Positions 1 to 50,264 of a stretch of DNA of 50,264 nucleotides are shown here, piece by piece. The notes under the pieces are model-generated. The model did no database searches and was not told where the DNA came from. It saw nothing but the letters and a program-made list of their open reading frames with translations. This DNA is from Candidatus Thorarchaeota archaeon. Lineage in GTDB: Archaea; Asgardarchaeota; Thorarchaeia; Thorarchaeales; Thorarchaeaceae. Numbering within the stretch: the stretch's first letter is position 1; each line of letters starts with the position of its first letter. The DNA lies in assembly GCA_048884965.1 (NCBI GenBank), contig JBHLQH010000023.1:1-50264 (forward strand), written 5' to 3'. The position numbers and the translations under genes are program-made.

Positions 1-156
1 AACTGGAATCTTGAAACTAAGGATTTCGAGGATGGTCTCTCAGAGCTTATCCAACATGAGTATGACCACCTTGATGGTATCTTAGCTGTCGATCGGGCGA
101 TTGATCATCGTTCATTCCGGTATCGATGTCTGGATACAAATGATAATGTGGGTTGA
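1..156 (+). CDS. def: Peptide deformylase, C-terminal fragment (truncated by window start)
   Basis: Frame 1 reads NWNLETKDFEDGLSELIQHEYDHLDGILAVDR...G*. QHEYDHLDG matches the PDF motif 3 (QHExDHLxG). Not in the ORF track; translated by hand. Confidence 0.8.
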   Translation, partial: NWNLETKDFEDGLSELIQHEYDHLDGILAVDRAIDHRSFRYRCLDTNDNVG

Positions 157-221
157 ATCTGATTACTTGTCAGGAATAGGCAAGTCTCATATGGATATAT
201 ATCGCTGACTTCACTAAGCCA

Positions 222-3200
222 TTGCCGGAGGAGCAGTATTTGAAGTATCTAAGATTCCTTATTGTCATCATCATAGCAGGATCTATTATTGGGATTTCAG
301 CCGCACTCCTCTATGGTTGGTATCTAGGTCAAATCATCTTTCAAAGCACCTATGCATCCAAAGCTAGTGTCGATTTCTGGGCAACATGGACTCTGGATAA
401 CAATATCTTCTTGGCATCCTTCTTACTGGCATTTCTGAGCAGTATCATCATGCTCCCCCAACGAAGCACCCTTATCTCCTTCATGTCAACGGTATCCCAA
501 GCCGGACCTACGGTTAAGAAACTAGATCTAAGGACTGGGCTTCTCTGGAGACTCTTTGAATTCGCAGGCTTCTTCCTCTTCTATGCATCTACCGGGGGAT
601 ACTCGCTAACTGGGCAGAATGTGGCCTTTCTCATGCTTCTCACTCAACGAGGCTCGATATCAATTAGCAGCGATCAGCTCTCGCAGCTTTTCGTCTTACC
701 ATTCTATCCAGATGTTTCGGCGGATACTATCATCAGCCTCATTCCAGCAATGGAAGCCTACCAGCTATTCCTCGGTTTTATTGCCACATTTCTTGTCGTT
801 ACAGCTGCTCGAATCATCTTGAGCATGCTAACTGACATGATGAGTCCTCGCAGGGACATCTATGTGATAATCTCGAAGACTCTCTTCGCTGTTTCATTAA
901 TCGTGATTTTAGAAATTCTAAGCGTTCCCATGTGGACCGTCAATACTGGAACATATCTTTCCTTAGTTACATTGGTAGTAGGATTGTGTGCATCTATCTT
1001 TGGAGCTTTTGCATTCATGGTGATGCGTATCCGTAGAGGTGGTGTGCAAGAGAGGCAACGGAGCAAGATAGTTCAACTAGAGGAAGACCTAGCACGTCTT
1101 CAGGGAGAGATGCAGTCCGTGAGGAAGGAGTATGAAACAGGTGCTATGGACATAGAGGACTATAAGAGACGTGTGTCATTGCTCATGGAGGATCAATCTC
1201 ATATCAGTAATGAGCTCAGGCGTCTCAAGCTCGAACGTCTGATACCCTTCACAGGCTCTCCGAGAAACTTCGCTGTCCTCTCAGTCTTTCTCATCTTCAC
1301 GGTTGTCTTGTTCCCGACTGTCCAGATGTTTGCCTACGGTATCCCTATGAATGGAGAGCAGTACACCGATTGGAAGTTCAACACAGAGATCACCAAGGAG
1401 ATTGCCATTACAAATTGGGCGTCAGGTGTTGATGAGATGGATACGAAATCTATCTCCGATCTCACCTCTAATGCTACACCTGAGAGTGAAGTAGAATTCC
1501 TTACGACTGTACGGCAGTGGGATCAAGAGGCGAGCTATCTCCGTATGAAGAACCAAATAGGGACTAACTGGATGCAGTTAGCGGATTCTGACATAGTCTA
1601 TCTGAAAGGGCACGAGTACTGGATTGCTCCTCTGACCTTCGACTATTCCACTATTAGTACGAGCTTCATCGCTCAGCACATCTTCTATACCCATACTGAA
1701 GGGATGGTAGTGCTAGATGCGTATAGCGGTGACATTGTTGAGGGCAATGACCTGACAGCGCTATTCAATCGTTCCGCGCCTATCAATACCTATTATGGTG
1801 AAGGTGCAGGCTTTAGAGATGTGGCATTTGTCAATGTTCAAGGCTACGAAGAGGTGGGAGGAGATACATACTCAGGTACTCCTGACTATACATTAACTGG
1901 TTTCGAATCATCATATTTCATGTTCACCTTGAGTCCTGAAGCTTGGTCATTCATGGGTGATGATATGGATATGCTCGTTCAGCGAGATGTTGTGGATCGA
2001 GTTCAATCAATACTATTGCAGGGATTGACAACCGATTCAGACCCCTATATCGTGGTGGATCCATCTGGCAACTTGTACTATGCAGTGTCGGTATTCATCG
2101 ACTACAGACTTTCTACCGGTTATGCGCATGAGAATTACATGCGTTTCATTGGAGTTGTTCTTGTTGACATTGATAATGGAGGCCTTCATTTCTATTCTCC
2201 TCCAACAACGAATACGACTTTCTTCATAGATAGTACCTACATGTCCTACTATGATTGGCAGGCATCCCCAGACTGGCTTCAGAGCCAATTGAAATGGCCT
2301 GAGGACCTTTACGAGCGTCAACTTGATGTCGCCTACATCTATCACGTTGACAAAGCAGAAACTTGGTTATCTGGTAGTGAGTTTCATCAAGCTCCAATTG
2401 ATTCAGATACAAGATACATTATAGGTAGATTCGGAGGTCAAGACAAGTTCATTGCCATGCACAATGCTGAGTTCTACGAGTCTCAGGGTAGGAATCTTGC
2501 AGGACTCTATATCATGGGTTGCGGAAGGTATGATTTTGGTCATTTGACATTCTATAGCGCCGCAGTCGGCGGTGATGCCGGATATTCGACTCTTCTAGGA
2601 CCGAATGCTGCAGTTCAAGCCTTCGAAACGGATGATGCTGTTAGGACGCAGCTACAGCTATGGGGTGAGCATCGATATGGTAATCGCCTGCTCTATCATC
2701 TCGGCGGATCCCTCTTCTTCGTGGTCCCGGTCTTCCTGGTCGTTGAAACCTCCACAGAAGGAGTCATACAGAAACTAGGTGGCGTAGGACTAGTAGATGC
2801 TCAGACAGGTGAACGGGTCTCTCTAGGGGCCAATGTCGTGGAAGCCTATTATCGAATGTTTGGACTACTCAATCAAACAACTATCGATGACGGGGAGGTT
2901 GGAATAGAGAGTGCTGTGCTAAGCCCACTAACTATCACCTCTGGTGATTTCTCGAACCTTGTATTGATGTTGCGAAACAATGATGATGCATATCATAACC
3001 TTACGGTCGATATAACAGTAGCAGCTGGAAACTTCACGGTTTTCTGGCATAATCAGGAAATCTCTCCAACACTTAATCCAACCAACACGACTTTCTCCCT
3101 TGATATTGGTTCTCTTGGTGTAGGCGATCTCTACGGAACAACTCCTAGGATTTCTGCATCGCTTCCGACGGGAATAGTGTCTGCGCAATATCTCATTGAG

Positions 3201-3263
3201 GTCACATTACGGACAGAGGAGGGAGTGGTCGATGCTATCACCTTGATCCTAACTGTGACATAA
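222..3263 (+). CDS. UPF0182-family integral membrane protein with a large soluble domain
   Basis: About 8-9 N-terminal TM helices, then motifs typical of UPF0182 (YTH, YYGEG, DPYIVV, WPEDL). Has a coiled-coil insertion and a beta-rich C-terminal domain. TTG start. Confidence 0.75.
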   Translation: MPEEQYLKYLRFLIVIIIAGSIIGISAALLYGWYLGQIIFQSTYASKASVDFWATWTLDNNIFLASFLLAFLSSIIMLPQRSTLISFMSTVSQAGPTVKKLDLRTGLLWRLFEFAGFFLFYASTGGYSLTGQNVAFLMLLTQRGSISISSDQLSQLFVLPFYPDVSADTIISLIPAMEAYQLFLGFIATFLVVTAARIILSMLTDMMSPRRDIYVIISKTLFAVSLIVILEILSVPMWTVNTGTYLSLVTLVVGLCASIFGAFAFMVMRIRRGGVQERQRSKIVQLEEDLARLQGEMQSVRKEYETGAMDIEDYKRRVSLLMEDQSHISNELRRLKLERLIPFTGSPRNFAVLSVFLIFTVVLFPTVQMFAYGIPMNGEQYTDWKFNTEITKEIAITNWASGVDEMDTKSISDLTSNATPESEVEFLTTVRQWDQEASYLRMKNQIGTNWMQLADSDIVYLKGHEYWIAPLTFDYSTISTSFIAQHIFYTHTEGMVVLDAYSGDIVEGNDLTALFNRSAPINTYYGEGAGFRDVAFVNVQGYEEVGGDTYSGTPDYTLTGFESSYFMFTLSPEAWSFMGDDMDMLVQRDVVDRVQSILLQGLTTDSDPYIVVDPSGNLYYAVSVFIDYRLSTGYAHENYMRFIGVVLVDIDNGGLHFYSPPTTNTTFFIDSTYMSYYDWQASPDWLQSQLKWPEDLYERQLDVAYIYHVDKAETWLSGSEFHQAPIDSDTRYIIGRFGGQDKFIAMHNAEFYESQGRNLAGLYIMGCGRYDFGHLTFYSAAVGGDAGYSTLLGPNAAVQAFETDDAVRTQLQLWGEHRYGNRLLYHLGGSLFFVVPVFLVVETSTEGVIQKLGGVGLVDAQTGERVSLGANVVEAYYRMFGLLNQTTIDDGEVGIESAVLSPLTITSGDFSNLVLMLRNNDDAYHNLTVDITVAAGNFTVFWHNQEISPTLNPTNTTFSLDIGSLGVGDLYGTTPRISASLPTGIVSAQYLIEVTLRTEEGVVDAITLILTVT

Positions 3264-3265
3264 TT

Positions 3266-4204
3266 TCAAATACGTGCACGATACCAGTCTAGGGTTTCTT
3301 GAAGTCCTTCCTTCAATGGCACCGTCACACCTACTCCTAGGATGCTTCTCGCCTTAGTGGTTTCACCAACACTATCTCGGATGTCTCCGATTCTCGGTGC
3401 TCGATGGATGATCTCAACGTCTGTCAGCTTACTTATCGTCTGAGCTAGCTCAAGGATAGAAATAACTTCGTTTCCTGATATATTGAGTATCTGATTCTTT
3501 GCACTATCCTTTTCTCCTGCCTCAAAGATAGCATCTACCACATCTTGAATATGTATGAAGCTCCTTGTCTGGTGCCCATCACCTTCGATCATCAGTGGTT
3601 TGCCTTCCATAGCTCTACCCGCAAAAATTGCTATGACCCCGCTATATTCTGACTCGTCCTGTCGAGGTCCATAGACATTGAAAAATCGAAGAATCACATA
3701 GTCTATCCCAAATGATTCTCTATATGATTGTACATAGTACTCGGCTGAAATCTTCGAGGCGGCATAGGGGCTAAGTGCGCTCAGTGGAAAATCCTCTCTT
3801 ACTGGAAGCAATTCTGGGTTTCCATACACCGCTGCAGAAGATGAGAAGACGAATCTCTTCGCATTCCTTTTTCGTGCAATCTCTAGCACATTCAATGTAC
3901 CTTCTACATTGTGCTTATTCACAAGAAGCGGATCCTTTGTCGAGAGTGATACAGAAGCAACAGCAGCCAGATGAAATACGATGTCTAATTCCTCAGAGAT
4001 GGTATCCCCAAAAGAGTATGAAGTTATGTCCTCCTCCAAGAATCTGAAATTGGGATTCTCCGATGCCTTGGCGATGTTTGCTTTAGTTCCTGTCCGAAAA
4101 TTGTCAACACCAATCACTCGGTATCCTTCGTCAAGCAGTCTATCAACTAGGTGGCTTGCGATGAATCCTGCACATCCAGTGACCAAAGCTGTTCTCGGCA
4201 TCAT
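3266..4204 (-). CDS. NAD-dependent NDP-sugar epimerase/dehydratase (extended SDR, UDP-glucose 4-epimerase-like)
   Basis: TGCAGFIA Rossmann motif, HLAA, SSSAAVYG, YAASK (YxxxK), RFFNVYGP. The ORF track extends to 4258; the ATG at 4204 fits family length better. Confidence 0.9.
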   Translation of the reverse strand: MMPRTALVTGCAGFIASHLVDRLLDEGYRVIGVDNFRTGTKANIAKASENPNFRFLEEDITSYSFGDTISEELDIVFHLAAVASVSLSTKDPLLVNKHNVEGTLNVLEIARKRNAKRFVFSSSAAVYGNPELLPVREDFPLSALSPYAASKISAEYYVQSYRESFGIDYVILRFFNVYGPRQDESEYSGVIAIFAGRAMEGKPLMIEGDGHQTRSFIHIQDVVDAIFEAGEKDSAKNQILNISGNEVISILELAQTISKLTDVEIIHRAPRIGDIRDSVGETTKARSILGVGVTVPLKEGLQETLDWYRARI

Positions 4205-4302
4205 GTCATTTCCGAATCGGGCTGGGTTCTCTTCTTTATCTCTCTTCCTGCGAATCATATTGTTTGTATGGGAAAGAATCTAGCATCAACCTTTGTTATC
4301 AC

Positions 4303-6369
4303 TCAACCCCAGAAGTCATCATGCTCGTCTGCTTCGAAATGCAATCGCGCTCTAACGATGGTGTTTCGGACTTCTTCAGCATTATCCTCTCCAAGCTTTT
4401 TCAAGACCCTAGGATAGGTATTGACTCCAAGACGTGCGATGACATTGGCAAGACCCATCCTTACAACCACTTCTGGGTCATTTGCCATCTTCAATAGGTG
4501 TTCCTCCAATGAAGGGTCATTCCGCATTACCAAGAAGTTGGTTGCTTCCATTCTGATCAGTGGATTGTCAGAAGCACATTGCTCCTTGAGCCAATCTGTT
4601 GCTTTTGGATGAACGATGGTCCCTATCCAATTCAACTGCTTCAAGCGGATTACAGGTCTTGGATCTTCTATCTCTATGAGGCAATCTAATGCAGGCACAT
4701 CAATTTCGCTCAATGCTTCCAGTGCGAGTAATGCTATCTCTTCATCTTCCGCTGAAACTAATTCGTTCAAATAAGGAATCGCCCTTGGCGAATGTGTCAC
4801 TCCCAAGGCACGAATAGTTTCCTTAGCAGGAGTTGGGATATGCTCTGGTCGATATGGGAAATTATAATGCTCTCGTAACCGTGAATCCAGCATTTCAGCG
4901 AAGTTCTTCTCATCATCATTCCATTCGACCTCAGGTGAAACGATGTTCCTAGTTTCAGGGAAGACTCGTAGCAGTGACGCTAGTGTTGGTACCGCAAGGG
5001 AACCAAGCTTTCCAAAGCCCCATACTCCTTGCTCTCTCAAGCGCTGAATGAGCATGTTCATCATGGCTACCACCTGTTCTTCCTTCGCATTGAGAAGCAT
5101 ATTGAAGAAGCCCACTTCACCGCTACGCATGAATGATTGAAGATCCAATAAGAAGAGATCCAACAAGAATAGAACCGCTCTTTCTGAACGCATCAATGCG
5201 ATCTTCTTAGAGAAGGCAGAAAACTTTGCATATCCGAATCGCTGAATGTTCATCCACACTATCTCTTGGGACTCTTCCGTATTGAATTCCAATAGAGCAC
5301 CTAGTGCTGCCAGCTGAACCTTTTCATCATTCGAGCGGAGTAGATTAGAGATCTCATTCATATACTCTATCGCTTGCAGAGTTCCGAGAGTAGCACAGGC
5401 TTGTGCGCGTACATCAGCTGATGGACTTTTGAGAAACTTTGCTATATCCATAGATGCCGTCCTATCTCCAAGGATACCTAGTCCCTTAATTGCGGTAGCT
5501 AGAATATCATCATCGCTTCTTTCAAGCGATTTTAGCAGAGGCTCCCTTGAATGGACGTGCCCAGTTGAGTAAATCAGGTCTATTCCTTTCTTGCAGACTT
5601 CATCATCTGGATCAAGAGCCATTGCAGCCCCTCTCAGAAGATCCCTTTGATGCGGCATACTTCCTTGGTATAGACTCAAATATCGATCTAAGATAGGTTT
5701 CTCATCCTCTCTCTTTCTTTCTGGACGTTTCACAGAAGATATACCAAGTTCGACTAACCGATTCAAAACCTCTTCTGCCGCCTTGGGTTTGGCTCTTCCG
5801 CCCACGCCCATCTTGATCATCAAATCCATTGAAATTGGCAGCTCAAGGAAATCAAACAGGTCGACTAATCCATTCTCTAGAAGGTATGGGTAGGGAGTAG
5901 AGGTCTGTTGATTTCTAGCCTCAATGATTTTTGGAATGAACACCGATAGGTCCGGTGTTGAAATCTCACTTGGTTTGAGAAGGTAGACATCTCCTTCCTT
6001 GATCTGTTTTTCGAGGTACTCGATAGAGATTCGCTTCGCTGCTTCCTTTGCTGCGTCCCATGAATCTGGTGTGGTAGACGCGACCATCTTCACTAGGCTC
6101 GCTGGGTCGATAGATATTCCGTATAGCTCGGAAAGACCCAAACATGAGAGAACTGCATTGATGTAGATGCCCCACGCAGAAACATCCTGATAGGAGAATG
6201 CTATCTGTTGGAGGATTCTAGTTACTCCCACTTGTTTCATGCTATTCTTGATTTCCTCTATCCACAAAGCTACATTACCTTGATTGAGAAGTTCAGCTTG
6301 AGCATTCGCGTCAAGTGAATCCCTCCAGCTTAACCCTTCTGAGAGTAGACTCACGAGCTTGTTGTCCAT
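4303..6369 (-). CDS. HEAT-repeat (PBS-lyase-like) alpha-solenoid protein
   Basis: Repeated units such as DVRAQACATLGTL, KVQLAALGALLEF, EIALLALEALSEI, LIRMEATNFL and VVRMGLANVIARLG. Confidence 0.8.
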   Translation of the reverse strand: MDNKLVSLLSEGLSWRDSLDANAQAELLNQGNVALWIEEIKNSMKQVGVTRILQQIAFSYQDVSAWGIYINAVLSCLGLSELYGISIDPASLVKMVASTTPDSWDAAKEAAKRISIEYLEKQIKEGDVYLLKPSEISTPDLSVFIPKIIEARNQQTSTPYPYLLENGLVDLFDFLELPISMDLMIKMGVGGRAKPKAAEEVLNRLVELGISSVKRPERKREDEKPILDRYLSLYQGSMPHQRDLLRGAAMALDPDDEVCKKGIDLIYSTGHVHSREPLLKSLERSDDDILATAIKGLGILGDRTASMDIAKFLKSPSADVRAQACATLGTLQAIEYMNEISNLLRSNDEKVQLAALGALLEFNTEESQEIVWMNIQRFGYAKFSAFSKKIALMRSERAVLFLLDLFLLDLQSFMRSGEVGFFNMLLNAKEEQVVAMMNMLIQRLREQGVWGFGKLGSLAVPTLASLLRVFPETRNIVSPEVEWNDDEKNFAEMLDSRLREHYNFPYRPEHIPTPAKETIRALGVTHSPRAIPYLNELVSAEDEEIALLALEALSEIDVPALDCLIEIEDPRPVIRLKQLNWIGTIVHPKATDWLKEQCASDNPLIRMEATNFLVMRNDPSLEEHLLKMANDPEVVVRMGLANVIARLGVNTYPRVLKKLGEDNAEEVRNTIVRARLHFEADEHDDFWG

Positions 6370-8246
6370 TCCGTGTTCTCTCCAAAGGCTTTCTCAAGAA
6401 GCAGGTCGACTTGTTTTATGAATAGGGCATGCTTGATCTTCCCAGCAAGTATTCCTGTCATAACCTCATCTGATACATTCTTCACCAGACTTTTGATGGC
6501 AATGTCTCCTAGGACATCTGCTTCGTCGCTCTCTTTGAATATGCCTGAGTGTGTTTCAAACATCCTCGTCGCAACTGCCTCTACTGCTTCATACCCATCT
6601 CTCTTTCGAATTTGCAGAAGTAGATGCCAATACAATGGGTCAGCTTCGCGCACATCCGATAGCGCTTCCTGTATCTGTTGCTCCAATTGAGCAGTAGCTT
6701 GACTTACATCCCCAAGGCCAAGTAGACTACGGACCTTGTCCATCCGTGAAGATTCGGAAGAGTCAAGAACGTCTCTTAGAAGCTTAGTGGCATGTTGGTC
6801 ATCGTTCTCCTTCATTAGCAGGCTGGCAAGAAGAATCTTTGAATCGAAATGATTCACATCTGCTGCAACTCGAAGGTTCTTAATGGCGTCTGGATGATCA
6901 GTGTAACTTTGAACGCGACCAAGAATCGCGTAGACGATAGGTTCACTCGAGTCCTTCTCAATGTATGCCTCAAGTAGATTCGCAATATCGATATACTTCT
7001 CCATATGTGCGTATTCGACAAGCTTCACCAGCATTTTCTCTAGCGGTGTTTGTGCTATGCTCTCTGCTCTTTGGAAGACTGATTGTGCCTCGGTAAACAA
7101 GTTCTGCTTTTGGAGAACTCGGCCAAAATTAAGGACCTCCTTAACATCATGCATTGGAACATTATCAATCATATGTTGAATATGTGCTATTGCTTCGTCC
7201 TTTCTCCCTACAGTCAGTAGGGTTTCTAGGTATCTGATATTAGTGTCCATCCTTCCAGGTGCTCTCTTCAATATTACAGCTACCGATTCAACTAGTTTAT
7301 CGCGTTTCTCCTCAGAAGTAAGCAATCCTCCAGCATCTGTTCCTACCACAGTAAGATCTAGGAGGTTTAAGAGTCCATCTTCAGGTTTAGACGCTTCCAT
7401 CTTCTGCTTCAGATCCATAACTCCTAAGATGTCCCTTGTGCGTAGATAGAGCGGCATCATATGGCCCATGATCCGAACATTCTCAGGATCATCAGCTAAT
7501 GCCTTCTGCAACAATGCCTTCGCTTCATCTGGTTTCGTATCGCCCAGTAGACTTGCGAAGATGCAAAGGAGATCAACGTGATCTCGATCCCTATTGAACA
7601 GCCGTTCAGCGACATTCAATAGTTGTGGATTCTCCAGATCCATCAGAACCCTCAGAGTCCTACTCTGCTCTTCAGGATCCGCATGATCTATGACCTTTAT
7701 CGCCTTCTCCAAGTACTCTTGACTTTCAGCCACACGTCTGGTCTCCCTGAGGAAGGTGCCATAGTTGATATTCACGAGTGCACTTTCTGGATTCACCTCC
7801 AGTGCACGTTTCAATATCGCATCAATTTCGTTGATTCTTCCAAGGGCCTCCAGTGTGAACCTACATGCATGGACACTCCAAGGATATCCTGGGTCGATCG
7901 CTAGAACTTTCTTATGATACTCTATGGATTTCTCTTGTTCTCCAAGATTGCCGTAGACGACAGCAAGTCCTGTCAGGAGTTCCAGATCCTTCGGACTTAA
8001 CTCAAGTCCTCTTTTGTAGACCTTCTCTGCTTCTGCTAGTTTCCTTCTTCTATTCAATGCCTTTCCGAGTAGTGAGAGAACATTGGGGTCACTTGGTCTT
8101 TCCTTCACCACTTTAGTAAGTGCCTTCTCGCTGATACCAACTACGAATCTATCAGCTGCAAATTTCCCAAGTTCATACCACTTATCCACATTCTCTGGAT
8201 CTTCATCGACAGCTCTCTTTAGTTCATGAAGTCTTGTTGCTCCCAT
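6351..8246 (-). CDS. Tetratricopeptide-repeat (TPR) protein
   Basis: About 34-aa repeats (LSLLGKALNRRRKLAEAEKVYKRGLELSP; LTGLAVVYGNLGEQEKSIEYHKKVLAIDP; NINYGTFL). GGAGGA lies 9 nt upstream of the ATG at 8246. Overlaps the HEAT gene by 19 nt. Confidence 0.85.
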   Translation of the reverse strand: MGATRLHELKRAVDEDPENVDKWYELGKFAADRFVVGISEKALTKVVKERPSDPNVLSLLGKALNRRRKLAEAEKVYKRGLELSPKDLELLTGLAVVYGNLGEQEKSIEYHKKVLAIDPGYPWSVHACRFTLEALGRINEIDAILKRALEVNPESALVNINYGTFLRETRRVAESQEYLEKAIKVIDHADPEEQSRTLRVLMDLENPQLLNVAERLFNRDRDHVDLLCIFASLLGDTKPDEAKALLQKALADDPENVRIMGHMMPLYLRTRDILGVMDLKQKMEASKPEDGLLNLLDLTVVGTDAGGLLTSEEKRDKLVESVAVILKRAPGRMDTNIRYLETLLTVGRKDEAIAHIQHMIDNVPMHDVKEVLNFGRVLQKQNLFTEAQSVFQRAESIAQTPLEKMLVKLVEYAHMEKYIDIANLLEAYIEKDSSEPIVYAILGRVQSYTDHPDAIKNLRVAADVNHFDSKILLASLLMKENDDQHATKLLRDVLDSSESSRMDKVRSLLGLGDVSQATAQLEQQIQEALSDVREADPLYWHLLLQIRKRDGYEAVEAVATRMFETHSGIFKESDEADVLGDIAIKSLVKNVSDEVMTGILAGKIKHALFIKQVDLLLEKAFGENTEWTTSS

Positions 8247-8394
8247 AACAGCCAATCCTCCTACCTATGTATTGAATTTCCTCAATATATATGCTCCACT
8301 TTGCCTTTCTCTCATTTTACTAGTCTGATGAACGGTAGATTGGTGTTCTTGCGGCACGAAAGTTTGTGAGATGTGCTGTTAGCAAAAGTGGTAG

Positions 8395-9396
8395 CTAAAT
8401 CCTTCTTGTCATGACTTGAAGAAGCGCAATGATGAACAGCATAGGCCCAGCTATTACCATCCCAAGATACAGTAAAGTTCCAAGGATGCTTGCGATGGGA
8501 CTAAGGAGCGTCCAAAGAATGGCTAGCGCGAAGATGATTGCAAATCCCGCTAGAATATGCTTCCTGTTGAATCCTGATACATCGGTCATAATGTCTGGAG
8601 CTAATTGCTTCTCCTTGCTGAAATAGAACATCGCGATGACAAGCAGATAGAAAAGAACTGTAAGCATCAGTGTGAAGGGCGGAGCTATCCTTTCAGGAAA
8701 TATCACTATGAATAGGAACACATAGAGCAACAGGATGTAAGCTCCAACTATACTCAACCCTCGTTTACCTAACCTGAGTGAGTCCAAAGCAAATCCGTGT
8801 GGATGTAGAGCCTTTGTGACTCCAATGGCTACTGTCAGAAGAAGTCCGTTCGAGAGAACTGCGACGATTGTCGCTCCCAGATCAAACACGAGCCCAGTTG
8901 GTATGAATATAGAAGCGATGAGTACAATCACACCGAAGACAGCAATGCGTTTCTTGGTAATTGTGAACTCGCCCCATTTTGAACCAAGTATTTGGAATAC
9001 GAATATCGGGACTATGAATGAGAAGATCGCGTGCCAGAATAATGCGATCACTAGGAACTCTCCAATCGCGAATCCGAGGAATTGACCAAACTGAGGATCT
9101 TGCCCCATATATCCCGCCCAGATGACCTTGGTCATCCACGACTCGTAGAGACCATAGATGATCCCCAGAATATAGAGATGCGTCACGGAGGTCTTTTGAT
9201 ACCTGAGAGCGATGTTCAATAGTAGCAATCCATGTCCCCAGTAGAGGGGAAGGACCACGAGCAACCCCCACAGGTCCCACATCCATAGAGGCGCGGAACC
9301 TGAGAACATCTCTGCACAAACAATGGAAAGAATACCAAATAGAACGATTGATGAGAAATTAGTTCTAGCATCTCTCTCTTCTTGCATTGCTCTCAT
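8395..9396 (-). CDS. Multi-pass membrane protein of unknown function
   Basis: About 10 hydrophobic helices with intramembrane polar motifs (AEMFSGS, GLYESW, LFWHAIFS). Start trimmed to avoid overlap with the divergent kinase gene. Confidence 0.7.
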   Translation of the reverse strand: MRAMQEERDARTNFSSIVLFGILSIVCAEMFSGSAPLWMWDLWGLLVVLPLYWGHGLLLLNIALRYQKTSVTHLYILGIIYGLYESWMTKVIWAGYMGQDPQFGQFLGFAIGEFLVIALFWHAIFSFIVPIFVFQILGSKWGEFTITKKRIAVFGVIVLIASIFIPTGLVFDLGATIVAVLSNGLLLTVAIGVTKALHPHGFALDSLRLGKRGLSIVGAYILLLYVFLFIVIFPERIAPPFTLMLTVLFYLLVIAMFYFSKEKQLAPDIMTDVSGFNRKHILAGFAIIFALAILWTLLSPIASILGTLLYLGMVIAGPMLFIIALLQVMTRRI

Positions 9397-9492
9397 CCTT
9401 AGGATTCCGTTCTGCCTTTTGGAGTTTCGGTTTTTTTGGTAATCTCGAAGCCTTCTTATCTTCGAATAGTTGCAACATGACCTGTGGTCCAC

Positions 9493-11013
9493 ATGGTCGA
9501 GATGGTTGTAGCAATTGATGCTGGAACTTCAGGCGTTCGCTCAATTTTCTTTGATACGGCTGGGAATGTCCAATCAATGACATATCGTGAGTTCAACAGC
9601 TCATATCCAAATCCATCATGGGTTGAGCAGGATGCCAATCTTTGGTGGGATACGGCTTGTGCATCACTCAAGCATTCAATCTCTGCGGATAATATCAAGA
9701 CCAAGGATATTATCGCTATCAGCATCACAAATCAGCGAGAAACCGTCGTCCCTGTAGACGCACAAGGACACCCTCTCCGCCCTGCTATTGTCTGGCAGGA
9801 TCGAAGGACGACTGAGCAGTGTGATTGGATATCCTCGGAGATATCTCCTAAGAAGATCTATGCGACCACTGGGCTAACGATAGACCCGTACTTCACTGCA
9901 CCTAAACTTCTATGGATCAAGAAGAAGGAGCCTGAAATCTTCAAGAAGACACACAAGTTCCTATTGGTTCATGACTATTTGCTTCACAAGCTTACAGGGG
10001 AGTTCGCAACAGACTTCTCAAATGCTAGCCGGACGATGCTCTTTGACCTCAAGAAGTCTGTATGGTCTGACAAATTGCTCGAAGCATTCGGTATACCCGA
10101 GGAGAAGCTACCCGCACCTGTCGAGTCTGGTACATTCCTTGGCGAAGTGAGCAACGAAGCAGCAAAGGCGACCAAACTACGAACAGGCACTCCTGTGATA
10201 GCAGGCGGTGGTGACCAACAATGTGCCGCTCTTGGTGTTGGTGTTGTGAGGGAAGGCGCGATCAAAGCTACCACTGGAACTGGAACCTTCATACTCGCAT
10301 ACTCGGAGAACCCCCGATTGGATCCAGAGAGGCGAGTCTTGTGCAGTCGGCATGTCGTACCCAATGCCTACGTAGTTGAGGCAAGCATGTTCACAACTGG
10401 TTCTGCGCTTCGATGGTTCAGGGACCATATTGCTACCGAGGAGCGTCATGTTGCTGGAGATCGAGGTATTGATCCCTATGAGGTCATCACAGAAGCTGCT
10501 GAGTCCGTTCCTGCCGGGTCCGAAGGCGTCATCCATCTTCCACACTTTGTTGGTGCCGGAGCGCCGCATTGGAATCCTCATGCTCGTGGGACATTCGCGG
10601 GGCTCTCTCTGGGGCATACTCGTCGGCATCTGATGAGGTCCGTTCTTGAGGGCGTATCCTATGACATCAGATCCAATCTAGAAGTCATGAAGAAGCTAGG
10701 ACTGCCCACTGAGGAAGTAAGAGTCACAGGTGGCGCAGCTCGAAGTGATGTATGGATGCAGATTCAAGCTGACGTGCTGGGGATTCCCATCATCCGTACC
10801 CAGCTAGAGGAAGCAACAGCCCTTGGAGCGGCTATCTTAGCATGCAAGGGTGTGGGAGTATTCAGTTCAGTGTCCAAGGCTGCGGATGAGATGGTCTCAA
10901 AGAAAGACGTGCTCTATCCGTCTATTGAGAATCGCGCTGTGTACGATGCTGGTTTTCTCAAGTATACTGAACTCTATCGGGCAATAGCAGGTATCAAGTG
11001 GAATTCTACTTAG
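9493..11013 (+). CDS. FGGY-family carbohydrate kinase (xylulokinase/glycerol kinase-like)
   Basis: IDAGTSGVR, WVEQD, ITNQRET, IVWQDRR, PKLLW, DFSNASRT, GGGDQQ, TGTG, GAPHWN, GGAARS. Confidence 0.9.
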   Translation: MVEMVVAIDAGTSGVRSIFFDTAGNVQSMTYREFNSSYPNPSWVEQDANLWWDTACASLKHSISADNIKTKDIIAISITNQRETVVPVDAQGHPLRPAIVWQDRRTTEQCDWISSEISPKKIYATTGLTIDPYFTAPKLLWIKKKEPEIFKKTHKFLLVHDYLLHKLTGEFATDFSNASRTMLFDLKKSVWSDKLLEAFGIPEEKLPAPVESGTFLGEVSNEAAKATKLRTGTPVIAGGGDQQCAALGVGVVREGAIKATTGTGTFILAYSENPRLDPERRVLCSRHVVPNAYVVEASMFTTGSALRWFRDHIATEERHVAGDRGIDPYEVITEAAESVPAGSEGVIHLPHFVGAGAPHWNPHARGTFAGLSLGHTRRHLMRSVLEGVSYDIRSNLEVMKKLGLPTEEVRVTGGAARSDVWMQIQADVLGIPIIRTQLEEATALGAAILACKGVGVFSSVSKAADEMVSKKDVLYPSIENRAVYDAGFLKYTELYRAIAGIKWNST

Positions 11014-12292
11014 CATAGACTGCGAGCTTGTTTCCCTTATCCAACACTAGGATTCGCACATTTGGGTTCTTCGAAATCCATCCATCAACGACCTTCTGCA
11101 CATCATCAACTTTCTCCATGTGCACAGAATCAACAGTCTTCTTGTCCAGTGCAGTATACATCTTTATTCTTGAAACTCGTTTCATGAGCTCTGCGAATTT
11201 GTATGCTTTATGTTCATACAGATGATATTCAGAGCTAATTGAGCTAATCACATCATCCAAGGGGGCAGTGAGCTTATTATAGAAGTTCTCGATAGCTGAC
11301 TCCGGAGCAACACCATCCCGGCATTCCGCAATGAACAGAATCTCTCCATCATCCTTGACAGCGTTCTTAGTCAGCTCCATGGCTCGTTGGGCATGGTAGA
11401 GGCTCTTGTCTTGGGGATAGCCTCCTGGTGATACGATGATACATGTTTCGGGTGACACCGTGAAGCTAGCCGTTTCGTCCAGTATTTCGATTCCTGCTGC
11501 AGTGACTGTCTTGATGTTCCCTGCATCTGCCCAGATCAGCTTCGGACCATTTGTGATGACTGATAAGGTGAAGACCTTAGCATCCTTTGTAATCATCTCC
11601 ATTGCCTCTCGCATATCATCTGCAAGCGGATTGTTCCTCTTCTCTTCCTCTGGATGGTATGGATGCTTCCCAAAGGTGGAGTCTGGGTCTAGGGCCATTG
11701 AATGATTTCCCTCAATGCTAGCAAATGCACAGACACCAGGTAGGAAATCCTTCAAAGCGTTCGAATAACCCGCGAAATAGTGTGCTTTCATATCCGCTAT
11801 TGGAACATAGAGATCATGATTTGCAGCAGCTGCGCTGATTATGACGGGTGTGCCCCGACTGGTGGTCCCGAAGCTGACAACATCTGTATCCTGACAATCA
11901 TTTATCTTCACTATGAAATCATGGATTTTGTTATCTCTTGAGATTCGTTGTATCATCCCAACAATCTCCTTATTCCCTGGATGATCGACCTCATGGGACC
12001 CTGTAGTGATCATGAATGTGACACTACTTGCATCCTTTAGTCTTGGAATTACTGCTGAAAGAAGTTCCCAGTGCGGCTCGTCCCTCGTGTGGTCTTCAAC
12101 TAGTACACATACACTCTTACTCTTTGAGAGCTCCTCGAGGGATGTGCCATGCGGATTATTCAACACCCGATTGAGTTCCACTTGGATGTCCTGGATAGTC
12201 TTTGCTTCCTTAGGTACCACCTTCCCTGCGTAGTTCTTCTCTGGAATGTCAATAGGGACTTTCGAATCGCCATAGGTCACTTCTATCTTCAT
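11006..12292 (-). CDS. LarA-family (lactate racemase-like, nickel-pincer-dependent) racemase/epimerase
   Basis: EDHTR (DxTR), TGSH, GTTSRGTPV, HYFAGYS..K..LPG, SPGGYPQD, AECRDG are LarA/DUF2088 signatures. Confidence 0.8.
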   Translation of the reverse strand: MKIEVTYGDSKVPIDIPEKNYAGKVVPKEAKTIQDIQVELNRVLNNPHGTSLEELSKSKSVCVLVEDHTRDEPHWELLSAVIPRLKDASSVTFMITTGSHEVDHPGNKEIVGMIQRISRDNKIHDFIVKINDCQDTDVVSFGTTSRGTPVIISAAAANHDLYVPIADMKAHYFAGYSNALKDFLPGVCAFASIEGNHSMALDPDSTFGKHPYHPEEEKRNNPLADDMREAMEMITKDAKVFTLSVITNGPKLIWADAGNIKTVTAAGIEILDETASFTVSPETCIIVSPGGYPQDKSLYHAQRAMELTKNAVKDDGEILFIAECRDGVAPESAIENFYNKLTAPLDDVISSISSEYHLYEHKAYKFAELMKRVSRIKMYTALDKKTVDSVHMEKVDDVQKVVDGWISKNPNVRILVLDKGNKLAVYAK

Positions 12293-12388
12293 GCTGATAT
12301 CCTCTATATTGCCTTAGACATTCACTAAGAAAAGGATTACACTATGTCCTAGAGAAGACTGATAACAGCTAACACATTATCGCATCCT

Positions 12389-12709
12389 ATGAATTCCGAA
12401 GACGAAGGAACCAGCATGAGCGGCATGGGTAGATGGCTGGCAATTGGAAGCGAGCTGCCCTGCACAGTCATTGCATTATTGCTAGTTGGGCAGCTTGTAG
12501 GGCAATCAGTTCTTGGTCCTAGTGGAGCGACAACTGGTGCATTGCTTGGGGCGGTCGTCGGATTTTTCTTGGGGATTTATGGAGTCTATGCTACTGTCAG
12601 ATATTATGACCATATCGAAGCACAGTCCCAACTGAAACGGACATACATGCCTTCAAAAGAAGAGATCTTCGAGGATGTCAAATTCGACATCCCCGATGAT
12701 AGCGAGTGA
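12389..12709 (+). CDS. Small 2-TM protein, AtpZ/AtpI (ATPase_gene1)-like
   Basis: LAIGSEL...LLVGQLVG...GALLGAVVGFFLGIYGVY two-helix Gly-rich pattern; lies next to ATP synthase genes. Confidence 0.6.
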   Translation: MNSEDEGTSMSGMGRWLAIGSELPCTVIALLLVGQLVGQSVLGPSGATTGALLGAVVGFFLGIYGVYATVRYYDHIEAQSQLKRTYMPSKEEIFEDVKFDIPDDSE

Positions 12710-13297
12710 CTATTTCAGGAACTCTGAATCATCTGCATCTAGGACTTCGATGATGATCTTTGTCGATGATCTTCCAACGGTTGCGATGATTACCTGAATA
12801 AGGAGCGCAATGAAGAATGCTCCGAGTGCATATGAGAAGAGAGTGAGCAGTATCGACCCACCATTCGCTAGAACCCAAGGCACAAGGAAGCGATTATTCA
12901 CTATTATCCAAATATAGACACCGATTATACCCATCAGGAATACAAGGATTCCATAGGCGTATACGACCAATTTTACCTTCGGGCTATCAAGTCGAACCTG
13001 TTCGATGCCTGGTCCGATGACCGCATTCCCTATCCTTCTCGAGAATCTGAGAAACACACTAAGAGCTGCGAGGAATACCATGACAGCTAAGGCACAGGCA
13101 ATCAAGAACAGAAGAACCTGAATATCCTCTGGCAATCCCGGGAAGATATCCCCAATATAGAATCCTGCGAGAGAGCCAAACATAACGATTACTGCTATGA
13201 TTTGAATCACGAAGGTCAATGTTGCAGAGGTCCTGAACAGACTGCCTATGTCAAACAGGTCAATTTTCTGGGTATCACCAAATTCGTCATCTGACAT
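12710..13297 (-). CDS. 4-TM membrane protein of unknown function
   Basis: Four hydrophobic helices in two hairpins, each followed by a basic amphipathic stretch (RFSRRI; GRSSTKI). GGTGGT upstream of the ATG at 13297. Divergent from the subunit C gene. Confidence 0.7.
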   Translation of the reverse strand: MSDDEFGDTQKIDLFDIGSLFRTSATLTFVIQIIAVIVMFGSLAGFYIGDIFPGLPEDIQVLLFLIACALAVMVFLAALSVFLRFSRRIGNAVIGPGIEQVRLDSPKVKLVVYAYGILVFLMGIIGVYIWIIVNNRFLVPWVLANGGSILLTLFSYALGAFFIALLIQVIIATVGRSSTKIIIEVLDADDSEFLK

Positions 13298-13455
13298 AAT
13301 TCCCAACCACCTTTTGTAATGCCTATGGCGTTTATGAATCTTCGTCACACATGAAAATTCCTAGTTATTGCTCCTTCGTTATCCTTATATCAAGTATAGC
13401 TAGTGTGCTACATCACAGCGTCAATTCCCTTGACCGACGCAAACGGTGAGCAACT

Positions 13456-14520
13456 ATGGGCTCGAAAGCAGCGAACGAGTATGGATTTGTCAATGCGAGA
13501 ATTCGAGGAATGATGTCACGGTTTCTTGGATTGGACACCTATGAAGCGTTGTTGCAATCACCGTCCTATGATGACTTCATCAAGTTGCTTGCTGGAACAT
13601 ACTATGGCCCAATCGTCAGTAAGGCATACCCAACAGGGCAGCCATCTCCTGACGAGTTGGCACTCACTCTATCAGAGGATTTTGCTAATGTCAGCTACAG
13701 TCTGACAAAATCTCTCTCTGGCAAGGTGAGCGCATTTGCCACAGCATACATGAAGATGTTCTTGGCAGAGAGCATCAAATCGATGATTCGTGGCATTCAT
13801 GTCGGGCTGGACAAGGATGAAATACTTCGTTTCGCAGTGCCGACCTCTACTGAGCAGGCTGAGGAGTATGAGCATTTGGCTGACTCTCGCTCAGTGCAGG
13901 GGTTCATTGATGAGCTTCCCTATTGGGACCTCAAAATATCCCTACTCACTAAGGTCCACGTATACGAAGAATTGGATTCCACAGCTCCGCTGGAAGTTGC
14001 GACTGAGAACTGGTACTTGAGGAGTCTATTGAAAGCACTCAATGACTTCTCGGTAGATGACCAGAAGCGAGTCTTGGATATCGTTGAGGCAAGGGTGGAC
14101 CTTCGAAATGTCCTCACCATGCTTCGAGCTCTTGCTCTTCAACTAGAATCAAGAGCGATTGACATGTCACTCGTCGAGTTTACTGGTCGATCGAAGGCTC
14201 TTCTTGAGAGCATTCGAGCAAAGCCAAACTGGCGCGAAGTCCTTGCTGCCTTGGAGGGTACACGGTATCGTGAGCTCGCGGGTAGAATTGCACGACTCTA
14301 TGAGGAAGAGCAAAATCTTGTCGCAGTAGAGCTTGCTATCGAGGACTATATCGCACAGCGGGTAAAACAGAAAATGTCTGCCTACCCATTTCAATTGGGG
14401 TCAGTCATTGGATTTTTTAACCTGAAGTTCTATGAGGTCCGTAACATTCGGTCGATTGCCGTGGGGATTGAACGAGGCGAGTCTGCCGAAAACATCAGAC
14501 GAATGATCACACTTTGGTGA
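13456..14520 (+). CDS. atpC: A/V-type ATP synthase subunit C (V0 d-like)
   Basis: N-terminal YGFVNARIRGM.SRFL, central DLRNV..MLR, C-terminal EVRNIRSIAVG; 354 aa. Confidence 0.9.
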   Translation: MGSKAANEYGFVNARIRGMMSRFLGLDTYEALLQSPSYDDFIKLLAGTYYGPIVSKAYPTGQPSPDELALTLSEDFANVSYSLTKSLSGKVSAFATAYMKMFLAESIKSMIRGIHVGLDKDEILRFAVPTSTEQAEEYEHLADSRSVQGFIDELPYWDLKISLLTKVHVYEELDSTAPLEVATENWYLRSLLKALNDFSVDDQKRVLDIVEARVDLRNVLTMLRALALQLESRAIDMSLVEFTGRSKALLESIRAKPNWREVLAALEGTRYRELAGRIARLYEEEQNLVAVELAIEDYIAQRVKQKMSAYPFQLGSVIGFFNLKFYEVRNIRSIAVGIERGESAENIRRMITLW

Positions 14521-14538
14521 TAAAAAGGAGATAACCCG

Positions 14539-14934
14539 ATGAAAATAGATACACGAACAAGCAGTTTCATGTTGTTCATTTTGGGTGCAGTCCTGTTCTC
14601 ACTAGTAATGTCCATATTGACCCTACCTGCATCCGCGGTAGGAGTTACTCCCGGGTCAGGTTTCTCAGCACTTCAAACTGCTACAGACTCCACTGGCTGG
14701 GCAATAATGGGTCTTGCAATTGGTGCAGGCCTTGCTATTGGACTAGCTGGAATTGGCGGTGGCCTGGGCATGGGAACTGCATCTGCAGCTGCACTTGGTG
14801 CTATAACTGAGAAACCCGAGACCTTTGGTAAATCAATTCTCTATGTTGTATTTATCGAAGCTATCGCAATTTACGGATTCGTCATTGCATTCCTTCTAGT
14901 TGGTTACATACCTCAGCTACTAGCTGCACATTAG
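14539..14934 (+). CDS. atpK: A/V-type ATP synthase proteolipid subunit K (c) with N-terminal leader
   Basis: GAGLAIGLAGIGGGLGMG helix, EKPE loop, FIEAIAIYG with the ion-binding Glu; a single hairpin preceded by a hydrophobic leader. Confidence 0.92.
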   Translation: MKIDTRTSSFMLFILGAVLFSLVMSILTLPASAVGVTPGSGFSALQTATDSTGWAIMGLAIGAGLAIGLAGIGGGLGMGTASAAALGAITEKPETFGKSILYVVFIEAIAIYGFVIAFLLVGYIPQLLAAH

Positions 14935-14951
14935 AGATTGCAAGAGACACT

Positions 14952-14989
14952 AGAAGATGAGGATGGTGCATACCATCCTTCTATCTTCT
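14952..14989. terminator. Hairpin between convergent atpK and atpE (putative bidirectional terminator)
   Basis: AGGATGGT-gcat-ACCATCCT perfect 8-bp stem (14960-14979), flanked by AGAAGAT/ATCTTCT. Confidence 0.55.
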
Positions 14990-14994
14990 TGACT

Positions 14995-15615
14995 CTATTT
15001 TTGCTCTTCAAAAAGAATAGTTGAGATTTCATCTCTGATCTTACTTTCCAAACGTTCGAATCTGGCTTCGAAGGTGTTATCGACCCATTTGGTTCCATGC
15101 TGGTTCCTGATGATCAAGCCACCAGATGCCCGAATGGTATCTTTTGATATGCTCACACTCACCTTCTTCCCTATCTCATCAGAGATTGATTTGGCAAGAC
15201 CTGTGACATTTACTGTCTTTTCTTGTCCTTTGGGAAGAATGAGTTCTATAGTATCCTCATTCAAGGCGGTTGCACCTGCTATTGCCAGCTTGGTAATTAC
15301 GGATTCGTACTCACTGCTCTTCACCTGTTTCTTGAGGTCCTCTTCAGCAGTAGCTAGAATCTCCTTCATGACGGCTTCTTTGGCTTCGAGTACCTTGTAC
15401 TTCGCCTTTAGCTTTGCACTGGCTTCCTGTCTTGCTAGCTCGGCATCGCTTTCTATCTTTGCCTTAGAGACGATCTGCTGTGTGATACTTTCTGCCTTTT
15501 TCTTGGCATCCTTAATCGTCTGCTCTTTCTGGAGTTCGGCCTCACGAATGATGCCTGTCACTTTCTCTTCGGCTTTCGATTCAATAATCCCGATGATATT
15601 TGTGATTCCGCTCAT
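14995..15615 (-). CDS. atpE: A/V-type ATP synthase subunit E
   Basis: Long N-terminal coiled coil, then C-terminal GGLIIR...VDNTFEARFE; 206 aa. Confidence 0.9.
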   Translation of the reverse strand: MSGITNIIGIIESKAEEKVTGIIREAELQKEQTIKDAKKKAESITQQIVSKAKIESDAELARQEASAKLKAKYKVLEAKEAVMKEILATAEEDLKKQVKSSEYESVITKLAIAGATALNEDTIELILPKGQEKTVNVTGLAKSISDEIGKKVSVSISKDTIRASGGLIIRNQHGTKWVDNTFEARFERLESKIRDEISTILFEEQK

Positions 15616-15618
15616 CTT

Positions 15619-15942
15619 CTAGCTCTCCTCCACTAGCATCTTCAGGGCGGCCTTGATAGCATCCTTCTTCTTCTTCTGAGAGGCTGCGATCATCTCTTCG
15701 ATTCTTGCCTCGGTGCTACCTTGGATCTTGCCTTCGACCTTCTTGGCCTCACCAGAAATCCCCTCGAGGAGTCTGGTTGATTCTCTCTTTGCGGATTCTT
15801 CAGCCTGCTGTAGAATCATCTTTGACTCACGTTCGGCTTCTTCTCGAATTTCCCGCGCCTTTCTCTCGGCTTCTTCTATCTTCTCACGTGCTGCCAGCTC
15901 AGCAGCGTGAATCTGTTCAACTCCGTCTTGGGTCGATTCCAT
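15619..15942 (-). CDS. A/V-type ATP synthase peripheral-stalk subunit G/H
   Basis: 107-aa charged helix (IHAAELAAREKIEEAERKAREIREEA) immediately upstream of subunit E. Confidence 0.8.
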   Translation of the reverse strand: MESTQDGVEQIHAAELAAREKIEEAERKAREIREEAERESKMILQQAEESAKRESTRLLEGISGEAKKVEGKIQGSTEARIEEMIAASQKKKKDAIKAALKMLVEES

Positions 15943-16133
15943 TGTTTATTCCTCTAAAGATGGAGACTATTGTCTTCGTTGCACATTCACTGATAAAGAT
16001 TGAGCTTGCGCTGTGGTCATGCACCATGACATAACGCTTATCTGTGTATGTACGTGTCTTGGTTTTCAACGTCTATGCACAGGTTGAAAGCCTTGATATA
16101 TGCTACGGCGTCGTTACTGCGGTGAAATTGGCC

Positions 16134-18314
16134 ATGGTTCTGAGAATGAGTCCCTCGAAAATGCTTGTCGCCAAAGTTGTTTCACACAGAGACCTTGAAC
16201 GGAAGATGATCCTTGCGTTGGAGGAGTTTAGCCTCTTCGAACCAATTGATGTACGTCATCAAGCTGGTATCCTTGAGGTGAAGCGAACCCGTGACGAAGA
16301 AACAGTTTTTGCAGCCTCAGACAGGATAGCGATCATCCTAGAATCTCTAGGAATCGATACAGCAAGGGGAATTGGAAGACGTGAAACGGTAGAGGACCGA
16401 GAGATTGATGATTCTATCTCATTCACCTCAAAGATAATACAATCAATAGAGCCCGAGATACTAGACTCTGATAAAGAGCTAGCTGCCCTTAATCTCGAAC
16501 TGGAACGACAAAAGGGAACACGTGACATCGCGTTATCTCTTGAACCATTGGGCTTGCATTTGGAAATGATAGGAACTTCTGAGTATACCTATACTACTGT
16601 CGGGCGTATCGAATCAGGCAGACTCAGCAAGCTAGAATGGAGTCTGAATGAGATTACCGAAGGAGCATTTGTCTTCAGGGCTGTTCCTGCAAGAAAAGCG
16701 AAGAACGTCATGATTGCAAGTGTCAGCATTCCGATAGAGCGAAAGGACGCTGCCGATCGGATATTTACCGCTATTGGATTTGAAACCTTCAGTGTGCCAG
16801 AAGACTCTACAGGCAGTCCATATGATATCGCACAGGAAGCAATGACCCAGATACTCCGATTGGAGAAAGAAATCCAACAGCTGGAGAATAGAAAAGAACT
16901 CATTGCCAAGGAATGGGGTCCTCAGATTCTTGCAGCGTGGGAAGTACTTGAGATAGAAAAATCCCGCACGAACTTCAAGGGATTCTTTGTCTATACCGAA
17001 TCCTCTGTGAAAGCATGGGGATGGATTCCTGATGGCAATCAGGAGAAACTGCGTGCACTCCTTACTGAGTATATTGGGACCGCATTCGATCTGCAATTCG
17101 ACGAGCCTGATTTCGCAGAAACAGATTCCCCAACCTATCTGGACAATCCCGGTATAATGAGTGCGACTGAGGATGTAGTGTCAGCATATGGTGTTCCAGC
17201 GAAGAATGACCTTGACCCGACGAAGATCATGTGGTTATCCTTCCCGGTCATTTTTGGCCTAGTATTCGCAGATATTGGTCAAGGCTTTCTTATCATGCTC
17301 ATTGGCTTCGCTGCCATTCGCGCAAAGAAACGCGGCGATGATTGGGGGCAGATTTTGGGCTACATCCAGAACGGTGGATGGGGTCTAGTCATGATGGGCC
17401 TTTTTGCCATCATAGGCGGATTTCTCTTTGGAAGCTTCTTTGGCTCCGAAACCGTAATAGAGGCTCAATGGGACATCTTTGTTCATTACTTCCCTGATGG
17501 AACGCAAAATACATTTCGTGCCGCTCATATGCTGAAACTCTCAATCGAGGTTGGTATCATCCACATCTCATTGGGTATTCTCTTGGACATTTACAATAAG
17601 ATAAAGCACAGGAAAAGAGATGGGGCTCTTACGAGTATCTTCTACCTATGGCTCTATCTTGGATTTGTCAATCTACTCTTTGGTGTGAGCTACAACAGCA
17701 TCAACCAGTGGTTCAATTCAGAGGGTACCGTAAATCTTTGGCTTCCTATTGTTGGGATTGGTTATGGTATTGGCAATAATGGTATCTACCCAACTCTTCC
17801 CATCGCTCCAATGATGTTCACCATTCTGGGTCTCTTTGTGCCATTGATTCTCATGGCCTTGCTTTCCTTCATGCATGGAATGGATGGCGCAGTGCACTTC
17901 ATCGAGTCTGCATTGGGAATGATTAGTCACACCGTGAGCTATGCTCGTATATTCGCACTGAACACAGTACATGTCATCTTGAGTGGAGTATTCTTCTCCT
18001 TTACAGCAGGTATCCTTGTTCTTAACTTTCCACCTATCTCCATCGGTGGCTTTGAGCTAATCCCTGAAACCATTCCGTATCATGGAGCTGACGTAGTTCC
18101 AGGCATGTCCTTGATAGGTGCAGCTATCGGGACTTTCATAGTAGGAATACTTGAGGGGCTACTTGCCTTCATGCATACATTACGTCTCCATTTCGTAGAG
18201 TGGTTCAGTAAGTTCTATCATGCAGGAGGTATCGCCTTTGCACCATTCGTGGCGAAGAGGACATTCACATCATTGCCAGAGGCTCTTGCTGTAGCTGCGA
18301 TAGCATCGAATTGA
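16134..18314 (+). CDS. atpI: A/V-type ATP synthase subunit I (a)
   Basis: SPTYLDNP, DLDPT, FGLVFADIGQG, SHTVSYARIFAL (essential Arg), HTLRLHFVEWFSKFY. GGTGA precedes the ATG at 16134. Confidence 0.93.
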   Translation: MVLRMSPSKMLVAKVVSHRDLERKMILALEEFSLFEPIDVRHQAGILEVKRTRDEETVFAASDRIAIILESLGIDTARGIGRRETVEDREIDDSISFTSKIIQSIEPEILDSDKELAALNLELERQKGTRDIALSLEPLGLHLEMIGTSEYTYTTVGRIESGRLSKLEWSLNEITEGAFVFRAVPARKAKNVMIASVSIPIERKDAADRIFTAIGFETFSVPEDSTGSPYDIAQEAMTQILRLEKEIQQLENRKELIAKEWGPQILAAWEVLEIEKSRTNFKGFFVYTESSVKAWGWIPDGNQEKLRALLTEYIGTAFDLQFDEPDFAETDSPTYLDNPGIMSATEDVVSAYGVPAKNDLDPTKIMWLSFPVIFGLVFADIGQGFLIMLIGFAAIRAKKRGDDWGQILGYIQNGGWGLVMMGLFAIIGGFLFGSFFGSETVIEAQWDIFVHYFPDGTQNTFRAAHMLKLSIEVGIIHISLGILLDIYNKIKHRKRDGALTSIFYLWLYLGFVNLLFGVSYNSINQWFNSEGTVNLWLPIVGIGYGIGNNGIYPTLPIAPMMFTILGLFVPLILMALLSFMHGMDGAVHFIESALGMISHTVSYARIFALNTVHVILSGVFFSFTAGILVLNFPPISIGGFELIPETIPYHGADVVPGMSLIGAAIGTFIVGILEGLLAFMHTLRLHFVEWFSKFYHAGGIAFAPFVAKRTFTSLPEALAVAAIASN

Positions 18315-18318
18315 TGGT

Positions 18319-20643
18319 CTATTGACCGGGTCCACCTAAGTACAGAGCTATAAGCTCCGATTCGCCCTTGTAAGTGGGTTCTTGGTCTCGGCTAACTCGT
18401 TGTCGATTGTCCCACGTACTTCGAGCGAGAAGGTCAGCCGTCTTTGCCTTGCCATCCACATTCTGTGCCGCTTGCATGTCGCCAACCTGTTGGAACACTT
18501 GAGCGGCCACATTATAGTTGCCAACAGCCTCCCTAAATTGGTCCTTGGCATCATCAAAGTATCTTCCTGCCTTTGACTTCTCGCCCTTCTTTGAGAGATA
18601 CTCTCCCATGAAGTCATTCTTGGCACCCTCAAGTCGGTAGAGGTCTCCCTTGAACTTCAGAACAACTCCGTTCAATTGCTGTACCTGCGCATCGACACTG
18701 TTCTTAGTCCGTATCAATTGTCCTTGAACAGCATTCAATTCCTTGGAAGCTGATTCAAAGGAGGCAATCGCATGCTTGATCCTGACGATTGTAGAATCAT
18801 GAGCCATTATGGCATCCTCGATATTCTCATTCTCATCATCGAATTGTACCATCTCATCTTCAAGCCTAGCGAAGGAGTTGGCTCGTTCTATCTGTGCCCT
18901 GAATGCCCACTGTTCTGATTGCCTCGCAAAGACCTGCGCCTCTGAGGCAAAAGCTGTTGCTAAGGCCAACTTACCTAGGTCTTGGAGTTCGTCAGCGGTT
19001 TCAGCGCTTCCTATGATTCGGTAATAGGTGGATGCTTCCTTTGCGTGAAGGTTCTCAAGGATTCTTGACATAATGAACTTGACCCCATGCTGCAGCTGGG
19101 AACTCAACTTGAACTGAATCACATACTTCACATTATTCAAGAGAGCAAGAGTCTTGTTCCTCAAGTGGACGACATCCTTGTCTTCGGTTTCAAGACTCAG
19201 GAGTATTCCAAGACTAATCAAAGCCTCCCGTATTGCCTCCAAAGCCTCGGATGGGTCTTCGCCAAGATCCTCTGATGCGGCGTCAAGAGATTTATTGACA
19301 TCTTGAATCAGCCCTTCTTTTCGAAGGTCTTGGGCAAAGGCGATCTGTTCTGTTATACTCCGCACATCAGATTGTTTTTTCTTCAGGAGTTCCTCTACAA
19401 AGGAGAAGATTCGAAGATTCTCCCTAATTGCAGCGGTAAGTTCCCTTGTCTTTGAAAGCTTCTCTGCTTTCTTCAGGTCTTTGAATATCTCACCGAGAAT
19501 CTTGAAGGCCTCATTAGAGTTGTTCACCTCAAGTAAGTCTGAAAGTGTCTGGACAGATGCCTCTGCTTTACAGAATAGCGCTTGTGCCCTTTTTTGTTCT
19601 TTATCTTGCCGTGATTGATCTGCATTCCCTTGAAGCACCACGACCTCCGCGAATAGCTTCTCTGCACGACCAAAAGCATCAGACGCTGTGAGATAGAGCT
19701 TGGAAGCATCTTCAAGATTCCCCGCGCGCATCTGTGCATCTGCAATATCATTGTATGTCATCCCAAGATACACCTCGCTCAGTCCTGCAGTATTGTGCTT
19801 CCATGCTTTCAATTGCGCGAGCTTCTGCTTATCCAATGATTTTGCTTTGTTGAAGTGTGGAAGTGCTTCATTATACAAATCAGTTGCCTGCTCAAAGATG
19901 AATGAGCTAAGGATATCTCGCCAAATTAGTTCGTCGAAGGGGTTGAATGCTTGTCTGAAAGTGCTCTCCTGATTAATCAGCTCATTTACGAACTCGTCAT
20001 AGAATTCTGCCTCAGCGCTCTTGTTCTTCCCAAGGATCTCTGACAGTTCTCTATTGTCTTTCTCTAATGCGTCCTTAATGAGACCATAGGCTTTGTAGCC
20101 TAGTGCAACCCTACGTAGCTTTTGTGTTCCATCTACTGTGGCGGGGACAGCTGAGAAGGGCTTCTCAAGCATCGTATAGACCTTCGCAAGATGCCGTGAG
20201 GCATTCTTCTTCTTGTCCTCATGCTCCTGAGCCATGAATGGACCACTTGCAGCGGCAGCCTGATGAAGCCATGATAGGACTTTTGCCATCCATACATCAG
20301 CGAGATTGCTTTGTGCTTGAGCTTGAATCTCCTTCATCGCTTCTTCCAATTGCTCACGAGTTTCTCCATCTGCGTTAGCAAGACGATTCCTAATGTATGC
20401 TAGATCGAATTCTTCTCCCATTATCTCCTCGCTAAATGTTGCCACTTCATCATAGAGTGTGGTGAAGCTGTCATGCATAACCAGCCTCTTGCTTTCAAGC
20501 CCGTCCTTGTCATCAATATCGTGAAGGGCGAAATCTCTTACTGCTTCTTGTGCCTCTGCATTGAGTTCGAATAGTCTACTCGTATAAACAACAACTTCAG
20601 GGGTGCTTGCTGCATCCCTTCCGCTTTTGGTAGTATTGCTCAA
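18319..20643 (-). CDS. Large all-alpha-helical protein with TPR/SNAP-like helical repeats; function unknown
   Basis: 774 aa, Ala/Glu/Leu/Lys-rich, no TM segment. Units such as GNLEDASKLYLTASDAF and GEKSKAGRYFDDAKDQFREAVGNYNVAAQVF. Confidence 0.65.
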   Translation of the reverse strand: MSNTTKSGRDAASTPEVVVYTSRLFELNAEAQEAVRDFALHDIDDKDGLESKRLVMHDSFTTLYDEVATFSEEIMGEEFDLAYIRNRLANADGETREQLEEAMKEIQAQAQSNLADVWMAKVLSWLHQAAAASGPFMAQEHEDKKKNASRHLAKVYTMLEKPFSAVPATVDGTQKLRRVALGYKAYGLIKDALEKDNRELSEILGKNKSAEAEFYDEFVNELINQESTFRQAFNPFDELIWRDILSSFIFEQATDLYNEALPHFNKAKSLDKQKLAQLKAWKHNTAGLSEVYLGMTYNDIADAQMRAGNLEDASKLYLTASDAFGRAEKLFAEVVVLQGNADQSRQDKEQKRAQALFCKAEASVQTLSDLLEVNNSNEAFKILGEIFKDLKKAEKLSKTRELTAAIRENLRIFSFVEELLKKKQSDVRSITEQIAFAQDLRKEGLIQDVNKSLDAASEDLGEDPSEALEAIREALISLGILLSLETEDKDVVHLRNKTLALLNNVKYVIQFKLSSQLQHGVKFIMSRILENLHAKEASTYYRIIGSAETADELQDLGKLALATAFASEAQVFARQSEQWAFRAQIERANSFARLEDEMVQFDDENENIEDAIMAHDSTIVRIKHAIASFESASKELNAVQGQLIRTKNSVDAQVQQLNGVVLKFKGDLYRLEGAKNDFMGEYLSKKGEKSKAGRYFDDAKDQFREAVGNYNVAAQVFQQVGDMQAAQNVDGKAKTADLLARSTWDNRQRVSRDQEPTYKGESELIALYLGGPGQ

Positions 20644-20736
20644 GTCTGTCCTCTCAAATCCTGAATAATGAGGGATTGCACGACCTTATACTTAAGAATA
20701 CCTGAACATCTACAGATGCACTATTGCGATCTGTTT

Positions 20737-21105
20737 CTATTCGTCCACAGCCCGAAATTTGATCTCTCTTCCATCACGGTACTTGACTAGGTGCCCTTCA
20801 TCAGCAAGCTTGTTCAATACCTCGCTGGTTCTAGAACGTGACTTGCCCCATTTCTTCGCTGCTTCTGCAGCACTGAGGCCATCATCGGTTCTCTCCAGCA
20901 TTCCCATCAATCGAAGCCAGCTTGCGTCATAGTCCAGACAATTCTCAGAATTAGTGAAGATTTTGTAGGTATCGTTACCTTCTTCGGTCTTTTCACTTGA
21001 TACTGTGGTCTTCAAATCGTCGATTGTTCTTGTAAGATCCGAAACTGTATCTCTTAGAGTCCTGATTTCCTTTCGCAGCTTCTCGATTTCTGCATCCTTG
21101 TTCAT
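20737..21105 (-). CDS. Coiled-coil plus winged helix-turn-helix DNA-binding protein
   Basis: N-terminal heptads (IEKLRKEIRTLRDTVSDLTRTIDDL); C-terminal GLSAAEAAKKWGKSRSRTSEVLNKLADEGHLVKYRDGREIKF wHTH. Confidence 0.8.
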   Translation of the reverse strand: MNKDAEIEKLRKEIRTLRDTVSDLTRTIDDLKTTVSSEKTEEGNDTYKIFTNSENCLDYDASWLRLMGMLERTDDGLSAAEAAKKWGKSRSRTSEVLNKLADEGHLVKYRDGREIKFRAVDE

Positions 21106-21120
21106 TTCTACTTCCCCCAG

Positions 21121-21486
21121 CTACTTGTAGTCCTTCTTGAATTCGAGATAGGCCCGTTTCTTCTTCTCTTTCTCAGAGATCTCCTTCGCACCATTCTCTC
21201 TCATGGCCCTTATTTCCTCTGGTGGTTGATACGATTCTAAATCGTGGTTCTGCGCTGGCGCGACTGTTCCACTCTCTTGTTTTGATTCTTCCATTATGGC
21301 TTCGGCCTGAGACTTCATCCTAGGTGCGGAAGTTTCCTCTTTGAGGACCTTCTCCATGGGGTTCTTCACACGAATAGTCTCTGCACAGTCAATACAACCA
21401 TATTCTTCCTCTTTGGCAAGTAGAACGTCTTCGAGAATCTCCTTTGTTTCCTTTGAGCACTTGCCTCTCTTATGCTTGTACGTCAT
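21121..21486 (-). CDS. Small charged hypothetical protein with a CxxC motif
   Basis: 121 aa, with GCIDC plus a further Cys and His near the N-terminus. Co-oriented between trmI and the wHTH gene. Confidence 0.6.
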   Translation of the reverse strand: MTYKHKRGKCSKETKEILEDVLLAKEEEYGCIDCAETIRVKNPMEKVLKEETSAPRMKSQAEAIMEESKQESGTVAPAQNHDLESYQPPEEIRAMRENGAKEISEKEKKKRAYLEFKKDYK

Positions 21487-21583
21487 ATATCATAGCCCAC
21501 CGTCACTTATCGACAACAATCGTCAACAATCAACGGCATGTATTCCATCACATCTTGATATAAGGTTTTGTACGCACCTTCTG

Positions 21584-22366
21584 CTATTCCTCTCCTGCCA
21601 GAGCTCGTGCGAAGGTAATGTAGCCAGTATGTGCTACCATCCAGGTCGTAGGACGAGTCTTGCCCTCACGAACCATAATCTCCCGTTCAAGAATCTCCAA
21701 TGTCTTGAGCATTCCCCATTTGCCGCTCTCGCCCATTGCTGTGCAGGTCTTCATTACTTGTTCGATGGTCGGACTATAGCTAGCGATGAAGTGGCTGGGC
21801 TTCAATACACGATGTGCATCATCCATGAGTAACCATGGTGTTGCTAGATCAAGGACTATGGCATCAATATCCTCCTCTTGAATGCCATCCAAGATATCTC
21901 GATTGTGCATCGTTATGCGGCCCATATCTGCATACTTCTCAAGGTTCTTCTTTGCTCCATTATACATGTCCTCACGAATCTCATATGTATAGACATGCCC
22001 TTGGGAACCTACCGCATTGGATAGTACCCATGTGAGCGAACCTGAGCCAGTGCCTGATTCCACCACCCGCGAACCCGCAAAGATGCCTGCTTCATTGATG
22101 ATGGTTGCAGCATCCTTTGGATAAATGATTTGGGTATTCCTTCCCATGGATATCTGAATGTCATTCTGGCTTGGTCTATGCACTTGGAATATGGTGCCTG
22201 AGTGACTCTTGACACGAATGCCAAACGGACGACCGATGATGTCATCAAAGGCAATGATGCCCTTATTCGAGTGGAATTGCTCCCCTGCCTTTACCTTTCT
22301 GATCCAATTCCTCTTTGCATCGAGGAAGATGTAGACATATGAGCCATCGACGATAGTGTTTGACAT
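21584..22366 (-). CDS. trmI: tRNA (adenine-N1)-methyltransferase TrmI (Gcd14 family)
   Basis: TQIIYPKD, VESGTGSGSLT, YEIRED, LDLATPW, YSPTIEQV, TRP...AHTGY. Confidence 0.95.
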   Translation of the reverse strand: MSNTIVDGSYVYIFLDAKRNWIRKVKAGEQFHSNKGIIAFDDIIGRPFGIRVKSHSGTIFQVHRPSQNDIQISMGRNTQIIYPKDAATIINEAGIFAGSRVVESGTGSGSLTWVLSNAVGSQGHVYTYEIREDMYNGAKKNLEKYADMGRITMHNRDILDGIQEEDIDAIVLDLATPWLLMDDAHRVLKPSHFIASYSPTIEQVMKTCTAMGESGKWGMLKTLEILEREIMVREGKTRPTTWMVAHTGYITFARALAGEE

Positions 22367-22479
22367 GGCAAGAAGGCGATTTCATTCCGTTTTGAGTCTT
22401 GCTAAGTGTTCTGAATGAAAAGGCGCCGAGCACCAAAGCTTTATTCGATTTCGACCATCAACGAACTGGAGGGTGCCAG

Positions 22480-24681
22480 TTGGACGAACGCGATATACCA
22501 CCTGAAATGGAAGATGAACTTGATTCAGAGACTGATGAGATGGATGGTCAACCTCCTGGACTCGATGAGCAACCTCCCGAGCCCATGAAGAAGATACCTA
22601 AGAGTGTACTAGAATACCATCCGCGTGTAGAGGCATCCTTGGACCTTCTAGTTGATGAAGACCTCGGAGTCGTCCTTGGAAGGACAGCGTCGTTCCACAA
22701 AAAATACCCCCGACACGGTTTAGGAATGATCGGTGCGGTCTCTGAAACTTCTGATGATGTCCTTACATCTCTCTTTGGAATGCCAGTTCATCTCGATTTG
22801 ATGAGCCCCCATGTTCTTTTCGTGGCTGGCAAGAGAGGTTCTGGCAAGAGCTATACATTGGGTATCATTGCAGAGGAATTGGCTCTTGCCATGGAGCGCC
22901 AAGAGATTGAAGTTGCTGGGATCGTTATTGATACGGTGGATGTCTTTCGTCAGATGACGGACCCCAATGAGAGCCAAGAGTCCCTATTGAAGAAATGGGG
23001 CCTTGAAACAAGAGGTCTTGCTGCTGCGGTCTATATCCCACGAAGTACTTACCTTGGTCTGCCTGACGAGGTGAAGAAGAAGGAACATCTATACCCACTG
23101 GCAATTAGCCCTAGAGAGCTTACGAACAGCGATTGGGGCTATGTACTGGAGAAGGGTGGTCAGCTTAGTACAACCATGGACAACTTGATAGGAGAAGTTC
23201 TTGAATCGGTTCGCAAGGGCTATTTCCTTGAGAATGGTGCGAAGGTTCCGCTGAAACGGGACTTTAGCATCAAGGACATGATTCGCTGTATCGAGGAGAA
23301 TCCACGTATCATTGAGCTCTACCAGATATCCACACGTACTGCTCTAATCCAGCGATTAAAGAGTGCTGATAGATTGGGGGTGTTCTATGTTGGTGGGACC
23401 AGCGCACAGGATCTAGCTGTGGGTGGACAGATTACTATCATTGATGTCGCTCCTCTAGGCTCTGATGCCGAAGCTGTGCTCGCAATACTGACGAACATGC
23501 TTTGCAGACAGGTTCTTACCTACCGGATGGCATGGACTGATGATGGAACCAGTGCACGAGAGGAGCTTCCTCCAACTTGGTTGATAATCGATGAAGCTCA
23601 TACACTTGTGCCAAGAGGTGGCAGTACTCCTGCCAAAGATGCAATCATTGGCTACGCCAAGCTTGGAAGGAGATTCGGTTGCAGTCTTGTCCTTTGCACA
23701 CAGCAGCCATCTGCAGTATCTGATGATGCAATATCTCAGGCTGATTTGATCATCTCTCATTCACTTTCTCACGATGGAGATATCCGTGCGTTGCAGCAGA
23801 GGGCTCCAGCGGTCATGCTAGATATGTTCCGTGATAAGACCTTCATCAGTAGCCTTCCACGAGGAGTTGCTTTGGTCTTCGATCAAGTGACCGAGAATAA
23901 ACGAGGATTCATCATGCAGGTACGTCCCAGGGTATCCCAACATGGAGGATCAGATAGGCTCTCTGGTCTTTTTGAAGCTGCACGTTTGATTGCCCCTGAT
24001 AGACGCTATGAGGATGATCAGTTCGCTGAAGAGGAGGAACACATGGAAGATGAGCCAATGGAAGGATTGCCTGATGTTCCGAGGCCCCCATTGCAGCTCA
24101 GCAAGGATGATTGGAAGGTTCTTGACGATTGGATGAAGAGGTATGTGGAGCATCTCTTCAAAGAACAGAAGCAAGACTACCAGCTAACCGATACACCTGC
24201 TCCTCGTACTGATATAGAGAAGCCATCTATCTCAGCTGATGAGGTCGACCTTCCTGATGAAGACATAGAGATCGATTTTGATTTTGACTCGATAGAGATC
24301 AAATCATTTCCCGCTTTGGGAAGACCGCTCCTAGAGAAAGCGATGCGTCGCAAGGTTCTCTACAGTCCACATTCTCACGAATTCCTATTTGGGTTTGAGG
24401 TCAAGCATAGAGAGGCTGAATCAATACAAAGCGTTGGCGTAGACCCGATTCGCTTGCTCAATAAGGTCCTTGCTGTTCTAGTTGCAGCAGGTTTGAGCAT
24501 CATTAGGACTCATACAGATAATGGATTCTCATACGTCTTCCTGCGGAAAGATGGACTAAGAGCGTCTGTATCCATTGGAGTCAGTCTGGATGCTGTCAGT
24601 ATCCCTATCGTGATAGTTGGGGATAATCAGAAGCAAGTGACCTCCACAATGGATAAGATCAGATTGGCTCAAGGTCGTTAG
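22480..24681 (+). CDS. HerA/FtsK-superfamily (DUF87) ATPase with acidic linkers and an extra C-terminal domain
   Basis: PHVLFVAGKRGSGKS (Walker A), IIDEAH (Walker B), GRRFG (Arg finger), TQQPS. GGAGG precedes the TTG at 22480. Confidence 0.85.
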   Translation: MDERDIPPEMEDELDSETDEMDGQPPGLDEQPPEPMKKIPKSVLEYHPRVEASLDLLVDEDLGVVLGRTASFHKKYPRHGLGMIGAVSETSDDVLTSLFGMPVHLDLMSPHVLFVAGKRGSGKSYTLGIIAEELALAMERQEIEVAGIVIDTVDVFRQMTDPNESQESLLKKWGLETRGLAAAVYIPRSTYLGLPDEVKKKEHLYPLAISPRELTNSDWGYVLEKGGQLSTTMDNLIGEVLESVRKGYFLENGAKVPLKRDFSIKDMIRCIEENPRIIELYQISTRTALIQRLKSADRLGVFYVGGTSAQDLAVGGQITIIDVAPLGSDAEAVLAILTNMLCRQVLTYRMAWTDDGTSAREELPPTWLIIDEAHTLVPRGGSTPAKDAIIGYAKLGRRFGCSLVLCTQQPSAVSDDAISQADLIISHSLSHDGDIRALQQRAPAVMLDMFRDKTFISSLPRGVALVFDQVTENKRGFIMQVRPRVSQHGGSDRLSGLFEAARLIAPDRRYEDDQFAEEEEHMEDEPMEGLPDVPRPPLQLSKDDWKVLDDWMKRYVEHLFKEQKQDYQLTDTPAPRTDIEKPSISADEVDLPDEDIEIDFDFDSIEIKSFPALGRPLLEKAMRRKVLYSPHSHEFLFGFEVKHREAESIQSVGVDPIRLLNKVLAVLVAAGLSIIRTHTDNGFSYVFLRKDGLRASVSIGVSLDAVSIPIVIVGDNQKQVTSTMDKIRLAQGR

Positions 24682-24749
24682 GATTAGGCATGACGATGCT
24701 TGATGAATGTCCTTATAAGGTGCCAAGGAAGGAACCACCTTGATAAACG

Positions 24750-25106
24750 ATGAGCAAATCTGACATCCGTCCCCCGGTGAATCTAAAAATCTCTTCAATG
24801 ACGGATCTGGCTAGAATGCTAGTTTCATGGTCCCAAAGAGATAGACCCGCCAGTATGTTATACTTCGAGTACCAAGGAAAGCACATCTACGGTACCTTGA
24901 TCTCGAATCATGGATACTATGAGATGTACGGATTGCCATTGTGGATATACATAGAGTACGATGGCCCTCCTGCAGGTAATTTCCTTGCCTACAAAGCTCG
25001 ACCAAAGGAAAGTATCGAGTTCCTTGATACCATAGACTCTGAACCAATGGTCGTACATCTTCCCATTATCCGACTTGCAGAGAAGATGGAAATCCTCGAT
25101 CTCTAG
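24750..25106 (+). CDS. Conserved small archaeal protein (resembles the so-called 'cren protein' family)
   Basis: LKISSMTDLARML, KHIYG, GLPLWIY and LPIIRL pattern; family resemblance recalled from memory only. Confidence 0.5.
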   Translation: MSKSDIRPPVNLKISSMTDLARMLVSWSQRDRPASMLYFEYQGKHIYGTLISNHGYYEMYGLPLWIYIEYDGPPAGNFLAYKARPKESIEFLDTIDSEPMVVHLPIIRLAEKMEILDL

Positions 25107-25119
25107 ATAGTCTTCAATG

Positions 25120-25560
25120 CTACCTATCCATAGTTGACCAGAATGTCTTGGTGTTGTCTTTCAACCAACATTTCAGATCAGTGACAATAAGGTCGTGGTC
25201 AAAGGCTAGATCTCCCGATTTCAAGTCCTCAAGATTATACCATTTTGCATCGTCTGCATCATCTCCGCCCTGAGGGTTGCCGGTCAATGGTCGGGATAAG
25301 AACACGATATTCACATGATGGCTTCTTGGGTCCCTGTCAGGGGCTGAATAGACTCCAAGCACCCCTGTGATCTCTACTTCCATCCCAGTTTCTTCCATCG
25401 CCTCTCGCACAGCTGCATGCTCTGCAGGTTCTCCATAGTCAATGAATCCCCCTGGGAAGACCCATTTACCCTTGAAGGGGTCTCGTCCGCGTTTCACAAG
25501 AACAACTCTTGTTCCGTCTGTGATGACGACATCAATTGTCGGTGTCGGATTCTTGTACAT
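25120..25560 (-). CDS. Nudix hydrolase (ADP-ribose pyrophosphatase-like)
   Basis: Nudix box GGFIDYGEPAEHAAVREAMEETG, plus RDPR, GDDA and LAFDH. Confidence 0.92.
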   Translation of the reverse strand: MYKNPTPTIDVVITDGTRVVLVKRGRDPFKGKWVFPGGFIDYGEPAEHAAVREAMEETGMEVEITGVLGVYSAPDRDPRSHHVNIVFLSRPLTGNPQGGDDADDAKWYNLEDLKSGDLAFDHDLIVTDLKCWLKDNTKTFWSTMDR

Positions 25561-25561
25561 A

Positions 25562-26608
25562 CTAGTACATCTCCCTTGAAGACGCTCTAAGGTAGTTTGC
25601 CGCAAAGATACTGGCGAAGAGCAAGAATGCCATCCATACAGTCAAGGTCACGATGAGTACATCAAGCTTGAAGAATATCTCAACGATTAGGAAGAGACCG
25701 ACAATGATGATGTTCACAGGACCTCCAATCGTTGTATCGTTCGCTACACCAAGGCGCTTTTTGATTAGGATCATAATCGCAACAATTGCTAAAGATACCC
25801 AGTTGATGAAGTTGAAGAACAACCAGGACATATCTAGGAATGGAATTGAGTACCCGAAAGGTGTAGGTATTGGAGGCAGGTAAAGAACTAGGAATATCAG
25901 GAACAGCATAATTTCCCCGAACCTGATCCACCGTGTTGGTGTTTTTGTGTACACAGTCCCGTAGACACCCTTGTCATACTCCTGTGCTCCGAAGTAGATG
26001 AAATATATCGGTGCTCCAAAACTTAAGGCATTTACAAGGCATTGTGCAAAGCCATAGACCACCTTGAACCAGAAGGTGCTCCAAGCTGTAAGGATTTGCT
26101 CCCATACCTGTAGGTAGTTGGGGATGAACTGAATAGCTACAATTGCTGGCAGTACACACAAAGAGAGTGCAACTATTCCTGCAATGAACGAGGCTGGTTT
26201 TCCTCCACCCATCTTACCTACGCCAATTGTATGGAACACATGGTATGCAACATAGAGTCCTGAGAGTATTGCAAGTGGGGAGATTATCATTGGCAGGAGG
26301 AAGAACCCGATGACAAAGGCTGCATTGGACCCATAGAATATTCTCCATCGTAGAGGAACTGCATCAATTGTGTCATCCATGTGATAGAATGTGTTGGACA
26401 GTCGATATCTCTGATAGTAGATGTGACCTACCCAAGTGAGGGAAAAGATGATCGGGGTCGCAACATAATTGAACAGAAGATCATATGTTGGCTCCGCAAA
26501 TGGTGTCATTTGGAAGGGGAGTGCAATCATAAGGAGAAAGAAGTAGATAGGACCTACCATAGCAAGCAATACAACCATGAGTCGAGTATACAACCAATCT
26601 GGAGACAC
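25562..26608 (-). CDS. Multi-pass membrane protein of unknown function
   Basis: About 9-10 hydrophobic helices; ends 1 nt before the Nudix start. Confidence 0.7.
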   Translation of the reverse strand: MSPDWLYTRLMVVLLAMVGPIYFFLLMIALPFQMTPFAEPTYDLLFNYVATPIIFSLTWVGHIYYQRYRLSNTFYHMDDTIDAVPLRWRIFYGSNAAFVIGFFLLPMIISPLAILSGLYVAYHVFHTIGVGKMGGGKPASFIAGIVALSLCVLPAIVAIQFIPNYLQVWEQILTAWSTFWFKVVYGFAQCLVNALSFGAPIYFIYFGAQEYDKGVYGTVYTKTPTRWIRFGEIMLFLIFLVLYLPPIPTPFGYSIPFLDMSWLFFNFINWVSLAIVAIMILIKKRLGVANDTTIGGPVNIIIVGLFLIVEIFFKLDVLIVTLTVWMAFLLFASIFAANYLRASSREMY

Positions 26609-26695
26609 GATTCCTCACCAGTTCTGTTTGCTATCGCATCTCATATAAAGTATGATAACATTATTGTACACTGCGTATCAGGAGTATTGAGGAAG

Positions 26696-27478
26696 ATGTA
26701 CAAACGCAAACTCGCCGCTGCCAGCTTTGTAAGGAAGAGCAAATTGATCATAGGTCTTGATCTTGTTGCTGATATGTCTGGAACCGTTGCTGAGCGCACA
26801 AGTGAGAAGAACCGTCTTGAGCGTGAGGCAATTAGTATAGTCGAAGCGACTGCAGAATTCGCTGTCGCTTTCAAAATCAACCGCCAGCTAGCACTACCTC
26901 TTGGCCTCTTTGATGGGATTCCACGTGTTCTGGATAGGATTCATGACCTTGGATTGACAGCCATCATGGATTGCAAGATCAACGACATAGGGAATACCAA
27001 TGAGCACATTGCTCGGTACTACTATGAGGCTGGCTTTGACGCGGTCATAGCCAATCCCTTTGTTGGATGGGAGGGAGGCCTTGATTCTGTGATGAAGGTC
27101 GCTCAGGACATGCAACGAGGTGTGATTACCTTGTGCTACATGTCACATCCTGCATCCCACGAAGGATACGGTCTCTATGCTTCTGACAACCCGAAAGGGA
27201 AGGATGCAGAAGCCATCTATGTCACATTCGCAAAACGCGCGAGGAAGTGGGATGTCGATGGTGTGATCGTTGGAGCCACATATCCAGAGAAGATCAAGGA
27301 GGTAAAGAGATACCTCGGAGATGATATCCCAATAATTAGTCCCGGTGTTGGCGCTCAAGGTGCAAGTGCAAAGGACGCCCTTGATGCTGGAGCATCATAT
27401 GTCATTGTGGCAAGAGCGATCGTTACTGCTGAGGATCCAGCAGCTGCCGCCAGACGCGCATTGGATGAGATGAAATAA
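26696..27478 (+). CDS. pyrF: Orotidine-5'-phosphate decarboxylase
   Basis: IIGLD, FKIN, DCKINDIGNT (DxKxxDIxNT), VGAT, SPGVGAQG. The N-terminal extension in the ORF track is the antisense of the neighbouring gene. Confidence 0.93.
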   Translation: MYKRKLAAASFVRKSKLIIGLDLVADMSGTVAERTSEKNRLEREAISIVEATAEFAVAFKINRQLALPLGLFDGIPRVLDRIHDLGLTAIMDCKINDIGNTNEHIARYYYEAGFDAVIANPFVGWEGGLDSVMKVAQDMQRGVITLCYMSHPASHEGYGLYASDNPKGKDAEAIYVTFAKRARKWDVDGVIVGATYPEKIKEVKRYLGDDIPIISPGVGAQGASAKDALDAGASYVIVARAIVTAEDPAAAARRALDEMK

Positions 27479-27648
27479 CGTACAGAAGTGCGCATCATGC
27501 CTCATTTCAGAGCCCTTCAAGTCGTTCTACGTTGGAAAAGGATATAGGCAAGGTTTTCGTGACGATACATGGGTCATGTGCACTTGTGTACATACATCTG
27601 ACTAGTGTATCATCTAACATTAACTCACAGTCAACGGAGTAAATCCAA

Positions 27649-28917
27649 ATGGCGAATGATCGTGGATATAGTTTCTCTAGTTGGACATCGTTCATTGAGG
27701 AGTCACAGATTCGTGCTTTACTGAAGTACACTGTGAAGTACTACTATGCTGGAGGCAAACCTGGGATTATCCCTACAGATACCTTCGCGAAGATCATGCA
27801 GGAGCTTGGCGCAAGATATCTTGAGGACCCAAAGCTTGCTCTCGATGACTTCAACTATGGTCCTACTGGAGGACATTCTTGGTTTTTGAAAACCATTGCA
27901 AAGCGAATGTGCGATGTCAGGAAGATTCCTATCAATTGTGAAGCTGATTGGGAAAACGTGTCAATCACGAATGGGTCTCAACAAGCAATCTATGCTCTTC
28001 TTGATACTCTTATTGATCCTGGCGACATCATCATCACACCCTCTCCAGCATACCTCGGCTTTCTGGTACCTGCAGTCAAGCTTGGCGCTAGAGTGATTAC
28101 AGTGCCTACAGACTTAGAAGGTATCATACCAGAATATGTGGAGAAGGCTGTCTATGTTTCAAAGATGAAGTTCGGAAAGATCCCCGATCTTGTCTACGTC
28201 GTTCCGGACTCGGATAATCCAAAGGGAACTACACTTTCACAGAAGCGAAGACAAGCGCTGTTCGATATCTGCGAAAGTCATAATATTCTCCTGATTGAGG
28301 ACTCTGCATATGCAGAGATTCAATTCAAGAAGAATCCGAAACCAATCAAGGCATTGGACAAGGAGAATAAACGAGTAGCATATCTTGGGACCACAAGCAA
28401 AGAAGCTGCGGTGCTTCGTGTAGGATATTCGATACTGCCCCCCAATGTCCGAGATCAAGTTCTCAAAGATAAGGGGTACCTTGATCTGTGTACGTCAACC
28501 CTTGTACAAAGGATCCTTGATGAGTACTACAAGAACTATATTGACGCTGCTATGAAGCATGCGATACCACTCTATCAGAAGCGATATGAGGCTATGGCAA
28601 AAGCAATGGATGCTTCATTCCCCGCAGGGGACCGAACGGATCCCACTGGTGGCTTCTTCATTTGGTGGCAGAGTGAGAATCCGGAATTCAACAGCAAGAA
28701 GTTCATGGAAGAAGTGGCTATTCCAAACGACATCTTGTATGTGCCGGGTGGCCCATTCTATCCTATCACTGGATACACCCTTACAGAGAACGGAAATGAC
28801 TTGAAACCAAGCAAGCCCGAACCAAATACTATGCGACTCGGGTTCTCCTACGCAGAACCAGACATCATAGCTGAAGGTATCGAGCGATTAGGCAAGCTAC
28901 TCTCCGAGCACGTATAG
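27649..28917 (+). CDS. PLP-dependent aminotransferase class I/II (LysN/MocR-type catalytic domain)
   Basis: YGPTGG, ITNGSQQA, P.Y, NPKG, EDSAY, TTSK (PLP Lys), LRVGY, GGFFIW, MRLGFS. Confidence 0.9.
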   Translation: MANDRGYSFSSWTSFIEESQIRALLKYTVKYYYAGGKPGIIPTDTFAKIMQELGARYLEDPKLALDDFNYGPTGGHSWFLKTIAKRMCDVRKIPINCEADWENVSITNGSQQAIYALLDTLIDPGDIIITPSPAYLGFLVPAVKLGARVITVPTDLEGIIPEYVEKAVYVSKMKFGKIPDLVYVVPDSDNPKGTTLSQKRRQALFDICESHNILLIEDSAYAEIQFKKNPKPIKALDKENKRVAYLGTTSKEAAVLRVGYSILPPNVRDQVLKDKGYLDLCTSTLVQRILDEYYKNYIDAAMKHAIPLYQKRYEAMAKAMDASFPAGDRTDPTGGFFIWWQSENPEFNSKKFMEEVAIPNDILYVPGGPFYPITGYTLTENGNDLKPSKPEPNTMRLGFSYAEPDIIAEGIERLGKLLSEHV

Positions 28918-28920
28918 ATA

Positions 28921-28965
28921 TTGTGAAGAGACCTCGACGCATCAAGTCGAGGTCTTCTCACACAA
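28921..28965. terminator. Hairpin between convergent aminotransferase and bshC (putative bidirectional terminator)
   Basis: AGACCTCGAC-gcatcaa-GTCGAGGTCT perfect 10-bp stem (28929-28955), with an outer TTGTG/CACAA pair. Confidence 0.6.
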
Positions 28966-30667
28966 CGAAATTAACAAAATATGTTGCACCATGTTTCATG
29001 CCCATTACATACGCTCGCTGATAGGGTCCAAAGAGGTCTGCAAAACCCGTGTTGATAGCCCAATCTATCCAGACCCAAGAGGACTCTTGGGACATCTTCC
29101 CTTCCGCATATTGCCCATAGACCCAGCTAAGATATCTCTCAAGATCCACCTTCTCCTGTAGATTATCTTCTGAAGGATCTGTTTCTATCCTTGTTGTTAG
29201 TTGTTTTAGAGATGCATTCAGACTTCCATGGGTATCCTTGATTATCGAAGCAAGCTGGTGAAGTTGCTCATTCATATCGTCGATTCGGTCCTTGCCTCTA
29301 AATCTTGATACCTTTCCTAAAGGTTTGAACATCTCACCGTTATGGAGTACAGGATGCTCTTTTTCTTTCAGTTCTTTTGCCAAACTCTCATTCCATGGAG
29401 TATTGTAGTATATCCGTGGATATTTCACATAGAGCGGGAACGGATAATTGAGTTCTTTGGCAACGGGGATGACTTGTGCATAATATGCAGTTTCTCCAGG
29501 TCCTCCCGCGTGTGCTAGGATAGGAAGTGAGGTATCGATAATCATCTGTCTAGTGTCCACTCGAGGTGATAGATCATGACAGACATCAGAGAGGTCAGGT
29601 GCAAATGCATCAACCTCAATCTCAAGAATATCTCCGCAACTGGGACATCTTCCTTGTAGTAGCGCTTGAGTCCCTTTATCAATATACGATAGCTCTGTTC
29701 TGCTTCGGTTACAGGACTCGCTGGTACATTCGTAGTAGAACGGGACATACTCATCACTCCGTGATCCAATGCCGGTTTCATATCCCCTGTTTTGGATCAG
29801 TTCTGTAGCTTGACCATGGATCTCGATGAGCTTCAAGCGATTATCCTTCTGAAGGAGTAGTTCCATTCCAAGAGCCCATAGCTCTCTGATTTCTTTGTCC
29901 GATGCCGGAAGCAGCGGAAGGCCAAGATTTCCTTGGATATTGAAGAGATGTCCAAGGATTCGCGTCGCCCACGCTCCTAGAGTTTTGGTGTTCACAAATG
30001 CGCTGCGGATAATCATCAACGAAGTTTCAAGTCGCTCTTCGAAGAGGAATCTAGTATTGCCTTCAAGGTTCTTGAACATGGGTCTGTAGCCTGATCTGAT
30101 ATCTTCCTCGACTTGCTCGAACCACGAATACTCGGGAAGAGGAATCACACTCACAGGAGAATACTCAAATCCTTCAGGTATGGGAATTGACATAAGAGTC
30201 CCACCAGATCCCATGAGGGGCGTCCTCATGTGAGTTAGCTCATTCTGTACGATGTCATAGTCAGCAATGCAGAAAAAAGGCGAGAGAGGATGCTCCTCAG
30301 TTGAGTTGAAGGATGCGATACGCTCTGCAGTAGCTCCTTTGTTCAAAATGAAAGTTGGCCCTCCAAGGATAGCTGATTGATGAGCAGCCTCTATTGCCCC
30401 GCGATGTAGGTTCTCAATATTCCCTTTGACCTTCGGTGTAAGGGTGCCTAACTCCTTGTTGATTCGTAGAAGTGTTTTCTGTAGCTTTTTCATCCTATCC
30501 GCCGAATGCCATCCTGTCTTCTCATATGCTGCTAGCAGCTTTATCATTCTCTCTGAGTTACCACCGAATGTCTTTGGTGGAGTTCCATACAATCTCTCTG
30601 CTAACTCAACTTCTTCATTCAACCAGATGAAGTCCTCATAGACGGTAGTAATACTTGGTCTGGGCAT
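28958..30667 (-). CDS. bshC: Bacillithiol biosynthesis cysteine-adding enzyme BshC
   Basis: HQSAILGGP.FILNK (cf. GQQ..LF.GP.Y...K), LSPRV..R, LP.LAH.GGPGETAYYAQ, plus a C-terminal coiled coil; lies 6 nt downstream of bshA. Confidence 0.8.
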   Translation of the reverse strand: MPRPSITTVYEDFIWLNEEVELAERLYGTPPKTFGGNSERMIKLLAAYEKTGWHSADRMKKLQKTLLRINKELGTLTPKVKGNIENLHRGAIEAAHQSAILGGPTFILNKGATAERIASFNSTEEHPLSPFFCIADYDIVQNELTHMRTPLMGSGGTLMSIPIPEGFEYSPVSVIPLPEYSWFEQVEEDIRSGYRPMFKNLEGNTRFLFEERLETSLMIIRSAFVNTKTLGAWATRILGHLFNIQGNLGLPLLPASDKEIRELWALGMELLLQKDNRLKLIEIHGQATELIQNRGYETGIGSRSDEYVPFYYECTSESCNRSRTELSYIDKGTQALLQGRCPSCGDILEIEVDAFAPDLSDVCHDLSPRVDTRQMIIDTSLPILAHAGGPGETAYYAQVIPVAKELNYPFPLYVKYPRIYYNTPWNESLAKELKEKEHPVLHNGEMFKPLGKVSRFRGKDRIDDMNEQLHQLASIIKDTHGSLNASLKQLTTRIETDPSEDNLQEKVDLERYLSWVYGQYAEGKMSQESSWVWIDWAINTGFADLFGPYQRAYVMGMKHGATYFVNFVV

Positions 30668-30673
30668 AATGCC

Positions 30674-31840
30674 TCACCTTGATTCCATGACTGATTCGAA
30701 AACCTTCTCATATTGCGATACGATCTTCTCAGCAGAGAAGTTCTCTTCTACCCTCTTTCTCCCTGCAAGAGCATACTTCTTTCTGAGGGTGTCGTCCTCA
30801 AGGAGGTCTATGACAGCCTGTGCGAATTCATCTCCCTCGTATCCCTTCGTAACCTTGCCATCGATGTTTGGCCTGACAAGTTCTGGAATTCCCCCGGCTG
30901 GAGTGGTCACCACTGGTAGTCTGCATGACATAGCTTCAAGCAAGACCAGCGGCATGCCCTCCTCTGTGGAATTCAAGAGGAAGATGTCAGCTGAGCACAT
31001 GATTTGTTGCATATTGGTCTTTATACCGAGGAGATGGATATTGTTGCAGAGATCAAGTTCCTCGATCTTTCGTTCAACCTCGATTCTGGTTGGCCCATCA
31101 CCTGCTATGATTAGTCTAGCTTTTGGATAGTGGTCTATGACGATTCGCATGAGCTCGACTAGTTCCACAACCCTCTTCACTTTCCTGAAGTTGGATGCAT
31201 GTAGAAGGATCTTCTCATCCGGTGAGATTTCTTTGAGTTCGTCCTCATTTCGGAGGGAAACACATCCGCTTTCAACAGTCAATCTGATCCCATCAAGATG
31301 AGAGAATTTGTCGATGTCAATGAAGTTTGGTATGACATGGATCTCCCTTTCGATGCCTAGATCATCATGTGCCCTTCGACGCAGGTAATCAGAAACACAT
31401 GTCACCGCGTCAGCCCTTTCCACAGTATGTTTTACGACAGGCTGGTAAGCTGGGTCTAGTCCAAGTGTATGTACATCTGAGCCATGCAAGGTCACTACAT
31501 ATGGAGTTCCGGTGATCTCCCTTGCCATATAGCCTGCCATCGCATGAGGTATTGCATAATGGGAATGAATCAGGTCTAGCTTGGAGTCCTTGATGACCTT
31601 CACCATCTTGGATGTCAATGCCATTGTGTATGGAGGTCCAACGCTATTGAAGAGGGGATAGTCGAAGCGATCAACAAGATCAACGTAGACACCTCTTGTC
31701 TGTTCCCACATCAAGGAGAAGGGACGCTGATATGTGATGAAATGGATGATATGGTCCCTTGAAGCAAGATGTTGGCCAAGCCTAGTCGCCAGATATCCGG
31801 ATCCACCAACAGTTGGGTATAAGTTCACACCAATTCTCAC
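30674..31840 (-). CDS. bshA: N-acetyl-alpha-D-glucosaminyl L-malate synthase BshA (GT4)
   Basis: YPTVGGSG, HFITY, HSHYAIPHA, TLHGSD and SNFRKVKRV are BshA-specific; EGMPLVLLEAM is the GT4 motif. Confidence 0.9.
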   Translation of the reverse strand: MRIGVNLYPTVGGSGYLATRLGQHLASRDHIIHFITYQRPFSLMWEQTRGVYVDLVDRFDYPLFNSVGPPYTMALTSKMVKVIKDSKLDLIHSHYAIPHAMAGYMAREITGTPYVVTLHGSDVHTLGLDPAYQPVVKHTVERADAVTCVSDYLRRRAHDDLGIEREIHVIPNFIDIDKFSHLDGIRLTVESGCVSLRNEDELKEISPDEKILLHASNFRKVKRVVELVELMRIVIDHYPKARLIIAGDGPTRIEVERKIEELDLCNNIHLLGIKTNMQQIMCSADIFLLNSTEEGMPLVLLEAMSCRLPVVTTPAGGIPELVRPNIDGKVTKGYEGDEFAQAVIDLLEDDTLRKKYALAGRKRVEENFSAEKIVSQYEKVFESVMESR

Positions 31841-31870
31841 GCTTAACGACCTTCCTTTTGGAGATGGTAA

Positions 31871-31890
31871 ATTTCCCCTTTAAGGGAAAT
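31871..31890. promoter_or_regulatory. Inverted repeat in the divergent bshA/bshB promoter region
   Basis: ATTTCCC-ctttaa-GGGAAAT (7-6-7) with a TATA-like centre. Confidence 0.4.
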
Positions 31891-31951
31891 GGTTAGGACA
31901 ACATTCAAAGCTGCCAAACGTTGATTAGAGGCTGATTATCACTAATTGCTT

Positions 31952-32620
31952 ATGCCCAGTGATTTGACTTCTTCTATATTGGTCGTGTGTGCTCATCCAG
32001 ATGATGAGAGCCTAGGTGCTGGAGGCACGATTGCTGCTCATACAGGACATGGGATTCCAGTGGATGTCCTCTGTCTTACAGCCAATGATACACGAAAGTC
32101 TGAGCTGGAAGCAGCCTGCAAAACTCTTGGAGTTAGAGAAGTCTATGTTGGGATAAGAGATGACTTTGCCATTGATATGACCCTTCGAGATGAGGTCATT
32201 AAAGTGATTCTCAAATCCCGACCAACAGTCATAATCACACATTCTACTGATGACTACAATCTGAATCATGTTCAATGCTCGGACCTTGTAAGCCAATCTG
32301 CAGAGTGGGCTTCACATGTCACAATCTATGAGGACGCACACAAGGTAGAACGGATCTATCATATGGAGGTCAATAGCCTTCTATCACGACCTCAGGTGTT
32401 TGTAGACATTACAGATTCCTATGATGTTGCTGTTCAGGCACTAGGCCAGCACAAGTCACAACTGAAGAAAGCTGACTCATTCTACACAAAGTTCTATGAC
32501 GCCCGTACAAGGTTACGTGGTGTACAGGCAGCATGCGCTAGGGCTGAAGCATTCACGATAGAGATTCCGTTTCACGTAGGTCCATTCTATCCACATAATA
32601 GCGTGAAACAGCTCATCTAA
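31952..32620 (+). CDS. bshB: PIG-L-family deacetylase, probable BshB
   Basis: AHPDDE...GGT, RKSE (RxxE), H.SQ and RG...AEAF; divergent from bshA. Confidence 0.8.
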   Translation: MPSDLTSSILVVCAHPDDESLGAGGTIAAHTGHGIPVDVLCLTANDTRKSELEAACKTLGVREVYVGIRDDFAIDMTLRDEVIKVILKSRPTVIITHSTDDYNLNHVQCSDLVSQSAEWASHVTIYEDAHKVERIYHMEVNSLLSRPQVFVDITDSYDVAVQALGQHKSQLKKADSFYTKFYDARTRLRGVQAACARAEAFTIEIPFHVGPFYPHNSVKQLI

Positions 32621-33024
32621 TCACTTGTTTCAGTCGCACCATCGGCCTTTGTCCTTCGTGCTGCGAGGAGTGCCTTGAGCTCTCCCATCATACTCATTCC
32701 ACCACCTGCACCAGCTGGCTTTGGTGATGGAGCCTTGGCGATTGGTGCAGAAGCCATGGCAGGTGCAGCATCTGCTGCCGCTGATGGGCCACCTGATATT
32801 GAGGCTCCAGAGGCAATTCTACTACCTAGCGAATCGATCCTTGAATCCAATGCAGAGACTTGGCCTTCGATTTCTTCAAGCCGCTTCTCAAGCGATCCAA
32901 AGGCGTCAATGAGCTTTCCAGTGATGATACTCACCACTTCTCCAAGCTGTCTTAGCTTCTCTTCGGTGGGATCTTTCAATGCCCATTCGAATTCTTCCAT
33001 AATGAAATCGTCGTCGTCGCCCAT
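32617..33024 (-). CDS. Coiled-coil protein with Pro/Ala linker and basic amphipathic C-terminal helix; candidate WAVE/WASH/VASP-like actin regulator
   Basis: MGDDDDFIMEEFEW...RQL...DAFGSLEKRLEEIEGQVSALDSRIDSL...PSPKPAGAGGGMSMMGELKALLAARR. GAGG lies upstream of the ATG at 33024. The CDS is well supported; the function is inferred. Confidence 0.6.
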   Translation of the reverse strand: MGDDDDFIMEEFEWALKDPTEEKLRQLGEVVSIITGKLIDAFGSLEKRLEEIEGQVSALDSRIDSLGSRIASGASISGGPSAAADAAPAMASAPIAKAPSPKPAGAGGGMSMMGELKALLAARRTKADGATETSD

Positions 33025-33094
33025 CTGATAAGCCTCTGACTCAATCAAAATTTGTGTAAATTCGCTATAAAGATTACCTGCATGACATAATTAT

Positions 33095-34471
33095 CTAATT
33101 TGGTCCAATTACTTCCTCGACTGTCTTCTTGGCGCGTTCTAGGATGCTCTCGACCAATTCCTGTGTGGGCGCCTCGCAGGTTATTCTGATTACAGGCTCA
33201 GTACCTGAGGGTCTCACAAGTACCCAGCCTTCCGAGAGTGAGATGCCTAGACCATCCACTGTTAAGACCTCTTGGACATCTCCCATTGCATCAGGCAACT
33301 TCTCTTGTAGAATCAGCATGACTTCTGCTTTCCTCTCATTGGGAACCTTGAGCTTGTATTTCTTCAATGGATAGATTGGTATCGCCGCAATTAGCTCACC
33401 AAATGACTTGTTGGTCATTGCCATCATTTCCAAGACCTTGCATGCCGCAAGGAAAGGCTCTGGCGCCAAGTGAAATTCTGGAAACACATACACTCCACAG
33501 GCTTCGCCACCATGGGACGCTCCAGTTTCTTTGATTTTCAGTGAGACCTGGATATCGCCTACCGGAGTTCTTTCAGTCCTCCCTCCTGCTCTTGTAACAG
33601 CTTCATCTAGGACCTTTGAGCTATCCACTGTCGTTACTATCGTTTTCGATGGGCTCGACTTCAATGATTCGATGGCGAACAGGGTTATTGTGCGATCCCC
33701 TCTGATCACTTCACCTGTTTCGGTTACGAACACGACACGATCAGCATCTCCGTCATGCGCAATTCCAAGGTCGGCGTTGGTATCCTTGACTAGTTTGATG
33801 AGGTCTCCCAAGGACTCCTCTTCAGGTTCGGATTTTCTTCCTGGGAAGTGACCATCAAGCTGTCCATTGATGGTGATGACCTTGCATCCTAATTGTCGCA
33901 TCAGGTATGGTGTGAGAACACAGGCTGACCCGTTCCCTGGGTCTACGATGACTCGATAGTTCTTCTCTCTGATTCGTTTGGCATCGCATTGGTGCAGAAG
34001 GTTCGAGATATGAATCTCTGCAGCATCTTCCAAGTGTGATATAGTACCTATGCGATCCCAGCTAGCGACCTTGAACTCCTTTGAATAGTAAATCCGCTCG
34101 ATATCTCGTTCCATCTCTGGCGTATAGCCCATGCTATCATGCGCCCAGAACTTCACTCCTGTATACTCTGGAGGATTATGCGAGGCTGTGACCATCAAGC
34201 CAGCAGCCAGACCAAGCTCCTTTGTTATGTACGCCAAAGTGGGTGTGGGGATTATTCCTGCATGTTTGACATGGACTCCAGTTGAGATAATTCCTGCACA
34301 GAGAGCATCCGCGACCATCTGTCCAGTGGTACGTGCGTCTCTGGCAAGAAGCACCATTCCCTCTCCAAGAGACGTTCCAACGGCTTTCCCTAAGTCAAGT
34401 GCCATATCAAGGGTGAATTCATCGCCATACAGCTTCCTTACACCTGTCGTACCAAAGAGCTTGCCCGTCAT
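33095..34471 (-). CDS. glmM: Phosphoglucosamine mutase / phosphomannomutase
   Basis: LFGTTGVR, TASHNPPEY (phospho-Ser), DGDADR, GGE..G, RPSGTEP. Confidence 0.9.
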   Translation of the reverse strand: MTGKLFGTTGVRKLYGDEFTLDMALDLGKAVGTSLGEGMVLLARDARTTGQMVADALCAGIISTGVHVKHAGIIPTPTLAYITKELGLAAGLMVTASHNPPEYTGVKFWAHDSMGYTPEMERDIERIYYSKEFKVASWDRIGTISHLEDAAEIHISNLLHQCDAKRIREKNYRVIVDPGNGSACVLTPYLMRQLGCKVITINGQLDGHFPGRKSEPEEESLGDLIKLVKDTNADLGIAHDGDADRVVFVTETGEVIRGDRTITLFAIESLKSSPSKTIVTTVDSSKVLDEAVTRAGGRTERTPVGDIQVSLKIKETGASHGGEACGVYVFPEFHLAPEPFLAACKVLEMMAMTNKSFGELIAAIPIYPLKKYKLKVPNERKAEVMLILQEKLPDAMGDVQEVLTVDGLGISLSEGWVLVRPSGTEPVIRITCEAPTQELVESILERAKKTVEEVIGPN

Positions 34472-34571
34472 GTTACTCGAACGGAGTGTGTGTCCTCAAC
34501 TAGAAAAAGCTAACTAATGCAGGATATTGCTATATGGGAATGAGCATGCCCCTCTCTGAGGTTTGAGAACC

Positions 34572-35384
34572 ATGCCATACTTCCAATTCAGAGGAGCACA
34601 GATGTTCTATCTCGATCTTGATGAGCGAGAGGACAAATCAAGGGGGCTCAATGTAGTCTTTGTACATGGAGCTGGCTCGTCCCGGATCATCTGGGCTATT
34701 CAACTTGTTCAACTACGAAAAGAGCATCGTGTGATAGCTCTCGACCTGTACGGTCATGGTGAATCCCAGAAGATTGACCACCCGCCGGATGTCCTGTGTG
34801 GCTTTCCCGAGCAGGTCGCAACGCTTGTCGATCATCTTGGACTATCGGACTTCGTCCTTATCGGACACTCGATGGGCGGTGGTGTTGTCATGTCATATGT
34901 CCTGAACGAGTCCTTCAGGCAACCTCGTGCCATCGTGTTGGCTGACACTTCATCCAATCTTGACCTTAGGAAACTGATCTTTGGTATAGTGATTGAAACA
35001 CTTGAGGACCATACTCCCGTAGAGGACTACTCGCAACTGGAGGAAGAATTAGAGAAATATATCCTTCCTGACTATCGCGAGATAGCTGGCTCATTCAATA
35101 GCTCGATACTCAGAGACCTTGACGCTTGTGATGACTTCAATGTCGATGATCGACTTCATGAGATCAAGATTCCAGCTCTCGTCATGGTTGGTGAGGATGA
35201 CGACATCATAAAACCAAAGGTTGCGAAGAAGCTTGCTGATTCCATTGCAAATTCTCAATATGTCGTCATCGCTGGCGGTGATCACGCACCCATGATAGAG
35301 GTCTGGGAGACCTTCAATAAGCATCTCACCGAGTATCTCCAGTGGGTTGAATCCAATACAGATGTGAATGAGTTGACGAAATGA
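34572..35384 (+). CDS. Alpha/beta-fold hydrolase
   Basis: HGAG oxyanion loop, DLYGHGES, GHSMGG nucleophile elbow, GEDD (Asp), GDH (His). Confidence 0.9.
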   Translation: MPYFQFRGAQMFYLDLDEREDKSRGLNVVFVHGAGSSRIIWAIQLVQLRKEHRVIALDLYGHGESQKIDHPPDVLCGFPEQVATLVDHLGLSDFVLIGHSMGGGVVMSYVLNESFRQPRAIVLADTSSNLDLRKLIFGIVIETLEDHTPVEDYSQLEEELEKYILPDYREIAGSFNSSILRDLDACDDFNVDDRLHEIKIPALVMVGEDDDIIKPKVAKKLADSIANSQYVVIAGGDHAPMIEVWETFNKHLTEYLQWVESNTDVNELTK

Positions 35385-35497
35385 GATTGCGTACAAAAAT
35401 ACCAAAATCGCTAAGTCGAACGAAAGCTTATTAGACCCGTAAGACCTTATCGCAACGAGTAACCACTCACCTGCAGCAAAAAAAGAGATGAGACCAC

Positions 35498-36046
35498 ATG
35501 AGTTCAAGCTATGACTTCCTATTCAAGATAGTCGTGTTAGGTGAGGGAGCTGTCGGAAAAACAGCTGTCGTGACCCGATTCTCTCATGGTTTCTTCAGAA
35601 CGGACTACAAGACCACGATCGGTTCCCAGTTCGCTGTGAAGAACATCGATATCACCAGTGAAAGTGGCTCTCGCTATACCGTGAAGTTGCAGATCTGGGA
35701 TGTCGCAGGTCAGTCACGATTCCAAATCCTTCGACCGATGTACTATCGCGGCTCAAGTGGTGGTATACTTGTGTTTGATGTGACTCGACGTCGAACTTTC
35801 ATTGTGCTTGAGGAATGGCTCGATGAGCTTGAGCGCGCAATAGGCAAGAAGATACCTCTGGTTCTCGTTGCGAATAAGACCGACCTTCCCGATCGGGTAG
35901 TTGAACCCGCTGAAGGAAGAGCTTTCGCTGATAAGCATGACATGCCATATCTGGAAAGCTCTGCGAAGACTGGTGAAGGTATTGTCGACATCTTTGAGGA
36001 ACTTGCCCAGATTCTTGTTGAGAAACGATCCACTAGCGAGCAATGA
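35498..36046 (+). CDS. Rab-like small GTPase (Ras superfamily)
   Basis: G1 GEGAVGKT, G2 TIG, G3 WDVAGQ, G4 NKTD, G5 SSAK; RabF-like KLQIW, YYRG and LVFDVT; no C-terminal Cys. Confidence 0.93.
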   Translation: MSSSYDFLFKIVVLGEGAVGKTAVVTRFSHGFFRTDYKTTIGSQFAVKNIDITSESGSRYTVKLQIWDVAGQSRFQILRPMYYRGSSGGILVFDVTRRRTFIVLEEWLDELERAIGKKIPLVLVANKTDLPDRVVEPAEGRAFADKHDMPYLESSAKTGEGIVDIFEELAQILVEKRSTSEQ

Positions 36047-36102
36047 TTCACTGACACGAAACCCTAATTCTTATCTGAGCTAGGCATCTAGCTCTACCTG
36101 TT

Positions 36103-36696
36103 ATGGTGGACAAGAACGAACTCTATCCAGTCAATATATTGCCTGCTATTGCATGGGCTCTTGCTCTGTACTTCAAGAAAGACACGAAGTATAGGAGGAA
36201 AGGGACTGTCGAGTTGACCTTCCCAGCCGGCCAGCATAAAGAGATGCTCAAGTCCAAGGGCGAGCATGCGATAGTTGTCTGGTTCTCGGATAAGAAGGTC
36301 TATGTTCGTGCAAAGTGTCAGTATGACAAAGCCTGTTCCTTCAATAGCGACAGGATTGAGGTGAACTCCCGAGAGCCACTTATGGGGCTAGGTTGGGAGG
36401 GAACTGACTCCCGTAAGTTCTTCAAGTCCTTGACCGCGTGGTTGCTGCGGCTTGATCTAGATTACGTTCTACTTATTCGCGCTTTGGTCACTATCTGTGA
36501 CAAGTATGTGAATATCCCTCTAACTACTCAATATGGAAGGACATTCGAGAAGTTCGATGAGTATCGGAAGAACAGATGGCCTGAGGATGCAACGACTGAT
36601 GATAAGCCGAGATTTCTTGAGGAGATCTTGGTGCGAGTATCATTCTGGATTCAGTCAGCTGCAGAGGTAGGAGCTCTCTTGATAGGGAACAAGTAG
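36103..36696 (+). CDS. Hypothetical soluble protein
   Basis: 197-aa ORF co-oriented downstream of the GTPase; no family recognised. Confidence 0.65.
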   Translation: MVDKNELYPVNILPAIAWALALYFKKDTKYRRKGTVELTFPAGQHKEMLKSKGEHAIVVWFSDKKVYVRAKCQYDKACSFNSDRIEVNSREPLMGLGWEGTDSRKFFKSLTAWLLRLDLDYVLLIRALVTICDKYVNIPLTTQYGRTFEKFDEYRKNRWPEDATTDDKPRFLEEILVRVSFWIQSAAEVGALLIGNK

Positions 36697-36784
36697 ATAC
36701 TACCCTCATTTTTCTTCTTGGCCCCCAATCGCAATGCCTAAAGCAGATATCCGTAGAACAGGAACATAGTGGCTGTGTGATTTG

Positions 36785-37912
36785 ATGAAGCTCGGAATCT
36801 TAGTCAATCCCATCGCAGGAATGGGTGGGCGCGTAGGTCTCAAGGGAACTGATGGCGTTGTTGAACAGGCTATCGAGCTCGGTGCCGAACCTATTGCTCC
36901 TGAACGAGCCAGAGAGTTCATCAATTCGTTGCACTCAATGACTGCGATAGTGGACCGCTGTGAGATGTACACCTGTCCTTCGAAGATGGGTGCTGATATC
37001 CTAAGCGGCACCACACACGCCTTCTCAACAATTCAAGTACCAATTGGAGACTCGACTACATCTGAAGATACCAAAAGGTGCATCAAGGAGCTCTATGCGC
37101 AAGGTGTACGCCTTTTGGTATTCGTTGGTGGCGATGGAACTGCCAGAGATATTCTTGATGCAGTTAATGAGCATGCCCTGACTGAGCTTCTTGTCATTGG
37201 CGTTCCTTCAGGCGTTAAGATGTATAGTGGCATCTTTGTGGTCAATCCAAAGGATGCTGCGGAAGTAGTGAGACTTGTCATCGAGGGAACGGCTAATCCC
37301 GCTGAGTTCGAGATTATGGATGCGGATGAGGCTGCATTCAGACAGGATCGCTTCATCATACGTCTGTACGGCTACTTGAAGGGTCCTTCGGTACCAGCTA
37401 GATTCCAAGGAGCAAAACAGGCAAGTCCTGAAACTGTGAATGAGCATGAGGCTCAAGAGGCTATTGCGAAATATATCATTGAGGAAATGACTCCTGATGG
37501 CCTCTATATCCTTGGGCCGGGAACCACCGTTAAGACGGTCGCAGATATGCTTGGTGTGAAGAAGACCACTTTGGGTGTTGATCTCTATGTAAATGGTGAA
37601 GTCCTCAATGATGTTAATGAGAAGACACTTCTCTCTACAGTAATCGACCCAACAAAGACTTGGGTCGTTGTTTCTCCCATTGGACATCAAGGAATTCTTT
37701 TTGGTCGCGGGAACCAGCAGATAAGTCCTAGAATCATAGAACTAGTTGGGAAGGATAATATCAGGGTAATTTGCACTCCTGCCAAGCTACGAGGAATTGA
37801 TGGTGGTACCTTGAAGGTCGACACGGGCGAGGAAAACATCGATGAGATGCTACGAGGATATATCAGAGTAATCACAGATTATAATGAGATACGGCTCGTG
37901 AAGGTCGAATGA
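36785..37912 (+). CDS. ATP-NAD kinase / AcoX-family protein
   Basis: NPIAGMGGRVGLKGTDG, GGDGTARD, GVKMYSG, GRGNQQ. Confidence 0.88.
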   Translation: MKLGILVNPIAGMGGRVGLKGTDGVVEQAIELGAEPIAPERAREFINSLHSMTAIVDRCEMYTCPSKMGADILSGTTHAFSTIQVPIGDSTTSEDTKRCIKELYAQGVRLLVFVGGDGTARDILDAVNEHALTELLVIGVPSGVKMYSGIFVVNPKDAAEVVRLVIEGTANPAEFEIMDADEAAFRQDRFIIRLYGYLKGPSVPARFQGAKQASPETVNEHEAQEAIAKYIIEEMTPDGLYILGPGTTVKTVADMLGVKKTTLGVDLYVNGEVLNDVNEKTLLSTVIDPTKTWVVVSPIGHQGILFGRGNQQISPRIIELVGKDNIRVICTPAKLRGIDGGTLKVDTGEENIDEMLRGYIRVITDYNEIRLVKVE

Positions 37913-37927
37913 GGTGGTTGGCAAATC

Positions 37928-38659
37928 GTGATAGTTCTAATGACAGATTTTGGTGATTCAGAGTATGTTGGTGTTATGAAAGGAGTAATCCTCTCCCTGT
38001 GTCCAACAGCTGAGATTGTGGACCTTACCCACTCGATACCCTCACAATCGATTATTGAAGGGGCATGGGTCCTCTACAAGAGCTATCAATACTTCCCTAA
38101 AGGGACAATCTTTGTGGTGGTCGTAGACCCAGGTGTAGGTACTGACCGTGATTCTGTTGTGGTCAAGACCCAGAACTATACATTCGTTGGACCCGATAAT
38201 GGGTTGCTTTATCCCGCTGCAACTGATGATGGGATTGTTAGCGTTTCCTCTATAGTTGTTGAACCCACCACCTCTCGGACGTTTCATGGTCGTGATGTAT
38301 TCGCACGAATGGCAGCATTCATCCTCAGGAACCAAGCTGATCGGATGCTTGGTGGATTCAAGCCATCATTGAGCGTGACACTCGAATTCAACTTGCAGGG
38401 TCGAAGTGGTGTGATTGTGCGGATAGATAAGTTTGGAAACATTATAACAAATATCCCTCCCCTCACAAAAGGCGATTACATCCTCAGAACTATTGACTTG
38501 CGGTGGGATATCAGCTGGCATCCCACCTATCATTCAGGCCCCGAATATGGGGTCTTTCTTGTGACAGGCAGCTATGACACTCTGGAGATCGCTGCGAAGG
38601 ACTCGAGTGCTGCAGATGAAATTCCTCTCAAAGTCGGAGATAGATTGACGATCGAATAG
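37928..38659 (+). CDS. SAM hydrolase / SAM-dependent halogenase family protein (DUF62)
   Basis: TDFG, DLTH, VVDPGVGT.R, GPDNG, TFHGRDVF, IDKFGN.ITN. Confidence 0.92.
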   Translation: MIVLMTDFGDSEYVGVMKGVILSLCPTAEIVDLTHSIPSQSIIEGAWVLYKSYQYFPKGTIFVVVVDPGVGTDRDSVVVKTQNYTFVGPDNGLLYPAATDDGIVSVSSIVVEPTTSRTFHGRDVFARMAAFILRNQADRMLGGFKPSLSVTLEFNLQGRSGVIVRIDKFGNIITNIPPLTKGDYILRTIDLRWDISWHPTYHSGPEYGVFLVTGSYDTLEIAAKDSSAADEIPLKVGDRLTIE

Positions 38660-38737
38660 AATGTCTTCCACGCAGCTACTTATATCGTGGTTCTTCTTTT
38701 CTAATACTCAGGAGTAATTCCAGGAGAGTAGAGGCTC

Positions 38738-39034
38738 TTGACATTCGAGAAAAGCATCACATGGAGATCTGAGTTTCACAAGGCACTGAGTAATCCTGTG
38801 CGTCTTCAGATTGTAGATTTCCTTACAGATGGTGAACAATGTCAATGCGATATCTTCCCTAAGATTGGTCTCTCACAATCGACTGTTTCCGCATATCTTA
38901 CTCAGCTCGTAAAGGCAGGCATCCTTTCGGTTCGTCGTGATGGCACTCGTAAACTCTACAGGATTAGTGATAGCAATCTATTGAAGATGATTCAACAGAT
39001 ACGTAAGATGGCAGCTGAGATCACAACATCTTGA
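38738..39034 (+). CDS. ArsR/SmtB-family transcriptional regulator
   Basis: KALSNPVRLQI, EQCQCDI (alpha3 CxC), LSQSTVS..L..L..AG, RRDG..LY. Confidence 0.9.
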   Translation: MTFEKSITWRSEFHKALSNPVRLQIVDFLTDGEQCQCDIFPKIGLSQSTVSAYLTQLVKAGILSVRRDGTRKLYRISDSNLLKMIQQIRKMAAEITTS

Positions 39035-39090
39035 TATTGCTCGGGAATCATGAGGAACATCCTTTTTCTTGAACGTTCTCTTGTAAAACC

Positions 39091-39621
39091 ATGAATTATC
39101 GTCTACAAGATACCTCATACGGAACCATTGCTCTTGTTTTCAGCAATTCGAAGGCTATTCGTATATTTCTGCCTGACACCAAAACATCTCTTCGGAAGGC
39201 AATCCTCTCTGCCTTTCCTGATGCGGATGAAGATCCCTCTGGAATGAACGAGCTAACGGATCTGATCGTCCGCTATTTTGAGGGAAAGGATGTATCCATC
39301 CCTATAGATCATGTTGACACATCCTTAGTGACTCCTTTTCAGTTGAGAGTGTTGTTGACTGAAAGAACAATCCCTCGTGGAATGACTGCCTCATACTCAT
39401 GGTTAGCAAGGAATGCGGGTACTGAAGCAATAAGAGCCGCCGGGAGTGCTCTCGCTAGAAACCCATGGCCAATTGTGATCCCTTGTCATAGAGCAGTTCG
39501 AATGGATAGAACCATAGGTAGCTATCAAGGAGGGGCTGAGATGAAGCAAAGGCTTCTCATGATGGAAGGGGTTTCCTTTGAGGATACAGGAAAAGTTGCT
39601 AGAGACCATTTCTTGAAATAA
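39091..39621 (+). CDS. ogt: Methylated-DNA--protein-cysteine methyltransferase
   Basis: TPFQ, IPRG..SY, RAAGSALARNP, active-site PCHR. Confidence 0.93.
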   Translation: MNYRLQDTSYGTIALVFSNSKAIRIFLPDTKTSLRKAILSAFPDADEDPSGMNELTDLIVRYFEGKDVSIPIDHVDTSLVTPFQLRVLLTERTIPRGMTASYSWLARNAGTEAIRAAGSALARNPWPIVIPCHRAVRMDRTIGSYQGGAEMKQRLLMMEGVSFEDTGKVARDHFLK

Positions 39622-39696
39622 TCAATACCTATCTATGAAACGAAATGTATTTCACCACCTCACATACATTGCTTATAGCTATCAAGAGGTGGAGAA

Positions 39697-41274
39697 ATGG
39701 CTGGATATGTCCTAGCCCATGATGTAGGTACTGGCGGTAACAAAGCATCATTAGTTGATATTAACGGGAAGCTCATGGCTTCAACAGAGTCCTTCTATCC
39801 TGTTCTCTATCCAAATCCCGGTTGGGCCGAACAGGATCCCGAGGCACACTGGTGGGCCGCGATCCGAGAGACCTCAAGAGAGGTCCTAGCGAAAAGCAAG
39901 ATCGATCCTAAAGATGTTCTTGGAGTGACCTTCTCGACTCAGATGATGGGTACTATTCCTGTGGATTCTGAAGGATCTCCTTTGATGAACTGTATGACTT
40001 GGCTTGATACCCGTGCCTCAAAACAGAATAAGGATGCAATTTCGAATCCTTTGAAGATGCTACGTATGCTTCGAATAACTGGAGGAATTCCTTCTGGGAA
40101 GGATATCCTTGGTAAGATCGTATGGGTGAAAGAAGAACGTCCCCAGATTTTCGAAAAGACGCATAAATTTCTTGATTGCAAGGATTACCTGATATTCAAG
40201 TGTACTGGGGAATACATGACATCATGGGATTGTGCGAATCTCACTTGGTTTATGAACACCAGGAAAGGTCGAAACGTGTGGTCAGGGACTATTCTCAACT
40301 GGATTGGCTTGGATGAGGAAAGGCTACCAGATCTGGCTCCTTCCACTGAGGTTATCGGTAACCTCACACCTGAAGCAGCTAATGATCTGGGACTGACAAC
40401 TGCTACTCATGTCGTCAATGGTTGCGGAGATATGACCGCTGCAGGGGTTGGTTCTGGTGCAGTTCGCGAAAAGGAAGTCCATATCTATGCGGGGTCAAGT
40501 GCATGGATTGGCGCACATGTCACGGATAGGAAATTGGACATCTTTACATATACTGGCTCGATTAGAAGTGCAATTCCAGGCAAGTTCATCCTTATTGCAG
40601 AACAAGAATCAGCTGGTGCCTGTCTTAAGCACCTCAAAGAGCAATGGCATTGCGAGCTCTGCCTTAATGTCAGAGACCATGCAAGTGCTGCATGTGCAGA
40701 TTGCAAGTCAGGCGACCGAAATCCCTTCACTACCCTTGATGCGATAGCAGAACGAGCACCTGCTGGTTGTGAGAATCTTCTCTTCGCTCCTTGGATGTTT
40801 GGAGAGCGAAGTCCAATCGATGACCACAATGTACGGGGAGGTTACTTCAACCTCTCTCTTGCTCATGAGAAGAACCACATGGTACGTGCAGTCCTTGAAG
40901 GCGTCGCGCTCCATGCCCGATGGATGATGGAAGGTATCGAGAAGAAGAGGATGCTTGGTAAGGTATCGAACGTACATATGATTGGTGGATGTGTGAACTC
41001 AGATGTATGGACCCAAATCTATGCCGATGTCCTTCAGAAGCCCGTCTACCGAATGATGAATCCCTTAGAAGCCGGAACGGTGGGAGTTTCATTAGTTGCT
41101 TTCGTAGGTTTGGGCGAGATTAGCGACTTCGAGAAGGCCGCTGATAGGATTCAGGTTGAGCATGTCTTTGAGCCAGATCCTGTGAATATTGATATCTATG
41201 ATCATCACTTTGAGATGCTAAAGGAGTATTATAAGACCAATAAGAAACTCTGGAAGAAGATGAATGCACACTAG
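39697..41274 (+). CDS. FGGY-family carbohydrate kinase (xylulokinase-like) with a Cys4 insertion
   Basis: DVGTGG.K, WAEQDP, WLDTRA, GCGD, GERSP, RAVLEGV; insertion CELC...CADC. Confidence 0.9.
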   Translation: MAGYVLAHDVGTGGNKASLVDINGKLMASTESFYPVLYPNPGWAEQDPEAHWWAAIRETSREVLAKSKIDPKDVLGVTFSTQMMGTIPVDSEGSPLMNCMTWLDTRASKQNKDAISNPLKMLRMLRITGGIPSGKDILGKIVWVKEERPQIFEKTHKFLDCKDYLIFKCTGEYMTSWDCANLTWFMNTRKGRNVWSGTILNWIGLDEERLPDLAPSTEVIGNLTPEAANDLGLTTATHVVNGCGDMTAAGVGSGAVREKEVHIYAGSSAWIGAHVTDRKLDIFTYTGSIRSAIPGKFILIAEQESAGACLKHLKEQWHCELCLNVRDHASAACADCKSGDRNPFTTLDAIAERAPAGCENLLFAPWMFGERSPIDDHNVRGGYFNLSLAHEKNHMVRAVLEGVALHARWMMEGIEKKRMLGKVSNVHMIGGCVNSDVWTQIYADVLQKPVYRMMNPLEAGTVGVSLVAFVGLGEISDFEKAADRIQVEHVFEPDPVNIDIYDHHFEMLKEYYKTNKKLWKKMNAH

Positions 41275-41280
41275 CCCTAA

Positions 41281-42267
41281 TCATTCATAGTATCTCTTCA
41301 ATACACGAGTCGCTCGCAATGTGATCCATTTCGAGGGCTTTCCTTTCTCCTCTATATCACAGATCATCTTTCCGTTGAACGAGTTCTTCAACTCCCATTT
41401 CCCTTCAGTATCACGTAGATTCGAAACTAAGTCAATTGATTCCTGCATTCTATCATCTCTTACACCCAACCTTGTCAGGACATCCAGCACTTCTAGGACA
41501 TCCGACTGATAGAAGATGGGAAACCCAAATCGCTTCCATCCCGCCTTCTCCTTTCTGGTCCTATCAGGATTCTTCAAGTACTTGTAGATCTGATTCTCAA
41601 GGATCACTTCGATCTCTTGCCTGATGATATCTTTGATCTTCTTCGACCTTTTCTTCTCTGGAATTGATGCAAGTGCCTTCAGCATCTTGCATCTCCCCAT
41701 GAAACAATTCACGGGAAAGACCTTTGAAGGGTCAATTGGAAATGCTCGACATTTCCACCCTCCCTCTTCACTGGAGTAGTAGTCTTCTTGGAATGAGATG
41801 AGTCGCTGGGTCCTTGGGTCGTCCAGATATCCAAAGTGAATTAGATAGAATAGAATGTTTCCATCATAACAGCAACCGTCCTTGATAATACTGTCATAAC
41901 CCTTGTCAGTCTTGGGCAGATCCATGAGAAAATGACCTGATTTTCTTTGGAAAAGATAGGCATGTTCAATTGCCTTCTCAATCATGGGAATTCGTTCCAT
42001 ACCGAACTCAGCAAGGATGAGCAGGTTATGGGTTGTTGCTGTATACTTAGGATTGTACATGTCATCCTCCTTGCCCCAATAGCCTTCCGGATGTATTTCC
42101 TTTAGAATCGCCTGCACACAAGCAGAGTTCATGATGCTAGTCTTGGCATCTCGGACCTTTGTATCATTAGGGTCTTTGCCAAGGATGTCCACCAAGGTCC
42201 AATATCTGACACTTGGATTATCCTCTTCAAGGAGCCAATCCACGATACTATCATCTACCATGTTCAA
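41281..42267 (-). CDS. (Alpha/alpha)-toroid prenyltransferase/squalene-cyclase-like repeat protein; function unknown
   Basis: WLLEEDNPSVRY, EGYWG, YNPKY, GGWKC, FGFP.FY.SD.LE, EGKW, GKPSKWITLRA (QW-like repeats). Confidence 0.65.
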   Translation of the reverse strand: MNMVDDSIVDWLLEEDNPSVRYWTLVDILGKDPNDTKVRDAKTSIMNSACVQAILKEIHPEGYWGKEDDMYNPKYTATTHNLLILAEFGMERIPMIEKAIEHAYLFQRKSGHFLMDLPKTDKGYDSIIKDGCCYDGNILFYLIHFGYLDDPRTQRLISFQEDYYSSEEGGWKCRAFPIDPSKVFPVNCFMGRCKMLKALASIPEKKRSKKIKDIIRQEIEVILENQIYKYLKNPDRTRKEKAGWKRFGFPIFYQSDVLEVLDVLTRLGVRDDRMQESIDLVSNLRDTEGKWELKNSFNGKMICDIEEKGKPSKWITLRATRVLKRYYE

Positions 42268-42313
42268 GAGAACACCTCACCATGGATTGTAGTGAGGTGA
42301 CTTATGAATCCAA

Positions 42314-43624
42314 CTAGAGATCGAATCCAGTTTTCTTTGCACCCCATGCATCCATCGCGATCTTCAATTCCTCATGGCCCTCTTCTTTCGCATACTTGCT
42401 TACAGAGATGCCTTGCATCTTTGCATCAATTGCTTGTCTGAATGCAATAGCCCCCGCGCGTGGACCATTTGGATGTGCATGGATTCCTGCACCTGTACCA
42501 ATGACGATATCTGGACCAAGGTCATCCATGACCTCTTCAACATGTCCAGGGCTTATACCACCGCTTGGCATTGGAGCTGTCTGCTCAATGTTGTGTAGAG
42601 GCATGACCATGTGATGTGCCATCAAGAGGAACCTCTCTTTTATCATAGGTGCCTTTCCATATGGTGCTGGAAAGACTGTAATGTCTGACCCGCAGATGCG
42701 AGGCAATTTTCCGATAACAAGATTCGTGCCTATTCCTATATCAGGCGCATATGATATTGCTCCTGTGACGTCCATGTGAGCAAGGAGTGGCACGTTGAGG
42801 GATGGATCCTCAGCGACATGTCGGAATGCTGAGTAGCCAACTGCTAGGAAGTTGATCATGAGTCCATTCGCTCCGAGCTCAATTGCTCTCTCTGCATTCT
42901 CGAACATCTTCGGTATGCTGTCAGTAATGTTGACTGTAAAGAGTGTCTTCTCATTCTTCTCAGCGTTCGCCCTGTCAATCGCTTCCATGAACAAGGGGAT
43001 CCGTTCATCAAGGGTATTGAAACACGCATTTGCCAGGAGCTCATCATCCTTGATGATATCAGCACCCCCAGCAGCTGCTTCGTAGCAAAGGTCAGCTCCC
43101 ATCTTGGCTGATGTGTAGACGCAAGGTTTGATCATGTTATTGACGAACGGGCGCTCCTTGATACCCATCAGTTTCCGGAGTCCCTTGATTCCGAATTTTG
43201 GTCCCTTGAATCCCTTGAGCCAACTCTTGGGGAAATTCATGTCAAGACACTTAATCGGACCTAGGGAGATGTTCCCTATCACCGTGGAAAGCAACATAGG
43301 GATCTGTTGTCCAAAGTTCTCCCATGGAAATGCGACTTGGAGTATATACTGCCGCCTTTCAAGGTCGCTTGGCAGACTGTATTCGTATTGTGGGACCTCA
43401 TAGACACCAATGACCTTGGCAACGTGGCGTTTACGCACCTCGGCAGTTTCACCAGGTACTAGGGTCCATGTTCCAGTGCTTTGTTCCACTGCCGCTGCCT
43501 GTGCTACCTCTCTCGCGTTCATGAAGGGAGGTAGCCTTGCATAGTAGGTACAAATCACATATTTCTCATCATCAATTGCATCAGGTAATGCATCGGGAAG
43601 GGCATCTAATGGAAGACTCTTCAT
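42314..43624 (-). CDS. RuBisCO-like protein (form IV RLP)
   Basis: EQSTGTW, GPKFGI.G.R, IKP, ADIIKDDE, YGK, PSGG and G.GIHAHP.G are present; the K177, R295 and H327 equivalents appear substituted. Confidence 0.88.
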   Translation of the reverse strand: MKSLPLDALPDALPDAIDDEKYVICTYYARLPPFMNAREVAQAAAVEQSTGTWTLVPGETAEVRKRHVAKVIGVYEVPQYEYSLPSDLERRQYILQVAFPWENFGQQIPMLLSTVIGNISLGPIKCLDMNFPKSWLKGFKGPKFGIKGLRKLMGIKERPFVNNMIKPCVYTSAKMGADLCYEAAAGGADIIKDDELLANACFNTLDERIPLFMEAIDRANAEKNEKTLFTVNITDSIPKMFENAERAIELGANGLMINFLAVGYSAFRHVAEDPSLNVPLLAHMDVTGAISYAPDIGIGTNLVIGKLPRICGSDITVFPAPYGKAPMIKERFLLMAHHMVMPLHNIEQTAPMPSGGISPGHVEEVMDDLGPDIVIGTGAGIHAHPNGPRAGAIAFRQAIDAKMQGISVSKYAKEEGHEELKIAMDAWGAKKTGFDL

Positions 43625-43682
43625 TGAAATCAACCAAATCTAGTGATTACCTTCCCGTCTTATGTTCTTTTGCAGAGATAGG

Positions 43683-44771
43683 TCAGACTCTCTTCTTGAG
43701 AAAAATCCCAAGTCCCACTACCACAACTGCCGCACCAAGGATGAGGGCAATTTCCAATATCAGCAGGCTTACACCTGTTTCTATATAGGTGATTGAGGTG
43801 CCAACGGATACTACCTCAACTGTGTCATCTGAACATGATACCTCGACATCGATGTGATATGATCCTTGAGCAAGATCTGAGAATGTGCCAGAATAGATGC
43901 CGTCCTCGTCGTTGTCCAAAAGAGTAAGTGTGACAGATGATGTATCAAACTCGCCCTCAGGATAGACATAGGCGCGAACAGTAAGGATGTCCGTATCATT
44001 TAGGACAGAGATGGAATCGCATGGGTCTTGAGTAACGACATTGATTTGATAGGTAGCTGTTACATTCCAAGTCGAGGGGGTGACCTCAACGGCATCTACA
44101 TGAGAGGTTTGACTGACAGCTTTGACCATGGCTGCACAAACTTCAACAGTTGGGGCTGTTTCATACCCTCCTGCATAGGGTCCACCACCACCACCGCCCG
44201 TGACAATCCTATTGTCGGTTACTACCAATGCGGATGATAATACAGTCGCTCCTTGATTATGCATCTCGGAGTTTGTCATAGCATAATATGCTACTTTTGT
44301 ATGATTCACAATGTTGTTCGCACGATTTAGCACTCGATTACCTATGCAGGTTGTTCCAATCACTAACCCCATCTCATGAGCTGTGGAGATGAAGCTCAGG
44401 ACCCTATTCGAGCTGATGAGTCCAGACCAGTGTCCTCCCGCTGGAATGTATACAGCGTCATAATTGACCAAGTCGGAGAAGTTGAAATCCGAAAGGAGAA
44501 TATCAGCTGTCACAGGTCTTGGTTCACGATTTGGGCAAGACTGGACCTCATAGTTAAGGGAGTTGGCAATAGTTGTGACGTTCACTCCCCAGGCTTCGAA
44601 TTGCTCCCTAATCTCCCAGTAGTTCCAACCAAAACCGGTCGCTATAATCATCAATATGTCCATGTCTTCTGTAGTAGCACAGCATTGTGTTGCTGTAACT
44701 TCGGGTGCATGAACCAAGGAGATGCACATGAGAAGACTGATTCCTAATACAACCACTGATGAAACTCTCAT
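43683..44771 (-). CDS. Secreted, membrane-anchored DJ-1/PfpI-family protein
   Basis: Signal peptide, YDAVYIPAGG, TTCIG nucleophile elbow, VVTDNRIVTG, beta-rich acidic domain, C-terminal TM helix plus KKR. Confidence 0.8.
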   Translation of the reverse strand: MRVSSVVVLGISLLMCISLVHAPEVTATQCCATTEDMDILMIIATGFGWNYWEIREQFEAWGVNVTTIANSLNYEVQSCPNREPRPVTADILLSDFNFSDLVNYDAVYIPAGGHWSGLISSNRVLSFISTAHEMGLVIGTTCIGNRVLNRANNIVNHTKVAYYAMTNSEMHNQGATVLSSALVVTDNRIVTGGGGGGPYAGGYETAPTVEVCAAMVKAVSQTSHVDAVEVTPSTWNVTATYQINVVTQDPCDSISVLNDTDILTVRAYVYPEGEFDTSSVTLTLLDNDEDGIYSGTFSDLAQGSYHIDVEVSCSDDTVEVVSVGTSITYIETGVSLLILEIALILGAAVVVVGLGIFLKKRV

Positions 44772-44810
44772 AGTGAAGGGAAGTAACTCTGGCATAATAT
44801 ATAGCACATC

Positions 44811-44827
44811 ATTGACGCTGCGTCAAT
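44811..44827. promoter_or_regulatory. Perfect 8-1-8 palindrome, putative transcription-factor operator
   Basis: ATTGACGC-T-GCGTCAAT in the divergent intergenic region between the DJ-1/PfpI gene and fhs. Confidence 0.5.
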
Positions 44828-44953
44828 CAATAATGAGGCATGTGCACATTATTATGGATTCAGAAACCACATTACTTGCCAAAGAGCTGAGCTTATCAGT
44901 GAAAAGGAAGTCCAAAGAAACGTAGCAAGTCGTGTCTTAGTAGGTGACGGTGA

Positions 44954-46555
44954 ATGATTCCAATAAAGGATGTAGCAGCAAAGGCTGGAATCTCTGAGAA
45001 ATATCTTGAGCTCTATGGAAACTATATGGCAAAGATCACTTTTGACATAAAGAGGGAACTAGGTGATAGGAAGGGCAAACTCATCCTAGTTACTGCAACG
45101 AACCCAACGCCTGCAGGTGAGGGAAAGACGACCAACTCAATAGGTCTCTCGATGGCTCTAAACGCACTTGGCTACAACGCTGTAGTGACTCTCAGACAGC
45201 CATCCCTAGGCCCTGTCTTTGGAGTGAAAGGTGGAGCTGCTGGAGGCGGAATGGCTCGTGTCGAGCCCTTTGAGAAGATCAATCTCCTCTTCACGTCAGA
45301 TTTTCCTGCTGTATCATCTGCCCACAACCTTCTTTCCGCTATGATTGACAACTACATCCAACAGGAGAAGGAGCCTGAGATTGATGTAAGACGAGTCTAT
45401 TGGCCACGAACGGTCGATATGAACGATCGCGCCCTCCGAAAGGTCATCGTTGGATTGGGCGGAAGATTTGATGGCTTCCCTCGCGAAGACAGCTACGTGA
45501 TAACTGCGGCATCTGAGGTTATGGCGATCCTAGCCCTTGCTAAGGATTATCGAGATTTGAAGAAACGACTTGGAGATATTCTAATAGCAAGAACTCACGA
45601 CCTGAAGGAGATGTATGCACGTGATTTGAAGGCAGAAGGTGCAATGGCCGTCCTGTTGCGAGATGCACTAAAGCCCAATCTTGTTCAGACATCTGAGGGA
45701 ACCCCAGCCATAATTCATGCAGGTCCCTTTGCAAATATCGCACACGGGACAAGCTCAGTAATAGCTACTGACCTCGCCTTGAGGATATTCGATTATGTGG
45801 TGATAGAAGCTGGATTCGGCGCTGATTTGGGTGCAGAGAAGTTCTTCAATATCGTAACTCGAGTAGGTAACTTTCCAGTTGACGCGACCGTGGTTGTCAC
45901 GACAATCCGTGCTCTGAAGTATCATGGTTCTGATGACCTTGTTGCTGGTTTCCCGAACTTGGAAAAGCATATGGAGAACATCAGTAACTTTGGCGTTCCT
46001 GCAGTTGTTGCGCTCAACAGATTCCCTGATGATACTGAAGAGGAAATAGAAACTCTCAGACGTTTTTGTAATGAACGTGGTTGGCGACTTGAGGTTTCCG
46101 AGGTCTTCGCAAAGGGAGGTGAAGGTGGAAAAGCACTTGCTCAAGCAGTGATAGATCTGATCAATGAGCACCCGAATCCCAAGATCAAATATACATACGA
46201 TTTGAAAGAAAAACTGGAAACAAAAATCTGTAAGATCGCACAGAAAATATATGGATCACTTGATGTCGAGTATGGCTCTGGAGCACTAGGGATACTACGT
46301 TCCTTTGAGAAGCGTGGGTATGGAAAGTTGCCAGTATGTATTGCGAAGACACAATTCAGCCTATCCGATAACAAAGGTTTGCGGGGACGTCCTGCAGGTG
46401 ACAAGGCTGAAGTCATGGGTGCTTCTGTGAGCAACGGAGCTGGATTCGTTGTCATACAGATGGGCGATATCAATCTCATGCCTGGGTTGCCTGAGGTTCC
46501 TGCAGCGGAAGGCATGGATGTGGATGATGATGGCAACATCAGTGGAGTATTCTAG
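44954..46555 (+). CDS. fhs: Formate--tetrahydrofolate ligase
   Basis: TPAGEGKTT, GVKGGAAGGG, HAGPFANIAHG, EAGFGADLGAEKF, AKTQFSLSD, MPGLP. Confidence 0.97.
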   Translation: MIPIKDVAAKAGISEKYLELYGNYMAKITFDIKRELGDRKGKLILVTATNPTPAGEGKTTNSIGLSMALNALGYNAVVTLRQPSLGPVFGVKGGAAGGGMARVEPFEKINLLFTSDFPAVSSAHNLLSAMIDNYIQQEKEPEIDVRRVYWPRTVDMNDRALRKVIVGLGGRFDGFPREDSYVITAASEVMAILALAKDYRDLKKRLGDILIARTHDLKEMYARDLKAEGAMAVLLRDALKPNLVQTSEGTPAIIHAGPFANIAHGTSSVIATDLALRIFDYVVIEAGFGADLGAEKFFNIVTRVGNFPVDATVVVTTIRALKYHGSDDLVAGFPNLEKHMENISNFGVPAVVALNRFPDDTEEEIETLRRFCNERGWRLEVSEVFAKGGEGGKALAQAVIDLINEHPNPKIKYTYDLKEKLETKICKIAQKIYGSLDVEYGSGALGILRSFEKRGYGKLPVCIAKTQFSLSDNKGLRGRPAGDKAEVMGASVSNGAGFVVIQMGDINLMPGLPEVPAAEGMDVDDDGNISGVF

Positions 46556-46571
46556 GGGCTAGGTGAATAGT

Positions 46572-47459
46572 ATGAGTGATGATGATTCAAAGCCAGTCTT
46601 AGAGGATCACGTGATTATGGGCAAACGACTGTCAAGCCAGATACGAAAGGAGATACAATCCGAAGTTGAGGCTTTGGTTGCGAAGTTCAATCTCTCTCCA
46701 AAATTAGTAACGATCATAGTTGGCGAGGATCCGGGCTCACAGATGTATGTGCGCATGAAACGCAAAGCCTGCGAGAAAGCTGGTATACTTTCCGATCACT
46801 ATGATCTCTCAGAAGGCACGACTCAGCAAGAACTCTTGGTCCTACTGGATAAGCTCAACAAGGACAGGACAGTACATGGTATTCTTGTTCAATTGCCCTT
46901 GCCAAAGCATATCGATGAGAAGACTATCATTGGTGCTCTCGACCCTCTGAAGGACGTTGATGGATTCTCCCCCATGAACGTCTATCGTCTATTCTATGGT
47001 GGTGAGAAGCTCAGCGCTGCAACTCCGCATGGAATCGTCACCATGCTAGATTCGATTGGGATGAAAGACCTCTCTGGCAAGCATGCAGTCATCATCAACC
47101 GTTCTAATATCGTTGGTAAGCCACTCATCATGTTACTTCTGAATAGGAATGCGACTGTGACTGTTTGTCATTCTCGTACTGCTGATTTACCATCATGGAC
47201 CAAGAAGGCTGATGTTCTCGTTACTGCGATAGGTCGCAGAACCTCTGAGAATGATCCCTTCTACATCACTGCAGATATGATTAAGGAAGGTGCTGTTGTG
47301 ATTGATGTATCCACTCCTCATGGCGACGTTGACTTCGAGAGTGTGAAGACCAAGGCCGCAGCTATCACTCCTGTTCCGGGTGGGGTCGGACCAATGACCA
47401 TTACAATGCTTTTGCGCAATGTTCTAGATGCCTACACAGCTCAAATTTCAGTGACTTAG
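46572..47459 (+). CDS. folD: Bifunctional methylene-THF dehydrogenase / methenyl-THF cyclohydrolase
   Basis: YVRMK (YxxxK), HGILVQLPLP, KDVDG, RSNIVGKP, TPVPGGVGPMT. Confidence 0.96.
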   Translation: MSDDDSKPVLEDHVIMGKRLSSQIRKEIQSEVEALVAKFNLSPKLVTIIVGEDPGSQMYVRMKRKACEKAGILSDHYDLSEGTTQQELLVLLDKLNKDRTVHGILVQLPLPKHIDEKTIIGALDPLKDVDGFSPMNVYRLFYGGEKLSAATPHGIVTMLDSIGMKDLSGKHAVIINRSNIVGKPLIMLLLNRNATVTVCHSRTADLPSWTKKADVLVTAIGRRTSENDPFYITADMIKEGAVVIDVSTPHGDVDFESVKTKAAAITPVPGGVGPMTITMLLRNVLDAYTAQISVT

Positions 47460-47545
47460 ACTCTCAGATATCATAGCGAATTGAAAAACAAAGAAAGTAT
47501 GATGGTAGATTGCACAACCATCATACTCTATTGATTCGATGATTC

Positions 47546-48370
47546 TCAGAATGGTGCGAATATGCCAGCAAATACAATCCATGCTAGTAGAGTCTTTGCA
47601 ATTAGACTCAGTACGATGTACATTCGTTCTCCATAAAGATAGTCTTTCCACTTGCTGACTTTCTTGTACTGAAGTAATTGGTTCAATGCAAATATGTTGA
47701 AGAGGATCAGATACATGAAGATGATAATGTACACAAAGGTCGGCGGATTTGTTTCAGCTGCACTAATTGCCGCAGCAAAATAACCGAACAGCACAACCCA
47801 TGGTGTCGCTCCTGAAATACATCCTAGGATGAATGGCTTCCATGTTGTTTTCTCAGTATATTGGTTAATGTCTTCCATGAGATATCCAAACATGATCATC
47901 ATAGCATTAAGGACAACAATCATGACCAATGACCAAATATCCCAGACCCCCAATAGGAATGTGATTAGGAATATCATTACTGAACTCGATACAGAATACT
48001 CATACCATCTGAAGGGATTCATTCCTTTCTGCAGGTTCTCAACATATCTATTGTTCAACGGAAATGCAATGAGAAAATGAGCGAATGCTGACATCAAGGG
48101 GAATGAAGCCAAGATGACTCCTATATAGGAGAGAGTGAACAACACTGTAGGTGTGGGCTGGACAATGAAGAACGGGTCTTCCGGAAGTATCTGAAAATCC
48201 AGATATATAGTGTAGACATCCTGAGACCATTCCAAGCTTAGGCCTAGGAATAGCATCAGAATTCCAGTGATTAGATGAAGAATCCCCGCGTAAATATTGA
48301 ACTTCTTAAGGTAGGCAAAGGAAATCGGCGAATTACTTGTGGGGAATGCCTCTACTTTTTCTGTATTCAT
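47546..48370 (-). CDS. Heliorhodopsin
   Basis: 7 TM; His in TM1 (GILH) and TM2 (AFAH), NPFRWYEYS (counterion Glu), YLYGE..YIVLSLIAK (retinal Lys). Confidence 0.95.
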   Translation of the reverse strand: MNTEKVEAFPTSNSPISFAYLKKFNIYAGILHLITGILMLFLGLSLEWSQDVYTIYLDFQILPEDPFFIVQPTPTVLFTLSYIGVILASFPLMSAFAHFLIAFPLNNRYVENLQKGMNPFRWYEYSVSSSVMIFLITFLLGVWDIWSLVMIVVLNAMMIMFGYLMEDINQYTEKTTWKPFILGCISGATPWVVLFGYFAAAISAAETNPPTFVYIIIFMYLILFNIFALNQLLQYKKVSKWKDYLYGERMYIVLSLIAKTLLAWIVFAGIFAPF

Positions 48371-48554
48371 TTTAATCGAAAAACATACGGAATCTTTGAT
48401 ATTAATCTATGCAATAATTGGTTTCATCTGGGATGCTTGGGCGAATGATATAGTTGAAACCTCATTCTTTACTAATATAAATCGGAAAGGAAAACCACTT
48501 TAGTACACGCGATTGTTGAGATATGATATCTATCTCTTAAAGGAGTTCTCGCAC

Positions 48555-50024
48555 ATGACACTTATGACTGGTGATGAGTATCTAGAGAGTCTCAGGAAAA
48601 GAAATCCTCTGAATATATACATGCTAGGTGAGAAAATCGAGAATCCTGTTGATCATCCCATTATACGAGCATCAATTAATTCTGTTGCCTTAACATATGA
48701 TTTAGCTCAGAATGAGAAATACCGCGAGATAATGACTACAAAATCCTCTGTCACTGGCGCTAGGATCAATAGGTTCTGTCACCTGCATCAAAGCACTGAG
48801 GATCTTCAAGACAAGGTCAAAATGCAAAGAATACTTGGACAGAAATCCGGCACTTGCTTTCAGCGATGTGTTGGGATGGACGCGCTTAATGCTGTCTTTC
48901 TTACAACATATGAGATTGATGAGAAACATGGAACCGACTATCATAGGCGATTTGTGGAGTATGTCAAAACTGCTGAAGAGAGAGATTGGGTTATCGATGG
49001 ATGTATGACTGATCCGAAAGGTGATAGAAGCAAGAGACCCTCTGAACAGAAGGATCCTGATGTCTATGTTCATGTTGTTGAGCGACGAGAGGATGGTGTA
49101 GTCATTCGAGGAGCTAAGGCACATCAGACTGGAGCCGTGAACTCACATGAGCATCTGATAATGCCTACGCTAGCGATGAGAAATGAAGACAAGGACTTCA
49201 CTATCTGCTGTGCTGTCCCTGCTGATGCCCCAGGTATAACCTATTATTATGGGCGGCAATCATGTGACCTCCGTCGTATGGATGAAAGCGCCGGTGGAAA
49301 CATCGATTGCGGCAATCCAGTATATGGTGGGCAGGAATGCTTGCTCGTTTTTGATAACGTCTTTGTTCCAACAGAGAGAATCTTCATGAACGGCGAAACT
49401 GACTTCTGTAGTCGTCTAGTGGACACATTTGCAGCATATCATCGCCAGAGTTATGGTGGCTGTAAGGTTGGCGTTGGCGATGTCCTAATCGGCGCTGCGG
49501 CGAGCATCGCAGAGTATAATGGTGTGGAAGGTGCATCGCATATCAAGGATAAGATAACCGAGATGACGCATCTCAATGAGACCCTCTACTCCTGTGGCAT
49601 CGCATGTTCTGCTGCAGGGCAGAAGACTCCAGCTGGCAACTATCTCGTAGATATTCTACTTGCCAATATCTGCAAGCAGAATGTCACGCGGTTTCCATAT
49701 GAAATTGCACGACTCCTTCAGGATATAGCAGGAGGCCTCTTCGTGACATGTCCGAGCGCAAAGGAGATGGAGAATCCTGAAACGCGTCACATCATTGAGA
49801 AGTATCTTGCTGGGACTACAGATGTAGACACTGAAGATAGGATCAAGATGCTTCGCTTGATAGAGAACCTTACACTTGGTAGAGCGGCTGTAGGGTACTT
49901 GACTGAATCAATGCATGGTGCTGGGTCTCCACAAGCTCAGAGAATCATGATAAGTAGGATGTCAAACATCGAAGAAAAGAAGAAATTCGCAAAGGAACTT
50001 GCTCGAATCTCCAGTTCGAAATAA
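48555..50024 (+). CDS. abfD: 4-hydroxybutyryl-CoA dehydratase / vinylacetyl-CoA isomerase
   Basis: CFQRCVGMD and HRQSYGGCK ([4Fe-4S] ligands Cys, Cys, His, Cys), MTDPKGDRS, GAKAHQTG, ESMHGAGSPQAQ. Confidence 0.92.
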   Translation: MTLMTGDEYLESLRKRNPLNIYMLGEKIENPVDHPIIRASINSVALTYDLAQNEKYREIMTTKSSVTGARINRFCHLHQSTEDLQDKVKMQRILGQKSGTCFQRCVGMDALNAVFLTTYEIDEKHGTDYHRRFVEYVKTAEERDWVIDGCMTDPKGDRSKRPSEQKDPDVYVHVVERREDGVVIRGAKAHQTGAVNSHEHLIMPTLAMRNEDKDFTICCAVPADAPGITYYYGRQSCDLRRMDESAGGNIDCGNPVYGGQECLLVFDNVFVPTERIFMNGETDFCSRLVDTFAAYHRQSYGGCKVGVGDVLIGAAASIAEYNGVEGASHIKDKITEMTHLNETLYSCGIACSAAGQKTPAGNYLVDILLANICKQNVTRFPYEIARLLQDIAGGLFVTCPSAKEMENPETRHIIEKYLAGTTDVDTEDRIKMLRLIENLTLGRAAVGYLTESMHGAGSPQAQRIMISRMSNIEEKKKFAKELARISSSK

Positions 50025-50076
50025 CAATGACTCATCCCAAACCCTTTTCAATACGGAACGTTCCGAGCGCAGCTCG

Positions 50077-50264
50077 GTGGGTCTATTGAAGATCATTGAG
50101 TGTGTACCTAATTTCTCAGAAGGTCGTGATAAGAAGATCATTGACGCGTTGTCTGATGCGGTCAAGAGCGTTGAAGGCGTCAGACTTCTTGATGTCGAGT
50201 TTGATCCTGATCACAATCGGTCTGTCTTCACGTTCATTGGTGAACCTCAGAAAGTGAAGGAAGC
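50077..50264 (+). CDS. ftcD: Glutamate formiminotransferase (FtcD family), N-terminal fragment
   Basis: Hand translation gives LKIIECVPNFSEGRD...LLDVEFDPDHNRSVFT. Start is GTG 50077 or TTG 50086; runs off the window end. Confidence 0.9.
   Translation, partial: MGLLKIIECVPNFSEGRDKKIIDALSDAVKSVEGVRLLDVEFDPDHNRSVFTFIGEPQKVKE

What the first reader, a model, noticed from the sequence alone, without database searches (positions are those of the whole stretch)
32653..32706. C-terminal helix matches the VASP FAB / WASH 'C' actin-binding consensus
Seen: GGGMSMMGELKALLAARR(TKA) directly after a flexible linker. From memory, VASP FAB is [19 protein letters not shown] and the WASH central region is GGxLMSDLFNKLVMRRKG. 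The shared pattern is a Gly run, then hydrophobic-M-x-E/D-L/M-x-x-x-L-x-x-R-R. This signal is independent of the coiled-coil match. Inference: an oligomerising coiled coil plus this helix could act as a multivalent actin binder or bundler, like Ena/VASP.
Basis: partly seen in the sequence, partly recalled or inferred. Interest (0 to 1): 0.8.

Follow-up and report, generated by a model that had tools for sequence, protein, structure and literature searches.

The report
Pan-Asgard protein with VASP-like tail
This small gene belongs to an undescribed protein family found across Asgard archaea; its near-invariant end helix measurably resembles the actin-filament-binding motif of human VASP, making it a good but unproven candidate for an actin regulator beyond profilin and gelsolin.

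Summary
Window 32653-32706 (- strand) encodes GGGMSMMGELKALLAARR, near the C-terminus of a 135-aa protein (ATG 33024, own TATA box and GAGG). The predicted structure is a short helix, a long confident helix, a disordered Ala/Pro/Gly linker, then a terminal helix.

The helix is the most conserved part of the protein. [LM]MGELKxLLAARRxK is almost invariant in 127 Thor-lineage homologues. A profile finds the family in 312 of 400 Asgard genomes. I saw the same layout in ten family-level lineages, many with true polyproline linkers and the tail Rxx[IL][MQ]xELKxLFx[KR][KR][KR]. The cassette also ends Arf-like GTPases and HEAT-repeat proteins.

Human VASP FAB (sequence checked in PMC10340426) scores 20.2 bits ungapped against the motif profile. 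No other window among 1.2 million in this genome exceeds 5.3 bits.

It is not a recognisable WH2 or Ena/VASP member. There is no Pfam or PDB hit, and canonical WH2 and N-WASP C peptides score negative. The probable L. ossiferum orthologue is expressed but not enriched in a published Lokiactin co-IP.

Actin binding remains an inference (about 0.4). The WASH sequence could not be verified.

This scan found the same family earlier in other genomes. The searchable literature does not describe it.

The parts
32617..33024 (-). Gene of the 135-aa family member (ATG 33024-33022; stop 32619-32617). The mechanical ORF starts at TTG 33048, but homologues begin at MGDDDDFI.
33066..33071 (-). TTTATA box-like hexamer, about 47 nt upstream of the ATG, in the 70-nt gap after the upstream phosphohexomutase gene (stop at 33095-33097).
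   Evidence: Read directly from the sequence. Its function is inferred.
33033..33036 (-). GAGG Shine-Dalgarno-like element, 8 nt before ATG 33024.
   Evidence: Read directly from the sequence. Its function is inferred.
32890..33003 (-). Conserved N-terminal block (residues 8-45: I.EEFEWAL.DP..EKLR.LG.VVSIIT.KL..A). The same pattern (EEF...L......P..EK...L..V...I) recurs across the phylum.
32812..32964 (-). Long helix or coiled coil (residues 21-71, pLDDT 80-93), with hydrophobic residues at 4,3,4,3 spacing from L45 to I70. The oligomeric state is not determined.
   Evidence: The whole-family profile mostly hits trimeric coiled coils in PDB.
32692..32811 (-). Disordered Ala/Pro/Ser/Gly linker (residues 72-111; about 18% Pro in the 34-residue stretch measured; no PPP run in this copy). 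Other Thor copies have a PPP run. Loki-type copies have runs of four or more prolines (PPPPPG-type in several). f11 has GLPPLPG.
32653..32706 (-). The finding as given: GGG + MSMMGELKALLAARR (residues 107-124).
32641..32691 (-). Near-invariant C-terminal helix motif (residues 112-128: MMGELKALLAARRTKAD). It aligns without gaps to human VASP FAB ([14 protein letters not shown]).
32620..32640 (-). Short, variable, mildly acidic tail (GATETSD). It is poly-Asp in Loki-type copies and Trp + acidic (KKGW[DSA]E[ED]) in lineage f11.

Best explanation
The gene encodes a member of an undescribed, nearly pan-Asgard family of small adaptor proteins.

Shown:
- A conserved N-terminal helix and coiled coil (an oligomerising scaffold) carries a flexible, proline-rich arm of variable length.
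- The arm ends in a short, almost invariant basic helix.
- The whole cassette is portable. It also forms the C-terminus of Arf-like GTPases and HEAT-repeat proteins, and the Pro-rich stretch plus motif sits inside a membrane-anchored protein.

Inferred:
- The terminal helix is a ligand peptide for actin, used like the FAB block of Ena/VASP. It would either lie in the subdomain 1/3 hydrophobic cleft or bind the acidic filament surface through its Arg/Lys cluster.
- Because the scaffold oligomerises, several such helices act together. They could gather actin subunits (nucleation), hold filament ends (processive elongation or anti-capping), or cross-link filaments (bundling).
- The polyproline tracts of the non-Thor copies could additionally recruit profilin-actin.
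- In this Thor copy the linker is only weakly proline-rich. Here the simplest reading is a multivalent filament binder or bundler.
For: 1. Conservation. Residues 112-128 are nearly invariant in 127 homologues while the linker drifts. E-L are invariant and K is at least 90% conserved across 31 sequences from ten family-level lineages.
2. Distribution. 312 of 400 Asgard genomes hit with a Thor-only profile, including 81 of 85 in the window's own family. An exhaustive search of 1.84 billion representatives gave only this family plus three low-complexity false hits. Source names are Thorarchaeota or Promethearchaeota, with one Bathyarchaeota label, and Atlas clusters are 76-99% Archaea.
3. This genome has a true actin (445 bits) with the cleft motifs LSLYASGRTTG and IGGSILASLxTFQxMW intact. 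It also has gelsolins.
4. VASP FAB scores 20.2 bits ungapped over 16 columns. The best non-self window among 1,214,734 in this genome scores 5.3 bits.
5. Context is like eukaryotic actin-assembly factors. A Pro-rich or polyproline stretch lies directly upstream (PPPPPGR x3 in the L. ossiferum-like copy; GLPPLPG in f11). Tails are acidic, and in f11 a conserved Trp + acidic end resembles the N-WASP CA tail printed in PMC5609757.
6. The motif is modular, like WH2-type peptides. It occurs on Arf-like GTPases (L078, L082, L083, L086, L098), HEAT proteins (P0137-P0139) and a TM-anchored protein (L097).
7. There is an archaeal precedent. The C-terminal helix of arcadin-2 binds crenactin's hydrophobic groove (PMC5173319).
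8. The helix has a low hydrophobic moment (0.1-0.25 in most copies), which fits a protein ligand better than a membrane anchor.
Against: - No actin binding was tested, and these tools cannot co-fold two chains.
- There is no Pfam WH2 hit and no significant PDB hit for the motif, as a single sequence or as a profile.
- HMMER's bias-corrected score for VASP FAB is only 4.8-5.4 bits, so its significance depends on the null model chosen.
- The invariant L and K of ELK are M and N in VASP.
- Canonical WH2, VASP GAB and N-WASP C peptides score -37, -43 and -8.9 bits.
- The probable L. ossiferum orthologue (inferred to be GNAMCCOK_02219) is detected in all 16 proteome samples. It is absent from the stored Lokiactin co-IP rows, which run from log2 +10 down to -1.06.
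- Loki and Odin profilins were reported not to bind VASP polyproline (PMC8410842), yet Loki-type copies have the strongest polyproline tracts.
- There is no gene linkage to actin, profilin or gelsolin.
- Domain order is the reverse of VASP, with the coil at the N-terminus.
Confidence: 0.4

Rival explanations
1. The terminal helix is a docking peptide for a conserved Asgard partner other than actin. Candidates include a small GTPase, an ESCRT/Vps4 MIT-type domain, or another trafficking component. On this reading the protein is a multivalent tether, and the likeness to VASP FAB is convergence between basic amphipathic helices.
For: - The cassette is fused to Arf-like GTPases and HEAT-repeat scaffolds, which are not obviously actin proteins.
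- The probable L. ossiferum orthologue is not enriched with Lokiactin.
- The invariant E-L-K triad is not shared with VASP FAB.
- There is no WH2 or PDB hit.
- There is no synteny with actin genes.
Against: - No alternative partner is indicated by any test.
- By my hand alignment from memory (not a tool result), the motif fits the ESCRT MIM1 pattern (D/E)xxLxxRLxxL(K/R) at only about 3 of 5 key positions.
- The 20-bit match to FAB, together with an upstream polyproline stretch and acidic or Trp-acidic tails, is an unusually specific combination.
Confidence: 0.35
2. The terminal helix packs back on the N-terminal helix or coiled coil, either of the same chain or of a neighbouring oligomer. This would give autoinhibition or head-to-tail assembly. 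The helix would then be a structural part of the cassette rather than a ligand for another protein.
For: - The N-module and the C-helix travel together in the stand-alone, GTPase-fused and HEAT-fused forms.
- Both ends are much more conserved than the middle.
Against: - The linker varies from 13 to 97 residues.
- In L097 the Pro-rich stretch plus motif occurs without a recognisable N-module.
- The AF2 monomer gives the helix only moderate confidence, and pTM is 0.31. No contact map was available.
Confidence: 0.1
3. The helix is a membrane-targeting amphipathic basic helix, like the tails of MinD or FtsA, that tethers the coiled coil to anionic lipids.
For: - It is a C-terminal helix with a basic cluster (net charge +2 to +4).
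- One relative is membrane-anchored (L097).
Against: - The hydrophobic moment is low (0.1-0.25 in most copies) and mean hydrophobicity is at or below about zero.
- An invariant Glu and near-invariant residue identities are untypical of lipid-binding helices, which usually conserve character rather than sequence.
- Many copies have acidic tails directly after the helix.
Confidence: 0.08

Closest known systems
Ena/VASP EVH2 module (human VASP: GAB 223-239, FAB 259-278, tetramerisation coil 343-380; PMC10340426)
   Same: - A Gly run, then an amphipathic helix ending in an Arg/Lys cluster. The alignment to FAB is ungapped over 16 residues at 20.2 bits.
- A proline-rich region lies upstream.
- An oligomerising coiled coil sits in the same small protein, which makes the motif multivalent.
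   Different: - There is no EVH1 domain and no GAB/WH2-like second motif.
- The coiled coil is N-terminal rather than C-terminal, and it looks like an ordinary left-handed heptad coil.
- The invariant ELK is EMN in VASP.
- No family-level sequence homology is detectable.
WH2 domain (Pfam PF02205; N-WASP, WAVE, thymosin beta4) and the WH2-like LKKT-type motifs already described in Asgard gelsolin linkers (PMC7444086, PMC9433394)
   Same: - It is a short helical peptide placed after a Pro-rich stretch.
- It is modular, occurring in several architectures.
- Non-Thor copies have R-x-x-[IL]-[MQ]-x-x-L, which resembles the WH2 helix RxxLLxxI.
   Different: - No L-[KR]-[KR]-[TV] motif follows a linker. 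Instead the basic cluster continues the helix.
- Pfam WH2 gives no hit at E<=10 for 31 C-termini.
- N-WASP WH2 scores -37 bits and VASP GAB -43 bits against the motif profile.
WASP-family CA region (N-WASP 'TSGIVGALMEVMQKRSKAIHSSDEDEDEDDEEDFEDDDEWED'; PMC6201469, PMC5609757)
   Same: - The order is Pro-rich, then an amphipathic helix with Lys/Arg, then an acidic tail.
- In lineage f11 the tail is KKGW followed by acidic residues. In Loki-type copies it is poly-Asp.
   Different: - The N-WASP C helix scores only -8.9 bits.
- The window's own tail has no Trp and is only mildly acidic.
- I did not test whether these genomes encode an Arp2/3 complex.
Arcadin-2 of Pyrobaculum (crenactin regulator; PDB 5LY3; PMC5173319)
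   Same: It is an archaeal protein whose C-terminal helix alone binds the hydrophobic groove of an archaeal actin, which shows this mode of regulation exists in archaea.
   Different: - No sequence similarity was found; 5LY3 was not retrieved by the motif profile.
- Arcadin-2 relies on a Trp and is encoded beside crenactin.
- This family is not linked to the actin gene.

Membership tests
WH2 domain (PF02205) | Match to the family profile | tested here: not met
   hmmscan of 31 C-terminal segments at E<=10 gave no WH2 hit. The whole proteins also gave none.
WH2 domain (PF02205) | LKK[TV]-type motif a few residues after the amphipathic helix | tested here: not met
   The alignment of 31 tails shows the [KR] cluster directly continuing the helix, with no L-[KR]-[KR]-[TV].
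WH2 domain (PF02205) | Helix binds the actin subdomain 1/3 cleft | not testable with these tools
   No two-chain co-folding or binding assay is available. The cleft residues of this genome's actin are conserved.
Ena/VASP (EVH1, Pro-rich region, EVH2) | FAB-like motif | tested here: met
   Human FAB aligns ungapped at 20.2 bits over 16 columns. The best other window in 1.21 million scores 5.3 bits. HMMER's bias-corrected score is only 4.8-5.4 bits.
Ena/VASP (EVH1, Pro-rich region, EVH2) | EVH1 domain and GAB (WH2-like) block | tested here: not met
   Pfam finds no EVH1/WH1 domain. VASP GAB scores -43 bits, and the alignment shows no second motif.
Ena/VASP (EVH1, Pro-rich region, EVH2) | C-terminal tetramerisation coiled coil after FAB | tested here: not met
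   The coil is N-terminal (residues 21-71) and the motif is at the C-terminus. The oligomeric state is unknown; PDB profile hits are mostly trimeric coils.
Ena/VASP (EVH1, Pro-rich region, EVH2) | Proline-rich, profilin-binding region upstream of the actin-binding blocks | tested here: inconclusive
   A Pro-rich linker is present in all copies. True polyproline occurs in the non-Thor lineages, but this copy has no PPP run. Profilin binding was not tested.
WASP-family VCA | Central (C) helix and acidic tail with a conserved Trp | tested here: not met
   N-WASP C scores -8.9 bits. The window's tail GATETSD has no Trp. A Trp + acidic tail is present only in lineage f11.
DUF7310 (PF23991) coiled coil | Score above the curated cut-off | tested here: not met
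   18.7 bits against a cut-off of 40. It is one of many weak coiled-coil hits.
CCDC53/WASHC3 (PF10152) | Score above the curated cut-off in family members | tested here: not met
   Two of 31 members match, best E 7.4e-05. The one seen in detail, L053, reaches 23.7 bits against a cut-off of 24.6. The window's protein does not match.

The most novel reading that the evidence does not exclude
This family is the long-missing Asgard actin-assembly factor: an oligomeric coiled coil whose proline-rich arms recruit profilin-actin and whose FAB-like end helices bind filament ends or monomers. On this reading the FAB/C-type helices of Ena/VASP and WASP-family proteins descend from this archaeal cassette or were anticipated by it. 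In the f11 lineage, the helix-Trp-acidic tail could even engage an Arp-like protein, as a CA region does.
Probability: 0.2. Interest if true: 0.9.

Novelty: new variant of a known kind. Interest (0 to 1): 0.65.

Why it matters
The papers read here name only profilins and gelsolins as Asgard actin regulators. They treat filament polymerases such as formins and Ena/VASP as part of the more complex eukaryotic machinery (PMC13716822, PMC12050087). Yet Asgard cells build dynamic actin-based protrusions and crawl.

A nearly universal, expressed Asgard protein with a coiled coil, a polyproline arm and a FAB-like helix would be a concrete, cheaply testable candidate for the missing nucleator, elongator or bundler. 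It would also bear on whether such peptide modules predate eukaryotes.

If the helix binds something else, it still defines a new portable docking motif shared by Asgard GTPases and scaffold proteins.

Tried and rejected
- PDB searches with the 33-aa tail (no hit at E<=10) and with the motif profile found nothing useful. The best hits were twinfilin-2, pleckstrin-2 and a designed peptide at E 1.3-1.9, which I read as chance.
- Pfam gave only sub-threshold coiled-coil families for whole proteins and nothing for the tails.
- The CCDC53 (WASH subunit) near-hit is confined to two of 31 members. I judged it to reflect coil plus Pro-rich composition.
- ESM Atlas returned only unnamed Asgard clusters and generic long-helix folds.
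- I looked for paralogues or gelsolin fusions in this genome. No second copy of either module exists, and the gelsolin-domain ORFs I read on C49 show no likeness.
- The 'longer' search produced a phosphomannomutase fusion (P0136). I read it as a merged gene call with the upstream neighbour.
- The Arf GTPase that co-purifies with Lokiactin (GNAMCCOK_04696, 38.1 kDa, matched to the L084 ORF) lacks the motif.
- Gene neighbourhood is conserved only within lineages. In Thor the neighbours are a phosphohexomutase upstream and a PIG-L deacetylase downstream. In Loki-type genomes they are an Elf1-like gene and an unknown 200-aa helical protein. I rejected this as functional evidence.
- I considered an ESCRT MIM1 reading by hand alignment from memory; it is a poor fit.
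- Chance or a spurious ORF is rejected by the conservation and by the proteome detection of the probable orthologue.

Full report
**The observation**

The - strand of 32706-32653 reads GGGMSMMGELKALLAARR, followed by TKADGATETSD and a stop. The mechanical ORF (32617-33048) starts at a TTG. The homologues I read that carry an intact N-terminus begin at the equivalent of ATG 33024 (MGDDDDFIMEEFEW). That ATG is preceded by GAGG 8 nt upstream and by a TTTATA hexamer about 47 nt upstream, inside the 70-nt gap after the upstream phosphohexomutase gene. The product therefore has 135 residues.

AlphaFold2 with a 47-sequence alignment predicts helices at 2-17, 21-71 (pLDDT 80-93) and 113-131 (pLDDT about 70-75). 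Residues 77-109 are disordered. 'A helix directly after a flexible linker' is therefore correct.

**Is it more than chance?**

A word-indexed search gave 286 homologues. In nearly every full-length protein among the 120 listed, the tail reads [LM]MGELKxLLAARRxK.

In a 127-sequence alignment two blocks are nearly invariant: residues 8-45 and residues 112-128. The coil is moderately conserved, and the Ala/Pro/Ser/Gly linker drifts in length and sequence. One homologue (P0124) has almost no linker but keeps the motif.

Shuffles expect about 0.

**How wide is the family?**

A single-sequence exhaustive search of 1.84 billion representatives found only about a dozen clusters, plus three low-complexity false hits.

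A profile is much more sensitive. It found matches in 312 of 400 genomes of the phylum, in 73 of 90 high-quality genomes, and in 81 of 85 genomes of the window's own family. The genome carries a eukaryote-like actin (445 bits), and homologues are labelled Thorarchaeota or Promethearchaeota.

I fetched and read members from ten family-level lineages: f1, f2, f11, f14-f17, f19, f21 and f22. The last two include single-contig genomes of 4.36 and 6.04 Mb. All share the layout of N-terminal helix and coil, Pro-rich linker, then C-terminal helix.

Outside the Thor lineage most linkers contain true polyproline. Examples are PPPPPGR three times in the 6.04-Mb genome, GGPPGAPPPPGGPPGG, and GLPPLPG in f11. 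There the tail reads, for example, NPVSLRGAIMGELKELFAKRK, ARMQLQSELKALFSKLRR or IRAQMQGELQSFLARRRAAL. E and L are invariant and K is at least 90% conserved across all 31 aligned tails. ESM Atlas independently links the Thor and Loki clusters. All are unnamed and archaeal.

**The module is portable**

The same N-helix, coil, short linker and motif form the C-terminus of several larger proteins:
- Arf-like GTPases: L078 (...VLNELKELFQKRKK), L082, L083, L086 and L098.
- HEAT-repeat proteins of about 410 aa labelled Helarchaeota or Promethearchaeota (P0137-P0139).

A Pro-rich stretch plus motif also lies inside a 705-aa protein that ends in a transmembrane helix (L097). A small paralogue exists in the 4.36-Mb genome (L099). 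This genome has a single copy, and the gelsolin-domain ORFs I read on C49 show no likeness to the family.

**Comparison with known actin-binding peptides**

I built a 20-column profile from 31 diverse tails and scored published peptides without gaps over 16 columns:

| Peptide | Score (bits) |
|---|---|
| Human VASP FAB | 20.2 |
| The protein's own window | 44.9 |
| Best other window of 1,214,734 in this genome's long ORFs | 5.3 |
| N-WASP C region (printed in PMC6201469 and PMC5609757) | -8.9 |
| N-WASP WH2 | -37 |
| VASP GAB | -43 |

Only 11 non-self windows reach 0 bits or more. The likeness is therefore specific to FAB, not to WH2 peptides in general.

Several cautions apply:
- HMMER's local score for FAB, after its composition correction, is only 4.8-5.4 bits.
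- The invariant L and K of the archaeal ELK are M and N in VASP.
- I could not calibrate the profile on eukaryotic proteomes.
- Pfam WH2 does not hit any tail at E<=10.
- The PDB gives nothing significant.
- The WASH sequence could not be verified.

**Other context**

This genome's actin aligns with yeast and Asgard actins at E below 1e-160. It keeps the cleft segments LSLYASGRTTG and IGGSILASLKTFQKMW. The cleft residue numbering rests on my own knowledge of actin.

The helix has a low hydrophobic moment (0.1-0.25 in most copies) and an invariant Glu, which argues against a lipid anchor.

The whole-family profile mostly hits trimeric coiled coils in the PDB: adhesin stalks, sigma-1, HA2 and fibritin. 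BRICK1 appears at E 0.04. This hints at an oligomer, possibly a trimer, but it is only an inference.

In lineage f11 the tail ends ...ELKEAFARIKKGW[DSA]E[ED]. This is a helix, then Trp, then acidic residues, as in a WASP CA region. Loki-type tails end in poly-Asp.

**Published experiment bearing on the family**

The 6.04-Mb genome fits 'Ca. L. ossiferum'. Its actin position matches the tag of GNAMCCOK_03343 on a linear tag-to-coordinate map. Three further ORF masses match tags: 76.38 kDa for GNAMCCOK_02254 (listed 76.34), 53.86 for 02268 (listed 53.82) and 24.03 for 02218 (listed 24.01).

The family member there (152 aa, 16.14 kDa) directly follows 02218, so it is most probably GNAMCCOK_02219. 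That tag is detected in all 16 proteome samples, with mean log2 intensity 18.5. It does not occur among the stored Lokiactin co-IP rows, which run from log2 +10 down to -1.06; a further 841 rows are cut (bioRxiv 10.1101/2025.11.30.690169, Suppl. Table 2).

The family is therefore probably expressed, but it is not seen enriched with actin under those conditions. The Arf GTPase that is enriched (04696, 38.1 kDa) lacks the motif.

**Literature**

Searches combining Asgard with WH2, VASP, polyproline, nucleation-promoting, or proline-rich plus coiled-coil found no description of this family. 'WH2-like' in Asgard papers refers to the LRRV, LVDV or LKDV motif between gelsolin domains. Arcadin-2 is the one archaeal precedent for a C-terminal helix that binds an actin groove (PMC5173319).

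**Earlier notes of this scan**

The scan had already noted this family in several other genomes, with similar verdicts. Two leads came from those notes:
- That the module is built into GTPases. I confirmed this here.
- That it is built into gelsolins. I did not find this.

**Verdict**

The sequence observation and the FAB resemblance are real, and the motif is under strong selection across the phylum. Membership in the WH2, Ena/VASP or WASP families is not met.

The most likely mechanism, at about 0.4, is a multivalent actin-binding adaptor that works like the FAB-plus-oligomerisation part of VASP. A docking motif for another partner is nearly as likely, at about 0.35.

Noticed in passing
L078:1381-2607 (-), L082:1468-2733 (+), L083:1300-2493 (-), L086:961-2457 (-), L098:190-1614 (+): Arf-like small GTPases of Loki-type genomes carry the family's cassette (helix, coil, Pro-rich linker, ELK-LF-KRK helix) as a C-terminal extension.
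   Followed up: partly
P0137, P0138, P0139 (about 410 aa); L060: HEAT-repeat proteins labelled Helarchaeota or Promethearchaeota end in the same cassette (...STRAALNEELKKVLLKRKIEG).
   Followed up: partly
L103-L124 (lineage f11, 19 of 22 genomes): Long forms of about 200 aa have GLPPLPG-type proline motifs and a conserved end, ...MELKEAFARIKKGW[DSA]E[ED]. This is a helix, then Trp, then acidic residues, the layout of a WASP-family CA region.
   Followed up: partly
L097:664-2778 (+): A 705-aa, largely disordered protein with a C-terminal transmembrane helix holds an internal copy of the Pro-rich stretch plus motif (APPPPGSAPKSPQTLRGGMTEELKTLFSK).
   Followed up: no
L041:3080-3700 (-) = P0140; L037:1878-2579 (-) = P0142: An unannotated, all-helical protein of about 200 aa (no Pfam hit) lies next to the family gene in nine loci of two families (f21, f22). 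Earlier notes of this scan call a neighbour of this kind BAR-like.
   Followed up: no
L056:696-1313 (+) = P0143: An Elf1-like zinc-ribbon protein with an acidic extension lies directly upstream of the family gene in f21 and about 2 kb away in f22. Its probable L. ossiferum tag (GNAMCCOK_02218, 24.01 kDa) is mildly enriched in the Lokiactin co-IP (log2 1.36, adjusted p 0.034).
   Followed up: partly
window 33095-34471 (-), 31946-32620 (+), 30674-31840 (-): In all nine Thor-lineage loci compared, the family gene sits 35-125 bp downstream of a phosphohexomutase gene and converges on a PIG-L-type deacetylase gene. In eight of the nine a further conserved gene follows on the same strand. One database entry (P0136) merges the mutase and the family gene into a single call.
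   Followed up: partly
window 32641-32646 (-), residues 127-128: The residue after the basic cluster is Ser or Thr in 45 of 127 homologues (RRxK[ST][DE]). This loosely recalls the regulatory Thr278 next to VASP FAB, but it is pure speculation.
   Followed up: no
G000:C49:1246-4422 (L070:314-952 and 1114-1692, +): Two tandem proteins of about 190-210 aa have an unknown N-terminal domain and a C-terminal gelsolin domain. They are unrelated to this family.
   Followed up: no
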